Shown here: positions 1 to 64,000 of the stretch, piece by piece | Position numbering within the stretch: the first letter of the stretch is position 1 | Layout of the letters: each line of letters opens with the position of its first letter | Origin: Vitrella brassicaformis CCMP3155 | Taxonomy: Eukaryota > Protista > Chromerida | Assembly (NCBI GenBank): GCA_001179505.1 | Contig: CDMY01000269.1 | Span: 1-64,000 of the forward strand | DNA: 64,000 nt | Reading direction: 5' to 3' | Program-made: the position numbers and the translations under genes | Notes under the pieces: model-generated | What the model was told of the DNA's origin: nothing | Databases searched by the model: none | What the model saw: the letters and a program-made list of their open reading frames with translations, nothing else

Positions 1-367
1 CCCTGCCTGCCTGGCTGCCATATACCATTGCCCGGTAGGTTTGGGTCCTGTCCTGAGTCTCTAGTACCAGGTGCCACTGATCGACATATGTGGAGCACCC
101 ATACCCAGTCCAGTATGTGTGCACGTGCCTGTATCTTAAAGATCGTTTTGCATACTTACCGGGACCTCAAGATCACTACCCTTGACAATAGCAAGGGCCC
201 CGTCGCCATCAAAATGGTCCCAGGGATAAGACACGTCCCACGAGACGTCCCACAGGCCAGTGCTCGGGGCGTCCCAGCCCCAGAAAGCAGTTTCGTTGGG
301 CTCCTACCCACCCCGCTCCGCCGATGAGCCCCCGATATCAGGCATGTTTTCGGGTACCTCACCGGGA

Positions 368-1041
368 TCAGGACCGTTCTGCATTCGATGTCATGACATG
401 TGAACAGATAGGCTCACGAGAGACATCTTGTTTGTCTGGACATACAATATCTCTTACTCGTGTATATAGCACCCACATCTTTTTGCCATCGTCGCCTTCG
501 GCCCGCAGGTAGTCCGCCAGCCACTCGCTCTCGTATCCATCGTCGATGATGACAAGTGAACCGCTCCACTCCGGTTTCGCATTCTCGCAGGCGTATTTCA
601 GTTCCCACTTCATTCACACAGAGACACCACCACAAGGCATGAATGCGATCGGTCTGCAGTGCGCGCAAAGTTACGTAGTCCTCCGTGACCGTCGTGTCGA
701 CTGAGTGCGGAAACAAGGACACCAACAAATTCAACAAACACGATGGACTCCGTGCGTGCGCGTCAGGTGCGCGTGCATACTGTAGTAATAAGAGCATGAG
801 TGCGGCCGGTGAACCCAGTCGCCGGCGGCTGCATACAATGCACACATATGCGCGCATTTGTGTCACTATCCATTTCAGCCTGGTGCTTACGTGGCGTGCC
901 GTAGTGGTTAGAGGCCCCGGGCACAAGGACGGAAATTAGCCACGCAACCACCAGGGACCACCAGAAATGCAAGAGAGACTCATCGCCATCATCACGCGGC
1001 TTCTTCAGACGGGGAATCAACTGGGCTGAGGTGCTGATCAT
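368..1041 (-). CDS. Possible multi-exon hypothetical gene; continues towards the left edge, structure unresolved
   Basis: Protein-like segments MISTSAQLIPRLKKPRDDGDESLLHFWWSLVVAWLISVLVPG (hydrophobic) and KWELKYACENAKPEWSGSLVIIDDGYESEWLADYLRAEGDDGKKMWVLYTR are each followed by a GTAAG donor. A GCGAGCTT motif lies upstream at 1201. No family recognised. Confidence 0.3.
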
Positions 1042-2306
1042 CGAGTAGAAGCCGAATGCACGAAGGATCTATCGAGTAGAAGCAAAATAGTGCCCGAAGA
1101 GAAGCCGTCATTTCTTGATGGCTCAGCTGCCAGTACTTACGCCCGCGATGTGGGGGCACGGTGGGGGTCGCGGCTCACTCAGGCTCATCATTCGGGACTC
1201 GCGAGCTTTTAGCGAGCGAGGCACGCTCTTACCCGAAGTTCGTGTCGTTCGTTTGTAATTGGGGCCACCGAGACTTTTTCATTCGGTACCGTCTTTTGCT
1301 GGGGGCTGCCGTGCGAGCTTGGGGGCTTTGCATTTCGGCACGGTCTTTTTGCATGCAGCCCCCACTGTGGCCAGGCGATGTGTTGTGCAACCGCATTGGT
1401 TCAAACCTCTGCATCATTCGTCATCTGTACTCGCGAAGCTGGCTCCTCCATATCTACTATCAGGGATTAACTTTACGTTTGGCTGCTCTAGGCTCTTTAT
1501 TGCCCGCATTGCTGCCTCCGCCAGCCCACGTCAACGCACACAACAGTGTGCTCCTGACTGAGGAAAGTTCGGCGGTCGCGGTAGACGCCGAGCGAGTCCC
1601 GACCCCCCGACGGAGGAGGGCAACTCATGATCTTGAAGAACTAGAGTGCATGCGTTTGAGGGGGTTTTTCTGTTACCTCCTTAATCCATTACGCGGGATC
1701 ACGGGCTGTGCATGACATGCCAAACACAATGTCTTGTGTCTCGTGACGTGGGAAAGCGATCACTTTATGACCTTCATGCATGTGGCTGCCCCTTATGCTT
1801 GCGACGCCCGTGGCATTGTGTGCGACATCCGACGGCAGGCATCGCACGAACTACCCGTTGGCTGGAAAGGAAGGAGGACAGACATTCACGTCGTCATCAA
1901 GACATACTCACCCATGCCACCCGATGTACACACGACATACCAACACGACTCTCCTTCCATCTCCTGTCTGTCACTGTCTCTGGCGATGGACATGACACCC
2001 TCGCTACGCCCCCAAGGCATGGAGGGCGAGGCGGAGGTGTCACATCCGTGCGTCAGCGGCAGCCAACGAAACAAGAAGAAATCTCTTAGTGAATGCATTG
2101 ATTGATACATTAGGAGCAAAACTACACCGAAAAAGGGAGAGGCTTCTCCGGGGCATACCCTCTGCTAGACTGTACAAGGACACACAGCTCTCCTCTCTCG
2201 CTGGGAAAAAGGCAGCCGCCTTTTGTACACACGAGAGAGACGCTAGCCAGCCACACATGTCGGTCGGTAGGATTGAAAGCAAACGCCCGTCATAAGTACT
2301 GGTGAC

Positions 2307-3202
2307 TCAGATACCAGCTGCAGGACACACACACAGAGGAACGAACACGTAGAGGAAGACTGAACGCATTGCGTTCGAGTGTTCCGTACTTTCTTCGTCT
2401 TCCTCCTCGCATTTGCCCTTGTGGAAGATGGCGTGGCCCAACACCAACACGGCACTCATACCTGACACACACAAACACAAAACAAAGACGTACGACAGAG
2501 ACAGGTCCCATTCAAGCCGTCTCCCTCCCTCCCTCCCTCCCTCCCTCCCGGACACGTACCAATGATGGCGAAAACAACGGTCCCAGCGAAGAGGAACACC
2601 AGTAGCAGCGACACGGCCGCCAGGGCCACCTGTGCGTGCACCTTGGCGATGCTGTGGTCGCCGATCTTGATGCTCGACGGCTGGCTGAGCAGCCAGAACC
2701 ATGCGCCGCCCAATATGACCGCCAAAATCAGCAGGTGCCAGTTCAGCAGCTGCAGTTAGACACACGCACAGAGGCAAGGCCGTCACCGGCGTGTCTGTCT
2801 CGTCTGTCTGTCTGTCTGTCTGTCTGTTGTTGTCCTTACGACGGCGATGCAGCCGACGGCAGCGCACACGAGGATGTAGTTGACGGCAAAGAACGAGAGG
2901 TTGCCTTCCAAACGCGACTTGACCTCTGCTGACGACGTGGGCTTGGCGAACTGTTCCTTGTTCAGAAACTCACTGTCCTGCAGACACACAGACACACAGG
3001 CAGCAGAAACACTAAAGCACAGCACTCAGCGAGGCTGCCTTGCTTGGCAGCAGCTCACCCATGGCCGCATCGTCTGCAGGTGTGTCTTGATGGTCTTGGT
3101 GAGCTCAGCAGCTCGCTCGTTCATCTTGTCGCCGCTCATGAGGCCCACCGGATTGCTCTGGCTGCCAATCACCGACGGCAGGATCCGCTTGGTCTCGCTC
3201 AT
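2307..3202 (-). CDS. PRA1 family protein (prenylated Rab acceptor), about 5 exons
   Basis: Spliced product contains RPW-DSEFL, SRLEGNLSFFAVNYIL and LGHAIFH, matching the PRA1 motifs RPWxEF, RLxxNLxYFxxNY and HA. It has hydrophobic hairpins and GT-AG junctions in frame (exons 3202-3059, 2977-2840, 2749-2560, then 3' exons). Confidence 0.85.
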
Positions 3203-3263
3203 CCGACTCCAAACAGCGCTTATCTGACTGAGGGCTTTTTCAACCCGAAAAGTCTTGGAAAAG

Positions 3264-3286
3264 TGCGAGCTTGAAGCTGCGAGCTT
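3264..3286 (+). promoter_or_regulatory. Tandem TGCGAGCTT motifs in the 271-bp divergent promoter between PRA1 and the glycosyltransferase
   Basis: Exact 9-mers at 3264-3272 and 3278-3286; the same motif recurs at other 5' regions in the window. Confidence 0.6.
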
Positions 3287-3473
3287 TGGAATTGCTCATT
3301 CCAAGGAGGGTTCGAAGGATTCGGTAGTGAGCCTGCTATCACAGCAGCTTCTTCTTTATCGTTTTTAGAGCTACTTCCTGCTCGCTCGTGGTATTGCACA
3401 GTTGCAGCCGCCTTCTCACGCAGAAGAGTTCCCACACGAGCCGTAATTGGCCACGTAACCGGCGCTGTGCGGC

Positions 3474-5036
3474 ATGGCGGCCTCCTTATCGACACATCAG
3501 CTGCTCGCGGCACTCGCATTATGCCTGTTGAGCGTGCTTCATGTCGCGTCTGCCGACGACCACCACTACGCCTTCACACAGCGGTCAGCGGACCACCCAG
3601 CGTGCCAGCGGGTGCTGACCAACACGACCATCAACGCGCCGCCCACAGCCACTCATAACCTGACGCTCATCACGGTGGCCACGAGCAACAGGGGGTACCT
3701 GCCGGCACTGCTCGAGAGCGCCAAGCGGTACAAGATCAACGTGGTCATCCTGGGGTGGGGCTGGCGGTGGAAGGGCACCTCGACCAAGATATTCCTTCTT
3801 AAGGAGGCTCTCCGCTGCCTGCCGCCCGACTCGCTGGTCATGTTCTCTGACGGCTTCGACACGTTCCTCAACTCGCCGCCCGAGGAGATTCTGTCGCGCT
3901 TCTTCTCGTACCGGCGGAAGCTCATCTTCAGCGCCGAGCCCGACCCTGCTGACGTCGAGGACCCGATGCTGCGCTGGCTGATGCTGGTGGGGCGTTACGT
4001 GGTGCACCACCTGCCGCACACGTGGTCTCAGGACATCAACAGTGGCGGGTGGATCGGATACGCCCAGACGGCGTTGCTCTTTTTCGAGGAGCTCATGACG
4101 ACCATCGAGGTGCCGTCCGACACCAACGACCAGCCGCTGATCAACGCCTTCGCGTGGGAGTTCGGCCGCGACCGGTTCCGCGAGGACTGGGGGCTGGACT
4201 ACCGCCGCGAGCTCTTCTACTGCCTGTGGCCCAAGAAGCTGCTCGACGCCTACTGGCAAACCCTCTTCCACTTCACCGACAAGAACTTCGACTGGACGGG
4301 GGTGCTCGACGTCGACCGGGACGAGAAGCGGGTGGTGCGCGTGTACAACGGCGTCAAGCCGAGCGTCATCCACGCCAACGGGTGCATCAACCTGGACTCG
4401 TTCTGCGCCGGGGTGGAGCTGCCGGCCAAGATCAAGCGGGACAAGACGACCAAGCAGTGCTTCTTCAAGGTCTACTACGCCGTCCGGGCGGCCACCATTG
4501 GGGGCGTGCTGGCCGTCCTGGGACTCCTGTGGCTCATCATCGCCAGGTGTTGCGGAAAGGTACGCGCGCGAACCAGCCCACGCCATCCTTCTCTGATGTG
4601 TGTGTGGAGTGTGTCTGTCTTTGTGTGTGTGTGTGTGTGTGTGTGTTGATTGCTGCAGCGTCGGTCGCCTTCGACAGACAGTGCCCGGCTGGCCCAGCTG
4701 ATAGAGGACGTGCGGAGGCTGCAGGACGCCATCGGGGTGGAACACGTATGCACACACTCACACACACACACATACATGCAGAGAGGGAGGGGTAGAGAGA
4801 ATCGGTCACTGACAGAGTGCCTCTGTTGCTGCTGTGTGTGGTGTTATTGCAGGCTGGCAACAACGGGCGATACTACAGGAAAGGTGAGAGACGCACAGAA
4901 ACGACACAAGAAAATACTGACCCCCACTCCATCCATCAATCCATCCATCCCATGTTTCCATATATCAGATCCCCTGATCAACGGGACGGGCAAGCCAGAG
5001 TTCACACCCGAGAGGGAACTGAGGAGGCGCAAGTGA
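3474..5036 (+). CDS. PLOD/LH3-type glycosyltransferase domain protein with signal peptide and C-terminal TM helix
   Basis: Signal peptide MAASLSTHQLLAALALCLLSVLHVASA. Motifs LITVAT, NVVILGWG-W-G, K-LLKEAL, LVMFSDGFD (DxD-like), LIFSAE, INSGGWIG, NDQ and VIHANG match the N-terminal GT-A domain of procollagen lysyl hydroxylases. TM segment AATIGGVLAVLGLLWLIIA. Three short 3' exons end ...ERELRRRK*. Confidence 0.8.
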
Positions 5037-6301
5037 CGTGTGGCGTGCCTCACACACACACACACCACAGCCCAGCCACCTCTCCCTCTCCCTCTGCCTG
5101 GCTTGGCTTGGCTTTGCTTTGCCTTTCCCCCGGACGTGTGAATAGCTCCCCCCCTCCCCGTCCCTCCCCGTCCTCCCTCAGTCACTGTCTTCATTGTGCA
5201 GCCAGTCCAGTCCTCCCCTTGCCGTTCTGCCTGTCTGTCCGTCTGTGTGTCTGGTAGGTGTCGTTTTAACAGAGAGAGAGACAGACAGACACCAGGCAGG
5301 CCGAGAGAGTGGGGGCTGGGTGGGGTGGGTGGGCGGGTGGCGGGTGTGAATGAGTGAGTGGCTTGGTTTATCTAAAGGGTGACGTTTGTTTTTTCGGGGG
5401 CGGACTGAGGAGGTGTGTGTGTGTGTGTGGTTCGTTGTATTGGCCCGTCTGCCTTTCGTCCGTCCGGCGATAACGGTGCGGTGCACGGGTCGGGTGGACG
5501 GCGATGTGATATACACACACATGCGGTACGGACCTATCTATCTGCCGGTGTGACGACAAGCGAGCTGGTCACGTCACAAACAGGCAGGCTCCTTTTGCTT
5601 TCTGTGTAGGGGCGGGCGTGTGCGGATGCGTGTGTTCTCTCCCTCTCCCTCTCGCGTCTCGGCAAGGCAACACACACACAGAGAGGGCCTATTTATCATT
5701 TGGCCCTTCGTCGCCGCGCCGTGCCGTGCACCCTATCTGCCTTCTCTCCCCTCCTGCCGTCTGTCTACCTACTGGTGGCCCTTGTTGCATGTCATGTGTG
5801 TGGACGTATACATAATTCCGTCTGGTGATGGGTAGATGGGACGGATGGATGGATGGATAGATGGGACGAGCGTCCTTTTTCCATGGTGCCTGGCTGCCTG
5901 GCTGTGACGCTGCGTGTGCGTGCGGACGCGTGACAGTGACATCAATCGACATGCACTACAAGTCGGAGCGCAGAGAGAGAGAGGCGACAGGAGAGAGAGA
6001 GGGCGGAGGACGAGTCTTTTTGCTGATCTATACGACACACATGCGTACGAGTAAGTATGAGTGTGGTGTGGTGTGGTGTAAGTGGCGCTGCTGCTGCCGC
6101 TGCTGCTGCTGCTGCGGGAGTCACCTGACGTGGCCAGCAAAGGTGAGGTTTGCTGGGCAAACAGTGGTGCATGGCTGTCCGCTGCATGGCATGCTGTTGT
6201 GTACAGTAATTTGTAATCTTGTACACACTCTCAGTCCGGGCCGAAAACCGACCAAACCTCGCCAGATCGACAAATTCAGCTCGCCAAGATCTCGGCATCA
6301 A

Positions 6302-9300
6302 ATGACAGATCCCGGAGCCACGACGGCCCATCAGCCAGCTGCGCCAGTTCCGTCACCAACCGAGAACACTGCCAATCCCGCGCCTGGTGTGATTGATGGT
6401 GAAGCGCGGAAAGATCATAGCCGCACAAAACCCGACGAAGATCTCGCCGAGACCCAGCCCCCCCACGGCCACAAAAGAGAGGACGGCATCGTCAGCGTGC
6501 ATTGTTTGGTCCTGTGGCTGGGGTGCATCGGGCTGGTGGTGCTATCGAGCGGTGTGTTTTATCGGTGCCGCCACTACACCGACTGGTTCGTCGATGAGCT
6601 CTTCGCCGTCGTCAGGAACGCCGATGCCCGAGGCGAAACGCCGCTCAAAGTGAGCCTGCCTGCCGGTTACACACACACACACACACACACACAGAGAAAG
6701 AGAGAGAGAGAGCACCAACCGCTGTCCATGTCTGTGTGTGTGTGTGTGTGTGGACAGGAAGTGCTGTCGAACGATTTCTGGGGCAACCGTCTTCACTTTG
6801 AGGAGGGGCAAGGGTGGACCCACAAGTCCTACCGACCGCTGACCATCCTCTCCTACGCGGCGCAGATCAAATGGGGCTGGGGCTGGGGCGGCAATACTGG
6901 CGTGCCGGACGCCAGGCCCCTGCGGCTGTTCAACTGCGTGCTGCACACGAGCAACTCGCTGCTGGTGCTGGCGTTGCAGGTGGTGGTGTGTGGCGTGCCC
7001 CCTCTGCTGGCGGCGGCGAGTTCGGGGCTCTTTGCAGCACATCCAGTGCACACAGGCGGGAATGAGGGAGGGAGGGAGAGGCCCCACGTGTGAGGTGGTG
7101 AGGTGCTCCGTCTGTCTGTCTGTCTGTCCTTAGAGAATATCGTCTACCTGGTGGGTCGTGCAGACGCCCTGGCGACCTTCTTCTACCTGGCAGGCGCACT
7201 CGCCTACTTCGGCATGCAGAAAGGAGGTGCCAAACGGCACACTACTCGCAGCACCGAAGCCACCAGCCTTATCGTGGCAGTCGCGTGTTCCATCCTGGCG
7301 GGTCTGAGCAAGGAGACGGGCTTCACGCTGCCCGTCTTCCTTGCCGCATGTGAGATGATCCTCTTCCCGCCATCTCTGTGGCGGTGCAGCGGACTGCTAG
7401 CGTCGTTTCTCTGCCTGTTCAAGCTCAGGTCCGCCCTCGTGGGCGGAACACAGGTCACTGAGAGGGGGGGAGGGGCGGGGTGCAAGTGATGTGTGGTGTG
7501 GTGTGGTGTGGTGTGTTGGGCTGCATTGTGCAGGTAGGTTTCTCGCCAGTGGACACGCCGATTCCGTATGAGAGCAGCCGGCTGACGAGATGGCTCTCGT
7601 ACATGAACCTCCATAGGATATATTTCGGGTGAGTCAGCCGATGGATGGATGTGTGGATGGATGGATGGATGTGTGTGTGTCAGTCTGATGGTCCTGCCGT
7701 GGAACCTGTGTTGGGACTACTCGTACGACTCTGTCCCGATGGTTACCTCGATCACCGATCCAAGATGCATACAAACCCTGCTCGTTTATGCGCTGTAAGC
7801 CATGGGCCACACAACCACCCTTTTGATACTCTTCCACTCGTTGACGGCCAGGCTGTTTTCTGGAGGGGTTTACGGCCTGCTGGCCATACGATGGCCTCAG
7901 AGGCACGTTCCCCAGCTGGTGCGCTGCCTCATCCACCCACTCCGCGGATGCAGTGGGGGCAGCCAAGGCCAACAGCCACTACTGGACAACACCATAAGTG
8001 CTGAAGAGAAGCCGACCGAGGACACATCGAGTGCTTCTGCAGCAGACGAAGACGTCAGCAGTGAGCGGGAGGGATCCACGGTGCCTGCCAGCCCGGCTGA
8101 GGAGGAAGCTGTCGAGGAGCACGCTGACGTGTCCAAAGGGACGACTGTCGACCAAGCCGCCGCTAGAGACGTGTTTGGTGGGGAGGAGAATGGCGAGAAT
8201 GGTGAGAATGGCAAGGATGGGCGAGCGAGGCCGACCCCAGGTGCTCAGCTGCTGATGGGGCTGTCTTTCATTATCGTTCCCTTCATGCCGGCGTCCAACG
8301 TGTTCTTCACTGTCGGTACGCAGCCACCACCCACACACACATCCACACACCGTGTGTGCGTCTGTCTGTTCGTGTGTGTGTGTGCGTGTGTGTGCGTGTG
8401 TGTGTGTGTTTAGGCACAGTGATCGGCGAGAGGCTGCTGTATCCTTCCACAGTGGGATGGTCTCTTGTGCTGTCGGCCATCGGTACCTACGCGAGCGTCG
8501 GATGCGTCTGGAGTCGTCCCTCCCCTCTGTCTCTGTGTGTGTGTGTGTGTGTGTGTTGATCAGGGGGACTCCTGTGGGGGCCTGGGGAGGCGCGTTCGGC
8601 GGGATGTCGACGGGGTAGACGTGTCGCCGTATTGGCGGCTTACATGGCCTTTCTGCTGCTGCTTGGCGGTAAGGTACATCAGCGACTTGAGAGCAAGGAA
8701 ATGCTGTCTGTCCATCCCTGTGTGTGCGTGTGTGTGTGTGTGTGTGTCAGGGTGGTATGTCTGGCGGTCTGCCGTGCGTGTCGAGCAGTGGTCGTCCCGA
8801 GCAAGCCTCTTCGTGGCGGACGCACGCGTCAACCCACGATCAGCAAAGGTCACCCACACGCGTGTTGGGTGGATGTCTCTTGATCTCTCCCATCTCTCTT
8901 TGTCTGTGTGTCTGGGTGTCTGTCTGTCTGTCTGGTGTGTGTGTGTGTGTGTGCAGGTGCTCCACATGTACGCGGCCACTCTGCACAGCTCGGGCAGGTA
9001 TGACGAAGCCCTCCGCTGGTACAATGAGAGCCTCGCCATATTCGACGACAACGCCCTCACTGACTACGCCGTCATTCAAGTAGGTGAAGACAGGCAGGTG
9101 TGCCGTTCTGATGGATGGATGGATGGATGGCGGCCGCATCGCGCAGATCTACTTGGTGCAGAATCGGTTTCGTGACGCGTACGAGAGGTTCCAGAAGGTG
9201 CTGGGTGGGCACTTCAACGGCTTCGGAAACTTCAACCGATGGCTGCTGCTCATCGACTTTGGCTTCACACTCATCGGTACGCCACACAGACAGACAGACA

Positions 9301-10074
9301 GACAGGGATACGGCCACACCCGTCCGCCTCTCCCTCTCTCTCTCTGTGTCTCTCTCTTGTAGTGCTGGAGCGTTATGCCGAGGGCATTCCTGTGATCAGC
9401 GAGGGCCTCTCCCTCATGTCTGAAGCCGCATACGCACAAAATGCACTCGGTCGGCGACTGACGTGACGCTCTTATCCATCCATCCGTCCATCCATCGATC
9501 CATGTGGGATGTGCTGGTCGGTCAGCGTATGCCCACTACAAGACGGGCAGCCTCGACAAGGCGCTGGACGCCATCCTGCACGGTGGGGCAACATAAGAAC
9601 CCGGGAGAGGAGAAGGCGATCACTCTGCCACTCTGTGTGCCGTGAATGTGTGTGTGACAAACCTGCAGCCATCCGTCTGGAGTCCGGCAACTGGGTGGTG
9701 TGGAATAACGCGGCTGTCGTCGCAGCCACAGGCGGCAGAATCGACTACGTACCTAGCCCCCACACCCACACACACGGACAGACGTCACACGTGTGTGTGT
9801 GTGTGCACAGGGAATGAGTTGTCTGCAGCAGGCGGCCGAGCGGTGTGGTGGGACGAGTGCTGCTGATAGCCGAGGGCAAGCCGTGCTGGCGCATAATGCC
9901 AGGCTCATGCAGCAGCAGCAGCAGCAGCAAAGCCAGGTGCGCTGGAGTGGTAAGGAAGCACACGATTTGACCCGAGCCTTGTTTGTGTGTGTGTGGTTGG
10001 CTCATCAGGGCATCGCTGGTGGTGTTGGTGGCGCTGGCTACCGCTTTGAGCTGTTTTACCCACAGACTCACTGA
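6302..10074 (+). CDS. TMTC-family protein O-mannosyltransferase (GT-C/DUF1736 plus TPR repeats), multi-exon
   Basis: Hallmark motifs NDFWG...THKSYRPLT, HPVHTE-NIVYLVGRAD, SKETG and PFMPASNVFFTVG-TVIGERLLYPS, followed by TPR-like exons (HMYAATLHSSGRYDEALRWYNESL). Confidence 0.88.
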
Positions 10075-10321
10075 CGGACGGCCGGGTTAATGGATCGACA
10101 AACTTGGACGAAACTCCCTCTTAAAATTTGAATGGAGTCTAATGCTCCACACGCCCTTAGATGCACACGCCCGCCCACAGCCACCCGTGGCAGAGTGAGT
10201 GTGTGAGGCACCTGACATCCATTCCTCCACCCATCTGGCCGCACACGCATCTATTCCGCCCGACCCCTCCTCTCTCCCTCCCTCCCTCTCTCCCTCCCTC
10301 CCTCTGTCCGTCCTTTGCTTT

Positions 10322-11180
10322 CTACATCTCTGTCAGGTCCGTGCTTTTGAAGTCCTTGCCCTTGCAGAACCACTGCCCTTGGATCTCCTGTTCGGCCTCG
10401 CCGCACATGCTCTTCGCCTCCTCAGCAGAGATGCACTCGCCGTTAAGGGTCAGGTCCTGCTGGCGGATAAATTCCTCTTAAACCAGGCAAATGGCGCTCT
10501 TGTCGTTGCACTCGTCCACCTCGAGCTCCCCCTGCTCCTCCTTCTCCATCCACAGCTTGCACCAATCTCTACCTGCACACACACACAGATAGACGGCCGC
10601 CCGTCGTTCTATCGGGGAGTCTGTCGGTTCGCGCACTACCCGACTGCTGCTTGGCCTTCTTGGCGGTATTCATCTGAAGGAGGATGAGGCGGTGGGCGTT
10701 GTCGATGGCTCCCATGGCGGCGGCCGTCGTCTGCTGGGCGGCGGCCGTCATCTGGTGGGCGGCGGTGATGCTGCTGGCGACGTGGTCCAGCTGCAGCTGC
10801 ACGAGCGACATCTGCTGCTAAAAAGCCGCCATCTTCCCCCCTGCACACAAAACACACACACACATCCAATGGATGGATGGATGGATGGATGGAGAGATGG
10901 ATGGATGGATGGATGGAGAGATGGATGGATGGATGGAGAGATGGGCGGTCTGCCTACCGTGCCCAAGAGCTTGAGCTTCCGCCGACATCTCTGCAGCCAT
11001 AGATCAGCCACCCAGAATCCATATCGCAACAACAGCAGAAAGCCGATGTGAGGTCCATTCGGCGTGTAGAGGTGCTGATGATGTAGTGTGGTGCGGCTTA
11101 CGTCGGCCATGGGCGAGGAGAGGCTGTATGATGGCAGCCAGGCCAACCAACACGGCAAGGCCAGAACGACCCATCATCAT
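10322..11180 (-). CDS. Hypothetical secreted protein (signal peptide, RRPxDDG repeats, Cys-rich C-terminus); last exon has an in-frame TAA
   Basis: Signal-like [25 protein letters not shown] is followed by a GTAAG donor, and a frame-consistent splice path runs through [17 protein letters not shown]...[16 protein letters not shown] and [20 protein letters not shown]. An alternative frame for the middle exon ([10 protein letters not shown]...) also fits. TAA at 10478-10480. Confidence 0.4.
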
Positions 11181-11322
11181 CGCTAGGGGTCTGCGAACGG
11201 AGTGCGCACTCAGCTGCTGAAAGATCTCTCCCTGGACGGACGCAAAAAGCGACAAATGCAGAAAAACTCCTCTGTCCTGGCCAAGGATTGCGAGCTTGGA
11301 TCACGATTTTCCTCCAGAGAAG

Positions 11323-12097
11323 ATGCAGAGCAATTTCAGCCATCACACGCTGAGGCGGTTGCAGCCCCTCATCAGGCACACAGCAGCCGGCTCGTCGGCG
11401 TCAGGATCGGTGTCGCCACACAGATCTGCTGTTTCCCTGTGGCAGCAACAGCGGTTCTACGGCGGCAAGCAGTTCCCAAAGTACATCTCGGTGGACCTCA
11501 GAGGCAGACGGGAAAATGACAAGGACACGACAGCCATACTCACGTGAGTGTGGCAGATGGAACCACGAGCACAAGCAGATGAATGGGCGTGTTGTGTGTG
11601 TGTGTGTGCGTGTGTGTGTGTTTGTCTGTTGTGGTGGTAGATGGGACCGCTCTGGCTACCGCAACGCGCTGTCTGACAAGATGTTTGCCGACATTGTGCA
11701 GTCGCTCAAACGCCTGGAGAGAGGTCAGTCGAGGCTCACCTTTCGCACCCACACACACACACACCATATGTGTGTGTGTNNNNNNNNNNNNNNNNNNNNN
11801 NNNNNNNNNNNNNNNNNNNNNNNNNNNNNNNNNNNNNNNNNNNNNNNNNNNNNNNNNNNNNNNNNNNNNNNNNNNNNNNNNNNNNNNNNNNNNNNNNNNN
11901 NNNNNNNNNNNNNNNNNNNNNNNNNNNNNNNNNNNNNNNNNNNNNNNNNNNNNNNNNNNNNNNNNNNNNNNNNNNNNNNNNNNNNNNNNNNNNNNNNNNN
12001 NNNNNNNNNNNNNNNNNNNNNNNNNNNNNNNNNNNNNNNNNNNNNNNNNNNNNNNNNNNNNNNNNNNNNNNNNNNNNNNCCCCCCCCCCCCCCCCCT

Positions 12098-12134
<37 letters not shown>

Positions 12135-13052
12135 GTGTGTGTGGGTATGTGTCTTCAGCCGATGACGAAGAGAACACCGACAAAGCGGAGCGCGCGAGCA
12201 TGGAGCGCATGAAGACTCTCGCAGGAATCAAGTCAGTCAGTCAGTCAGTCGCTGGAATCAGTCACCGGCTGCCTTCAATCTCTCCTGCATCTGTGTCGGT
12301 GTCGGTGTGTTTGGTGTGCAGGAAGCCCCTGATAGCTGCCGTCAAGGGCACTGCGCTGGGCCGGGGCTGTGAGCTGGCCTTCATGTGTGACGCAATCGTC
12401 GCAAGCGACAAGGTCAGCCTAGACAACCCACCCCTCCACCAACTACACACAACACAACACAGTGTGGTCTGCCGGTGTTCAGGCGTCGTTCGGTCCTGGA
12501 GCGGACTCAGATTTCCGTAAGTGAGCAGCAGAGGCCGCAACAGACAGGGAGAAAGTGCTGATGTCTGTCTCCTCGGTGTGGTTGTTTGGCCCCAGATCTG
12601 CGTGATGCGCGGCGTCTGATGAAGACGGTCGGCACCCGGAATGCCATGCGCTTTCTAATGCGCAAGCGGCTCACCGCCAAAGAGGCACACGACCTGCGTA
12701 GGAAAACAACCTGACACCACCCACAGCAGCACATATATGACACTGCAGCATCTGTTTCTCCTTCCCCTCTGTGCTGTGTGTGCGTCTGCTTCCCCGCCCC
12801 CTCTGATATCAATCAGAGTTGGTGACGTCCGTCCATCCCACCGACGAGGTGGTAGACCGCGCTGAATCGATAGGGCACGACATCATCCAGGCGAGGCGGA
12901 AGGTGCACGCGGGAGGGATGCTCGGCGTCTTCTGCCTCGGCCCCATCATCGCCTACTTCTTCATTCTCGAGCCGATGCACAACGACAGTCTCTTCCAGTT
13001 CTGGAGAGTCGTTGGCGAGCGGCTCGGGTTCGCAAATGACGCGAGGGTGTGA
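11323..13052 (+). CDS. Divergent enoyl-CoA hydratase/crotonase-fold protein with mitochondrial-type leader and C-terminal hydrophobic helix; one exon probably hidden in the gap at 11780-12079
   Basis: RNALSDKMFADIVQSL and KPLIAAVKGTALGRGCELAFMCDAIVASD match crotonase KPVIAAVNGxALGGGCELAxxCD; LTAKEAHDL-QLVTSV also fits. The N-terminus is basic and Ser-rich. Confidence 0.8.
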
Positions 13053-13463
13053 CCGGCTGATGGGCGGCTGGGCGGCTGGTTGGTTGTTGTGTGAGTGCTC
13101 TCTGTGTGGGTGAGAGATGGCTGTGCTATACGGACTTTTTGGTGAGGCCGGCGGTGACTGACTTGACTGGCTGACAGATGCAATCGTGTGACCGACAATC
13201 GGATTGAGTGAGTGGGCAGACAGAGCAATGTGTTCCCAACTCGTGTGCCTGCCTTATAGCTACGCACAAACGTCCGCATCACGTGTCGCGGGAACAGACA
13301 AGACAAGGCAAGACGCTCCAAATCCATTCATTCTTCACACGGTGGCCACACGCATCGCGCAATGGACGCTTCCCACCCCCTTGTCAGTCAGCACACCACA
13401 CCATAGCGCAGCACCGTGCACCAACCACGGTCACCACCAGCACAGCTGAGACTCCGCATCTGT

Positions 13464-13871
13464 CTATCTGATGTCCTTGAGGTCAGGTATGACAAACTCG
13501 AGCAGCCCCTTGTTGAGCACCAGCTCCAGCAGCACGATGCCCACGAAGCCCATCATCGCCCACCGCCCGTTCAGCCGCTCAGGCCACTGGTGGAATCCCA
13601 CCTTGGGCTCGATGCTGCTGTTCGGACCGATGTCGTACTTGGTCTCGTAGAAGTCACGCGGCTGCACCGACGGCAGCCGAGTCAGTGCCGCTGCTCCTGC
13701 TCCTGCTGCTGCTGCTGCTCCTTCTCGATAATGCATGGCACTGGCAGGATGGTTGCGATGGAGCGAAGAGGGAGATCTGCTCAGCGGCGGGGCGGAAGGT
13801 GGTGGCTGGAAGGCCTCAGTGGCCGATAGGAGAGCCGCGAGGGCGACGGCAACGCATAGAAGCGCCTGCAT
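13464..13871 (-). CDS. One-helix light-harvesting-like protein (HLIP/OHP) with bipartite plastid-targeting leader, intronless
   Basis: Chlorophyll-binding motif WPERLNGRWAMMGFVGIVLLEL (ExxNGRxAM). Signal peptide MQALLCVAVALAALLSATEA followed by F (ASAFAP-like cleavage) and a Ser/Pro-rich transit peptide. Confidence 0.92.
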   Translation of the reverse strand: MQALLCVAVALAALLSATEAFQPPPSAPPLSRSPSSLHRNHPASAMHYREGAAAAAGAGAAALTRLPSVQPRDFYETKYDIGPNSSIEPKVGFHQWPERLNGRWAMMGFVGIVLLELVLNKGLLEFVIPDLKDIR

Positions 13872-13904
13872 TTCTGCCAGAGCAGCGATCGGCGGTTTCG
13901 CATC

Positions 13905-13913
13905 TGCGAGCTT
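13905..13913 (+). promoter_or_regulatory. TGCGAGCTT motif in the 160-bp divergent OHP/GlyRS promoter
   Basis: Exact 9-mer, 34 bp from the OHP ATG and 119 bp from the GlyRS ATG. Confidence 0.55.
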
Positions 13914-14031
13914 AAAGAGGCAGAGCGTGTGCAAGACGGCGTGGGGGCGGCTGTTGCCAGTGTCGAGGCGACTCAGTAGACCCATCAGTTCATCTGGCAT
14001 TTGGCCGCTGCGTCAGTGTGTTAGCGGCAGG

Positions 14032-16984
14032 ATGACGCTCGAGAACGGTCTGTCGCTCAAGGATGAGGTGCAGCGGATGCGCGCCGAGGTGGCGACGCAG
14101 GGCGAGCGGGTGCGCAAGCTCAAGAAGGACGGCGCGGTCAAGGCGGCCATCGACACGGAGGTCTCGACACTGTCCGACCTCAAGGCCAAGCTGCAGCAGA
14201 AGGAGAAGCAGCTCGAGGAGAGCACGCCGCTGTACACCCGCTGCCGCGAGCCGCTCGAGAACCTGGTCAAGCGGCGGCTGTTTGTGATCCCGGGCTTCGA
14301 GATCTATGGTGGCGTAGCGGGGCTATTTGACTTCGGTCCGCCTGGGTGTGCGCTCAAGGCTGAGGTGGAGGCGCTGTGGCGGCGGCACTTTGTGCTGCAC
14401 GAGGACATGCTTGAGGTGTCGGGCACTTGCCTGACGCCCGAGGTGGTCCTCAAGACCTCCGGCCACGTCGACCGCTTCACCGACCTGATGGTCAAGGACA
14501 CCGTCACGGGCGAGTGCTACCGGGCCGACAAGATCCTCGAGGAACAGATTGAGGCCAAGCAGAAGGCCGGCCTGCCCCCAGACGAGCACGACAGGCTGGA
14601 GAAGCTCAAGGTGCAGGCGGACGCACTCAGCAGTGAGGAAATGCACCAGGCCTTCCTGGATTTGGGCATCAAGTCGCCCGACGGCAACGGATTCTCGACG
14701 CCCTTCCCCTTCAACCTCATGTTCAAGACGTCCATCGGGCCCAAGGGGGACCTGGTGGGCTACCTGCGGCCCGAGACAGCCCAGGGCATCTTCGTCAACT
14801 TCAGGCGGCTGCTCGAGTTCAACGGAGGCAAGATGCCCTTCGCCGCCGCTCAGCTGGGTTTGGGCTTCCGCAATGAGATCGCACCGAGGTCCGGGCTGCT
14901 GCGCGTCAGAGAGTTCCAGGTGATCAGCCGCGGAGGGAGGGAGGGAAAGTGGTTAGACGGGAGCATGGCTGTTGTCTGCCTGTGTGAATGTGTGTGTGTG
15001 TGTGTGTGTTTGTGTGTGTGTGTTGTGCTTGCAGATGGGTGAGATTGAGCATTTTGTGCACCCCGACCACAAAGAGCACCCCAAGTTCGGCGCAGTCAAG
15101 GACATGAAGTTGCCCCTGTTTCCCAGAGACCGACAGCTGGGCGACGGCAAGGTAAGGTCACCCAGCCACCTTGGCAAAACAGTCAGCCCACCAGCGGGCA
15201 GCACGTGTGTGTGTGTGTGTGTGTGGTTGTAGGTTGTGATGGACATGACCCTCGAGCATGCCGTCCAGACCAAAGTCATCAACAACGAGACTCTCGCGTA
15301 GGCCATGTGCAGCCATACATCCACACAAAGAGGGAGAGATGCGTGTGTATCTGTGTGTGTGCCGTGCTTGTGCAGTTATTTCCTGGCCCGTACCTACCTG
15401 TTTCTGACCAAGTGCGGCATCCAGCACGTCGGCATGAGGTTCCGTCAGCACCTCGAGACAGAAATGGCGCACTACGCATGCGACTGCTGGGTGGCTGGGC
15501 GGACACACAGAGGGCGCAAGACCCATATAGCGGCTGGCTTCATGCCGTTGGTTTGGCTGGCTGTCTGCAGGATTGTGAGATCGAGACGTCTTACGGCTGG
15601 GTTGAGTGCGTGGGCCACGCCGACAGATCGGCATACGACCTCTCACACCACACCAAGGCAAGCAGGCTCCCCAAGCCATCTTATTGGCTGAGTGCACTGT
15701 CCGACTTGGCTGGCACTGCAGGCGAGCAAAGTCGATCTGGTGGCGCAACACAAATTCGACGCGCCCCGCGACATTGAGTACGTCAAGTTCACGCCCAACC
15801 GGCCTAAGCTGGGGCAGGCCTTCAAGCAGGACCAGGCGGCTGTCATTGAGGCACTCGAGGAGAAACCTGACCAAGAGAGACTCCACATACAGCAACAGGT
15901 GAGTGGGCAGGAGGGCAGGCAGTGGGTGACTGTGTTGACATGACTGACCTGTCTGAACCCATCACCACATCTGCAGCTGGACGCGAGCGGCACTTACGAG
16001 CTGAAGCTGTGCACGGGCCAGTCGTTCACCATCACCAAGGAAATGGCCAAATTCGAAAAGGCCGTCAAGAGAGGTCAGCGACTGAGGCATGCAGGCCGCC
16101 CCACCAAGAGGACACATCCACACATCCCTGCCTGCCTGTGTGTCTGTCTGTGGGTCTGTGTGTGTCTGTGTGTCTGTGGGTCTGTGTTGTGCTGCGTGCA
16201 GTGGCTGTGGAGGCGTACGTGCCGGCGGTTATCGAGCCGTCCTTTGGCATTGGCCGCATTATCTACTGTATCCTCGAACACACTTTCCGCTCCAGAGGCA
16301 TCCAGGTACACACACAGGGAGCCACACAGACACCCATCGGCAGACAGACAGACAGACACAACGACTGTTTGGTGGTTGGCTGTGCTGTGTGCTCATCTCT
16401 CACCCCATCCATCCATCAATGCATCCGTCAGGATCAGGAAGAGCGCTGTTTCCTGTCGCTGCCACCGGTGATAGCGCCCATCAAGTGCTCCGTGCTGCCC
16501 ATCTCCGCCAACACTCAGTTCGACGACCTCATCAACCAGCTCAAGGAACAGCTCACCTACCACGGCGTCTCGTCTCAGGTCGACAGCACGTCGGCATCCA
16601 TCGGCAGGTCGGCATTATCACCGTGAGACACACACACACACACACTCGGACACAGAAGCGGCGCCTTCCTCTGGTTGCTTTGTGCGCATCGATCATGCAG
16701 GCGCTACGCGCGCACCGACGAGCTGGGAATTCCTTTCGGCATCACTGTTGACTTCCAGTCGGTCAAGGACAGCACTGTCACACTCAGAGAGCGCGACTCG
16801 ATGAAACAAATCAGAGTCCCGGTGAGTCCGTCCACCTGCTGCAATTCCATTTGTATTGGATGGGATGGCATTGGTTGTGCAGGCGATTGAGATTCCCGAG
16901 TTGGTCCACAACATGGTGGCTGGCCGCACGACGTGGGACAAGGCGAGAGACAAGTACCCGGAGTTCATCGCACAGGAGGCATGA
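14032..16984 (+). CDS. GARS: Glycyl-tRNA synthetase (eukaryotic alpha2 type) with N-terminal WHEP domain, multi-exon
   Basis: [14 protein letters not shown]; motifs [102 protein letters not shown]; stop at 16982-16984. Confidence 0.97.
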
Positions 16985-18664
16985 CTGACTCGGTGGCTCT
17001 GATTCCGTGTAATGTAGCTGCCTGCAGCCGCCTGATAGATGCGATAGATACAAATGTCTGTCTGTCTGTGTCTGTCGATGCGTGTCACTGCATGGGTGCG
17101 CATGGCACCCATGCAGTGATGTGATTTTGTTGCCTCATTGCAATGTGTGTGTGACGTCGTTATGTAATTTTCATTTTGGTCAATCAACGAACCAATTCAA
17201 TTCACGTGTGTGTGTGTGTGTGTGCCTCTGTGTGTGACTGTTTGTTAATCTGTCTGCCTGTGTCGCTGGCTGTGCGTGTCGTGCGCTGAACGAACAATCC
17301 ATCCATCCGTCCGTCATGATCAATCAATGTGTGTGTGTGTGTGTGTACTGTGGGCCTCGACAGCCGCTGAATCCATTGCCTGCACTCGTCTGCCATGCCA
17401 ACCATGTGTGCGCGTCTGCTGCTGATGGCTGCAGCTGTGTTGTCTTCGGTGTGCGTCGGCTTATAATGATGAGAATGAGCCGCGGTGAGGACATTTCTGT
17501 GGCGGTGCGGCGACGTCTGACACTCATAAAGTATCCCAATCCCATCGACAGCCCTCGACACCTCTGACTCTCTATCCCCTGGTGAGTGAGACACACAGTC
17601 AGAGAAACATGCTTGTCATTCTCTCAATCACTCAAGTCACGTGTGTCTCTCTTGCACCGGATGTGTCTGTTGTATCTCTCCTTCGGTGTGTGGGGTTGCC
17701 TACAGAAACGAGGGCCGCCGAAGGGATTTGACCGTGTGACGCATCAACTGCAATGTGTGTATGCGCATTTGGCGGGGTGTCGATGTGTGTACACCAGCGC
17801 GCGTCTGTCACGTATACATGCGTACGTACATATTTGTTGTCATATACGTACATACTTGTTGAAGACGTGGATGACAATTCATGCGTTTCAATGAAAGGAC
17901 GCCTGAATGATTTGTTCCAATCTATGTGTTTGAATCTATGTGTTTGAATGAATCCGTCCATCCATCCACCATGCACTGGTCCGTTCAGCGGTGTCGACAT
18001 ATCCGTGTGTGTCCATACCATATGAGTGTTCCCATGCACCCACCCACCCGCCCATCCATCCGACAAGCCGTATCACGTGATGTCTTGTCATGTCTTCTCC
18101 GTGTGTGTTCTCCGTGTGTGTGTGGCTGCCCACCCGTCAGACAGTCGGCCGCTCGCCTGTTGGAGCATACAACCACATGACCGGTCGGCGGACACAAACA
18201 ACACACCCACAACACACAACACACGTGCACGAAGGCGAGCCAGCTGAAGGTAAACACTTGCCTGCCTCGCTACACGAACGCTCCCATGGGCGACGTCATT
18301 CCATCGACCCACACCCACACGTATGCAGCCGTCATCCCTGTGGGCCCATCACGTCTTTGTGGGCAAACGGACAGCACGACGGTCGATGCTGCACACGTGT
18401 ACGCATACATGTAGTATGAGACGATCGATCAGTGAAGCAGTCAGATAGGTACAGACGTACGTACGTATGTATGTGTCTTACGGGCCACGAAGCCCAAAAT
18501 AACGCCCACCAGTCACGTCAAACTCACTACGGTCCAAATTACATATCAGGGCAGCCACACACACGCTCTCACTCACTCAGTCATGCGCTCCCCCTCCCCC
18601 CCGGTGTCCCCCCATGTGTGGATGCACAACCAATCAAAGACAGGCAAGCGAGACAGTGAGTCGC

Positions 18665-19349
18665 TTAATTGCGGTTTCGGCTGGCAATGACGTTCGTCTC
18701 CAGGGTGAGGCAGTCCGCGCGTGCCTGAGCAGCGGCGGGGCTGCGGAGGTGGGCGTCAGTGGACTTGACGTCGATGCAGGCCTGCAGCTGCAGCTCGATG
18801 GCCTTGGCCTCGTCGCCGTGCTCCTCGGCCCACTTCTCGTCACACCAGTCCCACAGGCACGACTGAGATAGGGAGAAAGTGACAACACAGCACAGCACAG
18901 CACAGACACACCATGGCAACTCTGTGTGTCCCTCTGTCTGTCTATCTGTCTGCCCATGTGCTGTCCGTACGTGTGTCCAGCAGAGGACGTCGAACGGATG
19001 GCAAGACCAGCAGCAGTGCTTGTCATCATCCGGCTTGGCTGCAGTCAATCAGTCAACGGGTAACAACACGCACCCAATACATGCGTGTGTGTGTGTGTGC
19101 GGTGTGCGTACGAGTGGGGGTCGTCTTGGGCGGGGGAGTGGTCTTCTCCATGTGGCGCTTGTCGGGCAGGCAGGCAGAGAAGGAGCACTCATGCTTCCAG
19201 CACTCGTGGTCAACTGCGTGACGCATCAACCAAACCACATCAGTGCGTGTGCGCGCGTGCGCGTGTGCGGGGAAGAGGTGGTGCTTGCTTACGGATGTGG
19301 CAGTGGAGGCAGCACTTGCCGTCCCTGTCGTAAGGGTACTTGGGTCTCT

Positions 19350-19386
<37 letters not shown>

Positions 19387-19790
19387 GACAGACAGGCAGG
19401 CAGGCAGGCAGGCAGACAGGGAGCATACCACAGCACACACACACCACACACATCACATGAGACATGTCTCATGCCTTCTTCCCCTCCCTCCCTCCCTCCC
19501 TCCCCGTTCCTACTGGTCGGCTTGGGCGTCGTGGTGGGCTCCGGTGTGGTCGTCTCGTTGTCACCGTCAGTGCCGTCAGTGCCGTCAGCGCCGTCAGCGC
19601 CGTCAGCGCCGTCAGCGCCGTCAGCGCCGTCAGCGCCGTCAGCGCCGTCAGCGCCGTCAGTCCCGTCAGCGCCGTCAGTGCCGTCAGTGCCGTCAACTGG
19701 CTCGGGTTCATTCTGGAGCCGACGTGGCACTTCCTGTGCCGCCGCCAAGGCGAGCAGGCCGATAAGGGCAAGAGCGAAGAGGGTCCTCAT
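18665..19790 (-). CDS. Secreted Cys-rich protein, paralogue A: signal peptide, (G-A/T-D)n collagen-like repeat, two CCxxCHxxDxxCW modules, helical C-terminus; 5 exons
   Basis: MRTLFALALIGLLALAAAQ signal. Frame-consistent GT-AG exons give KCCLHCHILDHECWKHECSFSAC and HCCWSCHPFDVLCWTHSCLWDWC. The same exon structure is seen in paralogue B. Confidence 0.8.
19564..19695 (-). repeat. Coding 9-bp tandem repeat (about 14 units) encoding DGT/DGA
   Basis: Plus-strand unit CCGTCAGYG repeated; translates on the minus strand as DGTDGTDGADGTDGADGA... Confidence 0.95.
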
Positions 19791-20907
19791 CGTGGTGACG
19801 ATGCTGGCGGGGGAGCGAAACGACTGGGAAAGGGGAAGGGGACGAGAAACTAAGGAAGAGAGACAAAGGAAAAGAGAATGGATCACGAGAACCGAATGTG
19901 TACGCACGCTGTAGCCAATCCGCAACGGCCGGCCGTTACGGCGCCGTTAGCGGCGGTGCGAGCTTCTTCAATCTGAGCCCGCAAAGAATGCCTAGGTGGC
20001 TGCTGTTGTCTGCTGTGATAATGGTGGTTGAAATGTTCACTGATTACCAGAGATCGAGTCGTCAAAACAACAGTTGATTGATCGGTAACATGATTGGTAT
20101 GCGAACCAAAGCAAACAGTCTCCGCGCGTGTCCATATGAGTGTTCTCATGCATCCATCCATCCATCGCTCGACAGCACGTGACTTCTGTGGTTTGTGTGG
20201 CTATCGGCCCGTCAGTCAGTCGGTCGCTCGCGTGTTGGGAGCACCCAACCGACGACCGGCCGACAGACACAAACAAACAAACAAAACAAAACAAAAACAA
20301 ACAAGACACACAAGACACACGACGACACACAAAACAACCACACACAGCACACGTGCATGAAGGCGACCCAGCGCAAGAAAAACCTGCCTCACTCATCCGA
20401 AGGCTTTCATGGATGACACGACGTCCACCGACCCTCAATGACCCACCCACGCAAAAACAGGCAGACACGCACTCACACCCACACCCTTACCCACACGTAT
20501 GCAGCCGTCATCTCTGTGGGCCCATCCTGTCTTTGTGGGCAAACGGACAGCACGACGGTTGACGTACGTGTATATATACATGGAGTATGAGACGAATGGA
20601 CGAATAGACCAATGGACCAACGAACGATCGAGCAGAAAGCAATCGATATCAGGAACGCGCGTGTGTACGTATGCCATGTGCCCTGAAGCCGAAAAGAAAC
20701 CCCACACCCGATATGTACACCACTGCACATTGCAAATTACATATCAGGGCAGCCACACACGCACACGCACACACACAGACACACGCTCTCACTCACGTAG
20801 ACAGATGGTGAATGAAGGAACGAATGGACGAACAACCGGCCTCCCCCCTCCCCGCCTCCCATGTGTCGATACACAATCAAAGACAGGCAAGCAAGACAGG
20901 CAGTTGA

Positions 20908-22156
20908 TTAGTTGAGGTTGGCCTGTCGGCTGGCGATGATGTTGTTCTCCAGGGTGAGGCACCGCTCGCGTGCCTCGGCAGCGGAGGGGCTGCGGAGGTG
21001 GGCTTCAGTGAGCTTGAGGTCGGTGCAGGCCTGCAGCTGAAGCTCGATGGCCTTGATTTGGTCGGCGTTCTGCTCAGCCCACTTGTCGTCACACCAGTCC
21101 CAACCGCACGACTGAGACAATGCCGCATAACACAACACAGCACAGCACAGCACAGACACAGCATGGCAACTCAGTCTGGTCTCTGCCCATGTGCTGTCCG
21201 TACGTGTGTCCAGCAGAAGAGATCAAATGCATGGCAGTCCCAGCAGCAGTTCTTGTCATCATCCGGCTTGGCTGCAGTCAGTCGGTCAGTCAGTCAGTCA
21301 AGAGGCAACAACAAGTTGGGATCAATCGCCTCCGTGTGTGTGCGGTGTGCGTACGAGTGGGGGGCGGGGGAGTGGTCTTCTCAACGTGGCGCTTGTCGGG
21401 CAGGCAGGCACTGAAAGAGCATTCGTACTTCCAGCACTCGTGGTCGACTGCAATATCAACCACACAAAAGGCGCACACAGAGGGAGGCATCAGTGTGTGT
21501 ATGTAGGTGTGCGTGTGCGTGTGCGTGTGTGCGAGGGGGAGGTGGTGCTTGCTTACGGATGTGGCAGTGGAGGCAGCACTTGCCGTCCTTGTCGTGAGGG
21601 TACTTTGGTCTCTCTGCACACACACACACACANNNNNNNNNNNNNNNNNNNNNNNNNNNNNNNNNNNNNNNNNNNNNNNNNNNNNNNNNNNNNNNNNNNN
21701 NNNNNNNNNNNNNNNNNNNNNNNNNNNNNNNNNNNNNNNNNNNNNNNNNNNNNNNNNNNNNNNNNNNNNNNNNNNNNNNNNNNNNNNNNNNNNNNNNNNN
21801 NNNNNNNNNNNNNNNNNNNNNNNNNNNNNNNNNNNNNNNNNNNNNNNNNNNNNNNNNNNNNNNNNNNNNNNNNNNNNNNNNNNNNNNNNNNNNNNNNNNN
21901 NNNNNNNNNNNNNNNNNNNNNNNNNNNNNNNNTCCCTCCCTCCCTCCCCGCTCCTACTGGTCGGCTTGGGCGTCGGTGTGGTGGTGGGCGGGGGCGTGGT
22001 GGTGGTGGGCGGGGGCGTGGTGGTGGTGGGCGGGGGCGTCGTGGTGGTGGGCGGGGGCGTCGGGCAGTCGTGGGGCGGGCATCTCCTCTGAGGCAGCTCC
22101 TGTGCCGCCGCCAAGGCGAGCAGGCCGATAAGGGCAAGGGCGAAGAGGGTCCTCAT
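20908..22156 (-). CDS. Secreted Cys-rich protein, paralogue B: signal peptide, (PPPTTTT)n mucin-like linker, two CCxxCHxxDxxCW modules; gap inside intron 1
   Basis: Identical signal MRTLFALALIGLLALAAAQ; modules KCCLHCHILDHECWKYECSFSAC and NCCWDCHAFDLFCWTHSCGWDWC; C-terminus KWAEQNADQIKAIELQLQAC...RQANLN*. Confidence 0.8.
21978..22061 (-). repeat. Coding 21-bp tandem repeat (about 4 units) encoding PPPTTTT
   Basis: Plus-strand unit GTGGTGGTGGGCGGGGGCGTG/C repeated. Confidence 0.9.
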
Positions 22157-25100
22157 CCTGATGACGATGCTGGCAGACAGGGGGGAGTGCCTCACCAGCG
22201 ACGGGGAGCAGAAGTGGGAACGGAAGAGGTATTTGAAGAATAACCGAGGAATGACCGAGAATCCCGGGACTCCGTACGCTGTTAACGTAAAACCGTTGGC
22301 GGGCGTTAACGTGAACTGCCTTGCGAGCTTTTGCGAAACGGTGAGCGTTGCGGCTTGCGGGTGCTGGAAAGGCATTGAAAATCGGCCATGAATGCATATC
22401 TGCGTCATGCACGTGTCATTGCCGGCATATGCACTGCTGCTACGATCCGTACGCGTCACTCAAGTCTTGAAAATCCCCCTGTCTGTCTGCCACATGCACG
22501 CCTCTCTCTCTCTCCACCTCTCCGGTAGCCAGGCAGGCGGCTTCCCGCACCACACGCATTTGCAGTGGGAAGCGCCGCGAGTACGTATACACTCATCCAC
22601 ACACACACACACATACACAGAGAGAGTGCCACCACCAGCCGTCCTTGCCACCAAAAAGTCCCCCGCGTCCGTCATCACACTGGAGAAACACCAAGACCAA
22701 CACCTACACCCACAGGTGTGCATCCTTCCCTCTCTCTCTCTCTGTGTGTGTGTGGCTCTCTGCGCGCGTCACTGATCGTGCTGTGCTACGATACGCAGGT
22801 AAAGATTCATCGATCCATTCATTGAGGAGGGATTAAAATGACCATCCACCACATAATGCACCCACAAGATAGATCGGCCAACCAAGCATCAGCACCGCAC
22901 CGTACCTTAAAAGCCTTCACGAAGCGCAGCTCTCACACGTGCAGAGAGGGGGAGGGCAAGGCAGCCAGCCCCTTTAAACCAAACAAGACGCACGCACACA
23001 AGGCTGCCTGCCCGTTTTCCCATCCGTCCACATCTCTCTCTCTGTCTGTCTGTCTGTCTGTCTGTCTGGCATCTACAATCGGGCAACGTACAAAAGATAA
23101 AGACGTGTGGGAGGGAGAGAGCACAGACACACAGACAGGCAGGCAGACAGAGAAACAAACATAAAGCGGGGAGGTACGCATGTCCGTGCAGGAGAGAGAG
23201 TCCGATTAAAAGCAGCTACCAACCAACCATTCTACCATTCTGTAGAGCCCGATCCACCCAACCATCACACATACACACCACACCCCTGCCACCCACACGC
23301 AGAAAAATGCCATCCCACGACGCAGCTAAATACACACATACACACATCTACGTACACGTCCAGCCGTGTCAGCCCGACCCGATGCGTCTGTCCTTTTAGG
23401 CATCCTGACGCACCACTCAGTCAGCCAATGCAGCAGTGCCCCCCCCCCCCNNNNNNNNNNNNNNNNNNNNNNNNNNNNNNNNNNNNNNNNNNNNNNNNNN
23501 NNNNNNNNNNNNNNNNNNNNNNNNNNNNNNNNNNNNNNNNNNNNNNNNNNNNNNNNNNNNNNNNNNNNNNNNNNNNNNNNNNNNNNNNNNNNNNNNNNNN
23601 NNNNNNNNNNNNNNNNNNNNNNNNNNNNNNNNNNNNNNNNNNNNNNNNNNNNNNNNNNNNNNNNNNNNNNNNNNNNNNNNNNNNNNNNNNNNNNNNNNNN
23701 NNNNNNNNNNNNNNNNNNNNNNNNNNNNNNNNNNNNNNNNNNNNNNNNNNCCCCCCCGCCCCCCCTCTCCCATCGGCCCTATGCATTTCGTCTCTCGCTC
23801 ACTCAGGCAAGAGAAAAAGGGCGGCGTGTGCATTGACGGGCCATGGGCAGTGGATAAGTGAGACCCACCGACCCATTGGTCGATCGCTCTGGCCCTCACT
23901 TCAATTTTGATGAAAGCCAGATCAACCAACCGGCAAACCCACAAACACGCCCCCGGCGTGCGCCGCACCAAAGTGCTTCTCTCTCTCTCTGTCTGACTGC
24001 GGGGGAGGAGAGGGGGGGGCCAAGGCTTGCTTGTGGGGATGGACGGGAGGAAAAGATGGGTGTGCTCACTCACTCACTCACTCAGACGAGAGAAACTCAG
24101 ACAGGAGGGCAAGAAAGAAGGAAAGAAAGAATGCGTGTGGGTGTCTGCGTGTGAATTGGGGACAGGCAGAGAGCCTGCTCTACCCTGCCCCGTCCCGCTT
24201 TAAAAATGCGAGCCCATGACGTCTAAACATCTACGCCTCGAACGAAATATATCACAACGCAACACATCACAGCACGACAGACAACCAGACACCCAGCCAG
24301 ACAGACAGACAGACACGGACCCTCCTCCCTCCCCTCCGCTCTAGCCAAAGGTTGTTGGGATGCGCCGGCCGGCCGCCGCACACGCATCCTGCCAATGATT
24401 TCGACAGGAGACGGGCAGCCAGCCAGCCAGTCAGCCAGCCAGCCAGACGTCTGCTCTTTTCCTTCCTTGGTTGGTTGGTTGGTAGCTATGATACACGAGG
24501 CAGGTCGACCGACCCGCCTCTCATGAAATGCTCTCTCTACTCACTCTTTCACACACTCAGAGAGGGAGGGACGGAGGGAGGGAGGGAGAGAGAGAGAGGG
24601 AGGGAGGGAGGAACAGTGAGAGGGGGGCCAATTCAATCTCAATCCATTCCATTCAATCAACCGGTGCCGAAAGCCTTAGTTAGCAGTAGTGTTGGGGTGG
24701 GTGCGAATGCGTGTGGCGTACAGCGTACGGCTGGCTGCCCGGCGTGCCTGTCTGTGTAGGGCACAAAAAGAGAGCAGTCAGTGGTCGGTCAACACACACA
24801 CGCACGCACCCATGCAGAAAGAAAGAACGCCTTCGAAGGCTGGCGAATTCACCTGGCTGCGCGGATGGATTGATGAGCGTGTTCTTAAAAGCCGCCCGCT
24901 CCCTCCCTCCCTCCCTGGCCATGCACACACGCACCCTCCCACCCACACACATGAACGGAGAGATATCCCTTGGTTGGTTCGTCCAATCATTCTGCCCGCC
25001 CTACTGCCTGCGGAAAAACGCCGGCAGCACCCCCGCACGCACGCACACACACAAATGAGTCAACGAGAGAAAGAATGCCCTCCCCTCGCCGATCCGATGT

Positions 25101-26067
25101 CTCTTGCGAGGGCCCTAGCAGCCATCTGTCTATGGTACACGAACAGGCAGACAACACCCACACCCACACCCACCAACACACACACACACACATAGCACAA
25201 ACCTACACCAACACAGACAGACAGACAGATAGACACGCGGAGGTGGGTAGGGTGGGAGACTATGAGTGAGGGGATGCGCACGGCAGTCAAAAATGCGCCG
25301 GCCAATGGGTGGGTGGGTGGATGGGTGGGTGGGCGGATGCAGACAATACATTGAGGGGAAAAGAACGAGTCATGTGCTGGGACCCTGATGCCCTCCATCC
25401 CTCCCTCCCTCCCTCCCCTAGGCAAGACTGCCTGTCTGGTGTGGTGTGGTGTGGTGTGGGTTTGGTTGAAAGAGGGCACAAATATGGACGAATGAATGAA
25501 GGAGGGGAGGCACAGGCGCTATGTATGCCGCAGCTGAGGAGCGATAACCGTCACACGCACACGCACACCGAGAAAGAAGCCATCAGCAGCAGTGCACACG
25601 CATTCAAAAGCGCCGGGGCGTCCATCCATCCATCCATCAGGCCGTAAACCCGGCCCACGACTATCACCATTCACTCACCCACCCACCCACCCCCCGGCCC
25701 TTCAANNNNNNNNNNNNNNNNNNNNNNNNNNNNNNNNNNNNNNNNNNNNNNNNNNNNNNNNNNNNNNNNNNNNNNNNNNNNNNNNNNNNNNNNNNNNNNN
25801 NNNNNNNNNNNNNNNNNNNNNNNNNNNNNNNNNNNNNNNNNNNNNNNNNNNNNNNNNNNNNNNNNNNNNNNNNNNNNNNNNNNNNNNNNNNNNNNNNNNN
25901 NNNNNNNNNNNNNNNNNNNNNNNNNNNNNNNNNNNNNNNNNNNNNNNNNNNNNNNNNNNNNNNNNNNNNNNNNNNNNNNNNNNNNNNNNNNNNNNNNNNN
26001 NNNNNCCCCCCCCGCATGCACACACACGAGCAAACAAGCACGGATGGCTTTAAAACACCACCACCAC

Positions 26068-28663
26068 TCACAGGTCCCTTATCGGCTCCCACGGCGGCGA
26101 GGCGCCCCCTCCCCCGCCAAGGCCCCCAACACGCCCACCGGCCCCAATCCCATGGACACCATGTACGCGTGGGCTGCGGAACATCGTCACGCTGCCCTCG
26201 TCCTCGAAAGGCGTCAAAGGCGGGTGCAGCTCCAGCTCGAGATCGTCCGCGTCGAACGCACTCGACCCGTAATGATGCGCCCATCCCGCCTCGTCCGTGC
26301 CGTCGTGTGGCGACCTCTGCCTCTCCTGGCCTGGGTGTGCGTGTGGGGCGGGCCCGATCGGCCCCCACTTGGCGGTGTTCGCGTCGAGTGGGTAGGGGAG
26401 TAGGGGGGAGAGGGGGGCGGGGAGCCGGCCGCCGGGCTTCTGGGATGGAGTGCCGCCCCAGATGGAGGGGCTGTGGGGCGACGTGAGCGTGCTATAGGGA
26501 GGGGGCGGGATCGTGCCTGGCAGGGCAAGAGAGTACACCACACACAGGAGGGAGGGAGGGAGGGAGAGACAGAGTGAGTGGCCGATGAGTGAATGCACGG
26601 ACAGAGGGACGCTCTTGTCTTACTTGTGTCGCCAGATCCATGTCTGGACAAGAAGTCGGTGAGGCTGCTGCCGTTACCAGGGTTGGACGTGTTGCTCGAC
26701 ATCGACCCCAGGAGCGACTCGCAGGTGCTCGAGCCGTTGTTGGCGTTGGGGAACGACTTGGGCGGGAAGACCTTACCCCCACACGACGCAGCCATGTCCT
26801 CCAGCTGCTCGTGGCCGCCGAGGGAGCCCTTTGACGACGCCCCGGCGACCCCGTCACCGCTCACACCCCGCAGTCGCCTCAGCTCGTCTTCACTCACGCT
26901 CTTGTTGCCGTCGCTCTCCCTCCCGTCCCCATCAGCAAGGCCGTTGTTGTTGAAGGAGGCGAGATCCAGGTCAGGCCCCCTCAGGTGCCCGAGGGCCTTT
27001 GCCATGGTGCTGCTCAGGCCCATGGCTGGCCGCTTGCCGAACGACCCACATGCAGCCGCTCCCAGCTGCTGCAGCTGACCGAGGTCGCTATACCGGTCGG
27101 TGGCTGCACGCGCCTCCTCAACTGTCTGCTCGAAGAATGAGTACCGGCCGTTCGGTGCCGGCTGGTCTCCGGTGCTGCTGCGGCCGCCCCTGTCGCCCCT
27201 GTCGCCCCTCTCTTGAAAGAGCCCCTCCTCGTTGAGTGTGGGCATGGACGGCGCACCACCGGCACCACCGACGTAGGCGTGTGGGTGGTGGCTCAGCTGG
27301 CTCGCCACGGCGGCGTCCACCGACGGTAGCCGAGTGGACGGGGGCGACATGGGGCTGCTGGCCTTGCTGGCCGGTGCGCGGGGGGGCGTGCACGTGCCGC
27401 CCGAGCCGTCCACCAGCTTCAGCACATCCGCCGACATCGAAACAGCGGATGGAGGAGGAGTGGGGTCCTGGTGTGCTGCCAGGGCTGGGGGCGGGGGGGA
27501 GGGCGATGGGCCCATTCCCAGCCCCACCATCCCGATTGCCATCCTCTCGTGGGCTGCCGACTGCTGCTGCTGCTGCTGGTGCTGGTGCACGCTGTGGTAC
27601 GGCAGCGCATCTGGGTTGAGAGAGGGGGTGGTGGTGGTGGAGTGCCTCTCCCTCCGCCCCGGAGAGCTGCCGGCGAAGGTGTGCCCGTGCATCGGGGGGC
27701 TGAGCTCGTAGGGGGGCGATGGCGATGGGGACGGCTGCTGGAAGGTCCTGGTCGCTGGGGGGAGGGGTGGGGGCGTGTGGATGGCGGTGGGGGGGCTGTG
27801 CTGCGAGAGGTCGTAGTAGGATGGGGTCAGCTGCTGCAGGTCCTCCTCGCGTAGCTGGCCCGACTGCACCATGTCCGCCAGCCTATAGGAGACGACAGAC
27901 AGACAGACAGACAGACAGAAATGGGTTTGCGTATGTGCTGGTGGGGTGAGTGGCGCGAGTGCCCCACGTACTTGATGGTCCGGAGCTCCTCAACCCCGTG
28001 GGCATACCGGCACCTCTCGCCGGCATTGCACATGCCTACACATACACACACGCACACGCACATAAACATCAGCACGACCCGACTCACACGCTGTGTGGAG
28101 GTGAGTGAGCTCACCTTTCTGCCAGAGGAAGCAAAGGGAAGTCTTGTAGCAGGCGGCGGGCGACTTGAGCTCCTGGTGGCCGTGGGCAAACTTGCACGAG
28201 GGGTCGTTGCACCGGCCCTTCGCCCACAAACCGCAGATCTTGGTCTGACGGAGCCAACCAACCAGCCACACAGAGAGTGAGACAGAGAGGGATGGGTGAG
28301 GGCCGTGTTGCGTGTGTGCCCACCCTTGACAGATCTGGGGGAGCCCGCAGCTCCTGCGCACACACACACACACACACACGCATACATACTCGTGCATTGG
28401 TGTGTCAGAGAGTGAGCTCACCACAGCGTTGTGTGCGAAGGTGCAGTTCTCGCCCCTCAGGCAGCGACTCTCCAGGTGAAACCGACATAGCTTCTGCACA
28501 CACACACAGACAGGCAGGCACCGGTGGGTGCATGAGTGTCTTTCTCCTCCTGAGTGTGTGTGTGTGCCGTACTTACCGTCTTATAGCATTGCATGGCTGT
28601 GGTCTTATTGCATTCCTGCTGCTGCTGCTGTTGCTGCTGCTGCTGGAGTACGTCAGAGTTCAT
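26068..28663 (-). CDS. Triple CCCH zinc-finger RNA-binding protein (TTP/Tis11-like) with long low-complexity C-terminus
   Basis: Spliced fingers YKTKLCRFHLESRCLRGENCTFAH, KTKICGLWAKGRCNDPSCKFAH and YKTSLCFLWQKGMCNAGERCRYAH, with ELR/ELK linkers; poly-Q N-terminus; Pro/Ser-rich tail. Confidence 0.9.
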
Positions 28664-29277
28664 AGGAGACTGACCACGAGAGTGTGCCCAGTTCGGAAGG
28701 ACCCCTCGGGCATCTTATTAGGCAGGGGTAGGGTGGCGACCGTACCCCAACACTGCTCACTCCCAAAGCTGCACCAGCAAGAGCAGCAGCAGCACACACA
28801 CACACACACACACACACGCACTGCTGAGCACACACAGGCAAGCCAGACAGCCCGGCCCTCCCTCCCTCCCTCCCTCCCTGTCACCTGTCAGCGTCCCTGG
28901 CAGCGTGTGATGGTGGTTGTGTGTGCGGCTCAGCGACCGACGCCCGCGAAGCCTGAGGCTTCAGTCTCCACTGCAGGCAGCCCTTGTTGATATCTTTTGT
29001 GCGGGAGGAAGATGCAGGCAGGCAGTCACTGTGCTGGCGACTCTCTCTTTCTCTGCCAACGCGGCACAGGGTGGGTGCAGGGTTAGTGGAAGGGAGAAAG
29101 GGGGAAGCAGAGAATCAGAGGCGGAGGGGTCAAGCAGTGGTTTCAAGATTTGCGAGCTTGGGTGAGCACTGATGATGACGGGCGGTGGGTGATTTGAAAG
29201 GGTAGCTTCCGCCCCTGAGGAGGATCTATACGTACATAACACCGGCCAGCTTCGGTGGCCTTTTGTAAGATCCGGCC

Positions 29278-31331
29278 ATGTCGACGTCGACCCGCGGGCG
29301 TCGGCTGGAGGAGGTGCTGGCGCAGCGTCGGCAGATCGTCGACACCCTCTCAGCCCACTACGAGAGCCAGCCCAAGGAGCGCGTGGCGGACTACTCTTAC
29401 GAACCCGAGGAGCCCGACGGTCAGTCAGCAGCGTCGACCAGACCCAGCAACTGCTGCTGATCTACCCACCTCACTCACTCTCTCTGTGCGTTGTATTGTG
29501 TCTGGCTGGCGTGTGCAGATGACGACATCGATGACATCAGGGTGCGGCCCCACGTGGAGGGGTACGAGAGCCTGGTGCTGCGCAACAGGGCCGACAGCCC
29601 CGGCTCCTCCAAGAGCAAGCGCACCGACGACTGCCGCGACCGCAGCGCCTCCGAGTTCACCCCCCGCGCAAAGCTCAAAGCCGCCTCGGAGTATGCGGCA
29701 AATGACAGCCCGGTCCATGATGGTACGCACGCACACTCTCAATCCGACTCACAAAAGGCGGTCACTCTCTCTCTGGGTGTCCTTGTGTGTGTGTGTGTGT
29801 GGTGCAGACTTGGCTGTGGGTCGTGAGGGCCCCGGTGCGCTGTGCATCAACTTCAGCCAACCGACGTCCCTCCTCGGTGCCCACCTGGCGGCGACGCGCC
29901 ACCTGCTGCTGCCCAGGCGGTCGCTCGATGACATGTCAAACCACCCCTCCCCGCCCACAGCGTCCATCCGGCGCAGGTCGGTCTCGGCAGACGCCCTCGT
30001 CTACCACGCCAAGATCGTGGCCCATCTGGGCGGGAACCCTAGGCGGACACACCCTGACGACATCGAGATACACGACGGTGAGCCAGCTTCAGCTCAGGCA
30101 GCAAGCGGAGAAACCATGCATGGATGGATGGATGGATGGCGGGTCATTTTGCGTTTTCTTCTTCTGTCTGTGTGATCGGCCCTGCAGAGAACCAGCTGGC
30201 GGCCCTAGCGCAGCAGCTATTCCTGGACGAGTGCACCAGGGCTCAGAGGGACCCAGACCTGCAGGCGGACCTCCGGAAGGCGCAGACACGCGCGTCGCTC
30301 TACTGGGACACCCGCTCCAAGACCTTCCTCCTCCACTGGGAGCGGCTGCCAGCGGTGCCCTCTGGGGCGGCACGTGCCAGCGAATACCCACAGAGGGGGA
30401 CTGAGCTCTTCTCGCCATCCGAGTACTCAAGGAGGGGCCTCCAGCGGGCCCTTGCGTCCATCAAGGGCGCGTGGGGCAACCTGCCCTTCACCCTGCAGGA
30501 CGCCGCCACCTCGCAGCCACACTCACAGCAGGACCAGCAGCAGCAGCAGGGAGGAGGGGAGAGTGAGAGTGCGAGTGCTTCTGCCGCTGATCGCGGCGGC
30601 GCGGCTGCTGGCGGTACTAGTGTGGGTGTGGGCGTGGGTATGGGTATGGGGAGGCTGCTGGAGGGCAGTGTGTTCCCTGCAGCAGCAGCTGGTGGTGGTG
30701 CTGGTGGTGCGGTGGATGACCCCTCGCCCGTGGGCGTGTCTGACCCAGAGAGGGGCCCGCCGGCGCTGTCTCGGGTGCTGGCACGGATGGAGGCCGACCT
30801 CGACGCACGGGGGTCCCTGGTGCTCAACAGCATCGACATGCTAGAACACAAGAAAGGTCAGCACAGCACAGCACAGCATAGCGCAGCACCAGCCGTCCAC
30901 ACAGCAGTCGACGGCCACCCACTCTCTCCCTCCCTCCCTCCCTCCCTCTGTGTGTGTGTGTGTGTGACGATCATCAATCAGGATGGATTGCCAGCCATCC
31001 GAGCGGTGCAGACGGCATCGATCTCTCGGGGCTCCTCCCAAGCGCCAGGAGAGGCACCATCGTCTCAGGTGACTCACCCAGGGGCGGCGCGCGTGTCAGG
31101 TCGACCCCTGCCGGCCAGCAGACGGCCAGGCCACCACCCAAGCAGAAGCGCCGCCGTCGCGACCCCGGGTGTTTTGACTTCTGCACGTGGGGGCTGCTGG
31201 ACTGCTGTGGGTGTGGCATTAGCAGCGTCTGCGGGCTGGACGACGCCATCGACGAGTACATTGCCTCTGATGAGACGGACGAGGGGGCGTCGGACGATGT
31301 GCTAACGGTGCCGACTGACCCCGTCTGCTGA
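29278..31331 (+). CDS. Hypothetical protein, about 5 exons, with a Cys cluster near the C-terminus
   Basis: GC3-rich exons joined by GT-AG introns (MSTSTRGRRLEEVLAQRR..., ENQLAALAQQLFLDEC..., ...GCFDFCTWGLLDCCGCGISSVCG...DPVC*). TGCGAGCTT lies 119 bp upstream. No family recognised. Confidence 0.7.
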
Positions 31332-33558
31332 GTGGTAGCTGCTGGCGTGTCGTTGTGTTGTGTGGTGTGGTGTGGTGTGGTGTGATGTGGCATGGCGTGT
31401 GTATAGGGGCGCGGGGTAAGGTTTGGCGTGTGTGCTGCATTGATGCATAGGCGAACTTTTTATTTACTTGTGATGTGTTAGTCGGTGCTGTTCATTTTCT
31501 CTGTATAGGGGCCAATTTTCTATATATATATATATCTCTCTCTCTGCCTGCTCACTGACCCACTCACTCAGTAGCTCCTCCCCCACCTGTCACCTCTCAG
31601 CTCTCAGCTCTTTGTCGCCTCTCCCTTGTCTGTCTGTCTGTCTGTCTGTCTGTGACGTCCGTCCACTCACAGGTCACCCACTCACTTAGTTTGCTGTTGT
31701 GTGTGTTGATTATGAAGCTGCTAATAGGGTAGGTGGTATACCGATGGCCGGTGGACGGCATTCTCTTCTCTCTCTTGATGTGATGGCCAGCCAGCTGTCT
31801 GTCTGTCATGATGCAGTCAGTGTGTGCTCATCCCTTCGTCGTTGTGCTGATCTTAGTGGAGACACTCACCCGGAGGAGCTGCTGGGCGTGTCTGTTCGGC
31901 GGGCCAACATCAGCACACGGAGGAGTGAGTCCTACACACGCGATGCACGCCAGCCACTGTGTGTGGATGGGATGACCTTCACTGAAGGGCCGTGAAGGTT
32001 AGTTAGGTTGCCATGCCAGCTGCTGACGTACGTTGCCATGCGATGCTTAGGATGTGACCTACCATACCTGTCTGCTTCAAGGAGATTTTTGCTCGCTTCG
32101 GGGGNNNNNNNNNNNNNNNNNNNNNNNNNNNNNNNNNNNNNNNNNNNNNNNNNNNNNNNNNNNNNNNNNNNNNNNNNNNNNNNNNNNNNNNNNNNNNNNN
32201 NNNNNNNNNNNNNNNNNNNNNNNNNNNNNNNNNNNNNNNNNNNNNNNNNNNNNNNNNNNNNNNNNNNNNNNNNNNNNNNNNNNNNNNNNNNNNNNNNNNN
32301 NNNNNNNNNNNNNNNNNNNNNNNNNNNNNNNNNNNNNNNNNNNNNNNNNNNNNNNNNNNNNNNNNNNNNNNNNNNNNNNNNNNNNNNNNNNNNNNNNNNN
32401 NNNNGGGGGGGGGGGGGGGGGGGAGGGGATGCTTCGTGTGCGTGTGTGTGTGTGTGCGTGGATGGCTATTTATATTCGTGTGAGAGTGATGCATGAATCG
32501 AATCCCTGGCTGACAGTCATGCCTACACACATGCGCACACGGGGCATGTGGGGTATTTTCTCCCTCTTGCACACCTGCAGACAGACAGACAGACACCTCT
32601 CTCTCTCTCTCTCTCTCGTGGTGGGCCGATCGGTCTTTGTCAAGCTGCGAGTGCTGGCTGCACGGATGATGGTTTGACGGGACGGACATACTACCTGCCT
32701 TGGTGCTGCACGTTGCGTGTGTGCGTGTGGTTTGATTCATCCAGTATGCATGCATCACTTCAACCAATTTAGACTTAACGTCCACAACTCGAACATCCGA
32801 ATCCCCCCCCACACGTACGCTTGAATTGCACAAACACACATTGGTCTCGTGTGTCTGTCTGCACACGTCGATGGCTGGCCAATGCATCAGTCAGATCAAG
32901 CCATCCCCCCNNNNNNNNNNNNNNNNNNNNNNNNNNNNNNNNNNNNNNNNNNNNNNNNNNNNNNNNNNNNNNNNNNNNNNNNNNNNNNNNNNNNNNNNNN
33001 NNNNNNNNNNNNNNNNNNNNNNNNNNNNNNNNNNNNNNNNNNNNNNNNNNNNNNNNNNNNNNNNNNNNNNNNNNNNNNNNNNNNNNNNNNNNNNNNNNNN
33101 NNNNNNNNNNNNNNNNNNNNNNNNNNNNNNNNNNNNNNNNNNNNNNNNNNNNNNNNNNNNNNNNNNNNNNNNNNNNNNNNNNNNNNNNNNNNNNNNNNNN
33201 NNNNNNNNNNCCCCCACACACACACGCACATCCACACACACAGACACCGCCGTGTAGACCCGTTTCAAAAAGACTGTGTATACTGTGACAAAAAAGCACT
33301 CGTTGGTTACTCCTGCCTGTCGGCCACTAAATGAACGTGCCGCACACGGCCTGTGCTGTGTCTCTGATAGTGTCCTCTGCTCGGTGTCAAGAGTCTTGCC
33401 GATCGGTGAGGAGCCAGCGGGCAATCACAGGTCGATTCCCTTGTCTGCAGGGACCAGCCTGCGATTCACCCCGAGTTCGTCACGGAACGGCAAGACTGAC
33501 TGAGGAGACCAGAGAGATCCGCCACAAGTCATGGCACAAGACACATTAGATCTTCACA

Positions 33559-34523
33559 TCACGACCCCCCCGACCCCCCGGACCCCCCTCCGTCACTGCA
33601 TCCAGCAGCATCAATGGCATTGTGCATTCCCAGCCCATCACCCGCCCCGCCCTTCCCCCTCCCCCGGCCACCACCCTGCACCTCCGCCTCAGCCCAGCTC
33701 CTCTTGCACCTCTTGTAGCCCACAAAGCCGCACATGCCAAGCAGAAAGCCGACGACCAGGCCGAGTGCGAGGAAGATGTAATGGAAGCCGGAGGAGTACC
33801 AGCTCATGAGTTGGATCTCGGGGGGCGGGGTGTCCAGGAGGTTCTCGCCCGTGACCTTCTTAATCACCTGCCGACACAGCATCCGCGACACCATCCGCTT
33901 TATCTCGCCCTGCACCCATCAAACACACATACACACGGAGAGAGATATATGGGATGGTCACGGTGACTCACCTCGCGAGTTTCGGTGCCTGCGGCGGTGA
34001 GCGCCCCCAGCAGCCAGTCGGCAGAGGTCAGCTCCATCTCATATTCCATCCTGTCAAAATCGCACGTCACATTCTCGTCAGGCCCAAAGTCGATGGCATA
34101 CGCCCCGGTGGCGACCGCCTCGCCCTCCCCCGCGTCCACGAAATACGACTTGCGGATGTCGAAGTGGAACCGGGTCTTGGCGTAGAGGTCATCCCCTGCC
34201 ACCCGGATCTCGTTAGCTGATGCAGGGCCAACGGTCATGGTGAAGTTGCCGACATCGAGCTCGAGAATGACCGTGTTGGTGAGGGCGCCCAGGTCGTCAA
34301 GGACGACGGGGTCCCGCTCCTCCTTGAGGATACCGTTGGTCACCAGCTGCACCAGGGAGGGAGAGGACGAGATCTCGCATGAGGCCTCGGTTGATGACTG
34401 CAGGCCGCGATGCCGCGCGAGATAACTGCCGAGAAGAGACGACCAGCCTGGTGCAGCTTGCGAGGCGACGAAGGGCGGGACGAAGGGCGGAATGAAGGAG
34501 AGCAGCAAGGCGGAGATCTGCAT
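33559..34523 (-). CDS. Hypothetical type I membrane protein, 2 exons
   Basis: Hydrophobic N-terminus MQISALLLSFIPPFV, beta-rich lumenal region, phase-0 intron after ...GTETRE, TM helix YIFLALGLVVGFLLGMCGFVGY followed by basic KRCKR. Confidence 0.7.
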
Positions 34524-34647
34524 CTTTGACGTCAGCACACGACAAGCCGCTGTAGCCAGACCCTATCCTCAACCACACTTCAGCGACGAACCTCTTTCCA
34601 CTCAGCAGCAGCGGGTTCATGGAGCACCCTAGACTCTCCATATTTCC

Positions 34648-34656
34648 AAGCTCGCA
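34648..34656 (-). promoter_or_regulatory. TGCGAGCTT motif (reverse strand) in the 173-bp divergent promoter between the membrane-protein gene and RPL17
   Basis: AAGCTCGCA on the plus strand, 41 bp before the RPL17 ATG. Confidence 0.55.
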
Positions 34657-34696
34657 CACGCTGCGGAAAGAGAGGGGAAGGGGAAGAGGCGGCACG

Positions 34697-35773
34697 ATGG
34701 TCAAGTATAGCAGGGAACCCACCAACCCGAGCAAAGGTACGGGAAGCGGACACGAGATGCAGATCTGGCGGTGGCCACATCTGGGGTGGGTTGCGCGCGT
34801 GTTGTGTTTGTGTTGCAGCTGCCAAGGGGAAGGGTGTGGACCTGCGCGTGCACTTCAAGGTGGGAGGGGAGGCGGCGGGGGAGGCGGGGAGGGGGGGACG
34901 TCACACATCGAGTGTGCCTGAGGGGAGCGAGGACAGACAGACAGCGCGAACAGACAAAGCGTTGTGTCATTCTGTGGGTGTTGCGTTCGTTGTGTGCGTG
35001 TGCGTCAATCAGAACACCTATGAGGTTGCGCAGGCCATCAAGAAGATGCCTCTCAAGAAGGCCCAGAAGTACCTCGAGGACGTCATCGAACACAAACAGG
35101 CCATACCTTTCAGAGTCTTCAACGGTACGCAGCCAAACACACACACATACCCTCCCTCCCTCCCTCCCTCCCTCCCACACACATCCAGGCAGACATATCT
35201 GTGTGTGTGTGTGTGTGCTGTGTGCAGGCTGCGCCGGCCGCACGCCGCAGGTCAAGACGTTCAAGCACACGCAGGGCCGATGGCCGCAGAAGTCGTGCCG
35301 CATCATTCTCGACCTGCTGCGCAACGCCGAGTCAAACGCTGAGGTACACGCACTCCCGGCCAACCACACACACGATGGGAGGCAGGCACACATGTGAGTC
35401 GCGCGGTGCGGTTCGTTGCAGTTGAAGAATTTGGACATCGACAACTTGGAGATCAAGCACATTTTGGTCCAGCGTGCGCAGAAGGGCAGACGGAGGACCT
35501 ACAGGGCCCACGGACGCATCAACCGTAATGACCACACACACACTGAAACCCCTCCTCCGACACATGGACACGCCAGGATGGATGTGTGTGTGTGTGATGT
35601 GTGTGTGTGCAGCCTACATGAGCAGCCCTTGCCACGTGGAGGTGATACTGGAGGAGCGGGAGGAGCCCACGAGCCGTGCCGACGACATCGGCACCGGCGG
35701 CAAGCGGTCCGTCAAACTCAGCGCCAAACAGCAGGCCAAACGACGGCTCAGGGAGGGAGGCGGAGATGACTGA
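34697..35773 (+). CDS. RPL17: 60S ribosomal protein L17 (uL22), multi-exon
   Basis: MVKYSREP...[28 protein letters not shown]...QGRWPQKS...[10 protein letters not shown]...[32 protein letters not shown]. Confidence 0.98.
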
Positions 35774-36071
35774 GTCAGTCACCCTCCAACACAACACACC
35801 AAGCACGTGGCGCGGCGTGGCGCTTGCGGTGCGCATGGTGGATGGATCGCATGGGTGCGCGTGATGTGATGCGACACTCTTGCGTGTGCGTGAATGGTCG
35901 TGGCTGGATGCGTGGACTGATGCGGGCGGACACTGCATGCTTCAGGCTCGTCGTGCATCATCATACCGTTTGAATGACTGACATGTGAGTGAGGGACAGC
36001 AGACGGTCCAATCAAAAGCCAACCCCCACCAACACGTAGACGCCACACACCGCACACCGCACACGACATTT

Positions 36072-39000
36072 CTAGGCAGGTTTCTTCGGTATCCTCGGGT
36101 ACTGCCCCCCTCCGCCCCGCCCTCCCGCTCCCTTCCTCCGCAGCACACTCGCCTTGAGCGACACGGCATCCGTCACGGCAGAGAGCCGCTCGACGCCGGG
36201 GAGCTCTCGGAACTCGCGCGTGGCCGTGTCGTACCTGAAGAAGCGGTCGGCCATGCCGTTCTCCAGAGTGGCGGGGCAGTTGAACCGAGCCAACACCTGC
36301 GGGGAGACAGAGACAGACAGACGGATGGCTTCTTCCTTGTTTGGTTGATGGATCGTATGTGTGTGTCTCACGCGTATGAGTTGCTGTCCGTCGTAGGCGT
36401 AGAGTGCCCTGAAGTCGTGTCGCCCCAGTGATCCGTTGAAGACTATGACAAAGGCGTCGAAGCGCTTCAGCTCGCCATCGAACTTCTGCAGCACCTCCTC
36501 ACGCACAGGACGATTCGGCTCACCTGACACGAGCCGGCCAATGGATCGCACAGAAATCATGACACACACACAACACACATGACGCCCATTCTTCTTCATT
36601 TCTGGTTCGCTCACCTGCCAAGCACACGTTCTGCAGGGCGTTTCGTATGAGCTTCCTGTTGCACGCCCGGCCAATCGACACTGCTGGGGGTGGAGCAGGT
36701 GGTGCTGCCCGCCGACTCTCAGGTCCTTCCTCTCCCTCTCTCTCTGGAAATGACTCCCGCTGCTGCTGCTGCTGCTGCTGCACACGCACAGGCGACACTG
36801 CTTGTGCCATGGGTGGCACAGCTGAGAGATGTGAATGTGCCTCGCCATCGTCCGGCCGCCCCATCGCCCCTGCCCCCTTCAGATGTATGGCTGCGTAGCC
36901 ACGCCTCTCGACCCAGAAGGGGTCTTCCACCACCGGCACTCCTGGGGAGTCGATAGTGTGTGGACGCGGGAGGGGCGGGAGAGGCGGCAGAGATGGCACG
37001 TGGTGCCGGATTGGTGGAGGGCGCGTGTCTGGCAGGGGTCCTGACTCGGATGCGGTGCGACGATGGACCAGTCTGGGAAGCGCGACGGGCGGCTGGGGCT
37101 GGGGTGGTTCTTGTGGTGTGTCGGCTGAGGTCTTGTGCTGTCTGTATTGGCGGCGCTTGAGGAACAGCTGCCGCTGCCGCGCACGCCGCCTCTCAATACG
37201 CAACCTGAGCGAAGACAGAAGGAACACCTTTTGTGTGTGTGTGCGCCCGGCTGCGTGCCTGCCTCTGTCACACTCACTCACCTGTCCTCTGCCGTCAGGT
37301 CGTCCATCATGTCGACCTCGATGACCACGCCACTGCTCGCCTTTGGCCCCTCCTGCCCCTGCCCTTTCCTCTCACCCTCACCCTCAACCCACGCCTCCCT
37401 CCGTCCAATCGGCAGCCCCGCCCCCACCCACATGTGCTCATCGGGGACGGGGTCAGGAGCGGTCGACGCAACCGAAGTCTTGTCGTCATCAACATCGGCG
37501 CGAGCCGCCGCTTGGCCTCCGCGGTGCACGATGCGCTCACGGATGGGGCTGATGATGCGTCTGTCCACGTGATGGGGTGCGGTAAAGGGCCTCTCGTAAA
37601 GGGTGGGGATCGTTGGGGGCATGAGGCCCATGTCGTCAGAGAGGGGGAGAGGCAGCCGCGAGAAGCGGGTGATGCGGCCCTCGTCTTGAAGCTCGTCGTC
37701 TTCCCTCTCGCCGTCGACGGACCATTCCTCCTCCATTGCTGGCACATGAATCGGGTAGCCCCCAGCGATTCCCGCTCCAAGTGGATAACGCTCGACATGG
37801 CTGTTGAAAGGGGGGATGTCCGCCGCTGCCGCAGCTGCCCGTGTGTGGGCCTCCTCACCGACCGGCCACACATCGAAGGGCGCCTCGTCAAAGCCAACGG
37901 GGTCAGGGACAAGAGGCACGGCTGGCGGCACACGAGGTAGAGGTGGGACGGGCGGCCTGTCGTGAGGCAGAGAGATGGATGGCACCGGCACCGCACTGGC
38001 GGCCGGCGGCGGCCTTCTCTCCCTCTGACGCACCCCCTCCTTCCTGACGCTCCGCTTCTGGTTGGTTCCTGCCTGTGGTGGGTGCGGGTGGATGGGCTCT
38101 CTCCTGACGAGCTGCACGCGCCTTTGCGAAGAGACTCGGTCTTCATTGCCGACCCGCCTGTCGATGTTGACCACAGTGCGCGTGGTGTCCGCCTTGGCAG
38201 CATCCGCAGCTAAAGGGGGCTCGGCCGCAGCCTCTCTATCGACAATAGGTGGGGGCACCTTGAGGCTTGCAGGGTCGCCTAGCGCGGGCGTGCCGTCGTC
38301 CTCGACCGTGCCAGCCATCCGCAATGAACGGCCCCTGTCCCGAATAAAGTCGATGTGGGATGGGCGGATGGTGAGGCCGGCAGGGAGGGGGGGAGGAGGG
38401 GGGTTTGGTGGGGGAAAAGACGGGGACGAGCTGAATGACGACACGCCAGGTGCGTCTGGACCATCGGCTGTGAATGGCGCGGCAGAGAGGGAGAACAAGG
38501 GCGGCCTTGCACCTGTATCGTCGTCAGCAGCCGCCACATCGTCACGCGTCTGAGACGAGACCTCCTCTCCACCGTCACCCGACGAGCCGGCGAGCTGGGA
38601 GGAGAGCAGCCCTCGTCGCTCCTCATCGTCGCCATGCATTCCGTCGGCACCACTGGCCTCCTGCTGGGCATCCACAAACGGCTCGAACTCGACACCGCCG
38701 TCCTCGTCACTGTCCTCGAAGAAATCTCCTCCTTGCTCCTCACCAGCACCCTCTTTGCCGGTGTCTTGTGGTGCGGCTGACTCAGAATCGATTGCCTCCT
38801 CGTCTTCATCGGCCATCTGCTGCTCACCATCGACAGCCCCGTCGTCTGCTTCGATTGCCTCCTCGACCACGCCAGCGGTGTCTGGCTGCCCGGCGGCTGC
38901 CTCCATCTGCGGACGGGCGGACTCTCCATCCTGCCCGGGCCAATCGACGGGAGGGCTGGACGGCGACTGGTCTCCTTGATCGTCAACGGGTGGCTCAGAC

Positions 39001-41498
39001 GGCTCCTCCAGATCGATGACAGCACCACGAGACGCATCATCAGCATCCACAGGCTCCTCCTCGACGACGATGGACTCCTCAATCGCCTGCCCATCCAGCT
39101 GGCTCTCCTGCCCAGCACCATCGCCCTGGTCGTCATCGGTGTCTTCGTGCGCCTCCTCCCACACGCCCTCGCCCTCCCCGTCGCCATCGGGGGTGACGGG
39201 CATCTCAGAATTGGTGACCACAGCCACACCAGGGATAATTGAGTCGCACGAGTCGTAGTACCCCTCCTCGTTGCGATCGTCGTTCTCCCCGCCGCTGCTG
39301 CTGATGTCCTCCGCCGCACCAGCCTCCTTGCCATCGTTATCGCCATCGCCAGGCCTTTCTGTGCCGTCTGCTTGGCTGTCTTCTTGTGGCGGTTCTGGTG
39401 TCTGGTCGACGAGGAGAGGTTGCATGAGCATCGGGGGCGGGGGCGGGAGGGAGCGGGGCAGCACGAAGGGCCGTGAGGGGGAGCATGGCACCGCGTCACC
39501 GCTGAAGGTGGGAGTGTCCTCACCCTCTTCACCATGCAACGGCTGCTGCTCGAGCCCCGGTCCCTTCTCATCTTCTACAGAGGGGGTGTCTCTTGGCTGT
39601 GGCATGGCTTCTGCTGTGTCGGCGGTGGCGATGGCGAGAGTGTGGTCGTCCCCGTCAGACTCGACAGTTGGATCCACTTGCTCCTGTGGCGGTTCATCTG
39701 CCGTCTGCGCATCGCTGTTCGTCCCCTCCACCTCATCCATCTCCTGCTCTTCAACAGCGTCATCCCCCACATCCTCTTCAAGCTCCTCCTGGACCACTGG
39801 TGGCTCCTCCAGTGGTGCAGCATCGGGTGACGCCACTGCGGCATCCTCGTCGTGCGTCACTTCTGTTGCTGCCGGCGACGGTGTGACATGAATGTCCTCG
39901 ACCTGCTCTTGTTCAACAGAGGCGACGGCGTCGTCATCCTCAACGCCGGCTCCTGCCAACGGCGCCTGGCCGACAGTCCACTCGCGCCGCTCACAGATGG
40001 CGGCATCAGCCGTCTCAAGGTCTGCTAGGGGCGGTGGAGGGCCCAGGGTGGCTTTGTCGTCGTCCTCCTGGAAAGAGGTCGACGGCTGCTGAGGCAGCTC
40101 AGACTCAGAGGCCACAGTGGGCAGCCGGCCCGTCGAGTGGCGGGGGTCGATGGCGTCACGCCTCACCAATGTGTCGCCATGGTGGTCCTCCTTCCTGCCC
40201 TTGAGGAACGCCTGCAACTCCGCTATGATGGCCGTCACCTGTGGATCGTCACCATCCGCCGCGTGTGCGTGGGACCGGCTCATGGGCAGCAGAGCCATAT
40301 CGCCTCCATCGCCATTGTCATCGTCTTCTCTGGCTTGTCTTGTCAGCTCGTTGGTGAGGGTGAGCTGATGGAGGGGCGAGGGGGGCATGGGACTGACGTA
40401 CCTCCGCCGCAGGGCAGCTGCCTGTGCGGCCACCTGCTCACGCATGGCGTCGGCATTCACCTCCACTGTCCACAGCTCGTCGGCCCTCAGGTCAGCCAGA
40501 GAAGAGCAGAAACCGCCCCGATCCTCCTCCACACGCAATGCTGGCTCAGGCTCCACACGCACAGGCTGCTGGGGCCAACAAGTGTCCGATGAAGCCGCCG
40601 CTGCCGCTGCCGTGTGCCATGGCTCGGGAATCAGCCCGTCGACCGACACCCCCATTCCACCATCGCTCTCATCCGCACCAGCAAAGCGGGGCGTGTGCGG
40701 CCGCATAGGTCCATGGTGAGCACCAGTCGTCACACCATCGTCTTCGCGCAGGAAGTGAAGCAGGGAGCTGAATGAGGGCCGGTCTGGTGACACCGAAAGG
40801 CTGTCGGGCTCTGTCTGTGGCGTCGTGGGACGAACACGCGGCTGCGTCCGGTAGGAGATGGGCGAGGAAGGTGACAATGGCGACGTTGACTGGGGCAGGA
40901 CAGGAGGGGCAGCAGAGAGGGGGCGGGGAGATGCGGTGAGTGAAGTGCCCTGACAAACGACATGACACGACACACATCGATGGCCATAAACAGACGACAT
41001 ATGTGTGCATCGATTGATGGCTGTCTCGTTCAGCCCATCGCTCACCATGACGCTGAGCGGCCGGTCGAGTGACTTGGTGACCCTGCTCTCAACTCCCGCC
41101 ATAACATCCCTCCGCAGCAGTCGCCTCTCCCTGCTCTGACTCACATACTTGTCCCGCCCCAGCCTCGCCTCGAAGGAAGAGGGGCCGCCACGGCCCCTCT
41201 GCGACACCAGGCCGGCAATGGATGACGCCCATCTCGGCTGCTGCACGGCCGGGGGGACATCTGGTGGTGGTACTGGAGGCTTGCCGAACGCGCGCACTAT
41301 GCGATCGAGGCGCCTCACGGGCTCGGCGGAGTGGGAGGGGGGCGAGGGACGGGTGAGGCGGGTGCCTTCGAGATGCTTCACTGGCGACCGCAGGGCTGCA
41401 CACATCCATGCAGCAAGACGGTCATGCTCGCTCACGATTGTGTGTGCATCATCAGGTGGCTGGCTTACTGGCGTGCATCCTGAGGAGGTCTTGATCAA
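36072..41498 (-). CDS. Large CAMSAP/Patronin-like protein with C-terminal CKK domain and very long acidic disordered region; start codon uncertain
   Basis: 3' exons give NRKLIRNALQNVCLAG-EPNRPVREEVL...FVIVF...DFRALYAYD...FFRYDTATREFRELP...LSAVTDAVSL, matching the CKK pattern (NxxIIxNAIxxxCLAG, FRALY, YKYxSxxKxF, SxxxDA). A 1406-aa ORF lies upstream. Confidence 0.8.
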
Positions 41499-42057
41499 GC
41501 CTCTCTATAGCCTCCTTCTCTGCCTGTATCCGCCGCAGCTGCTGCGACACCCGACTACTGTCACTGCCCGAGGAACGAACAAAAAAGAGGAAGAGAGCAG
41601 AGAATCCCATGCACCCCCCTCATTCCAGGCACGTGTGAATCCGCTTTGCTGTCGACTTGCCTTTGCAGTGGCATGGCGGTTGTGTGCGGTCGGGACAGAG
41701 AAAGGCCTTCAATGGCAAGCCCTGCACACAATCCAGGACAATCCAGTCAATGAAATCAACGGCAGAGAGGCCAAGTTGAGCGCGAGAGGCGTGTCGGTCT
41801 TGTGTGCGCACCAGACGAGGAGACTCTGTGACTCATTTCGTCTCAGTCTCAGGTTTCTCCAGCGGACATCAATGAGATGTGTCCTCTATGAATGTGCTTT
41901 CCATCCTCCTTCCTCAGACGGGAGGGGGAGGAGGAAGGAAGAACGGGAGATGCAAGAGCCAATAAGCTCGCAAAATTGGGCTAGGGTGCTCCCAAACCCG
42001 CTGCGACGGAAGACAGGTTTTCCCGTGTTAGGCGCTGTGAGCAGCAGCAGCGGCAGC

Positions 42058-42854
42058 ATGCCCATGGCGACTCTTGCCCTTGGTGTCCCCCACACGACGC
42101 GGACTGACAACAGCGTCACATGCGAGTATGCGCAGCAGGTGGCGTGTGACGCATCCCTCCTCTGGGAGAAACTCGAGGAAAAGACTGAGGCGCCGGTAGG
42201 AGGCACATCCAATCCACCAAACACGACTTTCCCCGGGGCATCTGTGCTCACTTTGATCTGCACACATGTGCGCTTGTCTGGTCGCAGGAGAAGACGTAAG
42301 CCATGCCGACGAGCAAATGATGGACTCCCGCATCCATCCTTGCTCACCGGCGTGTCTTTTCTTTCCTCTCTTGTGTGTCGTACGTTATTGGACAGGCTGC
42401 CGGTGAGTGACGTGCAGGTGCTGAGCAGGGAAGGCAACACGCTGGTGCGGAGCATGCGGCTGGGCGGCGGACTGCCCATCAAGGAAAAGATCACCATCGA
42501 CGAACCCAACAAGATCATCACATTCGGTACGCCCTCCACGCACCTAGACCCCCCCACACACACGAGGCAGCACATGCACCCATGTTTCCTCCATCCGTGT
42601 GTGTTGCGATTGCAGCCATGGCTGAGGACTCCCCCGACATCAAGGGCCAGGTGACCAACGCCATGACGCCTGCTCCCAGCGGCAAGCCGACCGAGTGGAT
42701 ACTGACATACAAGCTCGAGTGGACGGCCAAGAGCGACGCCGGCAAGAAGCAGATCGAGAACTACCAGCCCGAGTCGCTGCAGATGGGCGTTGAGAAGATG
42801 AAGGAGATCTGCGAGAGCTGGCAGGCGCAGGCGATGCAGGGAATGGTCGGCTGA
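42058..42854 (+). CDS. SRPBCC/Bet v1-fold protein, DUF1857-like, 3 exons
   Basis: LLWEKLEEKTEAP...VSDVQVLSREGNTLVRSMRLGGG...EKITIDEPNKIITF followed by beta strands and a C-terminal helix, which resembles DUF1857/polyketide-cyclase-like proteins. Assignment from recalled pattern, not from a search. Confidence 0.65.
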
Positions 42855-43410
42855 TGGATCGAAACATGGGCTTTTTGATGGATGGATGGATGGCGCGGGA
42901 CGGCGCAGCCACCTGCGTGTGTTTTTGTCGCGTGCATGCGTGAGTGTCTGTCTGTCTGCCTGTCTGTGACGTGACGGGTGCGGAGATCAAAAGGATGGTC
43001 GAGCACTCAGGTTTTGGAGATGCCGTGTCGTGCTGCTGGCATGTTTTGGTCTGGCTGATTTTCTTTATTCATTGATTCACTCTGTCTGTGACTGTGTCCA
43101 CGTTTCTGATGCCATGGGGCGGGCATGTTTCTATGTTGTGTGTGGACTATCTATCGCTCCTGTGAGTCGGGTGCTATTGTCTCTGATGGACAGGAAGCTC
43201 TCATCGGTTCAGGACGACTGACGAGGGCATCCTGTCCAGCATCGGCATGAGCACCCAACACAGAGAAGAACTGTCGAGTTGTCTCGAAGCTTCCATCGAG
43301 AACACCGATCTTCATTCAACAACACTCGTCTCGACGATCATCCTTCCTGAATCGCCTTTCCCGAGCTTGAGCATCAGAAAGCCCACGGCTTTCATTGATT
43401 AATCTTATCA

Positions 43411-46400
43411 ATGTTGTCCCGTTTGAAGAGCTGCAAGAGCTTTCGTGTTGCTGGTGCCGCCTCCCCCCCGGCAGCACGGCCGGCCAGGAAGCCCGAGAAC
43501 CAGCCTCCCCCACGCACCATACCGCTGCCCCGACTGGACCTGCCCACGTGTGTGTCACTGAGGGGAGGCGAGAAGGACTCGAATGACCTCGGTGTCGATG
43601 CCATCAAACGATTGCAATGCCTGGGGGTTGACCTCTGGTACGAAATTATCCCAGCTCTCGCATGCCCCACGAGTGTTCGGTGGGTGCTGTTGTTGCGTGT
43701 ATGTGGTTCAGTTCGTTCCGGTCTTTGCTGGAGCTTCGAGATGAGATTGAGAGGCTGACGCTGCTCAGAAACGCATACAAGCTGCAGCACGGCATCCCTG
43801 TCAGCGGCACCACGACCACAGATGATGCGGCTTCTCGCCCCTTGTGCAGGCCCCAGCGGCACTGCAAGGGCTCTATCCAGACCATTGGCGCGTACTTCGG
43901 CTACCAGCTGAGCAACATGGTGCAGCGGCTCAACTACGTGCTCAACGACGAGCAGAATGTGGCATTGGTGGAGCTGGGTGGGCGGAGGCGGAAGCCCGTG
44001 CTCCCGTCGCTCGCCACAGGGGTTGGGGCAGACGTCGACACAGAGCAGGGGATGGCCGACGAGTTTATGGCGGCGAGTGATGCCATTGAGGAGATGCTCG
44101 ACGTCGCTGACAACGCGCTTTGTAAGTGTGGGACACATGCGCGAATTGAGCCATGACATCGTTTCTCCGTCTGTATTTGTTGTATGTGTGTTTGTGGTCT
44201 GTGCAACAGGTGCTTTGCTGGGTTTGGAGAGCGGGAGGCGGATGACCATGCGGATGTCCGGTGCACCAGTCCCCACAAGACGGTGTGAGCCATGAAAACA
44301 CGCACCAGCAGCAAAAGAGTCGATCAGACGAACGGACATTTCCTGTCTGCTGGCTGACACACAATGGCTGCAGCAACTGTAGCGAGACGGAGGATGAGCG
44401 TGGCCCCACCCCAATCGGGACGTCAGCGGCGGCAGGCAGTTGCGCAGGAGCCTGATGAGGACAGAAACCCGCTGAGGGCACTCAAGACACAAATGACCAT
44501 GGGGGTAGGGAGACATCATCAAATCCATTCAATGACAGACATGATTATGGTTGTGCGTGCAGGAGAAGCTGAAGGTGTGGCAGTTCTACCGCACCCTCGA
44601 TTCGTGTCTGATGGAGCCGGTGCTGGAAATTGGGCTCTCAAGTAAACATATAGCCTGCCGGCTTGAGCAACAACTTGATTCCCCTGCGGATCTGTCAGTC
44701 TCCCCTTCGCGACGAAAATCGCGGCGCCGCAAGCCAAGGCCGCAGTCAGCCGTAATCTACATGCTTATGCTAAAACCTGCCTGCATCGGCTCGCAGCAAA
44801 GACTGTTTCGATTCTTGCAGCCTCCTCTTCGGTCAGGGGCTCCAGCCTCGTTCCGCGATCGTGATCATCACGCGCTTCCCCCGACACACATCCGGTGCGA
44901 GGCGGCGAGGCAGCGCAGAGAGGCCATCGATGAGGAGCGGACGGGGCAGCTTCGGTCGGACATGGAGACTCGCGACTTGCGGTCCAAGACGGTGCTGTAT
45001 CGAGGCAGCGCACTGTATGCGGCAGAGCAGCGCGTGCAGCTGCTCATGAGGCGGAAGTGGATGACCGTTCTTACTGTTGCCGCCTTTTCTGCCAAGGCAC
45101 ATGTAAGGGGGAGACTTGGCCTGTGCGTGTGTGCATCGGGATGGATGGATGGATGGTGTCTTGGCCGGGTGTGCGTGCAGGAGAAGGTCGAGTGGTTGCG
45201 TCTCGTGAGGAATGTCACCCTGCTGCAGTCCAAGTACCTGATGCTGATGGCGAGGAGGCGGTTCCTCCGCCGACGGGCGGCCAGGCGCAACCTCCGCTTC
45301 CTCATCGCCGTGACCCGTGTGGTCAGGCAGCTCATCCGCTGGAGAAGGCGGAGAGCCTTCATCCAGAGGATCGTCATGTTCCTCAAGAACTCAAAGGTGG
45401 AGAGGGGTTGGCGCGCCTTGCAGTACTGCGCAATGCACATCAAAGCCATCCGCACACTCCAGCACAACCTCCCCATCGCCGTCTTGAGCTACAAGAGGGT
45501 CAGCGCCCGACTCGTCGAGCGCTTCACCCGCATCGAGCAATCCTTCATCCTGTCGCTCCTCGGCCGCAGCCAACAAAAACAACAGCCAGACACCAGCCCG
45601 CACCGAGGCAGCAAATCACCCAAGAAACGAGACACGACAGGCCCCTCCCAACTTGGCTTTGACGCCGCACTCTCCCCCAGCAAGAGGCCATCAGGCGGGT
45701 CGCCGCGCAGTAAGGGCAGCCCGACGAGACGGAGGGAAAGCGATGAAGACTCAGCCTCCAGCTCACCGAGGAAGGGCGGCAAGCGGCGGTCGACGAAGAA
45801 GACCATGGGGGCGGCGCCGGAGGGGGAGACTGATGAGGTTCTGGCGGCTGGTGATGATGACGTCTACATGAGAGAGCGAATCGACCCGTAACTCACTCAG
45901 CCAGTACAAGGCAGGAGGACGGATCGATACTCGATGGCTGAGTGTGTGTGCGTGTGCGTGTGGGTGCGTGTGGGTGTCGGTGTGGGTGCAGAGAGCTTCG
46001 AGATGAGCTGCTGCGGGAGAAGGCTAAGGAGAACCTTAAGACATTTGAGTAAGCGACATTTCGAATGGGTGTGCAAGGAAAAAAGTGACTTGAGTCGTCT
46101 CCGGTGTGTGAGTGCAGCTACGACATGCGCACATGGAGGGCGAAAGTGACCCTTTGGCGAACAAACGTGCTGGTAGCCAAAGACAGAGAGACAGTGACAT
46201 GGTAGATGGGTGCATGCGTGTGTGTGTGTGTGTGTGTCGTATCGCATCGACCAGTCGATGGCTGCCCTCGCGAGCAAGATACCTCAAGACGCTGCCGACA
46301 TACTCTCCCCATCTGTCAGGGCGCCGCCGCCCCTCAAGATGCCCAAGCCCCCACGAAACATCAGAGACTTCTCCGACGAAGACCTCAAGGCACTGGTATG

Positions 46401-46618
46401 GTATTGTAGTGTTTGTAAGCTTGCTGTGTCCATCCCATCCATGTCTTGACGGCTCTGCCTGCGCGTTGCCTGTGCACCAGGTGCAGAAGGGGAGGACGAT
46501 CCAAAAAGAGCGGCGGTCACTCGCCTCGCTCACCGGCCGCCGACCAAGCGGGAAAGCAGCGAGTCGGCAGCCCGTCAGCAAGGCCGGACAGAAGAGAGGC
46601 TCAGCAGGGAAGGTTTGA
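43411..46618 (+). CDS. Hypothetical basic, helical protein with an IQ-like segment, multi-exon
   Basis: Frame-consistent exons from MLSRLKSCKSF... to ...GSAGKV*. Segment VTLLQSKYLMLMARRRFLRRR resembles an IQ motif. Confidence 0.6.
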
Positions 46619-46764
46619 TGTCTGTTCTGGTGACCGGACGGATGGCCGTTCGTCGGTGAAATGTAGCAATGGGTCGCAGTCACTCAGTTGCTTACATTCA
46701 CATCACATCACACGTGCCTGCCTGCCTGCCCAATGCTTCACGCACTGTATTAAATGCTGCAAGA

Positions 46765-47457
46765 CTAGTCGCCCACTCCCAATACAAACAGATGAATCCT
46801 CCCGTCTTGATACTCCCTGCCCCTCTCATCCAGCACAAGGTGCTCCTTCTGCCGCAGACCCGCACCTCTCACCGCACCGACGAACACGTCAGCGTGCACG
46901 TCAAACCTCAGCCGATGCGCCGCTACCAGTACTCTCCCTGTGCCGTCCGTCTTCACCAATCGGCTGACCGTGTCAATCAAGGGCCCACAGACACTCCCGT
47001 CCACTCCATAAATGACGTCCGCAGCCAAAACCACGTCGAAGGCATCACGCCACTGCTCCGGCACTCCCTCGCCCCATATGAGCCTCTCACACTCGACCAC
47101 ATCGTTAATGGCATTCTCCCTTGCCAATGCCACCACCGCTGCATCACCGTCAGTCAGCAGCACGTGAGCAGCGCCCAGTCGCCTTGCAGCAATCCCAACC
47201 AGGCCAATGCCACATCCCAACTCAGCCACCCTCTTCCCGCGGACAAAGTACTGGTGCTCGATAAGGAAATGCGCCAGTGCGGTAGCGGCTGGCCACAGGA
47301 CCTTGCCGATGACGCTGACCTGGCCCTCGTCAGCTGGGAGGCACTGCAGGGAGATGGGGCCGCCCGGCAGAGATGGGTTGGTGAATGTGAAGCGCTCCAA
47401 AGATGTCTGGGGGAAGAAGAGGTGCTGCAGGGAGTCAGAGGAGCCGCCCGTCGCCAT
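46765..47457 (-). CDS. METTL21/Methyltransf_16-like protein lysine methyltransferase, intronless
   Basis: GKVLWPAATAL, GKRVAELGCGIGLVG (motif I), VLLTDG, LIWG and FDVVLAADVIY (DxxY). Confidence 0.9.
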   Translation of the reverse strand: MATGGSSDSLQHLFFPQTSLERFTFTNPSLPGGPISLQCLPADEGQVSVIGKVLWPAATALAHFLIEHQYFVRGKRVAELGCGIGLVGIAARRLGAAHVLLTDGDAAVVALARENAINDVVECERLIWGEGVPEQWRDAFDVVLAADVIYGVDGSVCGPLIDTVSRLVKTDGTGRVLVAAHRLRFDVHADVFVGAVRGAGLRQKEHLVLDERGREYQDGRIHLFVLGVGD

Positions 47458-47689
47458 GGCTGCAGACACACAAACACACGAACGCGCACAGATCTGGGAG
47501 TGCAAGTTTGTATCACTCCGTGTTGACTGACCAGTCAGAGAGATCTTTGTCGTTTCTTCACTCAGGCATCTCAGGCGTCACCCCTGCCGCAGATAACAGA
47601 CAAGACTTGCGCATGCTCCCAGGCCGCGATCCATCTGCGAGCTACTCCAGCATTCCACTCGAGATCTCGCGTGCTGCAGCTTTCCCTCG

Positions 47690-48460
47690 ATGGACGCAAG
47701 AGCAGTGCTTTTCATTTTGGTCTCGGCCGTGCTCTCCTGCATCACTGTTGGATCAGCACTCGTGCAGAGCCAATCAAATATGCTTGGCCTTGCGGCATCC
47801 CCTGCTTTCCTCCTCCCGAACATCCCACACTCACGGGGCCCCCTCCACCACTATCAGCCGACGGTGAAGCTTCGACGGCGGATCATCCACTCAACTTCGG
47901 CAGCGGAAGGTCGTCATCGCAGTCAGCACCTCCAGCTGCTCGTAGGCACAGAAGACGAGCTCCCCGTGTTCAGCGCCTGCGGGCCTTCCACAAGGACGTG
48001 GTCTCCATTCACAACAACGCCTGAGGACCACGTCACGCGCATCACTGACAGCGTCTACTCCGCCGGGCAGCTATCGGCAGATGTTGTCAACAACATCCTC
48101 TCCCACCATCGGCCTCGGATGATGTCCATCATCAACGTGCGGCAGACTAACGAGGCCGGGTTCCGGGACGACACGGCGCTGTGCGAGTCCAAGGGCTGTG
48201 AGTACTTCATCTACCCCATCAGCCCGCCAGAGTGGAGCAAGGAAAGGGTGGATGGAATACTCTCGATCGTTGACGAGGCTCCCAAGCCGGTGCTGGTGCA
48301 CTGCGGCGGCAACGTGCGTGCAGCAGCCATCGCTCTGCTGCACGAGATGCGTCAGGGGCGGCTGGACAAGGCGCAGGCCATATCGCAGGCGGAGGCCATC
48401 CACCCCATCGCCGCCAAGCTGGTCGTCAAGTACCTGGAGGCGTGGTCACCGAGAAGATGA
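47690..48460 (+). CDS. DUF442/BLH-like phosphatase-fold (putative sulfurtransferase) protein with bipartite plastid-type leader, intronless
   Basis: Signal MDARAVLFILVSAVLSCITVGSA plus a basic Ser/His-rich transit-like region; VYSAGQL, IINVR and PKPVLVHCGGNVRA (CX4R as in DUF442, not the CX5R of PTPs). Confidence 0.75.
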   Translation: MDARAVLFILVSAVLSCITVGSALVQSQSNMLGLAASPAFLLPNIPHSRGPLHHYQPTVKLRRRIIHSTSAAEGRHRSQHLQLLVGTEDELPVFSACGPSTRTWSPFTTTPEDHVTRITDSVYSAGQLSADVVNNILSHHRPRMMSIINVRQTNEAGFRDDTALCESKGCEYFIYPISPPEWSKERVDGILSIVDEAPKPVLVHCGGNVRAAAIALLHEMRQGRLDKAQAISQAEAIHPIAAKLVVKYLEAWSPRR

Positions 48461-49452
48461 TTGATCGATTGTCGTGACTGACGCACCTTTCTTCCCTGCA
48501 AACAAATGTAGCTAGCTAGCTGTGTGTCTGGGGTGTGGGTGTGGGTGTGTATGAGTAGGGGGGAGGGGAGGGAGGGAGGGTGCAGTGAGTTAGTGAGTCA
48601 GTGAGCCGGCCGATCAGTCACTTGCTGTGTGTACATCTGTCTGGCTGTCGCTCGGTTGTTGATTTTTCTCTGCCTGGATGCATTGCACATGAAGGGATGG
48701 GTGGCTGTTGGTGGGGGTCGGTGTGAAGTGCGGTCCATGTGTCCACGCGTCCATGTGTCCATGTGTCGCCCTGTTTGTGCCACCTACTGGTGCGGAGTTA
48801 GTGATTGGTCCGGTCGGCCATGCTCTCCCATTTGAGAGAGGCTGGCCGGGGCAATCTTGTACATAACGTAAAAACGGTACTTTCGATGGATGGATGGACG
48901 GATGGATGAGGGGGAGGAGGGACTCCATCATGATGCGTAGAAATACGACTCGCGAGAGGGAGGGAGGGGGCCGGCAGGCGGACATGAGTGAGTGTGTGTA
49001 TGTGTGTGTGTATGCCTGTATTGAGTAGTGCTGATTTTGTCCATGTCTGCAAACGCCGGACCGCACACCTTACGGCCAGTAATTCACCCGATACACGAAT
49101 GAAACACCTTGCAGCGAGAGAGAGACCGCACAAAAATACGAGCAGCTGGCTGTGTCGACGCACAGCAGCAATCGACGTCACTCATTCAGACAAATGCTGG
49201 CTGGCCATCTGTCCATCCCATCAATGGTGAGAGCTGATTTGACTTCACTCGCTCGCAACGGCCAGTATGTAATTCACTCAACGCGTGAATGGAATGTCAC
49301 ACCTTGCGTCACCATAGAGAGAGACCGCACAAAAATCCACACAAGCAGCTATCCTGGTTGACGCCCGCCCAATCGACCGACGTCACTCGCTCACTCACAC
49401 AGACTAACGCCGGTTGGCTATCTGAACTATCTATGCCATACCATCCCGTCCC

Positions 49453-51126
49453 TCAGCTGGCCAGCAGGTCTGGCCTCAGCTGCAGCAGCCGCTTGAGCAT
49501 CTTGGAGTGGCTCGCAAAGAGGTTCTCCAGCGGCTGGACGCCCCGCCCACTCAGGAAGGCGTCATCCTCCATGTCATAGAACGCAGCTGCACACACCACA
49601 ACCACGAACAGACACACAGAAGGAAGTAAGGGTGTGGCTGTCTACAAAAGTGTGTGTTGTGTGTGAGTGTGTGTGTGTGTGTGATGAGGCAGCACCTGAG
49701 CCCGGTCTGGCGTCGTCCCCCGCCTGCAGTTTGAGCTTGCCGCCCTGCTCCTCCGTCAAATGCCAGTGGAGCGCCGTGGTCTCCATCCACGCTGGCCGAG
49801 CAATGAAATGACCACCCCCACACGACACCACACGCAGACAGAGAGGTGAGTGAGAGACTGTCGCGCCCTCTCTGTCTCTCTCTCTGTCTCTCTCTACCGT
49901 TGTCAGTGTTTCGTTCGTCGTCGACGTAGCCCGCATACACGAGTGCGCCCCAGCGGAAAACTTCTGAGCCATCCTCAGCCCTCTCCTTGGCCGTGACGGT
50001 GCCGGCAGCGCTGTCCCAGTCGAAGGGGCCAAACAGCTGTTCCAGCACCTGCAGACACTCACGGCTGTTGGCGCTCTCTCGGCCCACAGCTTCTTCGAGA
50101 AACTCCCTGTAACCAACGACCACAAGGCACCATGTGCGGCGATGGACAGGGGGAGGGAGGGGGTGTGGATGTATGTGCTGGGAAGGTCACCTGATGACGG
50201 TTTTGACGGGCGCCGTGAACTCGCCAGGGTCCACGAAGCCGCCCGGCAGGGCGAACTGACCGCTGCCGTCCGTCCGCTCAATCAACGCCACCTTAGCACG
50301 ACATGAGAACAGACACAGCCTGTTATCCCTGCCGTCTGTCGGTTTTCCCTCCCTCTCTCTCTCTCACCTGCAGCTTGCCGGTCTTGGGGCTCTTCCTAGT
50401 GACGATGGCGTCGCCAGCGTGGTTCGGCCCCCAGTGGCCGAGCACGCCCCTGCCCATGACGCCCGTGTGCCCTCGCGGATTGAGCGGGAATCCTTTGGCG
50501 TCCCTCGCCGGCTCCCACACGATCAGGCCCTCCGCACCCGGGCGGTCGACCTCGTAGAGCATCACGGGCTGCCGGCTGCTGCCGGGCATCGAGTACTTCT
50601 CGAATGAGCCCGATAGGATCATGACGTCCTTGGGGTTGGGGTCATGCGCATACGCCGGAGGGTTCTCTGGCAACCAACAGTCGCATCGCACACACGAAAG
50701 AGAGGAAGGAATGCATATCGATGGATGGATGGATGGTGGCGGTTTGTGCTCACCCATGAATGCAAACCAGTCGAAGTAAACAGTCGACTGGGCGTTGGGT
50801 CCCGGCGCCTCCGCGGCCGTCTGCTCGCCCTCCCACAACGGCTTCGGGAAGTCCAGCACCGCCTTGTACCTGTCCGATGCGTAAAGCGCCTTGAAGGCAG
50901 GCGAGTCTCTGCCGGCCCTCCTGGCATCCCATATGCGCCGGTAGAGAGTCCCGTGGACGCAGCAGGCGGTGTCTGTCGCACTGGCCTCGTGCTGCATGTT
51001 GGTCGTGACAGATGTGATAGATGTGGACCAGGGAGCACGGACACTCGGAGCAGACGTGTGGCGAGGGTGGAGGAGCAGCGCGCGAGTGGACGAGAGAGGG
51101 AGGAAAAGGATGAACGAGAATCCCAT
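49453..51126 (-). CDS. NUDT9: ADP-ribose pyrophosphatase, NUDT9-like Nudix hydrolase, multi-exon
   Basis: PLNPRGHTGVMGRGVLGHWGPNHAGDAIVTR, ALPGGFVDPGE...REFLEEA, VYAGYVDDERNTDNAWMET, AGDDA and LFASH are characteristic of NUDT9. Confidence 0.92.
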
Positions 51127-51635
51127 GCGAGCCGAACACTGGAGCTAAGCTCGCGGTTGTTTTGTCGCCCTTCCCCTCTCTCCCCCCCCCCCCCCNNNNN
51201 NNNNNNNNNNNNNNNNNNNNNNNNNNNNNNNNNNNNNNNNNNNNNNNNNNNNNNNNNNNNNNNNNNNNNNNNNNNNNNNNNNNNNNNNNNNNNNNNNNNN
51301 NNNNNNNNNNNNNNNNNNNNNNNNNNNNNNNNNNNNNNNNNNNNNNNNNNNNNNNNNNNNNNNNNNNNNNNNNNNNNNNNNNNNNNNNNNNNNNNNNNNN
51401 NNNNNNNNNNNNNNNNNNNNNNNNNNNNNNNNNNNNNNNNNNNNNNNNNNNNNNNNNNNNNNNNNNNNNNNNNNNNNNNNNNNNNNNNNNNNNNNCCCCC
51501 CCCCCCCCATATCGTCTTTGCAAAGAGAAGGGCACAGCCGAGCCCCCTTCTTCCTTTTGTGAAGACGCCAGCAAGTTGCAGCCGAGCCCCTTGCATCCCC
51601 AAGTCACTGCAGTGGGTCTTCCTCCACCCGTGGGC

Positions 51636-52400
51636 ATGGACTTGCAATCAGTGCTGACGCTGGGCGGTCTCTTGGGAGTGTTTCTCGCTGTGTTTGCCTC
51701 CTCTGCAAGAATGCTGGTGGACTCCAATGGTAGTCTAAGACGAAAAGCACGGACAAAACGGCAATCATGTGATGGTGCTCTCATTGCAGTAGTGAGGAGA
51801 CATTATTCTTCTTCTTCTTCTTGGATGGGCCGTGACGCTGCTGGCGGGGGCATCGAGTGCCCATTTTACCTGAGCGCGTTGCAGGGCGTGTACGGCCCGT
51901 CGGTGGGGCTGCACCCCAACCTGAGCCTGCCGTTCAACATGACACTCAAAGACGGAGATCCCATTGTTCTGTGGGTGGGTGGGCATGGCTCCATATGGAT
52001 CGGCCAGCGAGTGTGTGTATGTGTGTCTGTGTGTGTATGCGTGTCTGTGTGTGTGCGCAGTATTGCAACGAGCTGCTGTCCTTCTACAATACCACATCGA
52101 ACCAAACACAAAGTGACCAATGTTCATCATGACGCAGAAACACAGACACCGTCCGGATCTCTCTCTCTCTCTCTCTGTGTGTGTGTCTATGACCCCACCA
52201 CTGCGCATGCAGCGCTTCCCATGAAGCCCCAGCAGTTTTGCGCTCCAACGATGGACGGCAAGAGCAGGTGCACCTGCCAGGTTTTCCCATGGGAGCGCAC
52301 AGACAACCGCACAGACATGCCGGTGTGCCTCCCGCTGCCCAAAGAGCTCAAGGAGAAGTGGGTCAGCGACACTTCCTTCGTGCAACATACACGTGGCTAG
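51636..52400 (+). CDS. Small secreted Cys-rich hypothetical protein, about 4 exons
   Basis: Signal-like MDLQSVLTLGGLLGVFLAVFASSA; segments ECPFYLSALQG...PFNMTLKDG, YCNELLSFYNTT and FCAPTMDGKSRCTCQVFPW...PVCLPLP with several N-glycosylation sequons. Exon joins are tentative. Confidence 0.5.
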   Translation: MDLQSVLTLGGLLGVFLAVFASSARMLVDSNGSLRRKARTKRQSCDGALIAVVRRHYSSSSSWMGRDAAGGGIECPFYLSALQGVYGPSVGLHPNLSLPFNMTLKDGDPIVLWVGGHGSIWIGQRVCVCVSVCVCVSVCVRSIATSCCPSTIPHRTKHKVTNVHHDAETQTPSGSLSLSLCVCVYDPTTAHAALPMKPQQFCAPTMDGKSRCTCQVFPWERTDNRTDMPVCLPLPKELKEKWVSDTSFVQHTRG

Positions 52401-52674
52401 CTAGAGTAGGGCGGCGCGCATTGTGTATGTGTGTATCGTGTGTCGTGTGTCTCTGGCTCTCTGTGTCACTGTTGAGCTCTCGTGGCTTTCTCCTGTGCAC
52501 CATCAATCAACGTACCCATTGCTGCATTCATCAGGTCAAACACAACCTGGGCACACAAGTATGCAAGTGGCTCGCAGAGAGACAGACATTCGCAGTCGAC
52601 AATTGCGATAAAGCCACACACCACACGCACTTCATTGACACGCAGACACACACACATATAGCGAAGCTTCTTTG

Positions 52675-53405
52675 TCAAAGGTAGCGCGCCGATCGGGAGG
52701 CCATCTGCACCACACACACACACACACACACACACAGACGGACGGACGGACGGACGGACGGACGGCAGGGTGGCTTGGCTCACTGATCGACGTGTGTACC
52801 ATCTTCTTCCTCCTCGGATCGACGTGGAGCTTTGTGCGGGACTCGCTGGCCCTGACACACCAATGGATAGATAGCACACATACCCCAGCACGGAGGCGCG
52901 TGTTCGTTCCGACATTCTTCTCACCTCAGGGGCCTCTGAAAGCGGAACAGATGATCCAGTGGCTGCAGCCAGCAGACAGACAGACAGACAGACAGACAGC
53001 ATAGACAAGAGCAACAGCCCCCAATCCCTCACCAACCAGCCCACCCACGCACCCACCTTGCTCCTGCCAGCAGTGTATCCACACATGAACTCAGACGACT
53101 CGAAGAAACCCCCTTGCCCACCGGGCTGCTGTGTCACAGCACCAGCAGCCACGGGGAGGACCGCCTCACCGCGCGGCCTCGGAAATCTCCTGTCACGTGC
53201 CTGAAAACGAACCGCACACACACAAGGGAGAGAATCGATACGCAGAACATCATGGAATGACATTCATGTTGGTGGTTTCGTGTGCGTGTGTGTGTGTGTA
53301 CGATTGTCTTTTGGAATCTGAGGTCCTGAAAGTGAGGCCGCAGCAGCGGCGGGTCGAAACACTGAGAGGGAGAGCGAGAGAGACACACAGAGACCTGCGC
53401 GTTGC

Positions 53406-53437
<32 letters not shown>

Positions 53438-53531
53438 CGCGCATACGTTGGTCATTGCGATGTCGGTGGAGAGCACGCCCTCGACGGCCTTGTTCCGACG
53501 GGGGTCTATCAACGGATTCGCTACACACACA

Positions 53532-53563
<32 letters not shown>

Positions 53564-54546
53564 TACTCTCCTCTCTCTCATCCCTCTGATGGAGGATATA
53601 CACACACACACATACAGGTGGCTGGGAGCCCGACGGCATTTCGGGTGCCCTGGTACGCAGCAGCTCTGTTGGTCATGCGCTTGAAGTCCGGTGGTGGGTG
53701 CGACCGTGGGTGGACCAGGTGGCTGTCGGGGTACTGCTTGCGCTCGCGAGCCAACACCGCACTGTACACCGCCGGGTCATCTGCACGAGCCGAATGGCAT
53801 TGACGAGACATTGTCTATGGATTTTGATTAATGAGTACACGTGTGTAAGGGGATTAGGGGGCCGGTCATCTGCTCACGCACCTGTTTGGTACTGGAGTAT
53901 TTGTCGGTTGAGTGGGGGTCGGGAGGTGTACTTGGCCAGCGCTATGTTGACAGGCCTATAGCATGCCGCCAAGCAGTAAACAGCACGTGCATCTGTGCTG
54001 GCCTCTCCCCCTCCCTCCTCCCTCCTCCCTCGCTCGCTGTACTCACTCTGTGTAGTGTGTCTGTATGCGGCAGTCCCGGGCCATCGAACGGTCCACCGCC
54101 GGACCAGCCTCTGACACAGAGCAGGATGGAGCGAGACATGTTTGTATTTGATGTCTGACCTCTTCTCCCGAGTGCTGCTTCAAGTGGGGGCCGCTTGAGC
54201 TGACGCCGAAGATCCGTCACTGGCAGAGAGACAGAGACGGGGAGTGGTCTATGCAATCTCCTCCCTCCCCTGCTGGCCCTGTCAACTGACCTCCCACATC
54301 GCCCCTAGGTCTAATGGTGTCCAGGTTGATGGAGTAGACGGCGTCCACTGTGGTGCGGGCCATGGGCTCACGATACTGCACACGATACAAAGGACAAAGG
54401 GGTGGATAAACGGGCGATGGATGGATGGATGGATGGCGGACCTTTGTCTTTGTGAAGTCGCATACGACGGGGCGTCTCATGTTGACGGCGAAGTGCTGCC
54501 GCATCAGCCGCTCAGGATCGTCCAGAAAATGGCTTTCCTGCACACC

Positions 54547-54582
<36 letters not shown>

Positions 54583-56432
54583 CCCTCAGATATCGCGTGT
54601 ACGCCTCCTCGCTCACATACGTGCCACTGTCTCTTGTCGAATGACAGCGCCTGGTCCCGCGGGATCATCCTGTGCAGGTCCGGCGTGGAAATGTGCGGCC
54701 TACACACAACGAAGGAACGAATCAATGAACATACAGATCCCACAACGCGAGCAGCAGTTTGAAAGAAAGCCGCTCACCTCAAGCCGAGGCCCTGCCCCGT
54801 GAACATGTCGTACGACTGCACACACGCACACAAACACACAGGGGAGAGCAGCTGCAAACGAAACGCGACTTTCGTTTGCAGCTATCCCTCCCGGCCACCC
54901 GCCGCTCTCTCGGCGCTCACCGGTCCGGGTGCCGCTTCCGCTGTCTTTTGCAGCGCCTCGTCGGGCGCCCTCTTTGAGATGATGACCGCACCGCCAGGCT
55001 GACGCTCATACTTCTTCGGGTACGTCCGCTCCTGCACCACCAACGGTCGTACGCGCACACATTATTGCGCGTGGGTNNNNNNNNNNNNNNNNNNNNNNNN
55101 NNNNNNNNNNNNNNNNNNNNNNNNNNNNNNNNNNNNNNNNNNNNNNNNNNNNNNNNNNNNNNNNNNNNNNNNNNNNNNNNNNNNNNNNNNNNNNNNNNNN
55201 NNNNNNNNNNNNNNNNNNNNNNNNNNNNNNNNNNNNNNNNNNNNNNNNNNNNNNNNNNNNNNNNNNNNNNNNNNNNNNNNNNNNNNNNNNNNNNNNNNNN
55301 NNNNNNNNNNNNNNNNNNNNNNNNNNNNNNNNNNNNNNNNNNNNNNNNNNNNNNNNNNNNNNNNNNNNNNNNNNNNTGGGTGGGTGGGTGGGGGTCGGTG
55401 TGGCATACGTGCCTTTGGCAGCCCGATGGTCATGTCAGGCACGATGAGCCTGTCTCTGGTGACATCTATCCTGGGCTGGTAGGCACCGGGCGGCGGCGAG
55501 TGGGCGCCCAGACGGCTGATGCGGTCCACGTGCTGCACAGATCATCGAGACCCGCACAAACAGACACACAAACGGGGCGAAGTGGAGAGAGACATGGGTG
55601 TTTGTGGATGACTGGTTGAGTTGAGTTGACCTGCCGTGACGGGCCCAGGAACGCCGGACTGCCCACCTTCGGACCCGCAAACCCTTGAGTGATGCGATGC
55701 GATGCGACACAGCCACAAATCAAGACATCCATCCACCAAACCAGCCCGTTCGTCCAGCCATCCAGCCAGCCTGTCGACCTACCTACCGTATGACGACCGT
55801 GCTGCAGCCCCGCTTGGTCTCCTGCTGTGGAGTTCCTTGGCGCTTGCCGACTTGCGCATGCTCTCCGCCCCGCTGCTCTGCTTCCTGAGGGCATCGATGC
55901 CTCTGCGCGGGGCGTCCTTGGAGCGGATCCGGCGGTTGATCTCCAGGAAGGGGCCCAACAAGTACTGCAGGAATCCATCCACGCAGAGAGGGAGGGAGGG
56001 AGGGAGGGAGGATGATGCATGTGTGTGTGTGTGTGTGTTTGGGGCTTGACGCGTGCCTTGTGCGTTTCTTCGTCGTCCTCTTCGGCGTATGCTTGTGTCT
56101 GGAGGGAGGGGTGGGAGGCCGACCGCTTGAAAATGCTGTAGTCAAATGTGGGGTCGACTGCACTCACAGCAGAACACACACACAGAACACACACACAGAG
56201 CACACACATACACAATCAATGACTCACACGCACTGTCACCGTACCGTCTCCAAGCGTCCGCCGCAGTGAGGTCAGCGTCGCCTGAACACATGGATGGATT
56301 CAATCGCACGCACAAACACACACATGCACACACACACACACACACATACAGGCCGATTGCAGTGTGTTACAGCCATCCACATGCACACAAACACCAGCAC
56401 ACAGAGCTGCAAGAGGCTCTCAGAGCATGCAT
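52675..56432 (-). CDS. Many-exon hypothetical protein with SHIPPO/PG-rich-like and (D/S)FxK..R repeats; candidate flagellar or microtubule-associated protein. Start approximate, gap at 55077-55376
   Basis: Short exons give SPPPGAYQPRIDVTRD, LSFDKRQWH, VCDFTKTKYR, PPPDFKRMTNR and DLRFQKTIARD. The 3' exons can be joined in frame to ...MASRSARYL*. Confidence 0.5.
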
Positions 56433-56499
56433 TGCCTCAGCCCCACCTCGGTGGATTTGCCCGCCTGTGAGAAGATGCCGTCGATGACCTTGCCATAGC

Positions 56500-59400
56500 C
56501 GAGGCTCGCTGGGGCAACTGCCGGCATGGCTGAACCACACGCAAGCGGCCGGGGATTGATAACTCAGGCGACGACCTTCCCAAAGCTGCGAGCCTGCCGT
56601 CTTTTCGCCCCCCACTCCCCCCAGGCCCTTCTCGCGATGGTGTAAACACGTACGAAGATAATGCGCGTTAGCCTTAATCAGGTGTCCCACGCAACACGAA
56701 CGTCTGTATGCATGTGTACGCATGGGTGTGCGTACAGTACGCATATCGATCTGCCCGCCTCTCTCCCCACCTGTCTGTCTGCCAGCCAGCCAGTCATCCA
56801 TGACGCCCCCGCAATCATTCAGTCAGTCAGGCACTTGAAATCGGTGGCAGACAGGACAGGACAGGACATGACAGGATAGCAACGCGTCTGCCTGCCTGTC
56901 TGTCATGCAGAGCCATCGCACCAAACAAACAAAATAGAAAGTGAGACAGACCACCATGGTGCGTGCACCCCAACAGGCAGGCAGTGGTGTGCGATCGGTT
57001 TTGACAATCGTCTTCGGTGGAGAGGGAGGGAGGTAGTGAGGGAGGGAGACAGACACATCGATCGGTCATCTCTCTCTAAACACGTGACATCATTGTTGTT
57101 ATCAATCACCAGGCACTGGTAGGCAGGCAGGCTGACATACATTCACTGTGTGTGGCCGAGGTGAGAGAGATGGGAGGGGAGGGAGATCTGTACCTACCTA
57201 CTGCAGCAGCACTAATGCACACACGCACCCCTGGCCCCTTTCCTCTCCTGTCGTCTGCGTGTCTTTCTTGTCTCTCTCGCCAGCTCTGTGCTGAGCGATC
57301 AGTCAGTCTGTCAGGAAGTAACGCAACACAACACAAGACAATACACACAAACTAGCACCCCTAACAGACAGACAGACAGGCACCTCTCATCTCTCTCTCT
57401 CTGATGCGCTCACAAATGCGGCATTCCGGCTGCTGGGTGGCCCTCTCCCTTAATCTCTCTCCCCAGGATACCTCTCAGTCATTCACCATGGATAGATGGA
57501 TGGATGGGTGGGTGGGTGGATGACGGCTGCACAAAAGGCAAAACTGTGAGCGAACAAGGAGGGAAGGGCAAGAGAGAGAGAGAGAGAGACACGAGAGGTG
57601 GGTCAGTAAGGCAGGCTGGCGGTGGTCACTGCGGCAATGGTCACGAAACTGTCATGGTGTGTGGCGTGTGGTGCCTTGTGTGCCACCGATGCAAGGATAC
57701 AGACGTACATCCATACGTGCAGAGACGCGCTTCTAATTGCGTTGAAAAGGCCCCTCCCCCACCCCCCACCCCCTCGTACCAACCAACGAACGAACGAACG
57801 AATCACTCTGATATACACACACACACGTCCGTGTGGTGCTTGCTCTTGCCACCCTCTGTATCCCCCCTCCCCCCTCTCCCTACCTCCCTCCCTCCACCTC
57901 AAGTACGAATGCAGTCAGTCATTACACGGGTTTATATACAATATACATACACATACATACACACACACACACATACATACAGCACACCCATGTGTTTGTA
58001 CGTCCGGCTATCCACAGGTGGCTCTGGCCCGGAGACACACACATAGAGAGATATGTTACAACAGACACACATACGGACGGACAGCACACAGCAGCAGACA
58101 GCAAGTGCGTATGCACAGTTATGTAATGGATGGTCGGCACACAAGACAGACGGACAGAGAGGCATCGGCAAAACTGGCGGAAGGGACGGAGCCACACACA
58201 CACTCACCCCCCCACACACACCCATGGATCTCTTATACAGACGTGTGTGTCGATGTGTGCACAGCGGACGGACAGGCAGACAGGCAGACGGGCCACACAC
58301 AGAGAGAGAGAAAGAAAGAAAATGATGAGTGGGAGCGATAGGTAGGCAGGCCAGGCAGGTGTGTAGGGTATGCATCCTGGGTTGAAAGAGGCAAAACCAG
58401 CGCCCAGTGAGTGAAGTGAGTCAGTGAGAGTAAGCACCAAGGGACGGACCAATCAACGAACCAACGAACGAATGAAAGAACACTCGCAAGCACTCACGCG
58501 CCGGATGCACATAGCACGGCATACGTACACACACACACACACACACATCTCCCTCTCTCGTGTCTTCGTGCCTTCAATCCCCNNNNNNNNNNNNNNNNNN
58601 NNNNNNNNNNNNNNNNNNNNNNNNNNNNNNNNNNNNNNNNNNNNNNNNNNNNNNNNNNNNNNNNNNNNNNNNNNNNNNNNNNNNNNNNNNNNNNNNNNNN
58701 NNNNNNNNNNNNNNNNNNNNNNNNNNNNNNNNNNNNNNNNNNNNNNNNNNNNNNNNNNNNNNNNNNNNNNNNNNNNNNNNNNNNNNNNNNNNNNNNNNNN
58801 NNNNNNNNNNNNNNNNNNNNNNNNNNNNNNNNNNNNNNNNNNNNNNNNNNNNNNNNNNNNNNNNNNNNNNNNNNNNNNNNNNCCCCCCTCCTCCTTCGAG
58901 CTATCAACACGATTGGCAGGCCGCTCTGTTTTCCCCCCTCCCTCCCTCCCTCCCTCCCTCTCGGACGCTCGACTCACTCACTCATTCCTCATTGTATAGT
59001 GAGAGAAAAAGAGGGTGGTGCCATCCATCCCATGGACAACACACCGAGAGATGGATGGATGGATGCGCGTGGATGGATGCGCGTGGATGCCGTGCCGCTC
59101 TCGCCCCTCTGATGTGATGTGGTCTGATATGGTAGACCTGATCTTCTCTCTACGCATGGGAAGATGGGTGGATGCTGGCTGGCTGTAGGGACGAAAAAGA
59201 GCGCCCATCTGCTAAAACCCCTTTCCAATCTTTCTTTCTTTCTATGCACACACAGACACGCATAACACACGGAAAGAGAGAGAGAGAGAGAGAGAGAGAG
59301 GCAACGAAGAATGACCAAGCCATTCAGTGAGTCAGTCAGTCAGTGAGTCAGTCACTAAAGCGCCCGGCCGTCTGCTCTGCACGAGGCCTTTCTCTTGTTG

Positions 59401-61100
59401 CCGTCTTGGGGTCTGCCTGTCTGGCTGGCTGTCTGGCTGGCTGTGCAATGCTGCTATTCTACAGGATATTGACGACGAAGTAATGATAATGATAATGCTG
59501 TGCTTCACACATACAGAAATATGCCCGCACACACAGACAGCCAGACGGACAGCCAGACGGACAGAGAGCTCTGCACACCGAATCACAACGCCCCATCCAC
59601 CCACCCACCAATCCAATACATAAGACACACACTCACATACACACACACACTCTCACACACACACTACACACAAATATACGCCGTCACGTTTGCACATGAG
59701 GCGCGCGTGTGGCTGGCTGCTCGACCAGGCAGCCACCCACCCAGTCAGTCCTTCATCCGCCCCTCCGGCCACCGGCTTCCTTCCTGCACACACGAGTAGG
59801 TGGGTGGGATGGTGGGTGGGTGAGCGGACGATTCCCACAATACACACATAGATACGATACGGGCAGACTGACACACACATGCAAGCAACCGATCAACAAC
59901 ACACAATCGCAACAAGGCATGCAGGCAGGCAGGGCATGCACGCTCGCAGGGTGTAGCATAGGAAGTAGTAGTATTGGCTCGTCGCCCGCGCCTTAGCCCC
60001 CCCACCGCGACCCACACCACGAGGGAGAGAGGGAGACAGCAACGGCGGCTTCCATCACGTTTGTGAGAGCCCTGGCTCGCTCGCTTCCTTCATTCGCCAA
60101 CCACCACACCAGACAGAACCACCGCCCACCACTAACCAAACCGGGCTAGCTACCTGTATATCTAACTCTCCCTCTGTCCCTCTCTGCCTCACACGCCGGC
60201 GGCTCGCAAAATCCGGGCCTTGAAGCACCGACTAAGCTGAGGGAGAGCGACTAGGTGTGTCGCGCGCTGTGTGTGGTCGTCCTGTGTGGGGCTCATGGAC
60301 GACCCGCTACGTCAGGATCCTACCTATCACGCGCTAGCTAGGCCTTTCTTCGTTCCCTCCCTTCTGACTTGATCTATCGGTCGGTCGGTTGATCATCGGT
60401 CGCTGCATTAATTCAGACGCATGGAATACATGGCATGGAATGCATGGATAGGTAAGCAAAGAGACGGGACGAACAGAGAGAGTGGCAGAGACAGATGAGA
60501 CAGACGACGAGACAAGGCGAGAAAGGAAGGAGAGAGAGGGAGTGAATGTGGGTGGGTGGGTGTCCCATTCATGTATGTGACTGTGATGTGGCGTGACGCG
60601 ATGTGACTCTGATGTGATAGTGAGGCAAAACTGAACCCCTAGCCCGGCCCGCCCCGCCCCGCCCCGCCCATCTGTCTGTGTCTNNNNNNNNNNNNNNNNN
60701 NNNNNNNNNNNNNNNNNNNNNNNNNNNNNNNNNNNNNNNNNNNNNNNNNNNNNNNNNNNNNNNNNNNNNNNNNNNNNNNNNNNNNNNNNNNNNNNNNNNN
60801 NNNNNNNNNNNNNNNNNNNNNNNNNNNNNNNNNNNNNNNNNNNNNNNNNNNNNNNNNNNNNNNNNNNNNNNNNNNNNNNNNNNNNNNNNNNNNNNNNNNN
60901 NNNNNNNNNNNNNNNNNNNNNNNNNNNNNNNNNNNNNNNNNNNNNNNNNNNNNNNNNNNNNNNNNNNNNNNNNNNNNNNNNNNCCCCGCCCCGCCCCGCC
61001 CATCTGTCTGTGTCTGTCTGTGCGCCCCCCCATACCCCGCACCGCCCTCCCGAGCTCTGTACAACACAAACGGTTAATGAGCAAGTCAGTGACACTCTCC
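56500..61100. repeat. Microsatellite-rich non-coding tract with (CA)n, (GA)n, (CAGA)n, (GGAT)n and (CCCT)n
   Basis: No coherent GC3-biased exon found; ORFs here translate as repeat-derived HT/VC/TDRQ strings. Confidence 0.6.
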
Positions 61101-61164
61101 CCTCCCTCCCTGTGTCTCTCCCCTCTCCCTCTCTCCTCTCCTCTCATAACACGTGTGTATGGCC

Positions 61165-64000
61165 TTAAAAGAAGCCCCACACTCCTTTCGGCAGGTTCCT
61201 GTCCTCGCTTGTGACACTCGGGTTGCTCTCCGCCCTCTCTACCGCCGTTTGCTCGCCGCTCGCCGCCTCATCCAGCCGCTGCTCTGCCTGTGGCCGTGAT
61301 GGCGATGGCGGCCGCCTGGTGTCCCCCTCCTGTTGCTGCTGATGTGGCCGCGCCCTCTCTGCCCGGCTGTCAGCCGCCGCTTGCCGTGATGATGACCGGT
61401 GGCTGTCGGTTTCGTCCTCGAACCTGTGCAGGAAGGGGTCTTTGTAGGGCGGCTTGGGCGTCACAAGCTTGGCCGTGTTGCCCTTTCTCATCGCCACAGA
61501 CATCGGCGGCGGGGGCGGCGCCACAACACTGAGCTCCTCCTGTTGCCCTTGTTGGTCCTGGCTGGCTAGGGGGGTGGCTAGCGATGATACTGGTTGAGAT
61601 GGTGGGGAAAAAGAGGGCGGCGGGAGGTCAATTCCGGCGTCTTGTAGGGCTTTGAGCGGGTTGTTGAGCATCTTGCCGACCGCCTCGATGCCGGCGTTGA
61701 TCATGGAGCCGACGTCGCCGCGCATGAGATGGTCCTTGGGAGTCTCACCGCCACTTGACGAGTCCGGCTGAGGAACAGATGGACGGATGGGCGAAGAAAG
61801 GAGTGTTTGCTGAGGCGTGTGTAGTGTTCCCCCAGACTGACCTTCTTGGCGACGACCGTGACGAACACGCCCTTTTGTATCTTCTTCATGACTTGGTAGC
61901 CGGCCCTGAGCAGGCCAACACACACATGCACACACACGCAGTGCAGTGCATCAAATCAAGGGAGGGTCTCTCCTTCTCGCTGTCGCCCATTCCGTCTGCC
62001 CTGCCCACTCACTTGCTGAAGTATCTGTGCAGGTCGACGGTGCACCAGTCCTTGAGATAAGGCTCGATGTAGGTCGTTATCTCAGGAAGCTGACACACAG
62101 ACACACACAGACACACACACATCCACCCTCATCCCCCGCCCAACCCGCTCGCGCACTTACCGCGAGCTGCCTCCGAATGATGGGGCTCTCAGGGTCCTGG
62201 TCGACCAGCACGAATCGCCCGCCCGGCTTGAGAATGCGGAGCCCCTCCTGCAGGATCTTGAACGTCACGCCCTTGGGCAGCTCGTGCGACACGGCGAACA
62301 TCGTGACCATGTCGAACGTGTCGTTGTCGAAGAAGGTGCGCTCGCCGGCGGCATGGTGGAACTCCATGTGGGGATATCGATACCGGGCTACCGCTATCAT
62401 GTGGGGGGAGAGATCCACACCTGCAGGGCACGCACAGATACACAGACAGAAGCCCACCAGAGGAGGGAGGTCTCTGGCATGCCTCAGTGGGTGCGGGGCG
62501 TTGTGCAGAGTTACCTACCTTCGACAGCCGCGCCCTGGTACTTGGTCTGCAGGAGAGCTGTCGAGTCGCCCGTGCCACAACCAATATCCAGCACCCTGAC
62601 AGCCACAACTCACAACACACATGTCATACCGCCCCGCCCCGCCCCTCCTTGACTCGCTGATTGTCTCACCTTGGTTTGTCGACGGTCGGCAGCAGGTTTG
62701 CTCTGGGGAAGGCGTTTCGCCCCAGTGTGGCTTCGGCCTCCCGCACGAAGAATGCGCTGTCGTGGTGGTGCTCGTGGCTGTGGAGCGGCTGGAACTGGTG
62801 GCCGACGCCCAGCTCGATCTCGGTCCCGGTCTCCTCGAGCGCCTCGCTCCTGTAGCACGCTGTGCCCTGGAAGAGCGTCATGGTCGCCTTCATCGCTGCA
62901 GACTGCTCCACTGCCTGGGGGTGGGGTGGGTGCGCAGAGAGGGAGAGAGACACGTATGGACGCGTGTGTGTGTGGTGAGTTGACTGACTGACTGACTGAC
63001 TGACCTGTGTGATGCATAGGTTGCCCTCAAGTATGCCGTGGATGGGTGCCTCGAAGTACTTGGGGATCTCTGTGCGGGGGTCGCGCGCTGCTCGCACCTT
63101 GTCGTCCCAATTCAACCACTGTATCCGACCGACAGAGGCAGCAACACATCACATCCCATCACATCACATCCCACACACACACATGCGTTCGCAGCCCAGG
63201 CAGTCAGTGGCAGTGTGTGGGGTGTGCGAGCGTAGCGTACAGTGAGGTAGTTGGACTGTTCCCAGTTGACTCCCCTGCTGGTGGAGGCCACCTTCATGTG
63301 GTCACGGATCGCACGCAGGATCCCCTGGATCAGAAAGTTCCTGCACACACAACACACATGCACCCCAAGCCAAGCCATGCAGGTGTGCATGCGCCACACC
63401 GCCATGACTGACTGACTAACCTGGGCCATGTTTTCCGCAAGTTCCGCAGGTAGTTCTGCCGCGCCCGCGTGACGCGGTCCTTGACCCACTTCCTCGAGCA
63501 CTTCTGCCGCGCCCGCTGCATCTCTCGCCGCTCCCACGACAGGCCATCATCACCATCTACCACATCGTCTGTAGCCGCAGACGCAGGCCGGCTCACACCC
63601 AAACCACCCGGCGGCGTCGGATACAGCGGCCTACTGCTGCTGCTGCTAGTGTCTTCCCGGTCCTCGGGCGCGAGCAGCTCACCGCCGGCGATGGTCACGT
63701 CGTCCTCGACCTGCCTGACGATCGCGTCGAGCTCCTGCATCTCCTGCTCCATCTCTGCCTCCCGCTTCTTCGGGCCAACCGGCGGCTCCGCCACCACACG
63801 CAGAGACGTCTTGGACGCCCTGCTTGATGGAGATCGGGGTCGAGATGCGGACGAGAGGAGGGAGGGGAGGGGACGGGCGGCGAAGGCGGCTGGCCTGCCT
63901 CGCCGGCTGCTCAAGGTGAAGGGCGCTCCGTTCTCAGGAGGGAGGGAGGACCTGCTGAGTGTGTGTGACCAGACGGCCAGACAGGACAGGCGGACGAGCA
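61165..64000 (-). CDS. Class I SAM-dependent methyltransferase (Methyltransf_11/25-like; resembles a cyanobacterial/plastid family), 5' end outside the window
   Basis: VLDIGCGTGDST (motif I), GVDLSPHMIAVA, FDMVTMFAVSHELP and LRILKPGGRFVLVD. Upstream PKYFEAPIHGILEGNLCITQAVEQSAA recalls the YxxPFHAYxxGNL motif. Low-complexity N- and C-terminal extensions. Confidence 0.85.

What the first reader, a model, noticed from the sequence alone, without database searches (positions are those of the whole stretch)
18665..22156. Tandem secreted paralogues with a doubled, unrecognised Cys/His module and exchanged collagen-like versus mucin-like linkers
Seen in sequence: both genes encode the same signal peptide and two modules with identical spacing C-C-x2-C-H-x2-D-x2-C-W-x3-C-x4-C, giving four copies in total. 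In the same position of exon 1, copy A has about 14 Gly-X-Y-type triplets (G-A/T-D) while copy B has (PPPTTTT)x4 preceded by CPPHDC. Inference: a modular extracellular family (cell or cyst wall, adhesion) in which the stalk is swappable while the Cys module is conserved. I cannot assign the module to a known domain. Each module contains CxxCH, but disulfide or metal binding is more plausible in the secretory pathway.
Basis: partly seen in the sequence, partly recalled or inferred. Interest (0 to 1): 0.75.

Follow-up and report, generated by a model that had tools for sequence, protein, structure and literature searches.

The report
Vitrella-only secreted six-cysteine module proteins
Two neighbouring genes of the coral-associated alga Vitrella brassicaformis encode secreted proteins built from a shared leader, a fast-changing repetitive stalk and a small cysteine/tryptophan-rich module that has no detectable relative outside this species; they are real and spliced as read, but what they do is still unknown.

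Summary
Observation confirmed. The N gap lies wholly inside intron 1 of B and does not touch the frame. Splicing of A is confirmed by a transcript-derived Vitrella protein (A0A7S1KBC3); B equals the annotated CEL98368.1. The family has seven loci in this 72.7-Mb genome and no relative among 1.84 billion protein representatives, Pfam, PDB sequences or folds. The His of CxxCH is replaced in 3 of 11 modules, so haem or His ligation is unlikely. The 'collagen-like' tract is an unstable 9-nt repeat (14.7 copies here, about 3 in the transcript, 4.6 in a paralogue) without proline. Stalk type does not follow core relatedness, which supports stalk exchange. Most likely these are soluble, disulfide-knotted extracellular matrix or wall proteins; function is untested. 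The scan earlier noted other Vitrella-only secreted Cys-rich families on other DNA of this genome, not this one.

The parts
18665..19790 (-). Gene A (5 exons: 19790-19514, 19349-19293, 19213-19112, 19038-18971, 18862-18665), 233 aa
   Evidence: GT-AG at all junctions. Exons 2-5 are identical to transcript-derived P0001 = A0A7S1KBC3.
19734..19790 (-). Signal peptide of A (about 19 codons; basic start, hydrophobic core, AAA-Q site)
   Evidence: Highest 15-residue hydropathy 2.7 at residue 4 and no other hydrophobic stretch. 92-100% identical leader in B, C520 and C218.
19564..19695 (-). Acidic stalk of A: 9-nt minisatellite x14.7 encoding (D-G-A/T)n
   Evidence: TRF finds 95% matches. Pfam Collagen 34.1 bits against a cut-off of 27.2. 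Only about 3 units in P0001 and 4.6 units in the C520 paralogue.
19170..19314 (-). Module 1 of A (19314-19293 + 19213-19170, split by intron 2)
18842..19015 (-). Module 2 of A (19015-18971 + 18862-18842, split by intron 4)
   Evidence: AlphaFold2 pLDDT about 80 together with the tail.
18668..18841 (-). Conserved tail of A: two long helices with one conserved Cys in each
   Evidence: Invariant C164 and C186 in alignment A5. Helices 151-173 and 177-198.
20908..22156 (-). Gene B (5 exons: 22156-21958, 21613-21557, 21447-21355, 21271-21204, 21111-20908), 206 aa
   Evidence: Identical to P0008 = CEL98368.1 / A0A0G4ELR2.
21978..22060 (-). T/P-rich stalk of B: 21-nt repeat x4 encoding PPPTTTT
   Evidence: TRF finds 98% matches. 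Sub-threshold New_glue hit.
22064..22081 (-). C-x4-C pair (C-PPHD-C) ahead of the B stalk
   Evidence: A similar C-x4-C-P-T lead-in occurs in P0003.
21633..21932 (.). Assembly gap inside intron 1 of B
   Evidence: It lies 19 nt from the acceptor and 25 nt from the donor. It is flanked by (CA)n and (CCCT)n, as in the 164-nt intron 1 of A.
21404..21578 (-). Module 1 of B (21578-21557 + 21447-21404)
21091..21248 (-). Module 2 of B (21248-21204 + 21111-21091)
20911..21090 (-). Conserved helical tail of B
18116..18664 (-). 3' flank of A, duplicated with the gene (matches 20191-20595 downstream of B)
   Evidence: Self-BLAST gives 80-86% identity.

Best explanation
A and B are a tandem duplicate pair (dS about 0.24) of a seven-gene family found only in Vitrella brassicaformis. 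Each encodes a soluble, acidic, secreted protein. The parts are a cleavable signal peptide, a low-complexity stalk coded by a coding minisatellite (acidic (DGx)n in A, probably O-glycosylated PPPTTTT in B), two 22-residue six-Cys/Trp modules, and a two-helix tail carrying one more Cys pair. In the oxidising secretory pathway each module most likely forms three disulfides and the tail one. The conserved aromatic residues (W, F, W, W) and one Asp then pack or present a binding face. Module 2 plus the tail is the folded core, and the stalk holds it away from the cell. I infer that the proteins sit in the extracellular matrix or cell wall and bind or cross-link a wall polymer or partner protein. 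Shown: gene structure, splicing of A, family size, restriction to Vitrella, non-conservation of the His, stalk instability and mosaicism. Inferred: disulfide bonding, glycosylation, location and binding role.
For: Gene models and splicing.
Secretion: one N-terminal hydrophobic segment, no other hydrophobic stretch, hydrophilic C-terminus.
Disulfides: even Cys counts in every member (10, 14, 14, 16, 20).
Selection: purifying on the modules (dN/dS 0.2-0.4 against 0.78 in the tail).
Conservation: the invariant non-Cys residues are W, F, D and W.
Fold: AlphaFold2 models residues 120-200 of A at pLDDT about 80 as a helical unit.
Family: seven loci.
Expression: transcript-derived records for A (P0001) and a C8-type paralogue (P0007, MMETSP), and an intronless 1,941-nt JGI contig for the C130b paralogue (P0006).
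Stalks: T/P-rich in four members.
Glycosylation capacity: the genome has Glyco_transf_7C-type glycosyltransferase loci, which is weak support.
Against: There is no experimental localisation and no homology to any wall, lectin or adhesion domain. The AlphaFold2 model rests on a 7-sequence alignment, module 1 is modelled below pLDDT 50, and no coordinates were available to check Cys pairing. Expression of B is supported only by the genome annotation. Small secreted Cys-rich proteins serve many other roles.
Confidence: 0.55

Rival explanations
1. They are precursors of secreted bioactive peptides for defence, signalling or toxin-like action. A conserved leader is combined with diversifying mature parts, as in conotoxin superfamilies.
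For: The leader (5'UTR plus signal peptide plus the E-V-P-R..R-R-L-Q stretch) is shared at 88-95% DNA identity with a gene of quite different mature sequence at C218. A dibasic RR follows the leader in all members. The Cys framework CC-C-C-C-C equals conotoxin framework IV (own knowledge). Tail dN/dS is 0.78. Earlier scan notes describe other Vitrella families of that style.
Against: The mature proteins are 130-290 residues with long stalks, not short peptides. They are acidic (net -3 to -20), unlike most antimicrobial peptides. The modules are the conserved part, not the variable part. No processing site separates the modules from the tail.
Confidence: 0.18
2. They are Ca2+-binding acidic matrix proteins. 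The Asp-rich (DGx)n stalk and the D-x-D-G-K lead-in before each module would bind calcium, possibly relevant to life on coral skeleton.
For: Net charge is -10 to -20 in most members. An acidic lead-in precedes every module. The same leader is used by a gene with a run of about 40 Asp.
Against: B has net charge of only -3 and no acidic stalk. There is no hit to EF-hand, TSP3, LDLa or any Ca-binding family. Vitrella is not known to calcify (own knowledge).
Confidence: 0.1
3. They are haem- or metal-binding proteins using the four CxxCH motifs.
For: CxxCH occurs in all four modules of A and B, and the proteins are rich in His, Cys and Asp.
Against: The His is R and P in the two C520 modules and L in C8, and Q in the variant module of P0004. 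There is no cytochrome c or metallothionein hit. Cys counts are even. The region after the leader is acidic, unlike a plastid transit peptide.
Confidence: 0.07
4. Copy A carries a true collagen-like triple helix that trimerises the protein.
For: Pfam Collagen PF01391 scores E 2.3e-8, 34.1 bits against a cut-off of 27.2, on residues 34-77 of exon 1. There are 14-15 uninterrupted G-X-Y triplets.
Against: The tract has no Pro, every Y is Asp (about -15 charge) and no basic partners exist. Only about 3 triplets occur in the transcript-derived protein and 4.6 in the C520 paralogue, so length is not conserved. The tract is a 95%-pure 9-nt minisatellite.
Confidence: 0.05

Closest known systems
PSI domain (plexin/semaphorin/integrin), the name UniProt gives to paralogue A0A0G4EBD2 (P0004)
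   Same: A small extracellular Cys-rich knot. It shares a local C-x2-C-x6-C-W stretch.
   Different: PSI has eight Cys and a C-x-W-C motif (own knowledge), whereas this module has six Cys starting with a CC doublet and has C-W-x3-C. Pfam PSI models are not hit even at E<=10. No PSI-bearing chain appears in PDB profile searches or fold searches.
Small disulfide-rich carbohydrate-binding modules joined by Thr/Pro linkers (fungal CBM1, hevein/CBM18)
   Same: It works like them in layout: a 20-40-residue disulfide-stabilised module with conserved aromatic residues, attached through a T/P-rich, probably O-glycosylated linker, in a secreted protein.
   Different: There is no sequence or fold match, the Cys pattern differs, and no catalytic partner domain is present. 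Carbohydrate binding is untested.
Conotoxin-type gene superfamilies (framework IV, CC-C-C-C-C)
   Same: The order of Cys residues is the same. The leader is conserved and shared between genes with different mature parts.
   Different: Here the Cys modules are the conserved part. The proteins are long, acidic and carry stalks. There is no homology.
Hydroxyproline-rich or mucin-like wall glycoproteins of algae (pherophorins, extensin-like proteins)
   Same: They also have a signal peptide, a Pro/Thr-rich repetitive stalk of variable length and a globular end domain, and they form small lineage-specific families.
   Different: There is no pherophorin or extensin domain hit, and the globular part is a new Cys/Trp module plus a helical hairpin.
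Other Vitrella-only secreted Cys-rich families noted earlier by this scan (s1-201706, s1-212074, s1-215922)
   Same: They come from the same genome, are secreted, spliced and six-Cys, and have no relatives outside the species. The extra C-terminal module of P0004 has the CC-x2-C-x8-C framework reported for s1-201706.
   Different: The loci and spacing differ (x6 against x8), and this family has two modules plus a helical tail. A search of the genome with the P0004 variant module found only itself, so no sequence link is shown.

Membership tests
Collagen triple helix repeat (PF01391) | Uninterrupted Gly-X-Y periodicity scoring above the Pfam cut-off | tested here: met
   34.1 bits against 27.2, E 2.3e-8; 14.7 triplets.
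Collagen triple helix repeat (PF01391) | Imino acids or charge pairs in X/Y that stabilise a triple helix | tested here: not met
   X is Ala or Thr and Y is always Asp. The tract has no Pro, Lys or Arg.
Collagen triple helix repeat (PF01391) | Tract length conserved among orthologues and paralogues | tested here: not met
   About 3 triplets in transcript-derived P0001, 4.6 in C520 and none in B.
PSI domain (PF01437 / SMART PSI) | Profile match | tested here: not met
   No PSI family at E<=10 for P0001-P0004, P0006 and P0007 or for the unsplit module pieces.
PSI domain (PF01437 / SMART PSI) | Eight Cys including a C-x-W-C motif | tested here: not met
   The module has six Cys, a CC doublet and C-W-x3-C.
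c-type cytochrome haem attachment (CxxCH) | His of CxxCH invariant as the axial ligand | tested here: not met
   R and P in C520, L in C8, Q in the P0004 variant module.
Mucin-like / HRGP-type stalk | Tandem Thr/Pro-rich repeats after a signal peptide | tested here: met
   PPPTTTT x4 in B. T/P-rich stalks in P0002, P0003 and P0007, with sub-threshold Mucin and New_glue hits.
Mucin-like / HRGP-type stalk | O-glycosylation of the repeats | not testable with these tools
   Only two Glyco_transf_7C-type loci in the genome, which is not specific.
Classical secreted protein | N-terminal signal peptide, with no transmembrane segment and no hydrophobic GPI-type C-terminus | tested here: met
   Hydropathy is 2.1-2.7 at residues 3-4 and at most 1.2 elsewhere. 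The last 12 residues are hydrophilic. No SignalP run was available.
New Vitrella CC-W module family (defined here) | CC-x2-C-x6-CW-x3-C-x4-C with invariant Asp at position 9, after an acidic D-x-D-G-K lead-in | tested here: met
   All four modules of A and B and all modules of the paralogues. Profile hits fall only in Vitrella.

The most novel reading that the evidence does not exclude
The 22-residue CC-W module plus its disulfide-linked helical hairpin is a new extracellular fold invented in the Vitrella lineage. It would act as a wall-polymer- or calcium-binding unit. The family would evolve by shuffling a shared leader/stalk exon between genes (including a poly-Asp protein gene), a conotoxin-like way of building secreted proteins in an alga next to the apicomplexan parasites.
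Probability: 0.3. Interest if true: 0.55.

Novelty: new variant of a known kind. Interest (0 to 1): 0.38.

Why it matters
Chromerids are the closest photosynthetic relatives of apicomplexan parasites, whose extracellular Cys-rich modular proteins drive adhesion and wall building. This family shows that Vitrella builds its own secreted repertoire from a domain absent from Pfam, the PDB and 1.84 billion clustered proteins. It gives a compact target of about 80 residues for structure determination. It also offers a clean natural example of coding minisatellites and leader-exon sharing remodelling the stalk of a secreted protein while the binding core is kept. In practical terms, gene A appears to be missing from the public genome annotation, and the 'PSI domain' label on a paralogue is not reproducible.

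Tried and rejected
**Searches that found nothing useful**
- Pfam on every exon piece, on unsplit modules from paralogues and on full-length database proteins gave only Collagen (A stalk) and sub-threshold Mucin or New_glue hits.
- PHROGs gave nothing.
- PDB sequence profiles (A5, A4) gave only low-complexity or chance rows at E>0.3.
- The ESM Atlas gave no usable feature hit, and structure rows had TM<0.5.
- For the whole model, VIA-align gave a best Z of 5.2, all generic helical hairpins, and Foldseek gave nothing.
- For the module alone (35 residues, pLDDT 72), there was no match with Z>=2 and no Foldseek match.
- The metagenome scan gave 158 pattern matches, none confirmed.
- A genome search with the P0004 variant module, meant to link this family to the CC-x2-C-x8-C family noted earlier, found only itself.

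**Readings rejected:** haem attachment, PSI membership, a collagen triple helix and plastid targeting (reasons above).

- Alignment A3 misplaced the exon-5 rows and was replaced by A4.
Exons were searched by reference, and full-length sequences were used only as returned by the databases.
Full report
**What the DNA is.** The window is contig C269 of a 72,700,666-base assembly in 1,064 contigs. These are exactly the figures published for Vitrella brassicaformis CCMP3155 (PMC4501334). Every database protein matching the locus is from that species. It is a spliced eukaryotic genome, so bacterial ORF lists only show fragments.

**Gene models.** I placed the exons by reading the minus strand, checked splice sites and phases, and mapped copy A onto copy B by local alignment.
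- A: 19790-19514, 19349-19293, 19213-19112, 19038-18971, 18862-18665 (702 nt, 233 codons plus stop).
- B: 22156-21958, 21613-21557, 21447-21355, 21271-21204, 21111-20908 (621 nt, 206 codons plus stop).
- All eight introns are GT-AG, and intron phases (1, 1, 1, 0) are the same in both copies.
Exons were searched by reference.
- The exhaustive profile search then returned full-length public proteins, which serve as an independent check.
- Each in-frame exon translation of A occurs in order in P0001, and each of B in P0008, with exactly one residue between pieces at the three split codons.
- P0008 is CEL98368.1 / A0A0G4ELR2, the annotated product of this contig.
- P0001 is UniRef A0A7S1KBC3, which is listed with no contig.
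- P0001 equals A everywhere except the number of stalk repeats. It therefore does not derive from this assembly. I take it to be a transcriptome product (own knowledge of that accession range).
- For B only the genome annotation supports the model.

**The gap.**
- N 21633-21932 sits inside intron 1 of B. Nineteen intron bases ((CA)n plus CAG) separate it from exon 2, and 25 bases (GTAGGAGC then (GGGA)n, read on the minus strand) separate it from exon 1.
- The ungapped intron 1 of A is 164 nt of (CA)n, (CAGG)n and (CCCT)n. That explains why assembly broke here.
- The transcript-derived P0001 joins exons 1 and 2 directly.
- The coding frame of B therefore does not depend on the gap.
- All ten gaps in the window are exactly 300 N, so the true length is unknown. 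It is probably about 120 nt if B resembles A.

**Anatomy of the proteins.**
- Both proteins start with the same 20 residues: a basic start, a hydrophobic core and a small-residue cleavage site.
- No other hydrophobic segment exists and the C-termini are hydrophilic. The products are therefore soluble and secreted.
- The stalk follows (described below).
Each is preceded by an acidic D-x-D-G-K-like lead-in. A short T/P spacer separates them.
- AlphaFold2 on the seven-sequence family alignment models residues 120-200 at pLDDT 78-84. The model has a short helix inside module 2 and two long helices (151-173, 177-198). Module 1 and the stalk fall below 50.
- The folded core is thus module 2 plus a helical hairpin, not the 22-residue module alone.

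**The family.**
- Six-frame searches of the genome with exon 5, with an unsplit module from a paralogue and with profile A4 find the same seven loci. These are C269 (A, B), C130 (two genes, P0004 and P0002), C520, C8 (P0003) and C419.
- Intron positions inside the modules differ between members: unsplit in C130a and in C520 module 2, and split at three different points elsewhere.
- Module-1 sequences of different genes resemble each other more than they resemble module 2 of the same gene. The internal duplication therefore predates the family.
- The single-module genes C8 and C419 combine a module-1-type lead-in with a module-2-type body. This looks like unequal recombination between the two modules.
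- Invariant non-Cys positions are Asp9 and Trp13, with W/F/L at positions 3, 8 and 19.
- The His of CxxCH is not conserved. It is R and P in C520 and L in C8, and Q in the extra C-terminal variant module of P0004.
- Cys counts are even in every member.

**No relatives elsewhere.**

| Search | Result |
|---|---|
| Profile A4 (59 positions) against 1.84 billion representatives | Four proteins at E<=0.001, all Vitrella |
| Word-indexed search with P0001 | Only P0001, P0008 and P0002 |
| Metagenome scan | Nothing |
| Pfam | No hit on modules or tail, even at E<=10 |
| PDB sequence profiles | Only chance rows |
| Fold searches | Generic helical hairpins at Z<=5.2; nothing for the module alone |
| ESM Atlas | Nothing |

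UniProt calls paralogue P0004 a 'PSI domain-containing protein'. I could not reproduce that label, and the defining PSI features are absent.

**The stalks and their 'exchange'.**
- A's stalk is a 9-nt minisatellite, 14.7 copies at 95% match, giving (D-G-A/T)n. It passes the Pfam Collagen cut-off.
- It has no Pro, and every Y position is Asp.
- The transcript-derived protein has only about three units. This is either a strain polymorphism or an assembly collapse; I cannot tell which.
- B's stalk is a 21-nt repeat x4 at 98% match, giving PPPTTTT, after a C-x4-C pair.
- Right after its acidic repeat A still carries a short T/P stretch like the other members.
- The C520 paralogue has the same leader, the same following stretch and a (DGT)4.6 plus (DGDNG)3.7 acidic stalk. 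It shows 84% DNA identity to A over 180 nt.
- In the core, however, A is closest to B (69-75% identity) and only 41-50% identical to C520.
- Stalk type therefore does not follow core relatedness. Either exon 1 has been exchanged or converted between paralogues, or an ancestral composite stalk was lost differentially.
- The leader with about 100 nt of 5' flank of B is 88% identical to that of a gene at C218. That gene encodes a Pro-rich region and a run of about 40 Asp, with no Cys module within 8 kb.

**Selection (A against B, Nei-Gojobori).**

| Region | dN/dS |
|---|---|
| Exons 2-5 overall (dS 0.24) | 0.50 |
| Signal peptide | 0.12 |
| Module exons | 0.2-0.4 |
| Tail exon | 0.78 |

- Introns are 78-93% identical where alignable, with many indels.
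- Counts are small (135 codons), so these ratios are indicative only.
- The duplicated unit runs from about 550 nt 3' of the stop to about 18 nt 5' of the ATG. The two copies therefore have unrelated promoters.

**How it most likely works.**
- Shown: the products are secreted, soluble and mostly acidic. They carry a conserved Cys/aromatic core behind a hypervariable spacer.
- Inferred: three disulfides per module and one in the tail; O-glycosylation of the T/P stalks; residence in the wall or extracellular matrix; and binding or cross-linking through the aromatic-rich modules. In layout this resembles small carbohydrate-binding modules on T/P linkers.
- Rivals, with my odds, are released bioactive peptides (0.18), calcium-binding acidic matrix proteins (0.10), haem or metal binding (0.07) and a true collagen helix in A (0.05).

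**Novelty and score.** Both genes are in public databases as uncharacterised proteins, and nothing about them turned up in three literature searches. The module is a new small domain, while the kind of protein is familiar: a secreted, modular, Cys-rich protein with a repetitive stalk in a lineage-specific family. Earlier notes of this scan describe other Vitrella-only secreted Cys-rich families elsewhere in the genome, but none at this place or with this sequence. I rate it as a new variant of a known kind, with interest 0.38.

Noticed in passing
L035:1870-2335 (G000:C218:153869-154334, + strand): This gene has the same leader and about 100 nt of 5' flank as B (88% DNA identity). It encodes a Pro-rich (PPAVE)n region and a run of about 40 Asp, with no Cys module within 8 kb downstream. 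It looks like a secreted poly-Asp protein sharing the leader exon.
   Followed up: partly
window 18665-19790: Gene A has no genome-annotation protein in the searched collections, only the transcript-derived A0A7S1KBC3, whereas B has CEL98368.1. A seems to be unannotated in the public Vitrella gene set.
   Followed up: partly
P0004 residues 130-153 (L010:1946-2035:+): Paralogue C130a ends in an extra variant module, CC-x2-C-x8-C-x3-C-x5-C. This framework resembles the one reported for another Vitrella family (s1-201706). A genome search with it found only itself.
   Followed up: partly
P0002 N-terminus (G000:C130, about 33.9 kb): The annotated protein starts with two signal-peptide-like segments in tandem. 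This is either a partial duplication of the leader or a mis-modelled first exon.
   Followed up: no
L004 (G000:C8, a contig of only 4,627 bases) and L003 (G000:C419:73723-76827): These two single-module genes are 26/27 and 12/13 identical in the compared blocks. C8 may be an unplaced allelic copy of C419. They differ at the CxxC-H/L position.
   Followed up: no
P0006 (JGI/IMG, 334 aa on a 1,941-nt contig): This is an intronless contig encoding the whole C130b protein plus a read-through of its 5'UTR, so it is RNA-derived.
   Followed up: no
window 13735-15039 (+): This long open frame has a WHEP-TRS domain (E 3.9e-11) and the start of a class II aminoacyl-tRNA synthetase core. It is an unrelated housekeeping neighbour.
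   Followed up: no
window: ten gaps, each exactly 300 N (11780, 21633, 23451, 25706, 32105, 32911, 51196, 55077, 58583, 60684): The uniform gap length shows these are placeholders. The gap studied here falls in intronic microsatellite.
   Followed up: partly
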